Shown here piece by piece: positions 1 to 64,000 of a DNA stretch of 64,000 bases. Each line of letters opens with the position of its first letter. Positions within the stretch are counted from its first letter, which is position 1. The notes under the pieces were generated by a model. It saw only the letters and a list, made by a program, of their open reading frames with translations, made no database searches and was not told the DNA's origin. Position numbers and translations under genes: made by a program. The stretch lies in the NCBI RefSeq assembly GCF_009914755.1, contig NC_060930.1; one strand, written 5' to 3'. Source of the stretch: the human T2T-CHM13v2.0 reference genome, Homo sapiens.

Positions 1-268
1 AAGACTCCTGGAATGAACTGATGAATTGATACGCACACTAGTTACATAAAATAAAATCTTTTTTAACTTTTTCAGTGTTTTACATTTTATAATTTTCTGT
101 GATGCAATTTAATACACTCATAATTCATTCATTCAGCCAAGAAAAAATAATTTAGTCCCTACAATGAACCAGGTATGCCCTCATATGCTCAAGTGCCTGA
201 CATTCTAGAAGCTTCACAAGAATGAGGTGGAGCCACTGGAGTGTTTTAGGTGGAGAAATGACACACTC

Positions 269-275
269 TGACTCA
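269..275 (+). promoter_or_regulatory. AP-1/CRE-like site (TGACTCA) in the HLA-G distal control region, about -1377
   Basis: Perfect TGACTCA about 1.37 kb upstream of the HLA-G ATG, where the known distal CRE/LCR element lies. The HLA-H paralogous position (~54281) reads CGACTCC. Confidence 0.6.
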
Positions 276-891
276 TAGTAGCAGGACCACTATAGAGAGA
301 ACACTCATGTAGCAGGTCATGGAACAGTGCTAGAGCCACAATTCAGGAGTGAGAGGGTGGTGGGGATTAAGGGGAGAAGAGGGCCTGAGGGATGAGAGGG
401 ACGGAGGGAAGGGCTGGAGGAGCAGGAGGTGAGGAAAAGGAGCAGAGGAAAGAATTCCAAAGCAGCGGAACTCTTAGGTTTAAACACATTGTTTTATAGA
501 TTTTATTACATCCATCTACAGAGCCTCGCTGGGTGTTCTTTGCAGTTGGCCTTTAATATCTTATGTGGGTCTGCCTAGAAACTAATTGTTTTTTATGTTA
601 ATCAGGTTTAAAAAATACTAAGTATTCCTAAAAAATATACACTCCACTCACATGTGGATACTTCCTAAAAACAGGCAGTGCATGAGCACTAGTGAGGGGC
701 ATTGTGACTGCACTGAACACTTACAACTGTGAGGTGAATAAAGTTTGTGCTGGCTCCTGGTTGCAACATATAGTAACATAGTGTGGTACTTTGTCTTGAG
801 GAGATGTCCTGGACTCACACGGAAACTTAGGGCTACGGAATGAAGGTAAATTTAAAATAAAACAAGCGGGAGTCACAGATACATTGTCTGG

Positions 892-903
892 GAAAGTGAA
901 ACT
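892..903 (+). promoter_or_regulatory. Distal ISRE/IRF site of HLA-G (about -754 to -743)
   Basis: GAAAGTGAAACT fits the IRF consensus and the position of the known HLA-G upstream ISRE. Confidence 0.65.
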
Positions 904-1442
904 TAAGAGCTTTGTGAGTCCTGTTGTAAGGCTTTTAGATGCATTTATATACCAACGGGCCAAAGTCACATTTTTTACCTATTAGATTCCTGATCATTCA
1001 GGGGTTACCAAGATTATGCTACCCACTATAGTTAATAAACAAAAAGCAAACTGGTCTCTATTCTATCTCATGCACTCAGGCACAACTTTTCCAGATTTAA
1101 GGGGGAAAAAAAACCCTGTCTTTACACCTACAATCCCAGGGCGAGCTCACTCTCTGGCACCAAGCTCCGTGGGGTGATTTTTCTTCTAGAAGAGTACAGG
1201 AGGACAGGCAAGGAGTGGGAGGCAGGGAGTCCAGTTCAGGGACAGGGATTCCGGGATGAAAAGTGAAGGGAGAGGGACAGGGACCTTGCCGAGGGTTTCT
1301 CCCTGGTTTCTCAGACAGCTCCTGGGCCAAGACTCAGGGAGACACTGAGACAGAACGCTTGGCACAAGAGTAGCGGGGTCAGGGCGAAGTCCCAGGGCCT
1401 CAAGCGTGGCTCTCAGGGTCTCAGGCCCCACAGGCGGTGTAT

Positions 1443-1601
1443 GGATTGGGGAGGCCCCGCGTTGGGGATTCTCTCCTCCTTCTCCTAACCTGTGTCGGGT
1501 CCTTCTTCCTGGATACTCACCGGGCGGCCCCAGTTCTCACTCCCATTAGGTGACAGGTTTTTAGAGAAGCCAATCAGCGTCGCCGCGGTCCTGGTTCTAA
1601 A
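1443..1601 (+). promoter_or_regulatory. HLA-G: HLA-G proximal promoter: altered enhancer A, no proximal ISRE, degenerate SXY, CCAAT box, TCTAAA box
   Basis: kB-like GGGGATTCTCTC near 1464, Y box reads ATTAGG, CCAAT at 1570-1574, TCTAAA at 1596-1601. The ISRE-like AGTTTCTCTTCT seen in HLA-H (~55492) is absent. Confidence 0.85.
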
Positions 1602-1645
1602 GTCCTCGCTCACCCACCCGGACTCATTCTCCCCAGACGCCAAGG

Positions 1646-4183
1646 ATGGTGGTCATGGCACCCCGAACCCTCTTCCTGCTACTCTCGGGGGCCCTGACCC
1701 TGACCGAGACCTGGGCGGGTGAGTGCGGGGTCAGGAGGGAAACGGCCCCTGCGCGGAGGAGGGAGGGGCCGGCCCGGCGGGGGCGCAGGACCCGGCAGCC
1801 GCGCCGGGAGGAGGGTCGGGCGGGTCTCAACCTCTCCTCGCCCCCAGGCTCCCACTCCATGAGGTATTTCAGCGCCGCCGTGTCCCGGCCCGGCCGCGGG
1901 GAGCCCCGCTTCATCGCCATGGGCTACGTGGACGACACGCAGTTCGTGCGGTTCGACAGCGACTCGGCGTGTCCGAGGATGGAGCCGCGGGCGCCGTGGG
2001 TGGAGCAGGAGGGGCCAGAGTATTGGGAAGAGGAGACACGGAACACCAAGGCCCACGCACAGACTGACAGAATGAACCTGCAGACCCTGCGCGGCTACTA
2101 CAACCAGAGCGAGGCCAGTGAGTAACCCCGGCCCAGGGCGCAGATCACGACCCCCCACCTCCATGCCCCACGGACGCCCCGGGTACTCCCGAGTCTCCGG
2201 GTCTGGGATCCACCCCGAGGCCGCGGGACCCGCCCAGACCCTCTACCTGGGAGAACCCCAGGCGCCTTTACCAAAATCCCTGCGGGTGGGTCCGGGCGAG
2301 GGCGAGGCTCGGTGGGCGGGGCTGACCGAAGGGGTGGGGCCAGGTTCTCATACCCTCCAGTGGATGATTGGCTGCGACCTGGGGTCCGACGGACGCCTCC
2401 TCCGCGGGTATGAACAGTATGCCTACGATGGCAAGGATTACCTCGCCCTGAACGAGGACCTGCGCTCCTGGACCGCAGCGGACACTGCGGCTCAGATCTC
2501 CAAGCGCAAGTGTGAGGCGGCCAATGTGGCTGAACAAAGGAGAGCCTACCTGGAGGGCACGTGCGTGGAGTGGCTCCACAGATACCTGGAGAACGGGAAG
2601 GAGATGCTGCAGCGCGCGGGTACCAGGGGCAGTGGGGCGCCTCCCTGATCTCCTGTAGACCTCCCAGCCTGGCCTAGCACAAGGAGAGGAGGAAAATGGG
2701 ACCAACACCAGAATATCGCCCTCCCTCTGGTCCTGAGGGAGAGGAATCCTCCTGGGTTTCCAGATCCTGTACCAGAGAGTGATTCTGAGGGCCCGTCCTG
2801 CTCTCTGGGACAATTAAGGGATGAAGTCTCTGAGGGAGTGGAGGGGAAGACAATCCCTGGAGGACTGATCAGGGGTTCCCTTTGACCCCACAGCAGCCTT
2901 GGCACCAGGACTTTTCCCCTCAGGCCTTGTTCTCTGCCTCACACTCAATGTGTGTGGGAGTCTGACTCCAGCTCCTCTGAGTCCCTTGGCCTCCACTCAG
3001 GTCAGAACCAGAGGTCCCTGCTCCCCCGCTCAGAGACTAGAACTTTCCAAGGAATAGGAGATTATCCCAGGTGCCCGTGTCCAGGCTGGTGTCTGGGTTC
3101 TGTGCTCCCTTCCCCACCCCAGGTATCTGGTTCATTCTTAGGATGGTCACATCCAGGTGCTGCTGGAGTGTCCCATGAGAGATGCAAAGTGCTTGAGTTT
3201 TCTGACTCTTCCTTTCAGACCCCCCCAAGACACACGTGACCCACCACCCTGTCTTTGACTATGAGGCCACCCTGAGGTGCTGGGCCCTGGGCTTCTACCC
3301 TGCGGAGATCATACTGACCTGGCAGCGGGATGGGGAGGACCAGACCCAGGACGTGGAGCTCGTGGAGACCAGGCCTGCAGGGGATGGAACCTTCCAGAAG
3401 TGGGCAGCTGTGGTGGTGCCTTCTGGAGAGGAGCAGAGATACATGTGCCATGTGCAGCATGAGGGGCTGCCGGAGCCCCTCATGCTGAGATGGAGTAAGG
3501 AGGGAGATGGAGGCATCATGTCTGTTAGGGAAAGCAGGAGCCTCTCTGAAGACCTTTAACAGGGTCGGTGGTGAGGCCTGGGGGTCAGAGACCCTCACCT
3601 TCACCTCCTTTCCCAGAGCAGTCTTCCCTGCCCACCATCCCCATCATGGGTATCGTTGCTGGTCTGGTTGTCCTTGCAGCTGTAGTCACTGGAGCTGCGG
3701 TCGCTGCTGTGCTGTGGAGGAAGAAGAGCTCAGGTAAGGAAGGGGTGACAAGTGGGGTCTGAGTTTTCTTGTCCCACTGGGGGTTTCAAGCCCCAGGTAG
3801 AAGTGCGCCCTGCCTGGTTACTGGGAAGCACCATCCACACTCATGGGCCTACCCAGCCTGGGCCCTGTGTGCCAGCACCTTCTCTTTTGTAAAGCACCTG
3901 TGACAATGAAGGACAGATTTATCACCTTGATGATTGTAGTGATGGGGACCTGATCCTAGTAATCACAGGTCAGGGGAAGGTCCCTGGCTAAGGACAGACC
4001 TTAGGAGGGCAGTTGGTCGAGGACCCACATCTGCTTTCCTTGTTTTTCCTGATCCCGCCCTGAGTCTGCAGTCACACATTTCTGGAAACTTCTCGAGGGT
4101 CCAAGACTAGGAGGTTCCTCTAGGACCTCATGGCCCTGCCACCTTTCTGGCCTCTCACAGGACGTTTTCTTCCCACAGATTGA
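1646..4183 (+). CDS. HLA-G: HLA-G heavy chain (G1 isoform, 338 aa). Coding exons 1646-1718, 1848-2117, 2344-2619, 3219-3494, 3617-3733, 4179-4183. Allele consistent with G*01:06
   Basis: Leader [15 protein letters not shown], alpha1 [15 protein letters not shown], Cys42 (1970-72), Cys147 (2511-13), short RKKSSD* tail with TGA at 4181-83. All GT/AG junctions checked; exon sizes 73/270/276/276/117. Confidence 0.99.
3495..3559 (+). other. HLA-G: Intron-4 read-through tail of soluble HLA-G5/G6 ([21 protein letters not shown])
   Basis: ORF 3236..3559 continues exon 4 in frame into intron 4 and ends at TAA 3557-59. Confidence 0.95.
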
Positions 4184-4353
4184 AAAGGAGGGAGCTACTC
4201 TCAGGCTGCAAGTAAGTATGAAGGAGGCTGATCCCTGAGATCCTTGGGATCTTGTGTTTGGGAGCCCATGGGGGAGCTCACCCACCCCACAATTCCTCCT
4301 CTGGCCACATCTCCTGTGGTCTCTGACCAGGTGCTGTTTTTGTTCTACTCTAG

Positions 4354-4401
4354 GCAGTGACAGTGCCCAGGGCTCTAATGTGTCTCTCACGGCTTGTAAA
4401 T
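4354..4401 (+). other. HLA-G: HLA-G vestigial exon 7 (skipped in mRNA)
   Basis: Class I exon-7 homology (GSDSAQGSNVSLTACK) with a weakened donor AAT|GTGAC, versus AAG|GTGAG in HLA-H. Confidence 0.85.
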
Positions 4402-4568
4402 GTGACACCCCGGGGGGCCTGATGTGTGTGGGTTGTTGAGGGAAACAGTGGACATAGCTGTGCTATGAGGTTTCTTTGACTTGAATGTATTGAGCATGTG
4501 ATGGGCTGTTTAAAGTGTCACCCCTCACTGTGACTGATATGAATTTGTTCATGAATATTTTTCTGTAG

Positions 4569-4918
4569 TGTGAAACAGCTGCCCTGTGTGGGACTGAGTG
4601 GCAAGATTTGTTCATGCCTTCCCTTTGTGACTTCAAGAACCCTGACTTCTCTTTCTGCAGAGACCAGCCCACCCCTGTGCCCACCATGACCCTCTTCCTC
4701 ATGCTGAACTGCATTCCTTCCCCAATCACCTTTCCTGTTCCAGAAAAGGGGCTGGGATGTCTCCGTCTCTGTCTCAAATTTGTGGTGCACTGAGCTATAA
4801 CTTACTTCTGTATTAAAATTAGAATCTGAGTATAAATTTAGTTTTTCAAATTATTTCCAAGAGAGATTGATGGGTTAATTAAAGGAGAAGATTCCTGAAA
4901 TTTGAGAGACAAAATAAA
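4569..4918 (+). other. HLA-G: HLA-G terminal exon/3'UTR with the 14-bp insertion (4606-4619) and AATAAA (4913-4918)
   Basis: Acceptor AG at 4567-68; ATTTGTTCATGCCT at +2961; poly(A) signal. Confidence 0.93.
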
Positions 4919-5241
4919 TGGAAGACATGAGAACTTTCCACAGTACACGTGTTTCTTGTGCTGATTTGTTGCAGGAGAGGAGAGTAGATGGGGCTGCGCC
5001 CAGTGGGTGCTCAGGCCACCATGAACTTTATGTGGTCACTGCTCAGCTGGGTCATCTTTGCTGCTCCATTGTCCTTGGCCCTTCAGTAGAACCTTGTCCC
5101 ACCAGGACCTGTGATCACATAGACTTGGATATCACCTAGGGTGGTCCCTACACTTAGAAGTTCCTGTGTTATCAGAAGAAAAATTTTCAGACCCCTACAC
5201 CTCTTCCCCTCCTTCCAGGTCTCTTTCAATTGTATTTTCCA

Positions 5242-5550
<309 letters not shown>

Positions 5551-6133
5551 TTCCCCAACCTTCTTAAAGGAAGCAGATTCTGAAACTTCCCGAGAGGAGA
5601 GGTCCCAGAGTTTTTCATTGTAGTTTACTTTCTGTTGGAACTCCTCTTCTGCTCTCTCTCCTACTCTTCTTCCTGCCCTGAGTTGTAGTAATCCTATTGC
5701 TGGCTCCAAACCAAACTCATGGATTTGTAAAGCAGAGTCTAATTTAGATTCATATGTGGTTGGATAATTGGAGCCATAAGCCTTGGGTTATCTTTCCTCA
5801 AGAGACAAATATGGTTGTGTGCTGCAGTGTGCAGGAGGATTGGTGTGGGAGGAGGGAGGGAGGGAGGACACAAAAGCAGCCCTGGTGAGAAAAGCACTGG
5901 TGCATTTATATCCACATGAGATAATATTGTTCCACAGCGGCTACAAAATGACATTTGGCCTGAGTCTACATTAATAAAGATATTGCCTTTAGAATAGGGG
6001 GGCGCACTACAGTAATCATCCATTCAAGTGGCATTTGTTGTCTGCTAGGTATTTGACTGTTTTTGCATTTAGAAAACATCGTTAAAGTAAAAACAGAAAA
6101 ATTTCTGGCCTTGTCGTGTATACATTCTAGATG

Positions 6134-6365
6134 CAAGCTTGTCCAACCTGCAGCTCTCGGGATGCATGTGGCCCAGGACAGCTTTAGAATGTGACGATTT
6201 TTTTGCTTATCTGTAGTGGCAGATATCATGAAAATTATCCATGCATTTTTTTTCTTTTTTCTATTTTTTTCTGCTCATCAGCTGTCATTAGTGTATTTTT
6301 TGTGTGGCTCAAGACAATTCTTCTTCCTATGTGACCCAGGGAAGCCAAAAGATTGGACACCTCTG
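6134..6365 (-). mobile_element. MER30 (hAT-Charlie) DNA transposon
   Basis: AAGACAATTCTTCTTCC...GGGAAGCCAAAAGATTGGACAC matches the recalled MER30 consensus, with imperfect TIRs (TGTCCAA...TTGGACA). Confidence 0.75.
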
Positions 6366-6399
6366 CAGGCAGATGATATAGTATAAGCAGAGTAGGAAC

Positions 6400-7180
6400 A
6401 GAAAATGCTTGAGTTAGAAGGTGGCAAGTGCTGTGTGGCAGGTGATCCAGAGGGTGGGCTGTGGGTACAGGGAGGTGGCTGTTGTGCTGGGTGGTCAGCA
6501 TGGGCCTTGTTGCAAATGTGACCTTGGAGTAAAGATTTGAGGGATGTGAGGAGTTGTCTACACGGATGTCTCAGAAAGTTCTTTTCAGGCAGGGAAACCT
6601 TCAGTGCAGATGCACTAGGGCAGGAAATTGTCTGTGTTCCTGGAAGGAGGAAGAGGCCAGAAGTGTTGAACAGAGAGAAACTGAAATGAAGTCAGAGGTG
6701 TGCCCAGAGCAGGTTGCCCTGGAGGGTGTGGGAAGGATGTTGACCTTTGCTCTGAATGACATGGGGAGTTAGAGGACAGTTTTGGAAAGTGGGACATGGT
6801 AGGACTTATCCTTTGAAAGCTTCTCTCTGGCTGCTGTGCTGAGAACAGAATTGAGAGGTGGGGGACTAGTGAGGCAGTGGGAAAAACGGTGGGAAAGGAG
6901 TGCAGTATTCCAGGATGGAGACGTCGCTTACCTTGACTGGGGTGTGAGCAGGGGAAATAGTGGGAAGTGATGGGATTCTGGATGAATTCACAGCACTTGC
7001 TAATGGATTTATCTGTGGTGTGAGAAAGAAGAATCAAGGACACCCACAGTATTGGACTGAGTGAGCAGAAGGGTGGAGCTGCTGTCAGTGGAGATGGGGA
7101 GACTCTGGCAGGAGCATACAGAGGAGAGGGCATTGCAGGCATCCAGTGGAGGTGACATCTACGAGGAATGAAGGTGAGGG
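6400..7180. mobile_element. Old L2 fragments
   Basis: Purine-rich degenerate L2-like text; boundaries approximate. Confidence 0.45.
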
Positions 7181-7805
7181 GCCCAGATGCCTCTGCAGCT
7201 ACAGATTCATCATCCAATCACTATCCTACTTCCACCACCCCTGTGTCTCAGAGCCAGAGCATTGATTCTCCCCTGTGCTGTCTGCACAGGTAGGTGAAAG
7301 TCAGGGAAGTTATGGTCTGCTGTTGGTTATAATAAGTCACAGATTATTGTGCTTTCTCAGATAATTAAAGAAATAACAAGAGAATTTGTAACTAGAACAC
7401 TTACTGAGAAGACCACAATAATGCAAAGTTTTTTATTCATCTAAAGAAGGCAACAGAAGAAAAATAGTTGAGCAAGAAAGATAATATTAGAAGGCAGTAA
7501 ATGAAAATGGACAGACTTAAACCCAATGAGGTCAACAATGACATTAAACGTAATGGACTCAGACACTCCAATTACAAGACAAATAGTGCAGAGGGATAAA
7601 AATAAATAAGTAAATAAATAAATAACCGTAGGCTATTTACAAAAGCCATAATTTCAGTAGAAGGTACAGAAAAGTTGAAAGTAAAAAGATAGAAAAGAAA
7701 TACCAGACAAACATTCATGAAAGACCACATGGAGATGCCATTTAGAAAAATTACAGCACATGAGTCTCCTGAGACATAGAGTACATGTAGACAGCTCACA
7801 GTGTC

Positions 7806-7961
7806 TTTTTCCTTTTTTTCAGAGACAGGGTCTGTTGCCCAGGTTGAAATGCAATGGTGATATCAGACCTTACTGTAACCTCAAACTCCTGGGCTGAAGC
7901 AATTCTCCTGCCTCAGCCTTCTGAGTAGCTAGGACGAGAAGCCTGTGCCGCCACACCTGGC
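7806..7961 (-). mobile_element. Alu monomer (FLAM/AluJ-like)
   Basis: T-tract followed by a single reverse Alu arm. Confidence 0.8.
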
Positions 7962-8469
7962 TATAATGTCTCATTTTCTCATTTGCTGTGGTGTGAACAA
8001 GGAAACAATATCATACCATGTATTTGACTTGCAGCAGGTACACAACAAATGTCAGGTGAATGAAGAAATAAAACCACTTAGTAATCCAAGCCATATCCAC
8101 ATTTACATTTTACAGGTGAGGAGCAACATCCCAGACAAGTAAAGTAAAATAAATTGATTTACATCATCCAGAGCAGAATCGAGAACACATTCCCTGTGCT
8201 AAAGGAATCAGAACTCTACTAGGGGTCATAGCAGATATCATGCAAGTCACATATGTTAATTACTAGAACTGGAGTTGATACATTTTGAGATATACTAAAC
8301 CAAGGGTTTGGAAGGATTAACTGAATGCAGAAATAAAGGAAGAAAATAGATTTGTTTAAAAGATGGTTAGAATCTTTAAAGAAACAACATCTTTTTAAAG
8401 TGGCCTTATGTGGACCAAAGCAGAGATGAGCTCAAATGTCAGGTGGGAAAATGCTTGACTAAATGCAGC

Positions 8470-8637
8470 TCTAGACCCAAGGGAGACCTAAAAATCCTGG
8501 GACATTTTCGGTTGTCACGTGGGGATTGGTGGGAGGGGGTGAGTGGGGTGCTGCTGGCAAACCTCCCACAATGCACAGGACAGACCACAAGGGATTCTCT
8601 GTCTCAAATTCTTAATAGGGCTGCTGTTGAGAAACCC
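8470..8637 (+). mobile_element. MER20 DNA transposon fragment
   Basis: GACATTTTCGGTTGTCAC...CAATGCACAGGACAG...GTTGAGAAACCC matches recalled MER20. Confidence 0.7.
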
Positions 8638-8699
8638 GCCCGAGAGGTAAGTGCTGTAATGTCCTCACCATTTCACAGATTAAGAAACTGAGGCACCAG

Positions 8700-9125
8700 G
8701 AAGAAAAGTGTCAGTAGGACCAGAGCTGAAGGTTGAATCCAGGCCACCTGGCTGCAGGGTCTTGGCTTCCCTGGTTAAGTCAGGGACCCAGGAGCCCACC
8801 ACAAACAATCCCAGCTGCGCGGTGCCTTCATGGTCTGTGGCGCCCCCTGGTGTTGACACTGGGCCTGTGGCCAAATGAGGCTTGAGGGAAAAGGAAAACG
8901 GGTTTAGGTAGCGGGATCTCCTTCAGGCTCTCCAGATTTCAAGCCATGACTTACACTCAGAAAAAATAATGTTCACCTTAATTATCTCCCCAACCCTGTT
9001 TTTCCCAGTTCCGGCCAGTACCCTCCCTCGACTCCATCAACATCAGTACCTGCCAGATGCCCAGCACCCACCATGTGAGGAGTGAAAATGCCCCAGGACT
9101 AAAGGACAAGATGACGTTCCACCCC
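8700..9125 (-). pseudogene. Highly decayed MIC exon 6 / intron 5 relic
   Basis: Internal paralogy to 25910-26340 (GAATCCAGGCCACCTGGCTGCAG vs CAATCCAGGCCGCCTGGCTGCAG; GACTCCATCAACATCAG; CCCCAGGAC(T/C)AAAGGACAAGA). The minus-strand translation TDHEGTAQLG...TLQPGGLD resembles the MIC tail. Confidence 0.65.
8837..8855 (-). promoter_or_regulatory. CTCF motif
   Basis: Minus strand reads CAACACCAGGGGGCGCCAC, close to the CTCF core consensus. Confidence 0.65.
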
Positions 9126-10249
9126 AGCCATCCCGCCCCTCCTAGAGCTCTAGCTCTGTGCATTTAGTGCTTAGGCTTTTAACCTGGGGTCCGCGAACCC
9201 ACTTTCCCATGACACTGCGTGCAGAAGTGATGTTACATGCACACATGACTTCATTACAGGACATTGGATATTAATATTCATCCGATCAACTGGGGGCCCA
9301 AGATACCACTCTTCCCCCAACAGTTTGTGATCCTCTGAATTAAAGAAAGGGCAGAGATTGAGGGAGGCCCTAACTCCAAATCTTCTACCACTTCTAGGGA
9401 AGTGCTGAAAAGAAGTGCAAGGTACTCAACCCGCTCTGGGAATACAGCAGGAAAGCAGAGTGTTCATGGATTTCGAATTCCATCAAAGAAATACAACTTT
9501 GGCAAAATATCCAAGTCACTTTTCTAAGCCCCAGGCAGCAGCTCAAAACAAACAACACCAAAAACAAAACAAAATCTCGGCCCAGGTGAAATCATTGAAG
9601 ACATAAAACTTTGTGAGACCTGTATTTAGAGCGAAGGACAATTCAATTTAGGGCTGCAGCAGAAAACCCCTACATCATATTGGGTTTTTCCTCATCATGA
9701 AGTTCTCCTGGAGGGACCTTCTCCCTTCAGCAGTGCATAGTGAGGCCATTTCTGTGTAAAAAGATAGAATCTCCTTGGATTCCTGATGTTTACATTTACT
9801 ACTCACTTCTTTGACTTTGTAGATGCCAACTTCACATTCAACATCTTTCAATTATTTTCTTTACTTTGTCTAAGCAGAGAATTTAAACTTGTTTCTGAAG
9901 CAGAAAACCAGGGACTGGTTATTTGAGCTATCACCCCACTCTGTGGCTCTCTTATGCAATAAGCATAAGAGATTGTGGGCCAACAGAATTTGTAGCAAGA
10001 TAAACATAAACCCTTCATTTCAGCCTATGTTTCTGTTTGTCTGGTGATGTTCCAGTCTTGCTCCAGTCTTAACATTTTAAAAAGTATAATTTTACTTAAA
10101 TTTCATTTTATAGGAAGTCATATATATTCATTTCTGTTAGGTTTCTCAGTGAAAGCCTCCTCAAAACAACTGTGAAGTAAAGACATGTAAATAAATTCAT
10201 GGTGCTCCCATGTATTCGTGCTCATTGCATCTTACAAATGTGTCAGCCC

Positions 10250-11800
<1,551 letters not shown>

Positions 11801-12459
11801 ATATATCAACACCAAATCCAATCACTTCTCACTCCTCTGCCACCTCCACCCCAGAACCATCCTCACTAGGATAGAAAACCGGAAGGGCCTTCCAGCTGGG
11901 CTGCCTGCTGACTCTCATGCCCACTGTCCATCACCCACACAACAGAGAGAGCGTGCCTTTCCAATGGGAATTAGGGCATATCCTATGAACGCTCCAGCTC
12001 CTTCCCTTCTTAGGCACAAGGAAACCCCAGTTTCCCACCATTTCCTATGCACTCCTTATCACAGGGTCCCCTCTGGCCACTTTGGCCTCATCCCATTACT
12101 CTCAGCCTAGCTCATTCTTCTCCACTCACACCAGTTTCTTGTCTACTCCACCCTGTCTCCACCACCTGCCCCTGCTGTGACTCCCACATGCATGTGCTGC
12201 CCAGTGATCCACATGGCTCACTCCTCACACCATTAAGGTCCCTGCTTAAATGTCCCATGGTCAAGTGTTCAGAAATGTCTTGTCCAGTGACCTCTTCTGA
12301 AATCTATCCCCTGCCATTCCCACCACCGCCACCAATCTTCTAACCCAAGCATATTTTTCTTAATGGCAATTATCAGTGATACTATGACAGGTTTTATTTG
12401 TTTATTGTCTGTTGATTTATTAAGGTTACCAAGAAAGAAAGAACCAATAGCATAGGTAC

Positions 12460-12519
12460 ATAGATGATAGATAGATAATAGATAGATAGATGATAGATGA
12501 TAGATAGATGTTAGATGAT

Positions 12520-12557
<38 letters not shown>

Positions 12558-12576
12558 CAGACAGATAGATAGATAG
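12460..12576 (+). repeat. Compound (GATA)n/(GACA)n microsatellite
   Basis: Direct reading. Confidence 0.95.
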
Positions 12577-13005
12577 GTGATTTATTGGGCTAATTGGCTC
12601 ACACAATTATGGAGGCTGAGAAGTCCCATGATAGACTGTCTGGAAGCTGGAGAACTAGAAAAGCCAGTAGCGTGGCTCAGTCCAAAGTCAAAGCCCTGAG
12701 GACCCAGAATACAGAACAGGAGGATAAAGGGGCTCACTGGTGCAAAAGTCAGAGTCCAAAGATCATCGAACCTGGAGTTTTGATGTCCAAGGCAGGAGAA
12801 GAAGGGTGTCCCAGCCCCAGTTCCAGAGAGAGAGACAGAGACAGAGAGAGACAGAGAGACAGAGACAGAGAGAAATTTTACTTCTATCTACCTTTCTGTT
12901 CTATCTGGGCCACTAGGTGATTGGACTGTGGCTGCCCACAGTGAGAGAGCATCTTCCCCACCAGTCCACCCACTCACATCCCTTCCAGAAAAACTCTCAC
13001 AGACA
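12577..13005. mobile_element. MLT2 (ERVL) LTR
   Basis: AATTGGCTCACACAATTATGGAGGCTGAGAAGTCCCA...CTGGAGA matches recalled MLT2; contains an internal (GA/GACA) tract. Confidence 0.7.
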
Positions 13006-13039
13006 CTGGTTTAATACTTACAATTTGAGTAGTCTATAA

Positions 13040-13321
13040 TTTATTTTTTTGAGATTGGGCTTGCTGGCTGGAGTGCAGTGTTGTTCATGGCTCACTGCAG
13101 CCTGAATCTTCCAGGCTTAAGCAACCCTCCCACCTCAGACACCCAAGTAGCTGGGACTACAGGCATGTGCCACCAAGCCCGGCTAATTCTTTTGAATTTT
13201 TTGTAGAGACAGGGTTTCTCTATGTTGCCTAGGCTGGTCACAAACTCAGGGGCTCAAGCAATCTGCCAGCCTGAGCCTCCCAAAGTGCTGGAAGTACAGG
13301 CATGAGCCACCATGTCCATCC
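13040..13321 (-). mobile_element. Alu (AluJ-type)
   Basis: Diverged reverse Alu dimer. Confidence 0.9.
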
Positions 13322-13572
13322 TGAGTGTTCTATGAATTTTTAAAATCACAACCATAGAAGAATCTTCATGTACAAACATGCTTGTCAAAATATTCTTTAC
13401 CAAAAGACAAGATGAAAGCACATGGATCTAAAAGAACCCTGGTGACTTCTCCTTGTTTGAGATGGGATGCAGCTTCTAGAAGTGTGTAAATTTTATGCAG
13501 ACTTTATGACATGGAAAACTACTTTCATAATAATACATTCAAAAAGCAACTTCAAAATAACCCACAACCACT

Positions 13573-13849
<277 letters not shown>

Positions 13850-14173
13850 CTACAATGAAAGCATATATAAAAATATATACATAGAAAACAAAAGAATGGA
13901 AGTCAGCATCACTGCAGAAGATAGCTCCAGGGATGACCATTCACACTGCAGTCCAGGAAGTTTCAATAATATGATAGCAGTGGTTCTTTGGAGGGGAAGC
14001 CTGGGTGATATTTCTTTCTTCTCTGCATTTTTTTTTCTTTAAAATTCAACCAGGTGTTGATGTGTGCATTTTAAATTCTTCTGTAATCAAATACATTTTC
14101 ATATTTCTAATGTAGAAACATGTATTTTTAACATTCAAAATAAAACATTTGAAGTAAAATAACAATGAAAAGT

Positions 14174-14342
14174 GGCTGAACACTGTGGTGGGCACCTGTA
14201 GTCCCAGCTACTCAGGAGGCTGAGATAGGAGAATGGCTCGAGCTCACGAATTTGAGGCTATGGTCACACCTGTGAATAGTCACTGCTCTCCAGCCTGGAG
14301 AACATAGTGAGACCTCATATTTAAAATAATAATAATAAAAAG
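14174..14342 (+). mobile_element. Alu monomer (FRAM/FLAM-like)
   Basis: Single diverged Alu arm with an (AAT)n tail. Confidence 0.75.
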
Positions 14343-15349
14343 AAGTTCAGATCTCCTTCCAATCTCAACCTAAAACAAATTTCTCATTTGAAGTCCATAT
14401 GGCAGAAATGCCTACTGATGGCTCCTCCAGAGAGTAAAAAAAATATTGTTCCTCTACAATCCATGACTCATCCTTCTGTTACAGTGTTCACCTGGGCAAT
14501 GAAGTCAACACTGAGAATATCATCAATTTATGGAATACTGATTATCTCTTTTATAGATATATAAATTATAATTATGTATATATATATTATATTATAATAT
14601 ATATAATTACCATCACACCTGAGAGAGTGAGATGGATTCTTTTCTTCCACAGATGAAAATCTGAGTCCCTGAGAACCTAGGGTTTTGGTATGGGTTCACT
14701 GAAAATGTTGGCCTTGAGAATTAGGAAACAGCTTCCTGCAGGCCTGCCTGGATGTGAGCCACACCAATGGAGTCTCCACAACAGCAGGAAGAGCAACTGA
14801 GAACCCTGGAAGCTTCACACTTGTAATGTTCCATGTCCAGCGGCATTCAGTTGATGGATGGGCCAAGATAAGAATACAGCTCCTTCCTTCAATTGGGGGT
14901 GGCAGAGGGGTGAATCAGTCAGCTACACATAATGTGTGTGGTGTTTCTACAGATATCTTTAATTACTCTGCTGAGAACTCCACCTCAAATGTACAAAAAC
15001 TCTGTACTCACTGGTAAGCAGGATCCTTTTTAGGAAAGCAAAGGACTTTGCTGACTTAAGCAAAACATTTTCTCTCCAAATGAATTATCCTGATTGGATA
15101 ATCTCTTACTCCCACTGAAATTAGCCCCAGAGTTGCATTTGAGCATTTGGGTCAAAGACAGAAAGTCATTTTGAGGGTTGGGCCTGGCTGATCTTGGACA
15201 ATGTTCTGAAAGAGGGCTTTCTACTTGCAGAAGAACAAAGGTTTGCTCTGGGTAGGAGATGATGTCCTGAGAAGAAAAGACAGATAGGCAGATTCTCAAG
15301 CAAACTCAGGAGTTTACTATACAAAAGATTTTGGAATACCTTCCTCAGC

Positions 15350-17100
15350 CTCTTTTTCATTGTGGTAAAATACACATAAACACAAAGGATACCACCGTAA
15401 CCATTTAAAGTGCACAATGCAGTGACAATTTGTATGTTCACAATGTTATGTAACCATCATCACTCTCTAGTTCCAGAGTGTTTTTATCACCTCAGGGGGA
15501 ACTCTGCACCCATTAAGCAGTCACCCTCCATTTCCACCTGCCAGCAGACCCTGTCGCCACAAATCCACTTCTTTCTCTATCGACTTGCCTCTTATGAATA
15601 TTTCACAAAAATGGGCTCATAAGTTACGTAGCCTCCTGTGACTGGCTTCCTTCACTTGTCTTGTTTTCAAGATTCAGCAATGTTTTAGCATATGCCAGTG
15701 CTTTATTCATTTTATGACCAAATAATATTCTATTGTAGGAAAAAACTATATGTTGTTTCTCCATTCATTGGTCGATGGACATTTTCTTTTAAATCAAATA
15801 GGAAAAACAAGAGAGGAATTACAAATATATATATGTGTGTGTGTATATATATATGTCTTGTAGGGTTGAGACCATCTCAGTCAGCTTTTTTTAACCTGTG
15901 AATGTCGTGATTTCTCCATCATTTCTGAAGGAGAGTTTTGCAGACATACAATTCTTGGTTGATAGTCCTTTTACTTTCTCAGCTTTAAATTTGTCATCCC
16001 AACGCCTCCTGAACCCCATGGTTTCTGATGAAAATTTGTATGTTAATCTTATTGAGGATCCATTGTACCTGAAAAGTTCCTTCTCTGTTATTGCTTTCAA
16101 GATGGTCTGTTTGTCATTGGTGTAGACTGGTTGATTATAACGTCTCTCAGTGTGGACTTCTAAAATTCTTGCTGCTTAAAATGTATCAAGTTTGTTGGAT
16201 GAGTAAAATTATATTTTTCATCAAATTTAGGAGATTTGAAGTTATTATTCCTCCAAATAGCCATTCTTCTTTTTCTCTCTCCTTTCTTTGAGGATTCCCA
16301 AAATGCATATGCTTGGTGTTGTCTCACAGTTTTCTTAAGTTCTGTTCATTTTTCTTCATAATTTTTTTTTATTTCTGCACCTCAAACTGGATAATTTCAA
16401 TTGTCTTACCTTTAAGCTTGCCGATTCTTCATTCTGCATAGTGAAAGTTGCTTTTGTAAAAAAGTAAATAGTAAATTTACTCTAGTAAAATATAGTAAAA
16501 AATAGTAAAATTACTCTAGTAAATTTTTCATTTCAGTTATTGCACTTTTCAGCTCCAAAATTTCTATTTGGTTTCTTTTTAAACTTTCTATCTTTTTATT
16601 GATGTTCTCTATTTGAGTTAAGATAGTTCTTCTGATTTCCTTTAGTTTTTTGCCCATAGTTTCCTTTAGCTCTGTGAACATATTTAAGCAGTCAATTCAA
16701 AGTTGTTTGTCCAGTAAGTATGTTCAATGGCCTTTCTCAGGAACAGTTTCTGTCAATTCCTCTTTTTTCTTGAGAATGGGTCTTACTGTCTAGTTTAATT
16801 GCATACCTCATTTTTATTTTGAATACTAACATGTGGTGACTTTGAAAATCATGTTTTCTAAACTATTTTTGTATAGACTGTATTCTTTATTGTGTGTCAT
16901 CACTGAAGTCTCTATTCTGTAAGCTTAGTGGTCAACTCATGATTTGATAGATATTTCCTGAAACATCTTCAGCCAAAAAGAAATAAGAAAAGAAAATTCA
17001 ATCTTTTTATCTGGGCTCTCTGTGTGTTTTGGGGCATGCCCTCAACACTCTGCTGGGCAGTTTACAATACTGCTTTGGCCTTCATTTCCTACTTGTGCAG
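15350..17100 (-). mobile_element. Old L1 fragments including an ORF1 remnant
   Basis: Minus-strand ORF 15891-16100 (IRLTYKFSSETM...RRWDDKFK...AKLSFRNDGEI) is L1 ORF1-like. Confidence 0.75.
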
Positions 17101-17411
17101 ATATTGAAAGTTAGCAAGAGGTGTGAACACAGGGCATTCTCAGGTGCTTTGTGAGTCTGTGCGACATACTGGTCATGAAGGAGGCTATACAGATTCCCAG
17201 GGATATGGAAGCTTTTCAAAACCCATATTCCCATCTCACTCACCCAGTTTCTCCTCCAGGCTTTTCTGTATGTCTATTACCTTTCTCATGTAATATATTT
17301 TTGCCCCAAGGGGGCAGCTGCTGGTTCAGTGGCACTTAAATGGTTTTAGCAGATGCCCTCTGCCTCTGTGACCTAAGAGAGTTCTGAGTAGGGAAAATAA
17401 ATGCAAACCAT

Positions 17412-17727
17412 TTATTTTCTTTTTCTTTCTTTTTTTTCTTTTTTTAGACAAGGTCTTGCTCTGAAGCCCAAGCTGGAGTGCAGTTGCACGATCCTGGCTC
17501 ACTGTAGCCTCAACCTCCTGGGCTTAAGCAATCCTCCCACCTCAGCCTCTTGAGTAGCTGAGACTACAGGCACATGCCATAATGCCCAGTTAATTTTTGT
17601 ATTTTTTGTAGAAATGGAGTTTCACCATGTTGTCTAGGCTGGTCTCAAACTCCTGAACTCAAGAAATGCACCCAGCTGAGCTTCCCAAAGTGCTGTGATT
17701 ACAGGCATGAGTCACCATGCCCAGCCC
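17412..17727 (-). mobile_element. Alu (AluJ-type)
   Basis: Reverse Alu dimer. Confidence 0.93.
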
Positions 17728-17908
17728 AATGTAAGCCATTTCTTATCATCCTTCACGGAGTCACCCAACAGGAAAAGGTAGACAACCACAACACTTTGAG
17801 AACATGGTCCACTCGGCTCCCACTGGCATTGGAGCCCACACTAAGGAACCAGGCTGCTGTCTTCAAGATCACTACTGACTTGAACAGGGAGGAATGGGCC
17901 AAGGGTAA

Positions 17909-18398
<490 letters not shown>

Positions 18399-19171
18399 TA
18401 GTGATGTTTTACAAGCACATTGTCTCTGTGCAGAGGTGGCCCTTGGAGTTCCTATGCCACTATGTTCTCTGATGTCACTCCTCAGCCACCTTTGAATTGT
18501 GCTTATGCATCAGAATTCCTGATCTGCTAAGTACTTCCAGGAAACTCATTCAAATGGTAAACATCATTAAGCACCTACCTTATTCTGGGTACTGTGCTCT
18601 ATGGAGTTGAGCCTCAGATAAAAGAATCAAACTTCCTTGGACTTCATAGAAGTCAAAGGTGGGGGTGGGAAGATAAATAAAGAAATTATAGCACAGCATG
18701 TTATGTATTTTACATGACTTTTTTCTTTGAAAGCTACATTATTAATATTTTATGACAGTACTGAGTTACATATACCAAAGATTACAAATTAAAATTTATG
18801 CTTTCTTTCTCTCTTTTGTTCTTACATATTTCTCTGTTCTTGTAGATATTTTGAAATTGGGTATTATGGAGACAGTGCAACAGTTTCATTTATATGATAA
18901 TGTTTTGTTTTACCTTTATTCATCAAAGAGAGATTTGTCAGCTGCAAATTTCTAGTTTGACATTGGTTTTCTCTCAGATCTTTGATGATTATGTTGCTTC
19001 TGGCTGCTGTGGCTGACAGGGGATAGTCAGTTACATTTTAACCAGTTGCTTCTTAGAGGATCTGTGTTTCTCCTGTGGCAAATTTTAAGATATCTGTTTC
19101 TCTTTAACATCTTCTGTTCCAGTGCAGTATGAGTAAATGTGGATCTCTTTTTATTCACAGTGCTATGATAC

Positions 19172-19747
19172 TGTTAGGTATGAGTTCTAAATTTCTCTTA
19201 AAATAATTAACATGTCAGTATGTTCAATTCTTTGCCCTCTACTTTTAAACTTAACTTCCTCATAAAGCAACCTTTTTTGATCACCTGTTCCACCCTGACT
19301 CATCCTGATTACTTGCTCCAGCCTGACTCATTCTGGTTACCTGCTCCACCCTGACTCATTCCAGTCACCTGCTCCACCCTGACTCATTCTGATTACCTGC
19401 TCCACCCTGACTCATCCTGATTACTTGTCCCAGCCTGACTCATTCCAGTTACCTGCACCACCCTGACTCATTCTGATCACCTGTTTCACTCTCTTTAAAT
19501 TAGCCAATCTGAATTAGTTTAGCCTGTGCGGTCTAACCCTAGCCAATAGGGGAATAACACAGCAGCAGGGGCCACGTGCATCAGGGATAAGAACCCCTTC
19601 CCCTTCCTTGTCCAGGGGTGTGCTCACCATTGCTCCATCTGTGAGGGCACACCCTTGTATAGAAGTAATTGCCTTGCTGAGAAGAAAAAAAGAAAATTTT
19701 ATATTTGAGTGCTATTTCTTTGTGGCATCAAGACTTTATTTACAATA
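19172..19747 (+). mobile_element. Solo LTR10 (LTR10A/F-like, HERV-I group) with internal 28-bp VNTR
   Basis: Starts TGTTAGGTATGAGTTCTAAATTTCTC as in the recalled LTR10A/F; 4-bp TSD ATAC at 19168-71 and 19748-51. Confidence 0.85.
19279..19485 (+). repeat. 28-bp tandem repeat, about 7.4 copies, each with TGACTCA
   Basis: TGACTCA starts at 19296, 19324, 19352, 19380, 19408, 19436 and 19464. Confidence 0.97.
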
Positions 19748-19874
19748 ATACATTTCCTTAATATTTTAAGATAACCTCTTTCTGGAATGCCTCTTTCCAT
19801 TTACTCACTTCTCTTCTTCTAGGAATTTAATTAGAGAAGAATTAAATTAAACCTCATTCAACCACCATATACAC

Positions 19875-20070
19875 TGTGGAATCCAAAATAATGGCCTCAC
19901 ACATATGTCCAAGCCCTAAGACGCAGACCATTTAGATATGTTACTTTACACAGCAAAAGGGACTTTGCTGATATGATTAAGAGCATGGACCTTTAGATGT
20001 GGAGATTATTTTGTATTATTTGAGTGGCCCCAATCTGATTGCATGATTTCTTTAACCTGGAGATGACTGG
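19875..20070. mobile_element. MLT1 LTR fragment
   Basis: ATGTTACTTTACACAGCAAAAGGGACTTTGCTGATATGATTAAG is MLT1-like. Confidence 0.65.
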
Positions 20071-21031
20071 AGAAATATGGGTCAGATGGAGTGCTGAATT
20101 TCATCTAGAATAATTTCTTAATCTAGTAAAATAACATCATCTCTGTTTTTTATTCTTTAATTAAGTGGCAAAATGCATTAAAAGGTTTAAAGTTTAAATA
20201 TCCTTGCATTCTTGGGCTATATACCTTGGTCAAGACAGTCTGTTTATAACACATTGGTTAATACAGTCTACTAATATTTTTCTTAGAATTTTCACATCTA
20301 ATTAATTAAAAGTGATTTTCCTATAATAGGTAAATAGTAGAAGGGGGTAAGTCTCTTATTTTACAAATTATTCAAATAATACATGAAAAGAAATGGAAGA
20401 CTGAGACTACAACTCTTTGCCATCCGTAATGAATGAACAGATCTAGCCACTGAACAGCAATGACAATTTTCATCACCAAAGGGAAATAACCAGTATTAAA
20501 CTCTTCCCCTTGTTGAAAAACATGATATAGTACCACCAAAACTCACGGGGAAAAAAATCTGAATAGATGCAAACCTCTATACCAAACTACAAATTTCTAG
20601 AAAATGCAGGTAATAGAGATGCATATTAAACCATAGTTTGGGGTGCAATCCACAAAATACAAACAACAGGAAACTCTACCAGACAATATTAATTTCAAAG
20701 GGATAACCTATAGAACAAATAAGAACAAAAAACTTATTTTTAAAGGTAAAACTAAACTATCATTTGGGATGATGAAAATATAAAATAGAACAAAGAAGTG
20801 AGGACCACAAAAGTCAGGATGTGATGGATTTTTATTTGAAAAAATAAAAATTTACTATTGAACTGGGTCAATTGATGGGGCTTCTAGGTCAGCTGACAAA
20901 CTTCTCTCTCTTTCTGATGGTTAAAGAGTGTTTACTGTTGATTAAAGGTCACCATTTTAAGATTTTTTTTCTTTTATGTCACCTGTGTTTTATGACAAAA
21001 AGGCGAACGCAGAATAAAATGAGTTATGGGG

Positions 21032-21407
21032 CACGGTTCCTGTTCTGCACAAAGCCTCCTCCCCATCCTCCTCTCTGGACACTGAGCACCCAGAACAACC
21101 GGCAGCCCCAGGACCCCTGGCAGGGCTGTCTCATTACTGAGTGTGCATCCAGCTCCACGGTTCCTGTTCTGCACAAAGCCTCCTCCCCATCCTCCTCTCT
21201 GGACACTGAGCACCCAGAACAACCGGCAGCCCCAGGACCCCTGGCAGGGCTGTCTCATTACTGAGTGTGCATCCAGCTCCACGGTTCCTGTTCTGCACAA
21301 AGCCTCCTCCCCATCCTCCTCTCTGGACACTGAGCACCCAGAACAACCGGCAGCCCCAGGACCCCTGGCAAGGCTGTCTCATTACTGAGTGTGCATTCAG
21401 CTCCACG
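21032..21407 (+). repeat. 124-bp tandem repeat x3
   Basis: Units start at 21032, 21156 and 21280. Copies 1 and 2 look identical; copy 3 has about 2 substitutions. Confidence 0.97.
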
Positions 21408-21787
21408 TCGCTGGAGACAATGTCCACAGTTTATTTCTTGAGTCCTGGATGAACCTGACAGGACATAGCTGAGGGGAAGCCTGGCCCAGTCTGCAGGCTT
21501 TGGCCATCAGTGTAGAGGGAGGAGGTCCTCATCTCTCCACTGGAGCAGTTACAACCAGAGCCTCCTCTCTGCGTGGGAGTGAGGCTCGGTCCTTCCCCTG
21601 AACACGGTGACAGGGATCTCTCCACAGGTAGAGATGACACCATTCCTCCTGTAACATGGTCCAATCTCACGCTTGTTCTGCTTTACAAGAAAGTTGACCC
21701 ACGCTGGTGTCCCCTGAAGAAATCACAGGCACAGAGGAGGGACAGGTGGATTTCAGGGCTGTGCTTGATCTGGGAAAGGAAGAGTGC

Positions 21788-21807
21788 AGACCGCCAGGTG
21801 GCGCCGC
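21788..21807 (+). promoter_or_regulatory. CTCF motif
   Basis: AGACCGCCAGGTGGCGCCGC contains CCGCCAGGTGGCGC, matching the CTCF core consensus. Confidence 0.65.
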
Positions 21808-22599
21808 TGCACTGCTTCTGCGCCCAGGAGGTGCCTGCTGGGGCTGAGATTGAAGGTGGGGAGAAGGATGTCACAGCTCATCGCACAGGTTCCCGGTAAA
21901 AATCCTCCTGCCCAGCCTAGCGGGCTCTCCCTTAATCAACTGTAGCGAAAACTGTCTCCTTCTCACGTTCCTGGAAGGTGCTTTTTGACACAAGAAAGAG
22001 GATGTGATTGCTAGGGTCATCATGTCATTGTTTATTGTGTTGCCAGTAAAGTGAAATCAAAATACACAATAAATAATAAAATAACCCATGATAAGCCAAT
22101 GTTTATAATGTACTAACACCACTGAGCCAGTGTTTATAATGTACTGACACACTCCAAGTGTGGGCACAGCTGCAGACATGCCTTGTCTCTTGGGTCAGGA
22201 CACAGGGTAGAGTGAAATGGAAAGAAATCCCAGTCACTGCAGAAAAGGGCCCCCATGGAAGAGGCCTGGCAGGGAGGCCAGCTGTCCCAGGGCCGCCATA
22301 TTTAGGGATGACTCCCCCTTTCTGGGCAGCACTGGTTTTTTTAATTATTTTTGCATTCACAGTAGTTCTGAAATTGCAGGATGCTGAGACCCAGCACTGG
22401 TCAGTTACACCGTCTCTTCTTCACCATTAAATACTGTGCCAAACAGCACCTTCATACATTTCCATCCTCTTCCAGGAGAGAATCAAAACAACAATGGACA
22501 CATTGATGCATGCAAAAATACTTTAAATATGTGCTATCAGAAGTAGCTACTAAAACATTAATTCCACTGAAATGAGGGAGGCTGTAAAAAAGAAAAACA

Positions 22600-23070
22600 T
22601 TGCATACCCGTATTCACAGCAACATTACTCACCATAGCCAAGACAAGGAAGCAAACAAAGCACCCATCAACACATGAATAGATGAAGAACATGTGGTCTA
22701 TGTAGGCAATGGAATATGATTCAACCTTAAAAAGAAGGAAATTCTGTTACATGCTGCAACATGGATGAACCTGGAGAACAATGCTAAGTGTAATAAGCCA
22801 ATCACAAGGAAATTCCAATACTGCGCAATTCGTTATATGCGGCGTCTAAACTCTTAGAACCTGAAAGTAGAATGGCGGCTGCCAGTGGTTAGGCTGGGGG
22901 GATTCTTGAGGAGATTTTCAGCGTAGAGTTTCAGTTTTGCAAGATGAAAAGTTCTAGAGATCTGTTGCATAACAATGTGCTACAGTTCATATTATAGTAC
23001 TCTATACTTAAAAATTGTTACGATACCAAATTTTATATAATATGGATTTTGGCGCAATGAAAAAAATAAT
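22600..23070 (+). mobile_element. L1M 3' fragment
   Basis: Typical L1MB/MC 3' end text (ACATGGATGAACCTGGAGAAC...GATGAAAAGTTCTAGAGATCTG). Confidence 0.75.
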
Positions 23071-23721
23071 TAGCTCTGATACCAACTTAGGAAAAGAGCA
23101 CATGAATTTATTGAAAATATATTAGCATGTGCTTACTATGAAAAAGAGATGCAGAAAACTGTGAGACAAAAAGAGAGATCCTTGCTACCCCAGCTATTAT
23201 CCATGAACCAGCAGAACCAGCATCTCATGAAACTGGACAGAAAGGCTCACAGGCCCAGCCTTGACAGGTTGATCAGTCTGCATTTGTCAGGACCCCAGGT
23301 GGCTCCACTGCATGTAAAGCACCGCCCCAGATGGTGGTGGAGGGAGATCCTAGGAAGGTGACTCTGTCCCACAGGTAGAAGCCTCCAGTCCAGATGGGAG
23401 CAGCCAGAAGGGCCCAGGAGGGACATTTCCAAGAAAGTAAAATTAATAGAAAGTTCAAAGTCTCTAATTTCTTAACAGAGTCACAGAAATGGAACAGATA
23501 TCAAAGTTAAATTAATGAGAGTTATCTAGAACATAAACAAAAACAAAGGCAAGTATTAACTTGAGGAAGAACAAATACTACGAAGCAAGTGAAAAGTAGT
23601 CAAGTTGACATATGAGAAGATGAGTCACGGAAAAAGAAACAAGGAGTGGCTGAATTAAACATAATTACTATATAAATATACTGGGAAAAGGAAAGAACGG
23701 GAAGAGTGAAAGAGAACAAGT

Positions 23722-24281
23722 GATGGATGTGGTGACGTCGCGTTCTCCCGGGCGGGGCCGGAGGCGGTACAGATGAGGGACACATTCATGGCTAACAGGA
23801 CCGCTCTTCTCGTTCTGCGTTCTGCTTGCGGCCGGTAGTCTCTCCTCCCCGCCCATGGGCGGTGGTTGGAGGCAGGGGTGCGGAATCCGGCCGACCTCGC
23901 TGTCCTCGCCCTCTACCTTGTGGCGTCGGTGGGGTTGGGGAGATGAGTTCTCCGACGCAGCAGGCACCCCTGCTCATCTCCTATGGCTGTTGCCTTTTGG
24001 GCAGCCCCTCTTCGCGGCGGTGGGGCTGTCCCGCCGGCCTGTCACGTTGCCCTTCCCTGGGCTTGTGAGGATTGGCTCCGCTTGGACCTTTGCGGTGCTC
24101 CCGGAGCCCTCCAGGTTGTCCCTCCGGTGCCGGAGGCCAAGCGGTGGTGTCCTTCCTGTTCCCAGCGCCCCCTCCTCCTGTCGCTGCTGCAGTGCCTGTG
24201 TGTGGGTCCTGAGGGGTTTTGGGGAGGTAGAATATTTTTATTTATTTAAATAAATTAAAAAATAAGAAAAAAATACAAAAA
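23722..24281 (+). pseudogene. Retroposed fragment of the 47S/45S pre-rRNA 5' external transcribed spacer
   Basis: GC-rich island in AT-rich DNA, perfect 14-bp TSD GAAAGAGAACAAGT (23708-21, 24282-95), A-rich tail. Body is colinear with the recalled human 5'ETS (GATGTGGTGACGTCG, CCGACCTCGC, GTCCCGCCGGCC, GGTTGTCCCTC, GCGCCCCCTCCTCC, GTGGGTCCTGAGGG). Confidence 0.85.
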
Positions 24282-24799
24282 GAAAGAGAACAAGTAATCT
24301 TAACTATTGATTCCACCATCGTGCAGTGCAATAGTCAATGGCTGCAACTGAAAAATCAAGCAATGTTAACAAAGAAATGGTGCTTTGGTGCTTAGATATG
24401 TGAAAGTAAAGTCAAAAGAATCAGCTGAAACTTGAAAGTGGTTGCTCCCTAGAAAGGCAGAAACAGAGAAGAGAGGACTCTCCCTAGAAAGGCAGAGAAG
24501 ACTCGTTTTTCTCAGGAAGTCCTGCGCAAATATTTACTCTTTCAATTATGTGCAATTGTAACTTCGAATAAAATAAAAACAAAAGCTTCAGTTAACATGC
24601 AAGTTTATGCCTAATGACAACTTTGTTTAACAATGATAAAAGGCTAACCAAAATATAAAAACACTTAAACATAAAACAGCATGTATAAATGTGTATGTGA
24701 CATCAACCCTGAATACAAACTTGAAAGAATATGTCTATAAACAACTCTGGATAGATAGCCCATGAATGAATTCCCCACTCCAGCATCTTTACTGGTTGT

Positions 24800-27650
24800 C
24801 CTGTGAGCCTAGGCAGGGAGGGGACCAGGACCTGACTAGGGTCCCTAATACTCTTGCTTCCAGGCAAGTCCTGCATACACTCCTGCTGCACCGAGGGCTC
24901 CCATCCCTGCCTTGGTCTGTTTCATAGGTGCTCCCCTAACTCTCTGCCACCACTGCCTTACCTGGGTGGAGCTGAGGCCGCCCTGACCAAGAAGAGCGCC
25001 ACCCATCTATGTGCCCCAAAACCAGAAAGTCAAAAGAAACCTTGCAACAGGGTCAGGAACTATCCCACCTCCCCACCTCCGAATCAGTCTGAACTGATGG
25101 CGGGAGATGCTGATGCTTGCTTTATTCATCCTCATTCACTGTGCATTTATTTTTCACTAATTCAGTCCACATCTCCTAGAAGCAGACTGACCCCTACCCT
25201 TCATAATCAGGAAACCCCAGAGCACTTTTTGTCCCCTCCAGAATATAACACTTCAGCTCTGCATCATCACATGAGGGCTCCAACTCTGTAGGGCAGGTGT
25301 ACTCTCACAGCTTCAGGCCCTGAACATTTGCTTCAGATGTACCCCCATCCCTTCCCAGACCTGTCTGTGTTGCTCTGAATCTGTCCTTCCCTGAGAACCG
25401 ATGGGGAGATATCAGGGAGGAGGGGAGATTTCTTTGTGCTATGTCAATGCATCTAGACAGAGCTCTCATTCTCCCTTGAACCTCAACTCTATCCCTTCCC
25501 AGACACTTGAAATAAAACACAGACCAGAAATGTCTATTTAGAAGCTAAATATCTATAGTATAAAATATGAAGACAGAGTAGAATGGGGTAATGCAGGAGA
25601 GTGTGACAGGGCAAGGGGACCTCAACGTGCCAGGAAAGTTGGTCCTTGGCTCCCCTGGAGGAGCCGTCACCAGGACACTCACTCATAAAGCTCACCTGTG
25701 ATAATACAATTACATGACATTTAATGTATTAAAATATAATAAAATCATAACAAAATAACAAAAATAATATGGCACAGCTGCAAACACCTCATATATACTA
25801 ACAATTTTCATCCACCCAACCACAAGAAATAAATGCTGTTACATTCCCTATTTCATAGATGAGAAAGCTGAGCCAGCAAGAGAAAAAGTGCTGGTGAGAC
25901 CTGGGCAGGGCGTTCAATCCAGGCCGCCTGGCTGCAGAGTGTAGGTGCCCTCAGTAGAGCCAGTGGACCTGCGAGCTGACAGCGGAGACTGAAATCCCGG
26001 CTGTGCACTGCCCTGGTGTTCTCCTGTCTGAGTCAGGTGTTGATCTGGGCCTTGCAGACTCATGTGCTCTGGAGAAAAGAGAAAAAATAGTAAGTGCTCC
26101 CCTGGGTGCACAGTGCTGCTTTTTACTCCCTGAGGACTTCTCCCTCCTCAGTCAGTCCCAAATCAGATTCACCCTTTCTCCGAGGGAAGATGACGTCTGC
26201 ACTTTTTTCTCCCTCCCATGGCACTTTTCCCAGCCCCTGCCAGTCCCCTCCCATGACTCCATCAACATCAGCCCCTGCCCTGTGCCCACCACCCACCAAG
26301 CAAGGAGGAAAAGAGCCCCAGGACCAAAGGACAAGACCTGGGAAAAACCCAGTGCCCTCCCCTCCTCTCAAGCCTGGCCAGCTCTGACAGTGGGAGGACT
26401 CCCCAAAGAGAGGCTCTGGCCCTGGCTCCATGTCCTTCCAGGCCTGGGCTGGGTCACACGCACAGTCCTTCTCTCCCTCAGTCCCCAGTCCCACCTCACC
26501 TGTAGAGACACCTGCACACAAGGGCAGGCCCTAAACACTGTGGTTCTGCCCTCCACCTGCAGCTCAGTGCTCCTCCACTTCCAGCCCTGAGCAGGCAGCT
26601 CCTAACTGGGAAGCCCATTAAGAATCCCATCAGCACGGCAGGCCCAGCATGGAAACATGTAGCTGCTATGGGGTCTGCAGCTGACCTGACCCTGGGAACC
26701 CCCTTGCTCAAGGAGGCCCTGCCTACCCTGACCCCCAGGCCCATGACCTGCACTTGGGCCAAGCTTGCTCCAGCCTGGTCCACTCATCCCTGGAAGCACA
26801 GCTTCTCCCCAGGGCTGCTGCTTGGGGAGGCTGAAAGGCCTTTCTCTCCTGTTCCTAGCAGGGATTCCTAGCAGGGATTCCACCCAAGCCACTGCCCTCA
26901 CAGCCCATAGGGGATCTTCTTCTCCCTGTGGAGTAGAAAGTTTCTTGAGACCCCTCAGCCTGAGGCTGCCTCTGCCCACCCTTTGCACTTGGGGATTGCC
27001 ACTGCCACAGCCACCGTCTCCCACATGGACCGTCCTGGAGAGGGAGCTCCACATTTGAGTTCCTGTTTCATTTGATATGCATTACAACATTAGTATTGGT
27101 GGAAATCCTTTTAAGACCCAGCTGAAACTACGAACATCTTTATTGGACATCAGCATTTAAAGCAGGAATTTTGAGAAATTAGCACATAACTTTCTCACCC
27201 CTTTCCTGGCCAATGCCCCAGTAACCTACAAGGCAACCGTTCCCGCCCACGGGGAACCAGAACTGACAATCCCTCTTCAGGAGACACCACAGGTGAGAGC
27301 AGGAGCGACCACAGACCTGCACTGCCCCTGCTGTGGGTGCCTCCTGGACAGGGCCCTCTTGCTGCAGGGCAGGGGATGAACCATCCCATCTGCCCAGGCC
27401 TGAGGGGCCAACTGACAGTGCAATTAGGTTCAAGGATGAGAAATCACCACCCCCTGCCAGATACACAGAAGTGGGGAAATGGCAGAAAGACTCGGGTTTC
27501 CCAGACACTCCAGGCTCTCAGTGTCTCCTGCACTGTCTCTGTCTTTGCAGAAACACAAAACTTGCTGCTTGCTCTTTTCCCCTCCCTTCAAACAACCTGA
27601 CTGTGCGGGAAATCATCCTGACCATCTCTCACTCCAAACTCAGGTAGTGC
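24800..27650 (-). pseudogene. MICF: MIC pseudogene remnant (3' part of intron 5, exon 6 at 26068-25941, 3' flank)
   Basis: Minus strand: polypyrimidine tract and AG (26070-69), then EHMSLQGPDQH...AQPGFQSPLSARRSTGSTEGT, homologous to the MICA/B tail. The stop TAG has become TAC. Position between HLA-G and HLA-H fits MICF. Outer limits approximate. Confidence 0.8.
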
Positions 27651-28305
27651 TTATTCTTTCAAAGGTATTTTGTGACTGTGCAAGCAAATATAAATGTATA
27701 TGTATATGTTCTTTCTCCCTTTGCACACAAATTTTAGCAAACTATATATGCTTTTCTGTACCTTGCTGTTTTCCCTTACCATTGTATCATGGAGACCATC
27801 CCATGAAGAAATATCAAGAACTACACTATGTCTTTCTTTTTTTTGTTCAAAATTTTCTTGGCAATCCATTGTATAGGTGTGCATTTTTTTAAATAGAGAT
27901 TACCCTTTTTGAATGCAATGCTTTTTAACCAGCTCCCTGCTGATAGGCATTTGGATTATTTCTTTCAGAGAACAATTTGACATCATGTAGCATCATTTGG
28001 GAAGGGTGCAGTGACCCCACTCCTACATGCATATCCTAGGGGAGCTCATGTATTCTTGGAACCAGAAAGCAATGTCCCAGCATGTTCATTGCAGCAGTGT
28101 CTTTAATAGAGACTATGTAGAGGTCAATGAAGTGGGGAAGAGATAAATTGTAGCATATTCCTTCCATGGAATACTATCTAGCAATGAAAACAAATGAACT
28201 ATTTGTGTGAACATTGATCCATGTCATAGACCATGTTAACGGAAAAAGCAAGCAAATGCATAACAAAATCAGCAAGAAACAATTTATAAAAAGTCTAAAA
28301 GTAAA

Positions 28306-28613
28306 GCCAGGCAAGGGGGCCTATACCCGTAATCCTAGCATCTTGGGAGGCCAAGGTGGGCAGATTGCTTGACCCCAGACGTTCCAGACAAGTCTGGGAA
28401 ACATGATAAATCCCTTTCTCTACAAAAAATACAGAAATTAGCCAGGCATGGTGGCGTGAACCTCTAATCCCAGCTACTCAAGAGGCCTAGAAGGGAGGAA
28501 TTGCTTAAGCCTGGCAGGTAGAGGCTGAAGTGAGTTGTGTTTGTGCCACTGCATTTCAGTCCAGGTGACAAAGTGAAACCATGTTAAAAACAAACAAACA
28601 AACAAACAAAAAC
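28306..28613 (+). mobile_element. Alu (AluJ-type) with (CAAA)n tail
   Basis: Diverged dimer. Confidence 0.88.
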
Positions 28614-30318
28614 AAGAGACTTTTTAAAACTTAGTAAGAATATAGGGGCATACAGCAAATTCAAGACACACATTCACCAACAGTTCTTGCTTTGCTCAGT
28701 ACAGTATTGACTGAAACACATGCATATCAGAACTGTGGAAAATCAGGGCTATCTACATATGTTTCTGTTATTTTCTATGTATACTACATACAGCCAATAA
28801 TATTAAAATGTCACAAATTGACAAACCTGGATGGCAGCTTCACAAAGATTTCTTATAATTCTCTATTTTTTCTTCTAGCTAGAACTACCTTATAATAAAA
28901 TTTGTGAAGTGAATCCACAGAAATTGAGCAAAATAAAAAGGAGTCGTTGAGTGTGAGGAAAGCTGCAAAGAAGTAAAGACAGGTGGAGACATGACAATAC
29001 TGAGCATGTTAGTGACCTTCACAGTAACTGACTTCCTGGAGGAGTGTGAGCTTAAGCCAGAATGAAGTGATAGACCGTGAAAGACGGATGAAGGAGTAGC
29101 AGCTTCTGGAGGCAAACATGGTGTGTGGTTGGCTGGATTGGGATATGTGGAGGGACTCTGAACATTCTGCTTTAGGTCCAGCACTAGAGAAAGAGGACTC
29201 ATCTTTATTTAGCACCTTCCACAATCTGTAGAGAAATCTGAAACATTGCAAAAGAAGATATATGAATGGCCAGTTCAGGGAAAAATGCAAAGTAAAACCA
29301 CAGTGAGAAACCACTAAGCAACCATTAGAATGGCTAAAATTAAAATGATTAATAACTATAAATGCTAGCAAGGATGTGGAACAATCTGTACTCTCCTCCA
29401 TTGCCTATAGGAATATAAAACATCCATTTTGAAAATCAATTTCATATCATCTAATAAAGTTAAACAAGCTAGTCCTCTACAGCTACCATTTCCACTCCTA
29501 GGTATATACTCAAGAGAAATGAAGATTTTGTCAATAATCCCTGCATAAAAATGTTCATAGTTTCTTTATTTATAATAGTAAAAAATAAGAAATAACTGCC
29601 AATTTACAAAAATCATGATTCAATCATACAATGGAATATTATCAGCAATGAAAATGAAAGAACTACTGATACGTGCACCAACATGGGTTGATCACATAGG
29701 TATTACAACAAGCGCAAAAAGCCAGATACAAGGGAGGCCATATGGGATGAGTAGATTTGTATGAAGTTTTAAAACAGGAAGAACTGTGCTATCCTGATAG
29801 CCGTCAGATCAATGGCTGCTGGAGGCATGGAAGCTGAGTTGAAGGGAGAAAAAGGGATCTTTGTGTACATTGATAGTGGCAAGAGTAATATGCTGCATTT
29901 GTCAAAATTCATTGATAAATTTGATGAAGATCTGATTATTTTGGTATATGTACATTTTATAAGTTTAAAAATCTTATAATAAAAATCATAATGTTGCTGA
30001 TAAAAATAATAATTAAAAATATTAGCAACAAAATCCAACAGTATACCAAAAGAATAATACACCATGATATGTCCATATATGGCAAACACAGAGCTAACAT
30101 TATACTGAATAGGGACAAGCTTATAGCCTCTCCTCCAAGATCTCGAAGAAGGCTAAGACTCCCACTTTCATCACTTTTATTCTACACAGCACTAGAAGTC
30201 CTAGCAAGAGCAATCAGCCAAGAGGAGGAAATAAAGGGCATCCAAATTGGAAAGGAGAAAGCCAACTTAGCCTTATTCGCAAATGGCATAATCTTTTACT
30301 TAGAAAAAACTAAATATT

Positions 30319-30671
<353 letters not shown>

Positions 30672-30883
30672 TCAGTAAAATTACAGAATACAAAATCAAT
30701 GTGCAAACTTTCAGAGCATTTATATATACAAGCACCATATAATCTGAAGAAGAAATCAAGAAAGCAAAACTATTTACAAATCATAAAGAGGATAAAATAA
30801 CTAAGAATCAATTTACCCCAGGAAGTAAAACAAAAACTATAAGGCACTGATGAAGGAAATTGAAGAGTACACAAAACTGGAAG

Positions 30884-31015
30884 AGCCAGGCACAGTGGCA
30901 CATACCTGTAATCCTGGCACTTTGGGATGATGAGACAGGAGAATTGTTTGAGCCTGGGAGTTCAAGACTAGCCTGGGAAACATAGTGAGACCTTGTCTCT
31001 AAGAAAAAAAATAAA
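30884..31015 (+). mobile_element. Alu left monomer (FLAM-like)
   Basis: Single arm plus A tail. Confidence 0.8.
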
Positions 31016-32688
31016 ACACATAAATTGGGAGAATTAATATTGTTAAATATTAATTTTAAAAATGAGACACATAAATTTCATGCACATAAATTGGGAGAAT
31101 ATTGTTAAAATGTTCATACTACCCAAAGCAATTTACAGATTCAATTCAATCCCTATCAAAATACCAATATCATTATTCACAGAAATAGAAAAAATCGTGA
31201 AATTCATATGGAATCGTAAAATATCCCAAATAGCCAAAGCAATCATGAGCAAGAAGAACAAAGCTAGAGGCATCACACTTACTGAATTCAGGATACAATA
31301 TAAAGTTATAGTAACCAAATCAGCATGGTGCTAGCATAAAAACAGACACATAGACTAATGGAATACAAAAGAGAACTCACAATAAATCCATGCATTGATA
31401 GCCAACTCATTTTTGGTAAAGGAACTGAGAATATACAATGGAGAAAGAACAAAAGCAACAATGGAGAATAAATGGAGCTGGGAAAATGCTACCAGATGCA
31501 GAAGAATACCACTAGAACCGTCTCTCACCATATACAGAAATCAACTCAAAATGGATTAAAGATTTAAATGTAAGTCCCAAAACTATAAAACTACTAGAAG
31601 AATGCTTACAGGAAACACTCCAGACATGGGTCTAGGCAAAGACTTTATGGCTAAGACCTCAAAAGCACAGGCAACAAAAATAAAATAGACAAGTGGGACT
31701 ATATTAAACTAAATAGCTTCAGCACAGCAAATGAAACAATCAACAGAATGAAGAGGCAACCTGTTGAATAGAGAAAATATTTGCTATGTATTCATCCAAC
31801 AAGGAACTAACATCTAGAATATACAAGGAACTTAAAAAACTCAGCAGTAAAAATACAAATAATCCAATTAAAAAATGGACAAAGTGTCTGAATAGATGTT
31901 TCTCAAAAGGAGACATACAAATGGTCAACAGGTATACGAAAAACACTCAACCTTATTAAATATCAGGAAAATGCAAATCAAAACTATAATGAAATATCAT
32001 CTTATCCTATTTAGAATGGCTACTAATAGGAAATAAAAAATAATGGATAGTGGTGAGCATGTGGAGAAATGGGAACTGTTGTACACTCTTGGGAAAGTAA
32101 GTACAGCAATTATGGAAATCAGTATAATGATTTCTCAAAAAACAAAAAATAGAACTACTATTGGATCCAACAACTCCACTCATGGGTATTTATATAAAGG
32201 AAAAGAAATCAATATATCAAAAGACTACCTGCACCCCCAGGTTTATTGAAGCACTATTCACAGTAGCGAAGTTATTAAATCAATGGGTGAATTCATCAAT
32301 GGGTGAATGAATAAATGGTGGTATATATATATACACAATGGAATGCAATTCAGCCATAAAAAAGAATGAAATCCTGTCAGTTGCAGAAACATGGATGTAA
32401 CCAAAGGTCATTACGTTAGGTGAAATAAGCCAAGCAAGGAAAGACAAATACCACATGTTGTCACTAATATGTGCGAGCCAAAAAGGTTAATCTTAGGGAG
32501 GTAGAGAGAGTAGAAAGACAGTTCCCAGAAACTGGGAAGAATGTAGGGGTGGGAAAATATAGAGATGCAGGTTAATGGATGCAAATGTCCAATTATATAA
32601 AGAAAATAAGTTCTAATGTTTGATAGCACAGCAGACTGACTAAAGTTAACAAAAATGTATATTTCAAAATAGCTATAAGAGTGGATTT

Positions 32689-33063
<375 letters not shown>

Positions 33064-33603
33064 CTAAATATCTTGACTGATACACACATTCTATGCATGT
33101 ATCAAAATGTCACATGTATCCTATAAATATGTACAAATATTATGTACCAATTTTAAAAAATTTAAAAAATAAACAACACAATATGGGGCATTTAAAAAGG
33201 TACAAAAATTATGAGCATGATAAAAATTTGGCAAATATTTTCCTTTTTATTAAGATCTTTTTCATTCCATAAGTTTAAGGAGAATAAAGCCCATAAAGCA
33301 TCAGAAGAAGTTGCTCTCCTGAAAGAGACTCTTCTGCTCAGTTAAAAAGACAGAAACAGAATCACTGGAGTGAGTAGGACTTTGGATAACTGCACAGCAC
33401 CATGTCTTAGTGTCTGGGATTACACAGACTTAGGGAGGAGGCCTCACCTTCCGGGAAGAACTAAACTTTGGTTCTCTTTCTTGTTTTTTCTATTGCAAGA
33501 CCAAAATTTTAGAAAACCAAGAGAAAGATTTCAGCCAAAGGGATGTACTGTCTATTACTCTCTTTTATTTTTTAGAATATCCATTGTCAAAGACGATCCA
33601 GAC

Positions 33604-33835
33604 TGTTACAAGAGGAATTGTGTTCCTACGCCACCAAAATCCACATGTTGAAGCCCTATGTTGAGAAGGCAGAAGAAGTGGCCATCTACAAGCAAAGGAA
33701 AGAGGCCTCAGAAGAGATCAACCCTGCAGCACCTTGACCTTGCACTTGTGGCCTCTGGAACTGTGAGACAACACATATTTATTATTTAAGTCACCCAGCC
33801 TTTGGTACTTTGTTATGGCAGCCCTAGCAAATTAA
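33604..33835. mobile_element. MLT1 LTR fragment (internally deleted)
   Basis: GAACTGTGAGA...TTTAAGTCACCCAG...TTTGTTATGGCAGCCCTAGCAAA. Confidence 0.7.
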
Positions 33836-36446
33836 AACAGAAATATTACCTTTTCTACCTTGTCCTATGTATGAACATGAGATTTTTTTAGGAGTATGAA
33901 TTACCTGAGATTTCAAAAGATAGAGTGAGGCAATTGAAAATAGATGATATAGGGTCATTTCCAAGCCTCTGAGTGTCCCCTGGCCACCACAGAAAAATGA
34001 AGATGTTCCCATTCCCTTTCAGTTTCACACAAAGCAAAAGTTGTAGACCTAAACTGACATAGAATCGCCAACTGCATTAATTTATTTGAGATAATGAGGG
34101 AGCTAGTTTTGCCCAAATTTCACAGAAAGACGATGAACAAGTAGTAAGCTAAAGAGGCTTCTTTTGCAGGGGATTGCAGGTATTATATGTTTTTCTCCTA
34201 CTTTTAAGATACATTTTCCTAAAAGGTTTTGTCTAGGAGTAAATGTCATCACTTTGCTTTTTTTCCTCCCAATTGAATCACTGGTTCCTCCCTGCATTTC
34301 AGTAATGTTGCTAGCATGGAGGTGTTTGTCCATGATTCACAGATGATTCAAAGAGCAGAGAGCTTCTCCTGAGGTCACACAGCACGTAAGCGGTGGAACA
34401 ATGGCAGGCACGTGACTCTCTAGGCCCCTAGTCCAGTTTTCTGGGTTCTATGAGAATTATAGCCCTTGGTTTCTGTTACATGTGGTTCTCTTTTGAGCCA
34501 GAGAAGGAGGACGCACAGTGAGAAGAAAGTGCCGGAGCCCCAAGTCCTGGCTTAGATTTACTGGGCTGGGGCATGGAGAGAGAGGCTGCCACTGATTCTC
34601 TTAACTCCAGCTTCTATTACCAGTCACTAAGCTGAAAGCAGGAAAGTTTATCTTCTGCACTTGGTCCATCAGAACCAAGATGGCAGAAAGCCCCACTATC
34701 TACCATGGAAAAGACAAGGGTCCCTCTTACCTTGAACCATGACCCAGCTTTCTAACTACATATGTTTTTCTGCACATGTAGCTATTTTTCTTCTCATCAA
34801 GCTCCAGTACTCACAGTGCAAACACAGGAGATACTGAGCCTGATGCTCTGATGGAAGCTCTGAGTTGAGATTTTATTTTATACTTAGGTGCCTCTGAATC
34901 ATTAGAGTTTTTTGCCTGACTCCACTCTGGCCCCATTTCAATCAAGGTCTATATGCTCTGGGACCTCTCCAGGTTCTCATCAGAAATGAAAAAAAAAAAA
35001 AAAAGCCATGTCCAGCTCCTGGGTCCTCCCTGATAGCCGTGAGAGGCAGCTCCTAATGGGAGAGAGCCTTGGGGTGACCAAGGCCTCACAGACTTCATTA
35101 TTCCTGGACCACATGGCTCCAGCCTCCTGATCACAATGGATCAGTGGTCTTAGATTCCGCTCCAATATTTGAAGTTTTTTGTTCTTCGGCCTCAGCAAAT
35201 GCTCTCTGGTTGAGATGAAGGGAAAAGACACAGAGACGCAAAAGCTGTGACTGCATGGAACTCTGTCCAAGGTACCTCCCGGTGTTCTCTTACTTATGTT
35301 AGCCATGTCCTCATGAATTTAGTGAAATGGGCATGTTGTCTCTGAGTGGAAGTGAGGGGACACCACTGGGCAGAGCTCAATCGAAGGGTGGCTGGTGTCC
35401 TCTATACCATTTATCTACACATATTGGGGTTTTTCTAGCATGAAATGTCCCAGAGGCAGCCAAACCCGAAGCTTGGCTCCTCCAAGGAATGAGTGTGAGT
35501 ATCATAGCCCTGGCCAATGAGCACTGAACTCTAGAGAGACCAAGAGACCTTCTAAATATTGGGACACTTTAGTTCTGAATCCCAGAAGTTGGCTTCTTGC
35601 CTGGGAGGCAGGTGTCACTGCATCTGATCCAAAAAAGCAGCCCCATAGCTCAAGATGCTCTTCTGGATTTCTGCCTCTTCCTGGTTCCTGGCCAAGCAAA
35701 TCTTCACTGCTTTGCTAGCCCATCTATAAATTCAACCAGACTTTTCAAATATGTATTTTCCTCCCATTTTTCCAGTTGTAGTCAATGGGAGAAGTGGTCC
35801 AAATGACCTAATCAGCAATTGCTGGAAACCAAAGTAACAGTATACAATTCTATGTGTTAATATCATATACCAAGAGAGAAAATGTATAGATATCAGTAGT
35901 AGCCATTTAAGCACTGTAATAATATCTATCTATATCCCATGAGTATAATATATATAAATAAATGATAACAAGAAAATAATCTTTATGTGTAATACGTGAC
36001 TATGACTCTGACAGACAAACCTGAGAGCATAGTACGACGACACTTATCACCTTCACTCATGAGCCAGATAGTGTGAAATGAGAAGCAGAGATTTGAAATG
36101 TGTTGCAAAACTCTCTCAAAGAAAGTAGAGTAATATTTTTCGTGAGCAAATCAAAGCAATCTCCTCACAAATCACATTGGACTTATAATGTGTGGGATGT
36201 GTCTTTATTAAAATGGAGGTAATCCTAGGTATGTGGTCTTTTTTACATGAACCGTACTGTCACTGGCTCACTAGCTGTCACTTCACCAACAATCGTTCCA
36301 TTTAATAAAAGGGAGATCCCCCCATGGGCCAGCATTTCCCAGGTGGAGGCCTCTTGCAGACATAATCTTCCAACAGAGAATTTCCCTGGGAACCTAGAAA
36401 GAAGAGAAGAGGCTCAAGCAAAAAGGATGAAAGAAATAGCAACAAC

Positions 36447-36764
<318 letters not shown>

Positions 36765-37419
36765 TCATACACTGTCATGGTGCTATGTGTTAATCTGTGT
36801 CCTTAGCACTTTCAAAATATGAATTCATTTAATTGTCACGATACAACTATGGGGTGTGCCTGCTAATTTTCCGTTTTCAGGTGATACAATAGGAAAGAAG
36901 GTCGCCTACAAGTCGTGGTGGAGCTGGGCTTGCACGCAGACAATCCTGCCCCAGGGCCATGCTCACATCTCTGCACTATCCAGAATGTGAGGGTGGGTGG
37001 AGAGTCCAGCTCAGGGAGAGTGATTGGAGAGACAGAATAATAAGAAGAGTGGGCAGACTGGATCACTCTGATGGTTCTGGGGCTTCTCTTCCAGGAGAGA
37101 AGAAGACAAAAATTATGTCACCATCAAGGAAAGTATCCAAAGTCTCTGGCTTAAACCTGGGCGTCTCCAGCTCTGGGACAGGTGGCTGGGCAGGGAAGAC
37201 AAACTAAGGCAAGGGCCCAGCTCGGAAGAGTTTCCTTTCCTGAGAATTCTGCAGGAGTTTCCCTGACCTCATGGCCACCTCTCATACTTTGCTCTTGTTT
37301 TTTCCCCAGGGCCGATGAGGGCGTCGTATCTGGTTTCCAGTGGGGTCTAAAGACGCCATCAGAGTGAGTGGAGATTGGGCTTCATAAAGTGGGAGATCTC
37401 CAGGATCCTTCCTGGAATC

Positions 37420-37960
37420 CAAGATTCCCAGAGAAGCCGGATCCCGCGTCCCGGAACCCAACTCCTGCTGCTCTATGAGCCCTGACCTTGGGGAGAACTG
37501 GGCTAGTGAGGAGAGGATCAAGATGAACTGGGCTGGGGAGGCAGGAGGTAAAGGGCGGCCTGGAGAGCTCAGCAGCTCCTCCCACGGCGCTTCTGCCCCG
37601 GTCTAGGGTCTGCAGACTCCTCAGGTCATATCTCCAAGTACGCCGCCCCACGCCACCCTCCCGTGGTCCCTGTCCCTCTGTCCCCTCCCCAGCTCCCCCT
37701 ACACCGTAAGAAGCTCCCAGGTAAGCGGCTCCAGGGCCGGGCGGTAGGCAGGAGGGAGCCCGGGAGGCTGGGTCCCCGCGGGGAGGCGGAGAGAGCGCGT
37801 CAGGGAGACAGGGAGCGGGCGGGGTCCCTCTCCCGCTCTCAAGGTGCCGGTTCCCGGGGCCCAGGCTCGCACTCCCGGGTACTTGGAGGCCAGGGGAGAG
37901 GGAGGACTGTGGCAGGTGAGGCAAGGAGCTGTCTGAGCCGCTCAGCAGCCTCCAGGAGTC
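37420..37960. promoter_or_regulatory. Orphan CpG/GC-rich segment
   Basis: Dense CpG and GC boxes (GGGCGG), plus donor-like CAG|GTAAG (~37718) and CAG|GTGAG (~37913). No recognisable protein. Confidence 0.45.
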
Positions 37961-38409
37961 AGCTCTCTCCAGGCCTGTCTTCACTCCAGTGCCTGGTCCT
38001 GCCCAGGCCCCCACTCCCACTCTGCTCTCAACCTGGCCCCAGACAGGATCCCAAACAACTCCTGTTCCTAATGTGAAAAATGTTTCTGCCGCTTTAGGCA
38101 GAACTTGCTTTAGAGCACTGGCGCAGACTTCCGCAGGTCTTGTGTCTGAATTTCTTGGCACTGTGTCTTTTCTCACTTATTCTTCTGCAAGGAAGGAATT
38201 ATATCACTGGTTGGATGAGACAATTGGCTCAGATGGGTTCATTGAGCACTCACCCACTGGGCAAGTGTCCGTCGGGGCCAGCTCTGGGCCAGATGTGCCC
38301 AAGGCTTTATAGCTAGTTGGTGGAAAGGCCTGGAGGGTTCATATTCAAGTCCACCTGACTTGAAAACTCATATTGACCTTACTTAAGTACTGATTCCCCC
38401 TTTATAATC

Positions 38410-38753
38410 CATGCCATAAACTTCATTGTCTTATTTTAAGAAATTGCCACAGCAGCCTTTAGCAACCACCCTCTTGAACAGCTGGCAGTCATCAACATTG
38501 AGGCAAGACCCTGCCCAGCAAAAAGATTAAAATTAGCTGAAGCCTCAGACGACCGTTAGCATTTTTTAGCAATAGAGTAATTTTAAATTAAGGTATGTAC
38601 ATAGTTCTTTCATACATAATGCTATTGTATACTTAATAGGCTACAGTAGAGTGTGAATATAACTTTTATATGTACTGGAAAAACAAAAATTTGTGTGACT
38701 TGTTTGTTGCCATGGTCTGAAACCAAATCTGCAGTATCTCTGAGGTACGTCTG
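38410..38753 (+). mobile_element. Tigger1 3' end
   Basis: Ends ...ATCTCTGAGGTACGTCTG then TA; internal CAACATTGAGGCAAGACCCT...CCAGCAAAAAGATTA matches recalled Tigger1. Confidence 0.75.
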
Positions 38754-40563
38754 TAGTTTCCCTTTCCCTCTTTTGAACTTGTTTCTTGTCCTTGTCTGGT
38801 CCTGCAAGCTGTATGAGTTTGCCTTCTCTGGTAGGTCTGGGGACATTGTATCCCTTATAACCTTGGTTCCTGGCATATGACACTGGTACCAAGCTCTGTT
38901 GGACTAGTGAGGCTCCCTACACACCTCCTGAACTAGAGCAAAAGCTCTGTGCACACACCGTGCATGTGTGAGCCTGTGAGGAGACGGTGCCTTCCTGCAG
39001 GCTGTTCTGAAGGGGTGTTCTGTTGTGACTGGAGGAAATAGCCATGGGCCCCTGGGCAGAAGTGGCTCAGAATGGAATGGATGGCCCCAGTTTTGATCAT
39101 CTGGGAACAGGAAGATTCTCAGATAAAAACCCATGTTTTAGAAGACAAAACTGCCCAAGAGTGGACAGCAGCTAACCAGTAAGCTATCTGGGATATCACT
39201 GTACACTGGGAGGGAAGATGGCCTCTGCCATGGTGTAGGGTGCCTGACCCAGACAAGGAGGCCTTCCTAGGGGTCAGTGCTTCTGAAGCACCTTTAAATG
39301 AGGACAAATACCTCATGTTCATGATTAGCCGACTTGTGCCCACTCAGTGGAAAAAGAACCCAGAATTTTGCAAAATTTTCAGAGAGAGGGATTCCCCTCT
39401 TGTCTCTTAGTGCTAGGGTTATGCATGACTCGTGCTTGAATTACAGTGTGTACTCAGCTGAAAGTCTTAATTATTAGAATATAAGAGGCCCAAACTACTG
39501 CTGTTACAGATATGTAAAACTACACAGTATAAGTTTAAACAACCCACAACCAATTAACAGTGAAGATAGATTAACAACCTTTGTAAATTTAAAACAAGAT
39601 TGGCAACCCTTTAGAAAAAAAATGAGACTTTTGCAAAACAATCTAAATGATACACTAATAACAAACCTTCATGAAAATGACATTTCAACCATCTGAATTT
39701 CTGCTTTAAGTTATAAACTCCAAAATGAACTAACTCCCAATAATTTACAGTAGGGAGCTCTAAGCCACAAATAAAGGTGTCAGGACAGACCTGAGACCTG
39801 GAGTGAGCACATCCCTCAGGGTCATAAGTCAATCCTGTAAGACCCTTCCTCCCTCAGACACTCCATCCAGTCATCAGGAGGTCAAGAAAAGTTCCCCACA
39901 GCACTAAGACCCAACCACCTCACTGTCCTCACCTCCATGGACAGAGCCCAGGTGAAAGCCACCCCTGCTCCTCCTCCCGCATCTCCCACAGGCTCAGCAC
40001 CATCGTCGGCCTGGAGTGCACCTGGACTGAGCTCATCATGCTCTGTCCCTGTTTGTGTCAGTCACACTGGGTCCCCCACATACTCTGCACTTGCATCCCC
40101 ACAAGGCTCTGCACACCTCTATTCTGTCTCCCCGACCTCCCCAGCCACAGAAATCTTCCCAGTGCACCCCCTGGATTTCTCAGTCCACATCAGCAAAACC
40201 TCCTCAGCCTCTCTCAGGATGTTCCTGCATCTCGCAGCTCCAGCAGCAACCTGGGTTTCCCTGAGGACATGACCCCCTCCGAAGTCCTCCCACATGGGGG
40301 AGTTTCCCCAGGGACTTGTACCCCTGGGTTCAGAGGTGAGGTGGGGTCCTTGCTCCTCATTGTGGTTCTCAGAACTTTCTGCCTCCCTCCTCCCTAAAAC
40401 CCCTAGGCTGTCATCAGATTAGAGCCCCATTTGCCTCACTGTAACCATTCCCTGTGGGCCCCAGGCTGTTCTTCTCAATCCTGAGTCTTGTAGCTCCTGG
40501 TTCACTGTCACCCTCTCCAGCATTGCTGTCTCCTTGACTCTTGGTGACTTCAACATACGCAGA

Positions 40564-41145
40564 TGTGGTGGGCTGAGTAATGGTCCCCAGAGATGTCCAG
40601 TCTTAATCGTTGGAACCTGTGAACAGGTTGCATTGCGTGGCAAAAGGGATATTACTCATGTAATGAAGATTAAGGACCTTAAAATAGGGAGATTCTGCTG
40701 GACTCTCTGTGTGGGCCCAATCAAATCACAAGAGCCATTAAAAGCAGAGAGCCTGCCCTGGTTGGAGTCAGATTCTGCAGAGGAGGAAGGCAGAGGAGAA
40801 GCTGGAGAGGGGAGGTCAGAAGTTCCAAGCAGGAGGATTGAATGTGCCTTAGGCACCGTGTGTGAGTATCTGAGAGAAGGCTCTAGGAGCTAAGGGTGGC
40901 TCTTAACAAGGAAGTGGAAACCTCTTTTCTATCTGCAAGGAAGTGAATTCAGGCAAGAACCTGAATGAGCTTGGAAGTGGATTCTTCCCCAGAGTCTATG
41001 GAAAGGAATGCAGACCTTCCCGTATGTTGATCTTAGCCCCATGAGACTGGGTGGACTTGCAATCCACACGACTGTGCCATGATACATAGGTGCTGTTTAA
41101 AGCCATTTGGTTTGTGGTAATTTTTATGGCAGCAATAGACACCCA
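40564..41145. mobile_element. MLT1 LTR
   Basis: TGTGGTGGGCTGAGTAATGGTCCCC...TTTGTGGTAATTTTTATGGCAGCAATAG. Confidence 0.7.
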
Positions 41146-44100
41146 CACAGCAGAGAAGATGCCCTCGCTTCCTGGCCTCTCAGATCCTGGAACTCCTCTC
41201 CTCCATGATCTTCTCCTGTCTGCCTGAATCTCATGCCCTTGTTATCCCCTAGGCCTCATCATGGCTAAGAACCCCAGCCCTTCCATACTCTCTATCTCAC
41301 ACTTCCCACTCTCTGACCATCTTTCCACTCATCCCCTTGCAAGGTGGCCACAGGCTCTGAGGACACAGATACTATCATTTTATCATATGCTGTGATGTAA
41401 TATCAGTGGACCACTCATTGCATATGTGCTTGCTTTCCACGCTTGGAGTCTACCCTGTAGTACATCAATTCCAACAATCGTTCCACCCTCCTGGGATTCC
41501 CAATCCAGTGATCCTGCCATCTACTCACTGTCCCTCACCCTGGGTGTCCTGTCCTCCCTCCTCACCCATTTTGAATTCTATGGTAAATAATTTCCATCCC
41601 TCCCTTCCCTCTCCCTTGAATTGTCACACTCACCTGGCAAAACTACACAGCTGGTGGGTTCCACCTCTGCCTATGCTGAGCCTGCCCCCATGAGCTGCAG
41701 GAGGCTGGAGAGCAGCACACAGTACGCTGACTGGTCTCTTAAAATTTAGGATTCCAAACCACATAGGAAGTCCCTACCATGGCCAGCAATCACCCTCTCC
41801 CTGCATGGCTCACCCTCAGCCTCCTCCTGGCCTGGGTGACTCTTACACACTTTTTCTTTGTGCTCACACATCCAACCTGCCTTCCCCATTCTTACTTCAG
41901 CTGATGACCTTGCTTCCCACTTCACTGAGAAAACTGAACACATTAGAAGACAACTTCACAGATTCCACCACTGTCTGCTCATGCATTTGCAGCTGCACCA
42001 CATGTCAGGCGTTTTACCATGTGAGGGACTGTTGTGGGTTAACCCTTCTGCTCCCAGCCAGAGCCAGACCCTCTTCTGGTGCCCCAATTGCCATCCCTTA
42101 TCATCTACTTAAAGGTGTCAGTTCATCAATTAATACCATTTTTATCTTTATCGTCAACCTTTTTCCTCTCTCCCCACTGGATCATTGTGGCAGTCATGAG
42201 AATGCACATCCCAGCCCCTCATCTAGAAGAAGCAGAATTGATGATGGCTCCAGCTCTTGAAGTCTGAAATCTATTGCCACATTTGCTCTGAGACTATGCC
42301 CACCCCTGGCTTTTTCCAGCCAATGATTGAGGAAAGTAGGGCAGAAACTAAGGCAGGACATTCCTCTTCTGAAGGCTGACTGAAGCTCCAGGGCTCCCTG
42401 CCACCCTTACTGAACTTCCCTTAGCCTGCACACGGTCTAGGATGCTTCCAGCTGACCTTCCTGCACTCTCTACATCACTGAGGCTCAGAGTTGCTTTGTG
42501 GTCCAGTGGCTTTCCCAGCATTTTCTGTCTCATGAATTTCTCTCACAAGTATTTCCCCTAATAAATCCTTACATGTTTACTACTGTATTGGGGTCCGCTT
42601 CTCAGGGGACCCTAACTAACACAAGTGGCATGAAGGGTGATCCATGAAAACAGGCAAAAATGGGAATTTGAAATAAGCTTCCCACTGCCTGGCAGGCCAA
42701 GAGGATGCCACCCGGGTTGGTGGCAGACACAGAAAGTCCATGGCACAAGGTGCAGCTGAGCAGCTGGGGGTCTCACCAGTGCTGAGCTGAGAAGTTGCCT
42801 TGGTTAGGGAGTGCTATGGCACATGCAGTGATAGAATGCCCTGCATAATAAGGACAGGGTTGGAAGAAACCTACAAAGACAGTGGCTTTGGCTAGTTACT
42901 TCTCAGCTGCATCGATGCTGTGTAAAAAGATAATGAGAATCTGTGGATTGTTGACAGCTATGACTGGCTACATTTGACACCCTCGGCAGTGTCTCATGGA
43001 CAGGTCTTTATCTCCTGTAGCAAAAGGGCAGATAGCAAGGAATGTTAGCTCTACATCACTATGAGGGCCACAGTGCTCCAGAGATGTTTGACACTCAGCC
43101 AAGGCAGGCCTGTTACAGGAAAGTCAGGGCTTTGGTGGGGAAACCTGAGATTCTGCAAACTGGAACAGGATTATGCGATGCGTGCCCTCCAGGATCTTCT
43201 GGGCATGCAGAGGAGGCTCACCCTTCTCTAGTAATGGTTCCCACTTTCACTGCTGGAAGATGCTACACAATCCTCACCCCTATGATGCCGCGAGAATCCC
43301 ACTCAGGAGGTTTGCAGGAACTAGCCAGCACGTCCCCATAGGAGCCCAGGGACTACTTCTGGGATTGGAATTTGAGGGTGTTTGATCAAGGAACCAGAAT
43401 TTCAGGCTGGATGAATATAATCCTTTGGCTTGAAGACACTTTCTCAGGGCATGGATTTATCAAACACTCCAGGACTTTGATAAGTGGAGTAAACCCACTG
43501 CTGGGGTGTATCCACATAGTCTAGAAAAAAACATGCCCAACTCTCAACAAGGTAGACATGTCTTAGTTGCCCTGGAACATGTAGAGGATGGAATAACAAG
43601 CTGAGGGGAGTGGGCTTGGTGAAGGCCTACCAAAACCATGCTCTACAAGAGGGCCCAGAGGACACACCTTCCACCAGAGCCTCAGGAACTTGATGGTGAG
43701 AGGGACCTGCATCACTAAGAAGTGTCAGGGTATTGTCCTTTGTAGGCTGGGGGTGATGGTAGTAAAGATAGTCCCAGAGTTTCATTTCTAATATCACTGG
43801 GGAGAGTGTGGCCCTGAAGAGACAAAGACCAAGTGGTGGCAGTGACTTGCAAAAGCCAGAGGGCACGGTTACTATGGCAACCTCGGAGGAGAAGCCAAGA
43901 GGACTCAAGCTGCAGGGAATGTGGGGAAGTATAATAGAGGGTGGTGTCCCAGGGTTAGGACAGGCAGCTGGTTGATATCTATGATAAGAAAGCAAGAATT
44001 GAGAAGCAGGAGGGTGAAGGTGTTTGACTCAATACAAAATCATGATCCCATCCTCAATGCCTAGACCTCAGCCAAGATGCAGATTCAGATCTCAGTGACA

Positions 44101-45159
44101 GAGGAAGAGTCCATATCTCTAGGCGGAATACTCTGCAACCCCGTGGAAGTATATGCTGGGACAATTCCCTCAGTCCTTCGGCAAAGGACCATATAGCCAT
44201 TTACTCAGGAGATTGTACACTGGGGAAAGGAAACAGGCAGAACTGGGGGGATTATTGACACTGGGTGTGAACTGACATTGATGCTCAGATGCCCACAGCA
44301 CTATCATGTCTCTCATCACAGTGGGGCTTATGGAGCTCAGGGAGTAAACCTGGACACATTATGGCCCACAATGGAACTACTGGATCCATAGACCCAGCCC
44401 TGGTTATCTTCCTATACCCTGAGTGCATAATTGACACTGATGCACTGCTAAGTGGAGTTACCCCCACCCTGGGTCCCTAGTCTGTGGAGTAAGGACTTTC
44501 ATTGTGCTGAAAGCCAAAGGGAAACCTCTGACACTGCCCCCATCCTGGCCAAATCAAAAATCATAGTGTGTCCCAGGGTGGGTCTTGTGTAAGATACTTC
44601 AAGTATTGTGGGGATCACATCACCATTACAGAGCTGAAGGATGTGGGATGGTGTTGGGGCTGTCTATTGTCTCTACGTAATCCAGCAACCTGTCCCTGAA
44701 GAAGCCTGATGAAGCCTAAAGAATGAACTAGATTACTCCAGGTCTGGCCAAGTAGGAGTTATAATTGCAGCTTTTGTGCTGTCTGGATATCACTGGTAGA
44801 GCAGATTAATAAACCCTTGGACACAGAGCATGCAGCTGTGGATTTGGTGACTGCATTTCTTTCCACTCCAATTAGAAAGTGGATATGGAGTGATTCACAT
44901 TCATGTGGGATCCTCAAAACATTGATTTATCATTTGTCTCAGGGCTATTGTAACTCCCCTGACCTCTATAGTATAGTCTTAAGACTATACTAAACATACT
45001 GGATATCCAATAGGATATTAAATCAGCTCATATCATTGACAACTTCCTGTTGACCTGGCTGGATGAGCAGCAGGTAGAAAGTGCACTGTAGTGCTTGGCA
45101 AAACACGGGCACTCCAGAAGGTGAAGATAAACCTTACAAAGCTTCCAGAGTGGCCACTC

Positions 45160-45452
<293 letters not shown>

Positions 45453-46924
45453 GATAGCGGGCATTGAAGTAAAGTTTTATGGGTGAACAATGGCCAAGTG
45501 TTTAGGGGAATGCAGGTGTGTCCCCTCCAAGGTAACAGACAAACTGTTTCATCTTGCATCCTCACCAGAAAGAAGGAAGCACACTGCCTGATGAGCCTCT
45601 TCCAGTTCTGACAACACCACTTTCCACATCTAGGTATGTTGCTTTGGCCCACACTCTAGGTGACATAGGAGGAGGCCAGCTTCAAGTAGGGCCCACACAG
45701 AAAAGGACCCTGCAGCAGATCCAGGCCATGGTGCGAGCAGCCACCATCTCTCAGACCCCCTGGTGCTGGTGATGCCATTGGTAGGGAAAGATGCAGGATG
45801 GAGCTGAACCAAGCACCAGTGGGAAAGTCACAGTGAAAGGCCTGGGATTCTGGAGTAAGGTCATGTCATTCACAGCAGAGACATATGCCACCTATTAGAA
45901 GCAACTTTTAGTGTCCCTTGTCCTGATTAGATAGAATGCTTAACCACGGGACACCAAGCAACTATGTGGTTCGAGTGCCTGTGTGACCCACAGAGTCATA
46001 GATTAGACAGGCCCAACAGCATCCATCATGAGGTGAAAATGGTCCACCTGGGTTGAGCTTGAATCCCATGTTTACACCCAGAGAAAATACCCAAGTCTGA
46101 AGTGGCACTGAACAACCAAACAGACAAATGGAAGTTAGCCAGCCTTCACCATGGGTCAGCCCTGGTTTGGTAGGATGAGTTCATGAATGGAGCAACCACA
46201 GTGGCAGGCATGAGGCTACGTATGGGGCCAACAGCACTGACTCCCCCCTACCAAGGCAGATCCAGCTGCCGACACCTCTGAATGTCCAACTCATTAGCAA
46301 TTGAGGCCCATGATGTGCCCCAGTGGGGCACTATTTCTTTAGGTGACTAACTAGCCACTAAGTAACAAGTTGACTACATTTAGCTACTTCCATCCTGGAA
46401 GGGCCAGAGGTTCATCTTCACAGGGATAGGCTCCTATTCCATGGGTGTTTTCATGTCCTGCTCTCAGAAACTCAGCCAGCACCTCTCCGGGTGCTGTTGA
46501 CATTCCTGATCTGCAGGCTAGGCGGTGCTCCTAGCCCATTATCTGCCTGAAGGACCCACTTGGCTGGGAAAGTTTCAGTGTTTCCATGGCTGTGGGTTCC
46601 ACTAATCCTATCACCATCTGCACCATCCAGAGGCTGCCAGCCACAAGGAATGCTGGACAGGTCTTCTACAGGCAAAACTCAGTGCCAGCCTGGAGGAAGC
46701 ACTCTGAGAGGTGGGTGCCATCTTTTAGGACACGGTGCATTGTTTGAATCAGAGATGTCTCTAGAGTGCTGTGTTCTCAATAGGAAGAACATGTGTGTCC
46801 AGGGATCAAAAGATGGAAGCAGGTTTGGCTCCACGTCCAATCCCTTAGATTCACCCAATGGGGTATTTTGCACGTTTTATCTTCCAACACTGGGCTGTGC
46901 AGGGTACGAGGTCCTGGTTTCCAA

Positions 46925-47314
46925 GGAGGGTACCCTTAAAAGGAGACAAAAGACAGCCCACTGAACTACACATTATGGTTGTCACGAGAGAAGTTTTGAT
47001 AGTTTGTGCCCAGAGACCACCTGGTGAAAAGAGGATTCTCCTCCTCTCCAGGCCCAGGTAATAGATCCTCATCTTCAGGAGAAGGCATGGCTACTTTCAC
47101 ACAATGAGGGCGGAAGTGTGTGTGGAAACCAGAGATCCACCTGGGGGCCTTCTGGTTTCCCTTACCTCATTGTAAGTGTGAGCAGAATCATCCAGCAATT
47201 CAGCCTGAGACAGCTTGATTTCCAAGGACCCAGACCCGTCAGGGCAGAAGGTTTGAGTAATGCTGGGTAATCTCCCAAGGCCCTGCTCCTGTGCTCTGAC
47301 ATCCTCAGTAGCAT
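46925..47314 (-). pseudogene. HCP5B: HCP5 (P5-1) paralogue, antisense to HERV16; ORF disrupted
   Basis: Minus ATG at 47314 gives MLLRMSEHRSRALGDY...ILLTLTMR*; ORF 46851-47072 contains MCSSVG..LSPFKGTLL. Both match the recalled HCP5 ORF ends. Confidence 0.65.
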
Positions 47315-47948
47315 TGGTGCTGAGGTCCTGCTTCCAATGGGCTGTTCCCAACCAGTGACAGATCACACCAGTGACACGAAAGCAGGACATTCCTGGGAGA
47401 CCAGGGACTCCTCTGATGGCCAACTGTAGCTCAAGGACTCCTCCATGGCCTTGCTTAACTCTCCTTAGATTGCCTGTGGTCTACGGCACATCCAGTAAAC
47501 CTTGTCTCCTTCTGTCCATCACTGGGGATCACCTTTGCATCTTGTTGCCTTTCCCAGGGTAACCTACCTCCCTTGCCATATCACCTGACAGGTGTGTCCC
47601 CTAATAAAATGCTATAACTTTAATCCCATGATGGAACTTGCTTTTTGGAGCATTTGGACTATAAAATCATTTTCATCTGCCCACTAGTGATCTCTTACTT
47701 ATTCCAATGTGTAAAATCTTTTTGTTTATTCAACTTCTACCTGCATTGGCTCCATTTTGCTGGTATTTGTATTATGCTTTTGAGTTCCTCAATGTTTATT
47801 GTTTAATCACTAAATTTGGGGGTAGTTTGTTACACAGCAATGGATAACTAATGAAGCCCTCTTACATTTCCATTATTCTATAGAAGTTAACTACATCTCT
47901 TTTATTTTCTCCTATTTTGATAATATTAGCCACACATAGGGTTTCTAG

Positions 47949-48307
<359 letters not shown>

Positions 48308-49119
48308 TCTTCCTTCCGTTTCTCTTTCCTTCTAACCCTCCCTCCCTCTCTTTCTTCTCTATTTCCATTCAACCTATCACCTTCCCTCCTTCTTGCTCCC
48401 TTTCCTTCCCCTTCCCCTTCCTTCTTTTCTTCTTTCACTTTTTCCTCCATTCCTCCTTCTTTCCCTCCCTTCCTCCATTTTTTCCTTTTTATTATAAAAT
48501 TTTCCTAAAATATAAAATAACCCTATGTGATTGGGCTGTAAGTAAGCATTTTCTGAATCTATATGTCAAAAGCATAATGTCTTTTATATGAGAAACAAGT
48601 AAACAACAGGAAGTTATTAACAGAATAAAAATGCTTGCTATAATTCTACCACCAAGACGGTGACTTTTAACACAATTCCTTCAACTCAGTGTTTTCAGAA
48701 CACATCATCAACATCAAGTATTACACATTTATTGTAAAAGTTTAAGTAGCCACAATTACTTTGGAAATCATATTATCATTATCTAGTATGGTTAAAGTCC
48801 ATACAATGTATCATGCAACCAACCCATTCCTAATCATCCACTCTGGGGGCTTTGGGGCTTTCTTGCCTATGTGCACAGGAGACATGCACACTAATATTTA
48901 TGGCAAAAACTGGAATCGGCCACATGTACATCAATAGGAAACCGGTGAAATTGTGGTAAAACGATATGTAAGCCTTCAGCGTAAAAATGAATGAATGACA
49001 GCCTCCCACACCACAGATAACTCCTACACATAATGTGTATCATGGGAAAATACATGCAGTAGGAATTTGCTGTACAGGAAGCTTAAAAACCAGCAAAACT
49101 AACTGAGGTTTGTTTTGGG

Positions 49120-49122
<3 letters not shown>

Positions 49123-49154
<32 letters not shown>
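49123..49154. repeat. (AT)16 microsatellite
   Basis: Direct reading. Confidence 0.95.
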
Positions 49155-49156
<2 letters not shown>

Positions 49157-49221
49157 TTATTGCACAAATCTTTGAAGGAATACAAAGGAATACGTATCAG
49201 AAGACTCAGGATGGAGTCTCC

Positions 49222-49734
49222 TGCCGAGACCAGCTCGGTCAGGAAGACCCTAACCCAGTGGTGCTAGAGGACTTAAAGACACACACACAGAAATATAGAG
49301 GTGTGAAGTGGGAAATCGGGGGTCTCACAGTCTTCAGAGCTGAGAGCCCCAAACAGATATTTACCCACATATTTATTAACAGCAAACCGGTCATTAGTGT
49401 TGTTTCTATAGGTATTAAATTAACTAAAAGTATCCCTTATAGGAAGCAAAGGGATGGGCCGAATTAAAGGAATAGGTTGGGCTAGTTAACTGCAGCAGGA
49501 ACACACTCTTAAGACACAGATCGCTCATGCTATTGTTTGTGGCTTAAGAATGCCTTTAAGCGGTTTTCCGCCCTGGGCAGGCCAGGTGTTCCTTTCCCTC
49601 ATTCTTGTAAACCTGCAACCTTCCAGCTTGGACATTAGGGCCATTATGAACATGTTACGGTGCTGCAGAGATTTTGTTTATGGCCAGTCTTGGGGCCAGT
49701 TTATGGCCAGATTTTGGGGGACTTGCTCCCAACG
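49222..49734 (-). mobile_element. Solo MER9 LTR (HERV-K9/HML-3)
   Basis: 513 bp; 6-bp TSD GTCTCC (49216-21, 49735-40); recalled MER9 text; the paralogous site near 61735 is empty. Confidence 0.88.
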
Positions 49735-50579
49735 GTCTCCTTCTAGGGGGTGACTGGGTAGCAGCCCAGGGTAGCTTTACAGGCTTGTGTTTTACACCAG
49801 TGCTGGGCACCCTCGTAGATACTTGATTATAATTCCTTAAACAGAGTTTTCCAAATTAAAATATACCTGTTTTTTATAGAAATGAAAAAGAAAAGAATTT
49901 CAAAGTTCATTGCAAAGATTCTTAACAAGAACTACTTACATTGGAAGAAAACCACAGAGAATTGTAAGGAGCCATGTGACAGAGAGGACCAGGATGCCAT
50001 GAAAATGGCATTGGCTACAAATAGGTCATTTGATCCTTGGCTCCCTGGCATCTCTCTAGATTTTCAATGATACAATGTTCAATCTGCTGTGCAAGATAAT
50101 TTCATCTTCCAAAGATTTGATGTTACATTTTACCACACATTAAACTGAAATAAACTTTTACAGATTGGAAATGCACATCATTGATCAAAATAAATGAAAC
50201 ATGAAAAGAGTAGGGAGGAATACCCAGTGATGGAATAGCAAATATGAATGGAAAACAGAATAGGACTGCTAAAAAGAAAAAAAAATTCAGAAGCATGTAA
50301 TAGCAGCGCTATTTAGAATCATAGTGGTGTCCAAATCACTTCTATCACATCTCATTCAATACCACAACAAAAGATGTTAAGTTTATTATAGAATGCCCAT
50401 CAAATAGCCAGTTTTTGAAAAAAACTTGTTTCTCAATTAGAACTAACCATTTCGGGCTACAGCATCAAGCCAAAATTATTGGCATCATGCTAATAATTTT
50501 TACTAAAGTAAAATAAAGTTGACTGAAGTATGAGATTCACATTTTTGTAAATGAAAAGCAATTTGATTAGGCATTTTTT

Positions 50580-51575
50580 TCTGCACAGCAAAAGAAACTA
50601 TCATCAATCACAGTGAACAGACATCCTACAGAATGGGAGAAAAATTTTGCAGTCTATCCATCTGACAAAAGTCTAGTATTCAGAATCCACAAAGAACTTA
50701 AGCAAATTTACATGAAAAAAAAACTTCATTAAAAAGTAGACAAAGAACTTGAACAGACACTTCTAAAGAAGACATACATGTGGCCAACAAAAATATGAAA
50801 AAAAGCTCAACATCGCTGATCATTAGAGAAATGCAAATCAAAACCACAAATGAGATACCATCTCATGTCAGTCAGAATGGCAATTATTAAAAAGTCAAGA
50901 AACAACAGATGCTGGCGAGGTTGCAGAGAAATAGGAATGCTTTTACACTGTTGGTGGAAAAGTAAATGGTTAATCCATTGTGGAAGACAGTGACAGTGTG
51001 GTGATTCCTCAGAGATTTAGAATCAGAAATACCATTTGATCCAGCAATCGCATTACAGGGTATATACCCAAAGGAATACAAATCATTCTATTATAAAGAT
51101 ATGTGCATGTTTACATTCATGGCAGCACTATTCACAATAGCAAACACATGGAATCAACCCAAATGCCCATCAATGATGAACTGGATAAAGAAAATGTGGT
51201 ACATATACACCATGGAATATTATGCAGCCATAAAAAGGAATGAGATCAAGTCCTTTGCAGGGATATGGATGAAGCTGGAAGCCATTATCCTCAGCAAACT
51301 CACACAGGAACGGAAAACCAAACACCACATGTTCTCATTTATAATTGGGAACTGAGTAATGAGAACACATGGACACAGGGAGAGGAACAACACACACTGG
51401 GGCCTATTGGGGCAGGGTGGTGGTGGGAGGATCATTAGCAAAAATAGCTAATGCATGCCAGGGTTAATACCTAGGTGATGAGTTGACAGGTGCAGCAAAC
51501 CAACATGGCACATGTTTACCTATGTAACAAACCTGCACATCCTGCACGTGTACCCTGGAACTTAAAAAAAATTAA
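50580..51575 (+). mobile_element. L1PA 3' fragment (~1 kb)
   Basis: MFTFMAALFTIANTWNQPKCPSMMNWIKKMWYIYTMEYYAAIKRNE and an L1PA 3'UTR. Confidence 0.93.
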
Positions 51576-51781
51576 ATTAAAAGACAAGCTTAAAGAAAAA
51601 GACAAGCTGAAAGAGTTAATGAAAAATAATTAGATAAAAGAAGTCTTTGATTTTCAAAAACCTGAAACAATAGTTATAATTTTGCTTTTAACATATATTC
51701 AAAACATTTGATACTGTTCCCTTCCAGAGGTGCATCTTAATTCCCTCTCCTGAGTGTGGCTTGGACTTAATGAGGCACTTC

Positions 51782-52163
51782 TGATATGGCCTGGTTCTGT
51801 GTTCCCACCCAAATCTCATCTTGAATTGTTATGCGAATTGTAATCGCTACCTATTGGGGGAGGGACCACATGGGAGGTGATTGGATAATGGGGGCGGTGC
51901 CCCCATGCTGTTCTCGTGATACTGAGGGAATTCTCATGAGATCTGATGGTTTTATAAGGGGCTTTTCCCTGCTTCATTCTGCACTTCTCTCTCCTGTCAT
52001 CATGTGAAGAAGGATGTGTTTGCTTCCACTTCTGTCATGACTGTAAGTTTCCTGGGGCAGGCTCCTCAGCCATGCAGAACTGTGAGTCAATTAAACCTCT
52101 TTCCTTTATAAATTACCCAGTCTCAGGTATTTCTTCATAGCAGTGTGAGAATGGACTAATATA
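51782..52163. mobile_element. THE1/MST solo LTR nested in an MLT1 (51690-52615)
   Basis: TGATATGG...CCCACCCAAATCTCATCTTGAATTG...GGACTAATA; 5-bp TSD ACTTC (51777-81, 52164-68). Confidence 0.88.
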
Positions 52164-52604
52164 ACTTCTAACTTATAGAATAATGCTGACATAATGGTTT
52201 GTAACTCTGGGTGTAGAACCTAAAACTCACTGCGGCTTCCACCTTCTCTCTCTCTGTCTCTGGGATCATGAGCTCTGGGGGAAGCCAGCTGCTGTGCCAC
52301 AAGCAGCCCTGCAGGAAGGTCCATGTGGCTGAGAACTGAGGCCTTCCGGGACCAGACAACAAAGAACTAGGCCTTTTCCAACAGCCATGTGACTGATCCA
52401 TGTTTCATGTGAATCCTCAGCCCCAGTGAAGCCCTCAGATGATGCAGCCCTTGGCTGACAATTGGACTGCAACCTTGTGAGAGGCCCGGAGCAAGAAGCA
52501 CTCAGGGAAACCTCTCCTGGACTCCTGACCATTGGAAACTGTGGCAGATGAGGAATATTTGTTGTTTTAAGCTAAGTTTTACATAATTTGTTATGCAATA
52601 GTAA

Positions 52605-52988
<384 letters not shown>

Positions 52989-53418
52989 TAAACATGTAAC
53001 TTAGTTTTAAAAGGTAAGGAGAATTTCCATGGCTGAAGAGGATGTATTTTATGACCATTCACAATGATCACTTTACTTGAACTTCAATTTCCAACTGTGT
53101 CCGAAGTAAACACAAAAGGAAGATCCAACCCTTGCTAGGCTGATTCTATTATGCCCTCAACAACCAGCTCCTGGTCATTCACCATCCTCCAGTTATTCAA
53201 TCAACTCTAATGTAGGTGCTGCTGTGAAGGGAGTTAGTGGATATAATTAAGGGTCTCAATTAGTTGACTTTAGGCTGGGTTTATCCTGCTTGGACTGTCC
53301 TAATCAGGTGAGACCTTGAAAGGACTGGGTTCTTCCTGAGCATAGAGACTCACAGTGTGAGAGGGACTCAGCATGAGGGGTTTCCTCCAGCATGGGCTTT
53401 GAAAATGAAAGGGCTGTG

Positions 53419-53737
<319 letters not shown>

Positions 53738-54024
53738 AAAATGAAGGGGCTGTGTAGGAAAGAATGCTGGTGAGGACCAGGAATCGAGCACAGCCCTCCC
53801 TGTTCTCTACATTGACAGCCAGCAAGGAACAGGGACCTCAGTCTTACAACTGCCAGAAACTGCATTCTGCCACCTCTGTATAAGCCTGAAGGAGTATTCA
53901 AAATGAAAACACAGCTTTTGGAAGCCCAGAAGAGAGATTCCATCCACAATTTTGCCCAGATTTCTGATCAAGGAACTATAAGCAGATAAATGGGTGTTGT
54001 TTCGCCAGGCATGGTAGTGCACGA

Positions 54025-55670
54025 ATGAATTGATGAATTGATATGCACACTAGTTACATAAAATAAAAATTTTCTGAACTTTTTCCGTGTTTTGCACTTT
54101 ATAATTATCTGTAATGCAATTTAATACACTCATATTTCATTCATTCAGTCGACAAAAATTAATTTAGTCCCTACGATAAACCAGATATCCCCTCATATGC
54201 TCACGTGCCTGACACTCCAGAAGTTTCTCAAGACCGAGGTGGAGACACTGGAGTGTTTTAAGTGGAGAGATGACACACTCCGACTCCCAGGAGCAGGACC
54301 ACTGTGAAAAGAACAGTCACGTAACAGGTCATGGGACAGTGCTAGTGTCACAACTCACAAGTGACAGTGTGGTGGGGACTAAGGGGACAGGAGGGCCTGA
54401 AGGATGAAAAGGACGGAGAGAAGGGCTGGAGAAGCAGGAGGTGAAGAAAAGGAGCAGAGGAAAGAATTCGAAAGCAGCAGAATTCTTAGGTTTAAATACA
54501 TTGTTTTATGGATTTTAATACATCCATCTACAGAGCCTAGCAGGGTGTCCTTGGCAGTTGGCCTTTAATACCTCATGTGGGTCTGCCTAAAAACTAATTT
54601 TTTAATGTTAATCAGGTTTAAAAATTACTAAGTGTTCCTATAAAATATACACAACACTTAGCAGTGGATACTTCCTAAAAACAGGCAGTGCATGAGCACT
54701 AGTGAGGGGCATTGTGACTACATTGAACAGTTGCAACTTTGAGGTGAATAAAGCCTGTACTGACTCCTGGTTGCAACTACCTGGTTGCAAAGTACACAGT
54801 GTGCTACTTTGTATTGAGGAGATATCCTGGACTCACACAGAAACTCAGAGCTATGGAATGATGGCAAATTTAAAATATGACAAGCGGGAGTCACAGGTAC
54901 ACTGCAAAAGTGAAACTTAGAAGCTTTGTGAGTCCTGTTGTAACGCTTTTGGGCACATTTATACATCATGGGGCCAAAGTCACATTTTTTACCGATTAGA
55001 TTCCTGATCATTCAGGGGTTACCAAGGTTCTGCTATCCAATGTATTTAATAAACAAATAAATAAATAAACTGGTCTCTATTCTGTCTCATGCACTCAGGC
55101 ACAACTTTTCCCAATAAAAAAAAAAAAAAAAAGGAAAACAAAAAACAGTTTCTACACCTCCATTCCCAGAGCAAGCTCACTCTCTGTCACCAAACTCCGT
55201 GGGTGGCTTTTCTTCTAGAAGAGTCCAGGTGGACAGGGAGTCCAGTTCAGGGACGGAGATTCCTGGATGAAAAGTGAAGGGAGAGGGACAGGGCCCATGC
55301 CGAGGGTTTCTTCCTGGTTTCTCAGACAGCTCCTGGGCCAAGACTCAGGGAAACACTGAGACAGAGCGCTTGGCACAGGAGGAGCGGGGTCAGGGCGAAG
55401 TCCCAGGGCCAGGCGTGGCTCTCAGGGTCTCAGGCCCCGAAGGCGGTGTATGGATTGGGGAGGCCCCGCCTTGGGGATTCGCCACCTCCGCAGTTTCTCT
55501 TCTTCTCACAACCTGCGACGGGTCCTTTTTCCTGGATACTCACGAAGCGGGCACAGTTCTCATTCCCACTAGGTGTCGGGTTTCTAGAGAAGCCAATCGG
55601 TGCCGCCGCGGTCCCGGTTCTAAAGTCCCCACGCACCCACCGGGACTCAGATTCTCCCCAGACGCCGAGG
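54025..55670 (+). promoter_or_regulatory. HLA-H: HLA-H upstream region and promoter, paralogous to positions ~10-1645
   Basis: Colinear with the HLA-G 5' flank; kB-like GGGGATTCGC, ISRE-like AGTTTCTCTTCT, CCAAT (~55593), TCTAAA (~55619). Confidence 0.85.
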
Positions 55671-58963
<3,293 letters not shown>

Positions 58964-60029
58964 TGGAACCCATGAGAACCTTCCAGAGTCCATGTGTTTC
59001 TTGTGCTGATTTGTTGCAGGGGAGGAGAATAGATGGGGCTGTGCCTAGTGGGTGCTCAGGCCAGTATGGACTTTATGTGGTCACTGCTCAGCTGGGTCAT
59101 CTTTGCTCCTTCATTCTCCTTGGCCCTTCAGTAGAACCTTGTCCCACCACCACCTGTGATCACAGGGACTTGGATGTCACCTACGGTGGTCCCTGCATAC
59201 AAATCTCATTGTGGTATCAAGAGACTAATTTTCAGACCTGTCCAGCTCTTGCCCTCCTCCCAGGGCTCTTTCCTGGATTGTAGTTTTCATCTTGTCTCCA
59301 ATCTTTTTAAAGGAAGCAGATTCTGAAATTTGCAGAGAGGAGGGGTCCCATAGTTTCTCATCATAGTGAACTTTCTGTTGGAGCTCCTCTTCTGCTCTCC
59401 TACTCTTCTTCCTGCCCTGAGTTGTAGTAATCCTAGTGCTGGCTCCAATCCAAACTCATGGATTTACAAAGCAGAGTCTAATTTAGATTCATACGTGGTT
59501 GGAAAATTGTACCCATAAGCCTAGGGTTATCTTTCCTGAAGAGAAAAATATGGTTGTGTGCTGCAGTGTGCAGGAGGGTTGGTGTGGGAAGAGGTAGGGA
59601 GGGAGGGAGGACACACAAGCACTCCTGGTGAGAAAAGCACTGGCGGCATCGATGTCCACATGAGATGATGTTGTTCTTTAGCTGCCACAAAACAGCATTT
59701 GCCCTGAGGCTACCTTAACAAAGATATTGGCTTTAGAATAGAGAAGTGCTCTACAGTGATCATTCATTCAACTGACATTTGTTGTCTGCTAGGGATATGA
59801 CTGCTTTTGCGTTTAGAAAGCATCATTAAGGTGAAAACAGAAAAATTTCTGGTGTTGTGGTACATATGTTCTAGATGCTAGCTTGTCTAACCCGTAGCTC
59901 GCAGGCTGAATGTGGCCCAGGACAGTTTTGAATGTGAGGAGTTTTTGCTTTTCTGTGGCGGACCTGAGACCTGGAGTGAGTGCACCCACCTCCCTCAGGA
60001 TCAGGAGTGAATGCTTTAGGAACCCTCCT

Positions 60030-61470
60030 TTGCAGTGACCTGCAAAAGATAGAGGGCACGGTTACTGTGAGAACCCAGAGTAGCAGCCAAAGGGGCTCAA
60101 CCTTCATGGAGTTTTGGGAAAGGTTAGTAAAAGGTGGTGTCCCAGCGTCAGAACAGATGGGCAGCCAGCGAGGGCACTGCTTCATATCTATGATGGGAAT
60201 GCAAGAATTGAGGAGCAGGAGACTGAGGGTGTTTGATCAAATACAAAGTCATGATCCCAGTCTCAATTCCTAGACTTCAGCCAAGCTTCAGATTCAGAAT
60301 CTACAGTGGGGCTTAAGGAGGCCAGGAAATAAACCTGGACACATTATGGCCCACTGTGGGACCACTGGGTTCATAAACCCAGTCCTGGTTATCTCCCCAT
60401 TCTCCACATGCATAATTGGCCTTGATGCACTGGCAAAGGGAGTCACCCCCACACTACATCCCTAGTCTGGAGAGTAAGGGCTATCATTGTGCTGAAGCCC
60501 AAAGGGAATCATCTAAAACTTCCCTCATCCCAGCCAAGCCAGAAGCAATATTGTGCCCCAGGTGGGACTTCAGGAGGGTACTGCAGGTATTGTAGGGGTG
60601 GCACTGCCATTAGAGAGCTGAAGGATGGGGGGTGGTGTTGGGATTGCCTATTATCTCCATATAATTCAGCAGTCTGTCCCTGAAGAAGCCTGATAAAGAA
60701 TGAATGGAATTACTCCAGACTTGACCAAGTAGGAGTCCTGATTGCAGCTGCCATGCTGGCTGGATATCACTGCTTGGGGAGATTAATAAGGCCTCAGGCA
60801 CATGGCAAACAGCCATGCATTTGGTGAGTGCATTCTTTCCCATTCCATTTAGAAAATGGATATGGAATGATTCACATTCACATGGGATTTATAATACATT
60901 TATTGATAGCTTGCCTCAGGGCTACTTTAACTCCTCAACCTTCTATAAATATCACCTTAAGAGATCTGGACAAATCAGACATCTCACAGAATACTAAATC
61001 TCTTCGTTTCATTGGCAATATCACATAGATTGGGATGGATGAGTAAGAGGAGGAAAGTACGCTGAATTCTTTGGCAAAACGTGTGCACTACAGAAGGTGA
61101 AGATTAACCTTACAGAGCTTCAAGAGTGGCCACTGCAGTGAAGTGTTATGGGTCCAGTGGTTAGGGGCATGCAGGGCTGTCCCCTCCAAAGTAAAAGACA
61201 AACTTGCATCTTGCATCCTCAACAGAAGGAAGGAAGCACACTATTTGGTGAGCTTCTCTGGGTCCTGGCAACACCACATTCCACATCTAAGTATATTGTT
61301 TGGCCCACTGTCTGGGTATAATATAGGAAGAGGTCAGCTTTGAGTGCGGACTAGACAGGAAAGGACACTGCAGCAGATCCAGGCGGTGGTGTACCAGGTC
61401 ATCAACTCTCAGTCCCCTGGTGCTGGGGGTGACAGCGTGGGGAAAGATGCTAGATGGAGCTGAACCAAGC
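60030..61470 (+). mobile_element. Second, deleted HERV16 internal fragment
   Basis: Colinear with ~43840-45815; LPQGYFNS RT motif in ORF 60815-60997. Confidence 0.85.
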
Positions 61471-61481
61471 AGCTGAGATCA

Positions 61482-61556
61482 AGTGAGCTGAGATCCCGCC
61501 CCTACACTCCAGCCTGAGCAACAAGAGTGAAACTCCATCTCAAAAAGAAAAAAAAA
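61482..61556 (+). mobile_element. Alu 3'-end fragment
   Basis: AGTGAGCTGAGATC...CACTCCAGCCTG...AAACTCCATCTCAAAAAG. Confidence 0.85.
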
Positions 61557-61784
61557 TTAAAAGGATAAGCACCCTCCCACATCAGAGATAACTCCCCAAC
61601 ACATAATATACATGCGGTGTGAGTTCTCTGTATGGGGAAGTTAAAAAAATACAGGTCAAACTGTGATTTGGGTATTATTGTAAAAATCTTCAGTGACAAT
61701 GCCAAGGAATAGCAAATACAAGACTCAAGACATAGGTTCCTTTTAGGGGATAGGATTGGACAACAGCCTAGGGTGGCTTCATAG

Positions 61785-62156
<372 letters not shown>

Positions 62157-62293
62157 TAAAGTGGTATTTTTCAAAATGCACCTTGTGTGCCATTCCTGAT
62201 TGATTGTTTGGAAATGAAAGAGAAAAGAAAATGCCAAAGTTCATCACAAGCATCCTTTGCGATAACTACTCGTAGTAAAACAAAGCCGCAGCT

Positions 62294-62677
<384 letters not shown>

Positions 62678-63264
62678 TCATTTGATCCTTGGCTAGTTGG
62701 CAACTCTCTACATTTTCTGATACACAGTGTTCAATCTGGTAGGTAAGGCAATAGTATCTTGCAAAGAATTTGAGAATTTGATATGTTGCTCACATTTTAC
62801 CACACATACAAGTGAATTAAACTTTTACAGAATAGAAAAAAAGCATTGTTGAGCAAAATAAATTAAATGAAAAGACATAAATGAATAACTAGTGATGAAA
62901 TAGCAATAAGAATGGAAAACACGAAAGAGCTGCTTTTAAAGCAACATTAGAAGCACAAAATAACAGTGTTTTTCAGAATCATACTGGAGTCCAAATCACT
63001 TCTACCACATCTAATTAAAAACCACAGTGAAAGATGTTAAACTGATCACAGGATGCCCACTGAATAGCCAGTTACTGAAAAATCTTGTTCCTAGATTGAA
63101 TTTAACCATTTCCACCTACCACATCAAACCAAATCATTGTCATGATGCTAAGCCAGTTGTACAGACAAAGATGTGAGACTCACATTTTTCTAATTGCAAA
63201 GCACCCTGATTAGGCAAATATTTTTGTAGATGCTTGAGTCAGAAAATTGTCATTTTGGGCATTC

Positions 63265-64000
63265 TTTTTTTTTTTTTTTTTTTTTTTGCCTTCAAGCATC
63301 TGTTTAACAAAGCACATCTTGCACCGCCCTTAATCCATTTAACCCTGAGTGGACACAGCACATGTTTCAGAGAGCACGGGGTTGCGGGTAAGGTTATAGA
63401 TTAACAGCATCCCAAGGCAGAAGAATTTTTCTTAGTACAGAACAAAATGGAGTCTCCTATGTCTGCTTCTTTCTACACAGACACAGCAACAATCTGATTT
63501 CTCTGTCTTTTCCCCACATTTCCCCCCTTTCTATTCGACAAAACCGCCATCGTCATCATGGCCCCTTCTCAATGAGCTGTTGGGTACACCTCCCAGACGG
63601 GGTGGCGGCCGGGCAGAGGGGCTCCTCACTTCCCAGACGGGGTGGCCGGGCAGAGGCGCCCCCCACCTCCTGGACGAGGTGGCTGGCCGGGCGGGGGCTG
63701 CCCCCCACCTCCCTCCTGGACGGGGTGGCTGCCGGGCAGAGACACTCCTCACTTCCCAGACGGGGTGGCTGCTGGGCGGAGGGGCTCCTCACCTCTCAGA
63801 CGGGGCGGCCGGGGAGAGACGCTCCTTACCTCCCAGACGGGGTGGCTGCTGGGCGGAGGGGCTCCTCACATCCCAGACAGGGCGGCGGGGCAGAGGCGCT
63901 CCCCACATCTCAGATGATGGGCGGCCGGGCAGAGACGCTCCTCACTTCCTAGACCGGATGGCGGCCGGGCAGAGGCTGCGATCTTGGCACTTTGGGAGGC
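63265..64000 (-). mobile_element. SVA retrotransposon: poly-A, shortened SINE-R, VNTR, start of Alu-like domain; continues past the window
   Basis: T-run, then TGCCTTCAAGCATCTGTTTAACAAAGCAC (SINE-R), then GC-rich CTTCCCAGACGGGGTGGC VNTR units at ~63590-63960. Confidence 0.96.

What the first reader, a model, noticed from the sequence alone, without database searches (positions are those of the whole stretch)
19172..19747. LTR10 solo LTR with seven phased AP-1 sites: candidate MAPK-responsive, copy-variable enhancer for HLA-G
Seen: seven perfect TGACTCA motifs at exact 28-bp spacing. The motif is invariant while the surrounding unit bases vary. Downstream are two CCAAT boxes and a CACGTG E-box (19573-78); the TSD is ATAC. 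Known: LTR10A/F VNTRs bind AP-1 and act as enhancers in epithelial tumours, and HLA-G is ectopically expressed in tumours. Inference: this element, about 17.5 kb from the HLA-G ATG, could tune HLA-G, HLA-H or HCP5B expression, with repeat number differing between haplotypes.
Basis: partly seen in the sequence, partly recalled or inferred. Interest (0 to 1): 0.72.

Follow-up and report, generated by a model that had tools for sequence, protein, structure and literature searches.

The report
Old retroviral LTR10F enhancer near HLA-G
This is a genuine, tens-of-millions-of-years-old solitary retroviral end piece (LTR10F type) lying 14 kb beyond HLA-G; it carries seven AP-1 binding motifs, belongs to a family already known to act as AP-1-driven enhancers, and has no demonstrated effect on HLA-G.

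Summary
Seven TGACTCA motifs lie 28 bp apart (19296-19470) inside a 576-bp element, 19172-19747, flanked by ATAC/ATAC. The element is a solo LTR of the LTR10 family (HERV-I/HERV-IP10F group). Its 28-bp unit is the same type as in the printed LTR10F copy near ATG12, and its non-repeat part is nearer F-type copies (mean 90.5%) than A-type copies (84.4%). Its own-branch divergence is 0.055, which gives about 25-55 My depending on the rate; print says about 30 My (PMC466953). RefSeq already lists a 1.2-kb 'P300/CBP strongly-dependent group 1 enhancer' centred on the motif array. LTR10A/F elements acting as AP-1/MAPK enhancers with variable repeats are in print (PMC466953, PMC10113160). Not shown: any effect on HLA-G, HLA-H or HCP5B, or any difference in copy number between haplotypes. 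The LTR lies downstream of HLA-G, whereas the known Enhancer L lies upstream. The array is long for the family but impure (80% unit match), so it is an old expansion. The intact motifs are only weakly unusual (P about 0.04-0.1). Verdict: real and correctly named, already a known kind; the HLA-G link is an untested hypothesis.

The parts
19168..19171 (.). Left copy of the 4-bp target-site duplication (ATAC)
   Evidence: Identical to 19748-19751. Six of 16 flanked family copies show perfect 4-bp duplications at the same termini and one more matches at 3 of 4 bases.
19172..19747 (+). Solo LTR, LTR10 family, LTR10F-like subfamily (HERV-I / HERV-IP10F group), 576 bp, sense on +
   Evidence: 845 candidate places in the genome; the 40 candidates scored gave 66 match rows, 65 of them elsewhere at 77-91% identity over query 73-646/650 (the full-length ones 77-85%); the 5' end is TGTTAG as in 14 of 16 flanked copies (the other two read TGTTGG and CGTTAG); the last two bases read TA where the family has CA, as also in 2 of 16 others; assigned to the F-type.
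19172..19277 (+). 5' part of U3, before the repeat array
   Evidence: 82-94% identity to 38 of 40 fetched copies; the two that did not match are the rearranged ATG12 copy and a 3'-only fragment.
19278..19483 (+). 28-bp tandem array (VNTR region), 7.4 units, with seven TGACTCA motifs at 19296, 19324, 19352, 19380, 19408, 19436 and 19464
   Evidence: The unit is the same type as in the printed LTR10F copy 87,282 bases from ATG12.
19484..19747 (+). 3' part of the LTR (rest of U3, R and U5 not delimited), with CCAAT at 19504-19508 and 19543-19547 and CACGTG at 19573-19578
   Evidence: At the aligned columns the CCAAT boxes are kept in 29 and 28 of 36 other copies and CACGTG in 14 of 36.
19748..19751 (.). 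Right copy of the target-site duplication (ATAC)
18786..19985 (.). RefSeq functional element 'P300/CBP strongly-dependent group 1 enhancer' (public annotation). Its centre, 19385.5, falls on the centre of the motif run, 19383

Best explanation
The element is a fixed solo LTR left by recombination between the two LTRs of a gammaretrovirus-like endogenous retrovirus of the LTR10 family. The subfamily is LTR10F, whose inner part is called HERV-IP10F in print. It inserted some tens of millions of years ago, 14.3 kb downstream of HLA-G. It keeps the viral U3 enhancer, a 28-bp tandem array that here holds seven consensus AP-1 sites, followed by two CCAAT boxes and a CACGTG box. The most likely mechanism is as follows. 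In cells with high AP-1 activity (MAPK-driven carcinoma cells, trophoblast), FOS/JUN dimers occupy the array, recruit p300/CBP, and the LTR behaves as a conditional enhancer. In normal adult tissues such LTRs are kept silent by H3K9me3. Shown here: identity, bounds, family, age range, motif content, and a public enhancer record centred on the array. Taken from print at family level: AP-1 binding, MAPK dependence, silencing, and repeat-length variation. Inferred and untested: that this copy is active in its own chromatin, and which gene, if any, it acts on.
For: Structure: 576 bp flanked by ATAC on each side, with termini matching 16 flanked family copies. Family: homology over the full length to many genomic copies. 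The 28-bp CTGACTCAT-type unit is shared with the copy 87,282 bases from ATG12, and print calls LTR10.ATG12, '87 kb' from ATG12, LTR10F (PMC466953 section 12). The printed LTR10A locus near GPR137B instead has a 29-bp unit with TGAGTCA in sense. A 205-base stretch of the 3' part is 86.4-93.6% identical to 36 F-type copies (234-306 bits) and 81.7-86.9% identical to 17 A-type copies (188-231 bits). The pairing HERV-IP10F/LTR10F is in PMC6443178 (passages). Age: mean K2P distance to 36 copies is 0.109, own branch 0.055, or 0.046 with CpG columns masked. Only 2 CpG remain. Print gives about 30 My, anthropoid (PMC466953 section 6). Function: the RefSeq 'P300/CBP strongly-dependent group 1 enhancer', 18786-19985, is centred on the array. 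Three of the 7 chr6 LTR10A/F-type copies that my searches surfaced lie under such records, which cover 0.063% of chr6. In print, LTR10A/F elements bind FOSL1/JUND and carry H3K27ac and p300 in HCT116, and motif number correlates with H3K27ac and FOSL1 signal (PMC466953 sections 6, 13). LTR10A/F elements also bind JUN/JUND in trophoblast stem cells (PMC10113160 passages).
Against: The subfamily name rests on one printed LTR10F locus and one printed LTR10A locus plus clustering, with no Dfam or RepeatMasker call available. The F-type comparison set was chosen as the best hits to this LTR, which favours it. The ATG12 copy matched only in its repeat array; its non-repeat parts were not found in the 1.28 kb fetched. 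The source of the RefSeq label is recalled: I take it to be a plasmid-based STARR-seq study in HCT116 (Neumayr et al. 2022), which is not held and which I saw only through a citing paper. An episomal assay says nothing about the native locus. Family-wide the motif is not better kept than neighbouring non-CpG columns (0.906 against 0.887), and 129 of 187 units have a perfect motif. So there is no sign of selection for AP-1 binding. Print reports weaker JUN/JUND signal on LTR10F than on LTR10A in trophoblast stem cells.
Confidence: 0.8

Rival explanations
1. One reading: the LTR is a MAPK/AP-1-responsive enhancer that tunes HLA-G (or HLA-H or HCP5B), for instance in carcinomas or extravillous trophoblast, and repeat number differs between haplotypes and alters expression.
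For: The distance to HLA-G is small: 14.3 kb from the 3' end and 17.5 kb from the ATG. No other RefSeq enhancer record lies in the 64-kb window. With seven motifs this copy sits at the high end: among the 36 closest copies the mean is 3.86 and only 2 have 7 or more. Among the 38 loci with three or more consecutive perfect units, only two have longer runs and one ties. Print links motif number to activity and reports 28-30-bp indels in LTR10A/F (PMC466953 section 13). Validated LTR10 enhancers act over up to 1.5 Mb (PMC466953 section 12). HLA-G-positive colorectal cancer cells are in print, seen here as a reference title only.
Against: No call or paper ties this copy to any gene. PMC466953 does not mention HLA, MHC or chr6 in its main text; its tables of predicted targets are supplements I could not open. 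The text of the genome-wide knockout screen for HLA-G regulators in JEG-3 does not contain JUN, FOS or MAPK. The known HLA-G control elements are upstream. The array is impure, with 80% unit match, and its repeated blocks differ by about 12% by my hand count from the units printed. It is therefore an old expansion and probably less unstable than pure arrays such as the ATG12 copy (93% match, 11.4 units). RefSeq lists a CTCF-state silencer 1.9 kb beyond the LTR, which may separate it from HCP5B and HLA-H (inference).
Confidence: 0.12
2. The LTR is an inert relic at its native locus. It is heterochromatic in essentially all cell types, and the enhancer record reflects only what the naked DNA can do on a plasmid.
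For: Print finds no LTR10 enhancer activity in normal adult tissues, general H3K9me3 marking, and strong dependence on cell line (PMC466953 section 6). CpG content is almost gone, 2 in 576 bp, as expected after long germline methylation. There is no family-wide conservation of the motif beyond neighbouring columns. No transcript starts in the LTR in RefSeq.
Against: All seven motifs are intact after an own-branch divergence of 0.055 per site. About 2.7 changes would be expected in the 49 motif bases, giving P of none of about 0.07 (my arithmetic). That is suggestive, not significant. Many LTR10A/F copies are marked as active in HCT116 and in trophoblast stem cells (PMC466953, PMC10113160).
Confidence: 0.4
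3. The LTR works as a promoter that starts a host or chimeric transcript running downstream on the + strand.
For: The LTR is in sense on + and keeps CCAAT boxes. Print notes that some LTR10A/F copies act as promoters, for example at NOS3 (PMC466953 section 6; PMC10113160 passages).
Against: RefSeq has no + strand transcript starting in or after the LTR. The nearest gene, LOC105375010, is on the - strand and ends 1.1 kb away. There is no TATAAA or AATAAA in the LTR. Print says most LTR10A/F copies are not transcribed.
Confidence: 0.05
4. The element is not retroviral at all, only a local minisatellite that happens to contain AP-1-like heptamers.
For: The flanks are unique, and the assembly's soft-masking covers only 19177-19279 and 19456-19611.
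Against: The non-repeat parts on both sides of the array match dozens of dispersed copies at 82-94%. The ends are sharp and shared, and 4-bp duplications occur at independent sites. Nine of 16 flanked copies show purine-rich or primer-binding-site-like flanks typical of proviral LTRs (my reading).
Confidence: 0.01

Closest known systems
LTR10F copies described as AP-1/MAPK-dependent enhancers in colorectal cancer cells, e.g. LTR10.ATG12 (PMC466953)
   Same: Same 28-bp unit with CTGACTCAT in sense; 85-86% identity over 214 bases of array. Same family features: an AP-1 array in U3 and indel-prone repeats (print).
   Different: The ATG12 copy has 11.4 units at 93% match and matched only in its array within the 1.28 kb fetched. 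The window copy is a complete solo LTR with 7.4 units at 80% match. The ATG12 copy has silencing data in print; this copy has none.
LTR10A copies (the GPR137B locus of PMC466953; the ENG, CSF1R and NOS3 elements of PMC10113160)
   Same: Same LTR10 family, an AP-1 motif array, and JUN/FOSL1 binding in print. An A-type copy near UBD, about 280 kb away, also lies under a RefSeq group 1 enhancer record.
   Different: 29-bp unit with TGAGTCA in sense. The 3' part is only 81.7-86.9% identical to the window LTR, against 86.4-93.6% for F-type copies.
HLA-G Enhancer L (Ferreira et al. 2016, seen only as cited in PMC11962456)
   Same: A distal element within about 20 kb of HLA-G, proposed to control tissue-restricted expression.
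   Different: Enhancer L is 12 kb upstream, works through CEBP and GATA factors by looping, and is shown to be required. The LTR is downstream, AP-1-based and untested. The original paper is not held, so I could not see whether its reporter screen covered this position.

Membership tests
LTR10 (LTR of the HERV-I / HERV-IP10 group, ERV1 class) | Sequence homology over the whole LTR length to dispersed genomic copies | tested here: met
   845 candidate places; the 40 scored gave 65 match rows elsewhere at 77-91% identity, the full-length ones (77-85%) covering 19172 to about 19745-19750; both non-repeat parts match.
LTR10 (LTR of the HERV-I / HERV-IP10 group, ERV1 class) | Shared LTR termini (TG at the 5' end, CA at the 3' end) | tested here: inconclusive
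   the 5' end is TGTTAG as in 14 of 16 flanked copies (the other two read TGTTGG and CGTTAG). At the 3' end the family reads CA, but this copy reads TA at 19746-19747, as do 2 of 16 others. The position matches and one base differs.
LTR10 (LTR of the HERV-I / HERV-IP10 group, ERV1 class) | 4-bp target-site duplication flanking a solo LTR | tested here: met
   ATAC at 19168-19171 and 19748-19751. Perfect 4-bp duplications occur in 6 of 16 flanked copies and a 3-of-4 match in one more.
LTR10A/F (the repeat-bearing subfamilies) | Internal 28-30-bp tandem repeat that contains the AP-1 motif (PMC466953 section 13) | tested here: met
   period 28, 7.4 units, seven perfect motifs.
LTR10F rather than LTR10A | Closer to copies that print names LTR10F than to copies that print names LTR10A | tested here: met
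   The unit type equals that of the ATG12 copy. The GPR137B LTR10A has a 29-bp unit with TGAGTCA; the bit-score ranges do not overlap (F 234-306, A 188-231). Caveat: only one printed reference locus per subfamily.
LTR10F rather than LTR10A | Assignment by the curated Dfam / RepeatMasker models | not testable with these tools
   No repeat library is on hand, and the masked-repeat rows carry no family names.
AP-1/MAPK-dependent LTR10 enhancers (PMC466953) | Enhancer activity of the DNA in colorectal cancer cells | tested here: met
   Public annotation only: a RefSeq 'P300/CBP strongly-dependent group 1 enhancer', 18786-19985, centred on the array. Its source, HCT116 STARR-seq, is recalled and seen only through a citing paper.
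AP-1/MAPK-dependent LTR10 enhancers (PMC466953) | FOSL1/JUND occupancy and H3K27ac at the native locus; loss on MAPK inhibition | not testable with these tools
AP-1/MAPK-dependent LTR10 enhancers (PMC466953) | A nearby gene whose expression depends on the element | not tested
   No data for this copy in any paper searched.

The most novel reading that the evidence does not exclude
This seven-site LTR10F is the element through which oncogenic MAPK/AP-1 signalling (and perhaps AP-1 activity in invasive trophoblast) switches on the immune-checkpoint gene HLA-G from its 3' side. Under this reading its unit number differs between MHC haplotypes and contributes to heritable differences in HLA-G expression.
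Probability: 0.1. Interest if true: 0.7.

Novelty: already known. Interest (0 to 1): 0.3.

Why it matters
HLA-G is an immune-tolerance molecule. It is normally confined to invasive trophoblast and is switched on in some tumours, and what switches it on there is poorly understood. A retroviral enhancer responsive to MAPK/AP-1 signalling, 14 kb from the gene, is a concrete and checkable candidate. As it stands, though, the element is an ordinary, correctly recognised member of a family whose enhancer behaviour and repeat variability are already published. This copy's enhancer potential is already in public annotation. What remains is a target-gene question that existing public chromatin, contact and long-read haplotype data could answer.

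Tried and rejected
Paralogous empty site. I searched the genome with each flank, hoping that other MHC class I duplicons would show the site before insertion and so date it against the duplications. The left flank (18420-19171) matched only itself. The right flank matched old dispersed repeats, and distant MHC paralogues only from window 20048 onward. No empty site was found. Closed regions are not shown, so absence is not proven.

Naming from the non-repeat parts of the printed LTR10F copy near ATG12. Only its array matched; neither the 5' nor the 3' non-repeat part was found in 1.28 kb. I did not fetch further, because I could not tell what lies beyond. The name therefore rests on the unit type plus clustering.

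Selection on the motif. Within the array, P=0.043 for a pre-named window and 0.49 for any run. Family-wide, motif columns score 0.906 against 0.887 for other non-CpG columns. I rejected this as evidence of selection. The two most variable unit columns, 25 and 26, are where many other copies carry CG (units listed), so much of the 'surrounding variation' is CpG decay.

Recent expansion as the cause of seven intact motifs. Rejected: the unit match is only 80% and the repeated three-unit blocks differ at 10 of 84 positions (hand count).

Literature. Neumayr et al. 2022 and Ferreira et al. 2016 are not held. No paper found with HLA-G + LTR10 (9 papers, 4 opened), LTR10F + HLA (4 found, 3 listed, 2 opened), HLA-G + 'Enhancer L' + trophoblast (38 found, 10 listed, 3 opened) or HLA-G + FOSL1 + enhancer + colorectal (12 found, 10 listed, 1 opened) ties this LTR to HLA-G. 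Supplements of PMC466953 (tables S12-S14, S24, S25) may list this copy and its predicted targets; I could not see them.

Not attempted: presence in other primates, other human haplotypes and chromatin tracks, since no tool here offers them.

Full report
1. What is there. Reading 18900-20000 and searching the motif shows TGACTCA on the + strand at 19296, 19324, 19352, 19380, 19408, 19436 and 19464, an exact 28-bp step. In the whole 64-kb window the motif is not enriched: 15 matches against 12.6 expected, and 28 of 100 shuffles reach 15. The signal is therefore one array, not a scatter. Tandem Repeats Finder reports 19278-19483, period 28, 7.4 copies, 80% matches and 4% indels, with higher-order periods of 56 (85%) and 84 (89%). 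CCAAT is at 19504 and 19543, CACGTG is at 19573, and only two CpG remain in the element.

2. Bounds and structure. A genome search with 19100-19820 found 845 candidate places. The 40 candidates scored gave 66 match rows. Apart from the window itself these match at 77-91% identity, the full-length ones at 77-85%. Nearly all begin at query 72-74 (window 19171-19173) and end at 646-651 (19745-19750). I fetched 16 copies with 15-20 bases of flank. Fourteen of the 16 begin TGTTAG; the other two read TGTTGG and CGTTAG. The family ends in a stretch whose last two bases are CA, and this corresponds to window 19747. The window copy reads TA there, as do 2 of the 16. Six of the 16 have perfect 4-bp duplications at these ends and one more has a 3-of-4 match. 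The other nine have purine-rich left flanks or primer-binding-site-like right flanks, which I read as LTRs still attached to proviruses. The window copy has ATAC at 19168-19171 and at 19748-19751 and neither kind of proviral flank. It is a complete solo LTR, 19172-19747, 576 bp, sense on +.

3. Family. Print says that LTR10A and LTR10F, alone among LTR10 subfamilies, carry an internal 28-30-bp variable tandem repeat containing the AP-1 motif (PMC466953, section 13). It also says LTR10 derives from the gammaretrovirus-like HERV-I (section 6). A pattern search for three consecutive CTGACTCAT units gave 83 matches at 38 loci, with 0 in the reversed-pattern control. One of these loci is at C5:116441243-116441475, which is 87,282 bases from ATG12. 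The paper describes LTR10.ATG12 as 'two LTR10F elements ... 87 kb from' ATG12 and AP3S1 (section 12). Its array (11.4 units, 93% match) is 85-86% identical to the window array over 214 bases. The locus the paper calls LTR10A, near GPR137B, appears at C1:235493432 onward, 48.6 kb from GPR137B. It has a 29-bp unit, and the motif reads TGAGTCA in sense. A search with that copy's 3' part returned a separate set of 39 other copies at 88-92%. A 205-base stretch of the window's 3' part matches 17 such A-type pieces at 81.7-86.9% (188-231 bits) and the 36 F-type copies at 86.4-93.6% (234-306 bits). I therefore name it LTR10F-like. The pairing HERV-IP10F/LTR10F is in PMC6443178 (passages). Caveats: there is one printed reference locus per subfamily, the F-type set was chosen by similarity to the window, the ATG12 copy matched only in its array, and no Dfam call was possible. 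Inner genes were not needed for the name and none was examined.

4. Age. The 5' part (19172-19282) and the 3' part (19484-19747) were aligned apart with 36 other copies, and the substitution counts were summed. The mean K2P distance from the window LTR to the others is 0.109 (range 0.084-0.141). With CpG columns masked the own branch is 0.046. That corresponds to 25 My at 2.2e-9 per site per year and 55 My at 1.0e-9; both rates are recalled conventions. The sample is the set of nearest copies, so the figure leans low. [quoted passage not shown] I found no paralogous empty site to date the insertion against MHC duplications.

5. Is the array special? Compared with the 36 nearest copies it is long. 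It has 7 motifs against a mean of 3.86, a median of 4 and a maximum of 8; only 2 copies have 7 or more, and only one other has a run of 7 at exact spacing. Its unit count of 7.4 compares with a median of 4.9, and only 2 copies are equal or higher. Print gives three AP-1 motifs in the family consensus (PMC10113160). Among the 38 loci, only the chr1:73.03 Mb array and the ATG12 copy have longer perfect runs, and one locus on chr18 ties. The array is also impure. Its 80% unit match compares with a median of 87%, and only 4 of 35 are equal or lower. Units 1-3 and 5-7 differ at 10 of 84 positions (hand count). That is about the divergence expected over the element's whole life, so the expansion is old, possibly older than integration.

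Is the motif's invariance meaningful? Nine of 28 unit columns vary. A pre-named 7-column window escapes with P=0.043, and some run of 7 escapes with P=0.49. With 0.055 changes per site, about 2.7 changes are expected in the 49 motif bases, so P of none is about 0.07 (my arithmetic). In 187 units from other copies the motif is perfect in 129. Motif columns are kept at 0.906 against 0.887 for neighbouring non-CpG columns. The most variable columns, 25 and 26 (0.64 and 0.54), are where many copies read CG. The pattern 'motif invariant, surroundings vary' is therefore largely CpG decay plus modest luck, not clear selection.

6. Function. RefSeq lists one enhancer in the whole window, 'P300/CBP strongly-dependent group 1 enhancer', at 18786-19985. 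Its centre, 19385.5, coincides with the centre of the motif run, 19383. On chr6 there are 90 such records covering 0.063% of the chromosome. Three of the 7 chr6 LTR10A/F-type copies that my searches surfaced lie under one. By my reading of the coordinates, each record is centred near the array. The label series (P300/CBP, CDK7, MED14, BRD4 groups) matches, from memory, the HCT116 STARR-seq cofactor-depletion study of Neumayr et al. 2022. That paper is not held. [quoted passage not shown] So the naked DNA of this region has scored as a p300/CBP-dependent enhancer in the same cell line in which LTR10A/F copies bind FOSL1 and JUND, carry H3K27ac and p300, respond to MAPK inhibition and, for six tested copies, control nearby genes (PMC466953 sections 6, 12, 13). 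USF1 binding of LTR10A/F is named in a legend of that paper, which fits the CACGTG box; that link is my inference. In trophoblast stem cells LTR10A/F bind JUN/JUND, less strongly for F (PMC10113160). In normal adult tissues the family is H3K9me3-marked and inactive (PMC466953 section 6).

7. The HLA-G claim. The LTR is 14,336 bases beyond the 3' end of HLA-G, 1,099 bases from the 3' end of the minus-strand lncRNA LOC105375010, about 25.7 kb from HCP5B and about 35.7 kb from HLA-H (and the gene table). I found nothing that connects it to any of them. PMC466953's main text has no HLA, MHC or chr6. In the opened papers found with HLA-G plus LTR10, HLA-G appears only as a trophoblast marker or the LTR10 element lies elsewhere in the MHC. 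The known distal control element, Enhancer L, is 12 kb upstream and works through CEBP and GATA factors (PMC11962456 passages). The text of the JEG-3 knockout screen does not mention JUN, FOS or MAPK. RefSeq's CTCF-state silencer at 21689-21983 lies between the LTR and HCP5B/HLA-H. The claim is reasonable on distance and on family behaviour, but it is untested; I put it at about 0.1.

8. Verdict. Its kind and mode of action are already published, and this copy's enhancer potential is already in public annotation. The new part, control of HLA-G and haplotype-dependent tuning, has no evidence yet and faces some mild counter-indications: an old impure array, a downstream position, and weaker AP-1 signal on LTR10F in trophoblast. 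Novelty: already known. Interest: 0.3. The boldest reading still open is given in the novel case.

Noticed in passing
G000 C15:23495462-23499470 (inside ATP10A); C1:73024998-73026000; C1:235493432 to beyond 235496048: Very long arrays of LTR10-type units in CHM13. The first is about 4 kb on chr15, seen as many overlapping matches. The second is a run of 12 perfect 28-bp units on chr1. The third is a 29-bp-unit array of at least 2.6 kb, 48.6 kb from GPR137B, the LTR10A locus that PMC466953 reports as germline- and tumour-variable.
   Followed up: partly
G000 C6:29437852-29438065 (near UBD) and C6:162673597-162674386: Two further chr6 LTR10A/F-type copies lie under RefSeq 'P300/CBP strongly-dependent group 1 enhancer' records (29437554-29438753 and 162673472-162674685). 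Together with the window copy that makes 3 of the 7 copies my searches surfaced, while such records cover 0.063% of chr6. The copy near UBD may be the LTR10A listed as a crossover site in PMC7848197.
   Followed up: partly
window 21689-21983: RefSeq silencer record with a CTCF-only chromatin state in K562, 1.9 kb beyond the LTR, on the side of MICF, HCP5B and HLA-H. It could act as a boundary; this was not examined.
   Followed up: no
window 20048-20500: The right flank has 78-81% paralogues at C6:31225702-31225974, C6:31367526-31367801 and C6:29609095-29609263, presumably other MHC class I duplicons. The stretch 19872-20063 matches an old dispersed repeat. The left flank, 18420-19171, matched nothing else in the genome.
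   Followed up: partly
L041 (G000 C5:116440400-116441680): The printed LTR10.ATG12 copy matched the window LTR only in its repeat array. Neither non-repeat LTR part was found within 1.28 kb, so that element is rearranged or interrupted.
   Followed up: partly

What the first reader, a model, noticed from the sequence alone, without database searches (positions are those of the whole stretch)
23708..24295. Retrotransposed pre-rRNA processing intermediate: 5'ETS copy starting at the 01/A' cleavage site
Seen: a 560-bp CpG-rich insert (23722-24281) in AT-rich DNA, with a perfect 14-bp TSD GAAAGAGAACAAGT and a decayed poly(A) tail. These are the marks of L1 target-primed reverse transcription. Recalled knowledge: the body is colinear with the human 47S 5'ETS from about nt 420 to about nt 930. 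Its first bases, GATGGATGTGG, match the conserved GATCGATGTGG motif just downstream of the primary 01/A' cleavage site. Inference: the template was a Pol I transcript already cut at 01, 3'-trimmed and oligo-adenylated (a TRAMP/exosome-type decay substrate). The locus would then record an rRNA-processing intermediate and an ancestral primate 5'ETS. It keeps many CpGs, a CRE-like TGACGTCG and a GC box, so it may act as an exapted CpG island in the MHC.
Basis: partly seen in the sequence, partly recalled or inferred. Interest (0 to 1): 0.85.

Follow-up and report, generated by a model that had tools for sequence, protein, structure and literature searches.

The report
Retrocopy of a cleaved pre-rRNA spacer
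A 560-base insert near HLA-G is an old LINE-1-made DNA copy of a discarded piece of the ribosomal RNA precursor that starts at its first known cutting site, a neat molecular fossil with no sign of a present regulatory role.

Summary
Window 23722-24281 is a 560-bp GC-rich insert between two perfect 14-bp direct repeats. Two paralogous MHC segments carry the uninterrupted target with one repeat copy.

The body, 23720-24215, is colinear and in sense with the rDNA 5'ETS, +429 to +941 of the CHM13 units, at 75% identity. An A/T-rich tail follows.

The 5' boundary is +429 to +431, with 2 nt of microhomology. It falls on the first base of the conserved motif GATCGATGTGG (+431 in 30 of 30 rDNA loci). 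Published nanopore read starts at 423 and 429 and the two adjacent A'/01 cleavages of Kobylecki 2018 put the downstream 01 cut there.

The best reading is an L1-mediated retrocopy of a 01-cleaved, 3'-truncated, A-tailed 5'ETS fragment. The TRAMP origin of the tail is inferred. The tail is not clean, and the 3' end matches no listed RNA 3' end.

The exapted CpG island idea has no support. The CRE-like motif is inherited from the ETS, and CpG loss looks like ordinary methylation decay. The antisense strand supplies the splice acceptor of a predicted lncRNA exon.

It is a new member of a known kind, of moderate interest.

The parts
23708..23721 (+). 5' target-site duplication (GAAAGAGAACAAGT). 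Its last 2 bases, GT, also match rDNA +429-430, giving a 2-nt microhomology at the 5' junction.
23722..23732 (+). Copy of the 11-nt evolutionarily conserved motif of the 5'ETS. It reads GATGGATGTGG where rDNA has GATCGATGTGG. This is the first unambiguous rDNA-derived sequence, equal to rDNA +431.
23722..24215 (+). Body of the retrocopy. It is the sense strand of the 47S 5'ETS, rDNA +431 (or +429) to +941. Identity is 389 of 519 alignment columns (75%).
24216..24228 (+). 13 nt, G/T-rich, of unassigned origin between the ETS homology and the tail. Extending the rDNA alignment past +941 is no better than shuffles (455 of 500 shuffles reach the score).
24229..24281 (+). A/T-rich tail. The last 33 nt are 79% A. 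24232-24263 is an imperfect palindrome. It has no other match in the genome.
24282..24295 (+). 3' target-site duplication (GAAAGAGAACAAGT).
22633..24208 (-). Exon 2 of the predicted lncRNA LOC105375010 (XR_007076695.1). It runs antisense through nearly the whole retrocopy. The acceptor AG is at 24210-24209 on the minus strand, preceded by the T-rich antisense of the tail. The donor GTGAGT starts at 22632.
   Evidence: hub gene table

Best explanation
This is a LINE-1-mediated (target-primed reverse transcription) retrocopy of a fragment of the Pol I pre-rRNA 5' external transcribed spacer.

The template RNA had already been cut at the downstream position of the 01/A' site, so its 5' end was the first base of the conserved motif. 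It ended about 510 nt further on, roughly 700 nt short of site A0, and carried an A-rich 3' extension that L1 ORF2p could prime on.

The most likely source is a 3'-truncated, adenylated 01-A0 by-product or a prematurely terminated, 01-cleaved Pol I transcript. Both are surveillance substrates.

It inserted into single-copy sequence of the MICF-side class I duplicon after that duplicon had separated from its paralogues, probably tens of millions of years ago. Since then it has decayed as neutral, methylated DNA.

Its only visible present use is passive. On the antisense strand, the poly-T of the tail plus an AG inside the ETS-derived sequence give the 3' splice site of exon 2 of a predicted lncRNA.

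Shown: the insertion anatomy, the rDNA origin, the strand, both end coordinates, and the empty paralogous sites. Inferred: the identity of the template species, who added the tail, the age, and neutrality.
For: 1. TPRT marks
- The TSD is a perfect 14 bp, with 2 matches in the window against 0.03 expected.
- An A-rich tail abuts the 3' TSD.
- The pre-insertion site reads GT/GAAAGA. This resembles the L1 endonuclease preference TT/AAAA, which is recalled consensus.
- Both paralogous segments found on the same chromosome, 2 of 2, are empty with a single copy of the target. L033 has the identical 14-mer. L035 has it with 2 changes.

2. Source
- The insert matches the rDNA arrays on C13, C14 and C21 at 74-75% over query 1-494, all on the + strand.
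- On that strand 18S and 5.8S follow downstream, so the copy is in sense.
- In the 9-kb rDNA stretch, only the 5'ETS segment and an Alu match the window.

3. 5' end
- The alignment starts at +429, and the first 2 nt are shared with the TSD.
- The conserved motif starts at +431 in 30 of 30 rDNA loci.
- In the nanopore data of PMC13201660 (supplement file 3, sheet FigS5C-F), the significant nuclear read starts upstream of 3578 are only 423, 429, 443, 456 and 484.
- The same table puts the 18S start peak at 3653, against an annotated 3654. So 429 means base 430 or 431.
- Kobylecki 2018 reports two adjacent A' cleavages 6 nt apart, at 414-416 and 420-422 in U13369 numbering, and 01-A0 fragments that keep their 5' end while being shortened from the 3' end.
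- The motif lies 5 nt downstream of the processing site.
- The most abundant 5'ETS small RNA starts 6 nt upstream of the motif, at +425.
- Under uniform 5' truncation over 941 positions, about 8 positions would give such a coincidence, roughly 1%. This is my own arithmetic and is post hoc.

4. Pathway plausibility
- The A'-A0 fragment needs the exosome, TRAMP and MPP6 for turnover (Sloan 2014, section read).
- Papd5-dependent polyadenylation of aberrant Pol I transcripts ending in the 5'ETS is reported (passages of Wang and Pestov).
- There is no AATAAA or ATTAAA in rDNA +800 to +1000, so canonical polyadenylation is unlikely.

5. Decay
- 27 of 80 rDNA CpGs are retained and 28 of 80 are now TG or CA.
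- Non-CpG divergence is 49 of 336.
Against: - The tail is not a clean poly(A). It has 18 T in 60 nt, a T-rich arm and an imperfect palindrome. A 13-nt G/T-rich stretch between body and tail is unexplained.
- The 3' end (+941) matches none of the listed nuclear read ends. The nearest are 840-843 and 995.
- TRAMP-type tails are short, by recall, while L1 priming needs a real A tract. The tail-adding step is therefore the weakest link.
- The endonuclease site departs from the consensus at 2 of 6 positions.
- The 5' boundary is ambiguous by 2 nt.
- The link between the nanopore reference (5'ETS 3654 nt) and the CHM13 units (3655 nt) assumes that the 1-nt difference lies downstream of +431.
- I did not see the U13369 sequence. 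Its offset of about 10 nt is recalled and inferred from the equal 6-nt spacing.
- Read starts cluster at 423-484, so the region is rich in 5' ends.
- Only paralogous empty sites were examined, not orthologous ones.
Confidence: 0.72

Rival explanations
1. The insertion mechanism is the same, but the template was a longer RNA: 47S, 30S-type, or an abortive transcript from +1. The 5' end then arose from premature end of reverse transcription and microhomology-mediated joining, and lies at the 01 site only by chance.
For: A 2-nt GT microhomology sits at the 5' junction, as often seen at 5'-truncated L1-type junctions (recalled). 5' truncation is common in trans-mobilised copies; I saw only the abstract listing of PMC2912911.
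Against: The chance of landing within the ambiguity window of either 01 position is about 1% over 941 positions (my arithmetic). RNAs that begin at 01 are the common 5'ETS-bearing species. In the nanopore table the '5ETS-01' class scores about 8295 in nuclei, against about 717 for the uncleaved '5ETS' class.
Confidence: 0.1
2. This is a chimeric retrocopy. The ETS fragment was not adenylated itself. L1 reverse transcriptase started on the poly(A) end of another RNA and switched template to the ETS fragment, or an RNA ligase joined the two RNAs first. The stretch 24216-24281 would be the remnant of the second RNA.
For: A 13-nt non-ETS stretch and a T-containing, AATAAA-bearing A/T-rich segment (AATAAA at 24249) lie between the ETS homology and the 3' TSD. 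Chimeras of L1 with 28S, 5S, U3, U6 and others are documented (passages of bioRxiv 2025.02.02.635956; abstract listing of PMC6789731).
Against: The 70-nt query 24212-24281 finds nothing in the genome but itself. The search skips simple and common words, so this is weak evidence. No L1, Alu or recognisable mRNA 3' end is present. An A-rich microsatellite (period 11, 3 copies) is typical of aged poly(A) tails.
Confidence: 0.13
3. A piece of rDNA was captured at the DNA level, as filler DNA at a double-strand break or a remnant of a dispersed rDNA unit. No RNA intermediate was involved.
For: Dispersed degraded rDNA units that include IGS exist in the human genome (passages of Robicheau 2017, PMC5381670).
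Against: The insert has a 14-bp TSD and an A-rich tail at the sense 3' end. It contains only transcribed sequence and starts at an RNA processing site. No IGS or promoter sequence is present. The empty sites are precise.
Confidence: 0.02
4. In addition to its origin, the insert has been exapted as an unmethylated CpG island, promoter or enhancer in the MHC.
For: The sequence criteria for a CpG island are met: 496 nt, GC 66.3%, o/e 0.68. It lies inside an exon of a predicted lncRNA (hub table).
Against: - The o/e is residual from a source with o/e 1.05. Only 27 of 80 CpGs survive, and 28 are TG or CA.
- The CRE-like octamer is inherited from the ETS.
- The annotated lncRNA starts about 2 kb away, at 26187, and uses the insert only as internal antisense exon sequence (hub table).
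- The RefSeq enhancer (18786-19985) and silencer (21689-21983) do not overlap it.
- No methylation, ATAC or CAGE data could be consulted.
Confidence: 0.06

Closest known systems
L1-mobilised rRNA pseudogenes (28S, 18S and 5S fragments; RepeatMasker LSU-rRNA, SSU-rRNA and 5S classes; 28S/L1 chimeras)
   Same: The source is the Pol I or Pol III ribosomal transcript, the insertion is by L1 TPRT with a TSD, and the copies are fragments rather than full length (passages of bioRxiv 2025.02.02.635956).
   Different: Here the template is spacer only, the excised 5'ETS. This is a short-lived nucleolar by-product that is never part of a ribosome. That preprint has 0 occurrences of 'ETS', 'pre-rRNA', '45S' or 'spacer'. 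Repeat libraries hold no ETS model, by recall, so such copies go unannotated.
snoRNA retroposons (snoRTs; Weber 2006, PMC1687206)
   Same: A nucleolar non-coding RNA is copied by L1 with a TSD and an A tail.
   Different: I saw this paper only as a search listing with abstract. snoRNAs are stable, functional RNAs, whereas the ETS fragment is a decay substrate. No box C/D or H/ACA family matches the insert.
The human 01/A'-A0 (ETS2) pre-rRNA by-product and its 3'-shortened decay intermediates (Sloan 2014; Kobylecki 2018)
   Same: The 5' end is at the 01/A' cleavage, the 5' terminus is intact, and the 3' end is shortened. Turnover depends on the exosome and TRAMP.
   Different: The reported intermediates end at 1534-1634, about 1470 and about 1428 (U13369). 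The retrocopy ends far upstream, at +941 in CHM13 numbering. That paper's main text has 0 occurrences of 'adenyl'.
Dispersed DNA-level rDNA pseudogenes (Robicheau et al. 2017)
   Same: These are rDNA-derived sequences outside the arrays.
   Different: Those include IGS and were argued not to depend on reverse transcription. This one is transcript-only, with a TSD and a tail.
Antisense Alu exonisation
   Same: The antisense of a retroelement's A tail gives a polypyrimidine tract, and a nearby AG becomes a 3' splice site. The Alu precedent is recalled.
   Different: The donor element is an ETS retrocopy. The transcript is only a predicted model (XR_007076695.1).

Membership tests
L1 (TPRT)-mediated retrocopy / processed pseudogene | Target-site duplication of about 7-20 bp flanking the insert | tested here: met
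   The TSD is 14 of 14 identical. There are 2 matches in the window against 0.03 expected.
L1 (TPRT)-mediated retrocopy / processed pseudogene | A-rich tail at the 3' end of the sense strand, abutting the 3' TSD | tested here: met
   26 of the last 33 nt are A. The tail is impure further upstream, with 18 T in 60 nt.
L1 (TPRT)-mediated retrocopy / processed pseudogene | Insertion at an L1 endonuclease-type site (TT/AAAA-like) | tested here: inconclusive
   The site reads GT/GAAAGA. It matches 4 of 6 positions of the recalled consensus.
L1 (TPRT)-mediated retrocopy / processed pseudogene | Precise empty site with one copy of the target | tested here: met
   2 of 2 paralogous segments are empty. 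Orthologous sites were not available.
L1 (TPRT)-mediated retrocopy / processed pseudogene | Colinear with an RNA, without promoter or flanking genomic sequence of the source | tested here: met
   Only +429 to +941 of the transcribed spacer is present, with no IGS or promoter.
01/A'-A0 pre-rRNA by-product (ETS2) | 5' end at the 01/A' cleavage | tested here: met
   The boundary is +429 to +431. Nanopore read starts at 423 and 429 correspond to bases 424/425 and 430/431. The motif starts at +431 in 30 of 30 loci. The reference numbering link is assumed, not verified.
01/A'-A0 pre-rRNA by-product (ETS2) | 3' end at site A0 | tested here: not met
   It ends at +941. A0 is at about 1642 in the nanopore table. 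It is therefore a truncated derivative at best.
TRAMP/exosome substrate with non-canonical oligo(A) tail | Tail added by PAPD5-type polymerase at a non-canonical 3' end | not testable with these tools
   The evidence is indirect. No poly(A) signal lies in rDNA +800 to +1000, and the literature describes the pathway.
CpG island | Length of at least 200 bp, GC of at least 50%, CpG o/e of at least 0.6 (recalled criteria) | tested here: met
   496 nt, GC 66.3%, o/e 0.68.
CpG island | Unmethylated in the germ line, with open chromatin or promoter activity | not testable with these tools
   No methylation or chromatin data are held. The CpG to TpG/CpA decay (28 of 80) argues for past methylation.
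Chimeric retrogene (template switch or RNA ligation) | A second identifiable RNA-derived 3' part (L1, Alu or an mRNA 3' end) | tested here: not met
   24212-24281 matches only itself. The search is weak on low-complexity sequence.
DNA-level dispersed rDNA pseudogene | Contains non-transcribed rDNA (IGS) or a multi-part unit, with no TSD or tail | tested here: not met

The most novel reading that the evidence does not exclude
The L1 machinery occasionally samples nucleolar surveillance substrates, and this locus is a genomic fossil of one. It preserves, to the nucleotide, the 5' end made by the downstream 01/A' cleavage at the first base of the conserved motif. It also preserves a snapshot of the primate 5'ETS from tens of millions of years ago.

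If this is general, spacer retrocopies are invisible to repeat libraries because no ETS or ITS models exist. They would form an unmined record from which ancestral spacers and the antiquity of individual pre-rRNA processing sites could be read.
Probability: 0.55. Interest if true: 0.55.

Novelty: new member of a known kind. Interest (0 to 1): 0.42.

Why it matters
Retrocopies of rRNA, snRNA and snoRNA are well known. A copy made purely of excised spacer, with its 5' end at a mapped processing site, is unusual.

It shows that a discarded nucleolar by-product could reach L1 ORF2p with an A tract. It gives independent, evolutionary evidence for the position of the downstream 01 cleavage. It also offers a dated sample of a fast-evolving spacer.

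In practice, such copies are not annotated by repeat maskers. They can be mistaken for CpG islands or attract multi-mapping rDNA reads in the MHC.

It does not appear to matter for MHC regulation.

Tried and rejected
1. Genome-wide census of other ETS retrocopies
- With the insert as query, only 40 of 243 first-look candidates were scored, and 39 of these were rDNA units. Weaker non-rDNA copies could not be seen.
- The 19-mer at the start of the insert has 225 exact matches. 1 is this locus. The 99 others listed are all on C13, C14 or C15, and 125 are unlisted.
- With up to 2 mismatches there are 238 matches. The 13 extra compare with 84 for the reversed-pattern control. So there is no sign of a family, but the test is weak for old copies.

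2. Extending the homology past +941
- This was not significant: 455 of 500 shuffles reached the score.

3. Donor for the tail segment
- None was found.

4. Exact U13369 numbering of the motif
- I could not obtain the U13369 sequence or a paper printing it with coordinates.
- Kass 1987, Craig 1987, Ginisty 1998, Singh 2021 and Shcherbik 2010 are not held.
- The Kobylecki supplement is a PDF and could not be read.
- I bridged the gap with the nanopore supplement and the small-RNA passage.

5. Rfam
- No family matches the insert. The one hit in 22500-25500 has E 0.85, is below threshold, and lies outside the insert.

6. Earlier findings of this scan

7. Prior description in print
- Searches, and passages, found no description of an ETS-derived retrocopy or of this MHC element.
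- The library lacks most subscription journals, so this is not proof of absence.

8. Primate orthologues, methylation, ATAC and CAGE
- No data are held for any of these.
Full report
**What is there**

Window 23722-24281 is a 560-bp block inside AT-rich DNA. GC is 0.63-0.70 in 200-bp windows inside the block and 0.31-0.34 on either side.

The block is bracketed by GAAAGAGAACAAGT at 23708-23721 and 24282-24295, 14 of 14 identical. With up to one mismatch these are the only 2 matches in the 64-kb window. The expected number is 0.03, and 1 of 100 shuffles gave 2.

The flank is not a high-copy repeat. A 622-nt query just upstream of the insert found 3 first-look candidates in the whole assembly, and all 3 were scored. 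They are the locus itself and two paralogous places on the same chromosome.

BLAST of window 23100-24900 against those places shows the flanks joining directly across the insertion point in both. Identity to L033 is 85% on the left and 78% on the right. Identity to L035 is 81-88% on the left and 71% on the right.

L033 carries one copy of the identical 14-mer. L035 carries one copy with 2 changes. Neither has any trace of the insert or of the A/T-rich tail. The insert therefore arrived as one event that duplicated 14 bp of target, after these duplicons had separated.

**Where it comes from**

With the insert as query, the assembly returns itself and the rDNA arrays of C13, C14 and C21. The matches have 74-75% identity over query 1-494 of 504, and all are on the + strand. 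Only 40 of 243 candidates were scored.

In a 9-kb stretch of one C13 unit (L031), Rfam places 18S at 5878-7746 and 5.8S at 8830-8982 on the + strand. It places the promoter-associated pRNA at 2086-2175. The start-site sequence sits at 2223, which gives a 5'ETS of 3655 nt.

A local alignment puts window 23720-24215 on rDNA +429 to +941, with 389 of 519 columns identical. BLAST of the 9-kb unit against the whole window gives this one spacer match. It also gives matches of an Alu that lies at the start of L031, plus a few short weak hits.

The copy is in the sense orientation, and the A-rich tail follows the sense 3' end. It contains transcribed spacer only.

**The 5' end**

The first two aligned bases, GT, are also the last two bases of the 5' TSD. 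The boundary is therefore ambiguous between +429 and +431.

The first unambiguous bases are GATGGATGTGG. This is a copy of the 11-nt conserved motif GATCGATGTGG, whose first base is +431 in 30 of 30 rDNA loci examined.

Four pieces of literature place the 01/A' cleavages here.

1. Kobylecki et al. 2018 (PMC6239190, passages). [quoted passage not shown] Cloned 01-A0 fragments began at 415, 416, 419-422 and once at 424. Their 3' ends were shortened while the 5' terminus stayed intact.
2. A preprint passage puts the 11-nt motif 5 nt downstream of the processing site (bioRxiv 2021.06.09.447752).
3. The most abundant 5'ETS-derived small RNA in three cell lines starts 6 nt upstream of the motif. That is +425 of the CHM13 units (bioRxiv 2022.08.22.503746, one passage).
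4. The nanopore study PMC13201660 gives read-start sites in supplement file 3, sheet 'FigS5C-F' (part 1 read).
   - The significant nuclear read starts in the 5'ETS are 423, 429, 443, 456 and 484, then nothing until 3578.
   - In the same table the 18S 5' end, annotated 3654, peaks at 3653.
   - So 423 and 429 stand for bases 424/425 and 430/431.

The two peaks are 6 nt apart, like the two U13369 sites. The downstream one coincides with the start of the retrocopy to within its 2-nt ambiguity.

There are three caveats.
- The nanopore reference has a 3654-nt 5'ETS against 3655 in the CHM13 unit. I assume the difference lies downstream of +431.
- I never saw U13369 itself. Its offset of about 10 nt is recalled.
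- The region holds several 5' ends.

Under uniform 5' truncation over 941 positions, about 8 start positions would give an equal or better coincidence with either 01 position. That is roughly 1%, and the estimate is post hoc.

**The 3' end and tail**

Homology ends at +941 (window 24215). Extension beyond that point is no better than shuffled sequence: 455 of 500 shuffles reach the score.

Thirteen G/T-rich bases follow, and then an A/T-rich stretch up to the 3' TSD. The last 33 nt are 26 A, 5 T, 1 G and 1 C. The 60 nt 24222-24281 hold 34 A and 18 T.

24232-24263 is an imperfect palindrome (88% self-complementary). The 70-nt query 24212-24281 matches nothing else in the assembly. TRF sees a period-11 A-rich array at 24248-24281.

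rDNA +800 to +1000 holds no AATAAA or ATTAAA. A canonical poly(A) site at the source is therefore unlikely.

The 3' end matches none of the listed nuclear read ends. These are 489, 500-502, 686-692, 822, 840-843, 995, 1453-1455 and further. Site A0 is near 1642, so the fragment stops about 700 nt short of it.

**How it most likely arose**

An RNA that began at the downstream 01 cut and ended near +941 acquired an A tract. L1 ORF2p then copied it at a GT/GAAAGA nick.

Two sources fit, and I cannot separate them.
- One is the excised 01-A0 by-product, partly shortened from its 3' end. Sloan et al. [quoted passage not shown]
- The other is a prematurely terminated Pol I transcript that had been cleaved co-transcriptionally at 01. 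Passages of Wang and Pestov 2011 describe Papd5-dependent polyadenylation of aberrant Pol I transcripts that end within the 5'ETS.

The adenylation step is inferred. Its weak points are the impure tail, the unexplained 13 nt, and the short length of TRAMP tails (recalled). A chimera made by template switching or RNA ligation stays open, at about 0.13.

**What has happened since**

- The aligned rDNA segment has 80 CpGs (o/e 1.05). The insert has 37 (o/e 0.68).
- 27 of the 80 are kept, and 28 of the 80 are now TG or CA.
- 32 of 52 differences at CpG positions are C>T or G>A.
- Non-CpG positions differ at 49 of 336, or 42 of 319 when CpG context in either sequence is excluded.
- Identity is uneven along the alignment, from 0.63 to 0.83 in 60-column windows. 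The best windows show 2-4 non-CpG differences in 36-41 sites.
- I read this unevenness as much of the divergence lying on the fast-evolving rDNA side, and about 5-8% on the retrocopy side.
- That suggests an age of tens of millions of years. This is an inference with wide error, and no primate orthologues were available to test it.

**The regulatory claim**

The insert meets the sequence criteria of a CpG island. This is residue of an extremely CpG-dense source that decayed in the way methylated DNA does.

The CRE-like octamer lies inside the 19-mer that is exact in 224 rDNA places, so it is inherited and not acquired. The 'GC box' results from a single C-to-G difference from rDNA.

The RefSeq enhancer and silencer of the window do not overlap the insert (hub table). 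Methylation and chromatin could not be checked.

One thing can be seen. Exon 2 of the predicted lncRNA LOC105375010 (22633-24208, minus strand) begins inside the retrocopy.
- The minus strand reads a T-rich tract, which is the antisense of the tail, and then CCCCTCAG|GACCC, with the AG at 24210-24209.
- The exon ends at a consensus donor, TATG|GTGAGT.
- Exon 1 ends at CCCAG|GTCTCA.
- This is the same logic as antisense Alu exonisation. The transcript is only a model.

**Comparison with what is known, and novelty**

L1-made pseudogenes of 28S, 18S, 5S, snRNAs and snoRNAs are established. So are L1 chimeras with several of them (listing).

Dispersed rDNA fragments described by Robicheau et al. 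2017 include IGS, and were explicitly argued not to need reverse transcription.

Three literature searches and these passages gave no description of a spacer-only retrocopy or of this MHC element. The library lacks most subscription journals.

I file it as a new member of a known kind. The mechanism is ordinary, the template is unusual, and the 5' end is informative.

**Verdict**

- The TRAMP tail is plausible but inferred.
- The exaptation idea is unsupported.
- Interest is moderate, 0.42.

Noticed in passing
window 24209-24281 (minus strand): The 3' splice site of exon 2 of the predicted lncRNA LOC105375010 is built from the retrocopy. The antisense of the A-rich tail gives the pyrimidine tract, and the AG lies in ETS-derived sequence. 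The donor at 22632 is a consensus GTGAGT.
   Followed up: partly
window 24232-24263: The tail holds an imperfect palindrome (88% self-complementary), with a T-rich arm followed by an A-rich arm. The origin of the T-rich arm is unexplained.
   Followed up: partly
window 24216-24228: Thirteen G/T-rich bases lie between the end of the ETS homology and the A/T-rich tail. They match neither rDNA +942 onward nor anything else found.
   Followed up: partly
window 23807-23825: A 7-nt unit TTCTGCG is repeated 2.9 times inside the insert, in the stretch where identity to rDNA is lowest. It may be a small tandem duplication after insertion or a difference in the ancestral ETS.
   Followed up: no
window 24445-24496: A perfect 17-nt direct repeat, CTCCCTAGAAAGGCAGA, occurs twice 35 nt apart in the 3' flank of the insert.
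   Followed up: no
L031 4261-4350 (rDNA unit on C13, 5'ETS about +2039 to +2128): Rfam mir-663 matches the 5'ETS of the rDNA unit above its gathering score (102.5 bits against 75).
   Followed up: no
L033 (C6:29612164-29612177) and L035 (C6, near 31273306, minus strand): The insertion target lies in a segment shared by three class I duplicons, with identity of 71-88% to the window. From recalled map positions these would be the MICE-side and MICA-side duplicons. This was not checked.
   Followed up: no
L031 1-262 against window 5298-62546: The rDNA intergenic spacer just upstream of the promoter region starts with an Alu. It matches 14 Alu copies in the window at 70-78% identity. This is trivial, but it explains the extra BLAST rows.
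   Followed up: no
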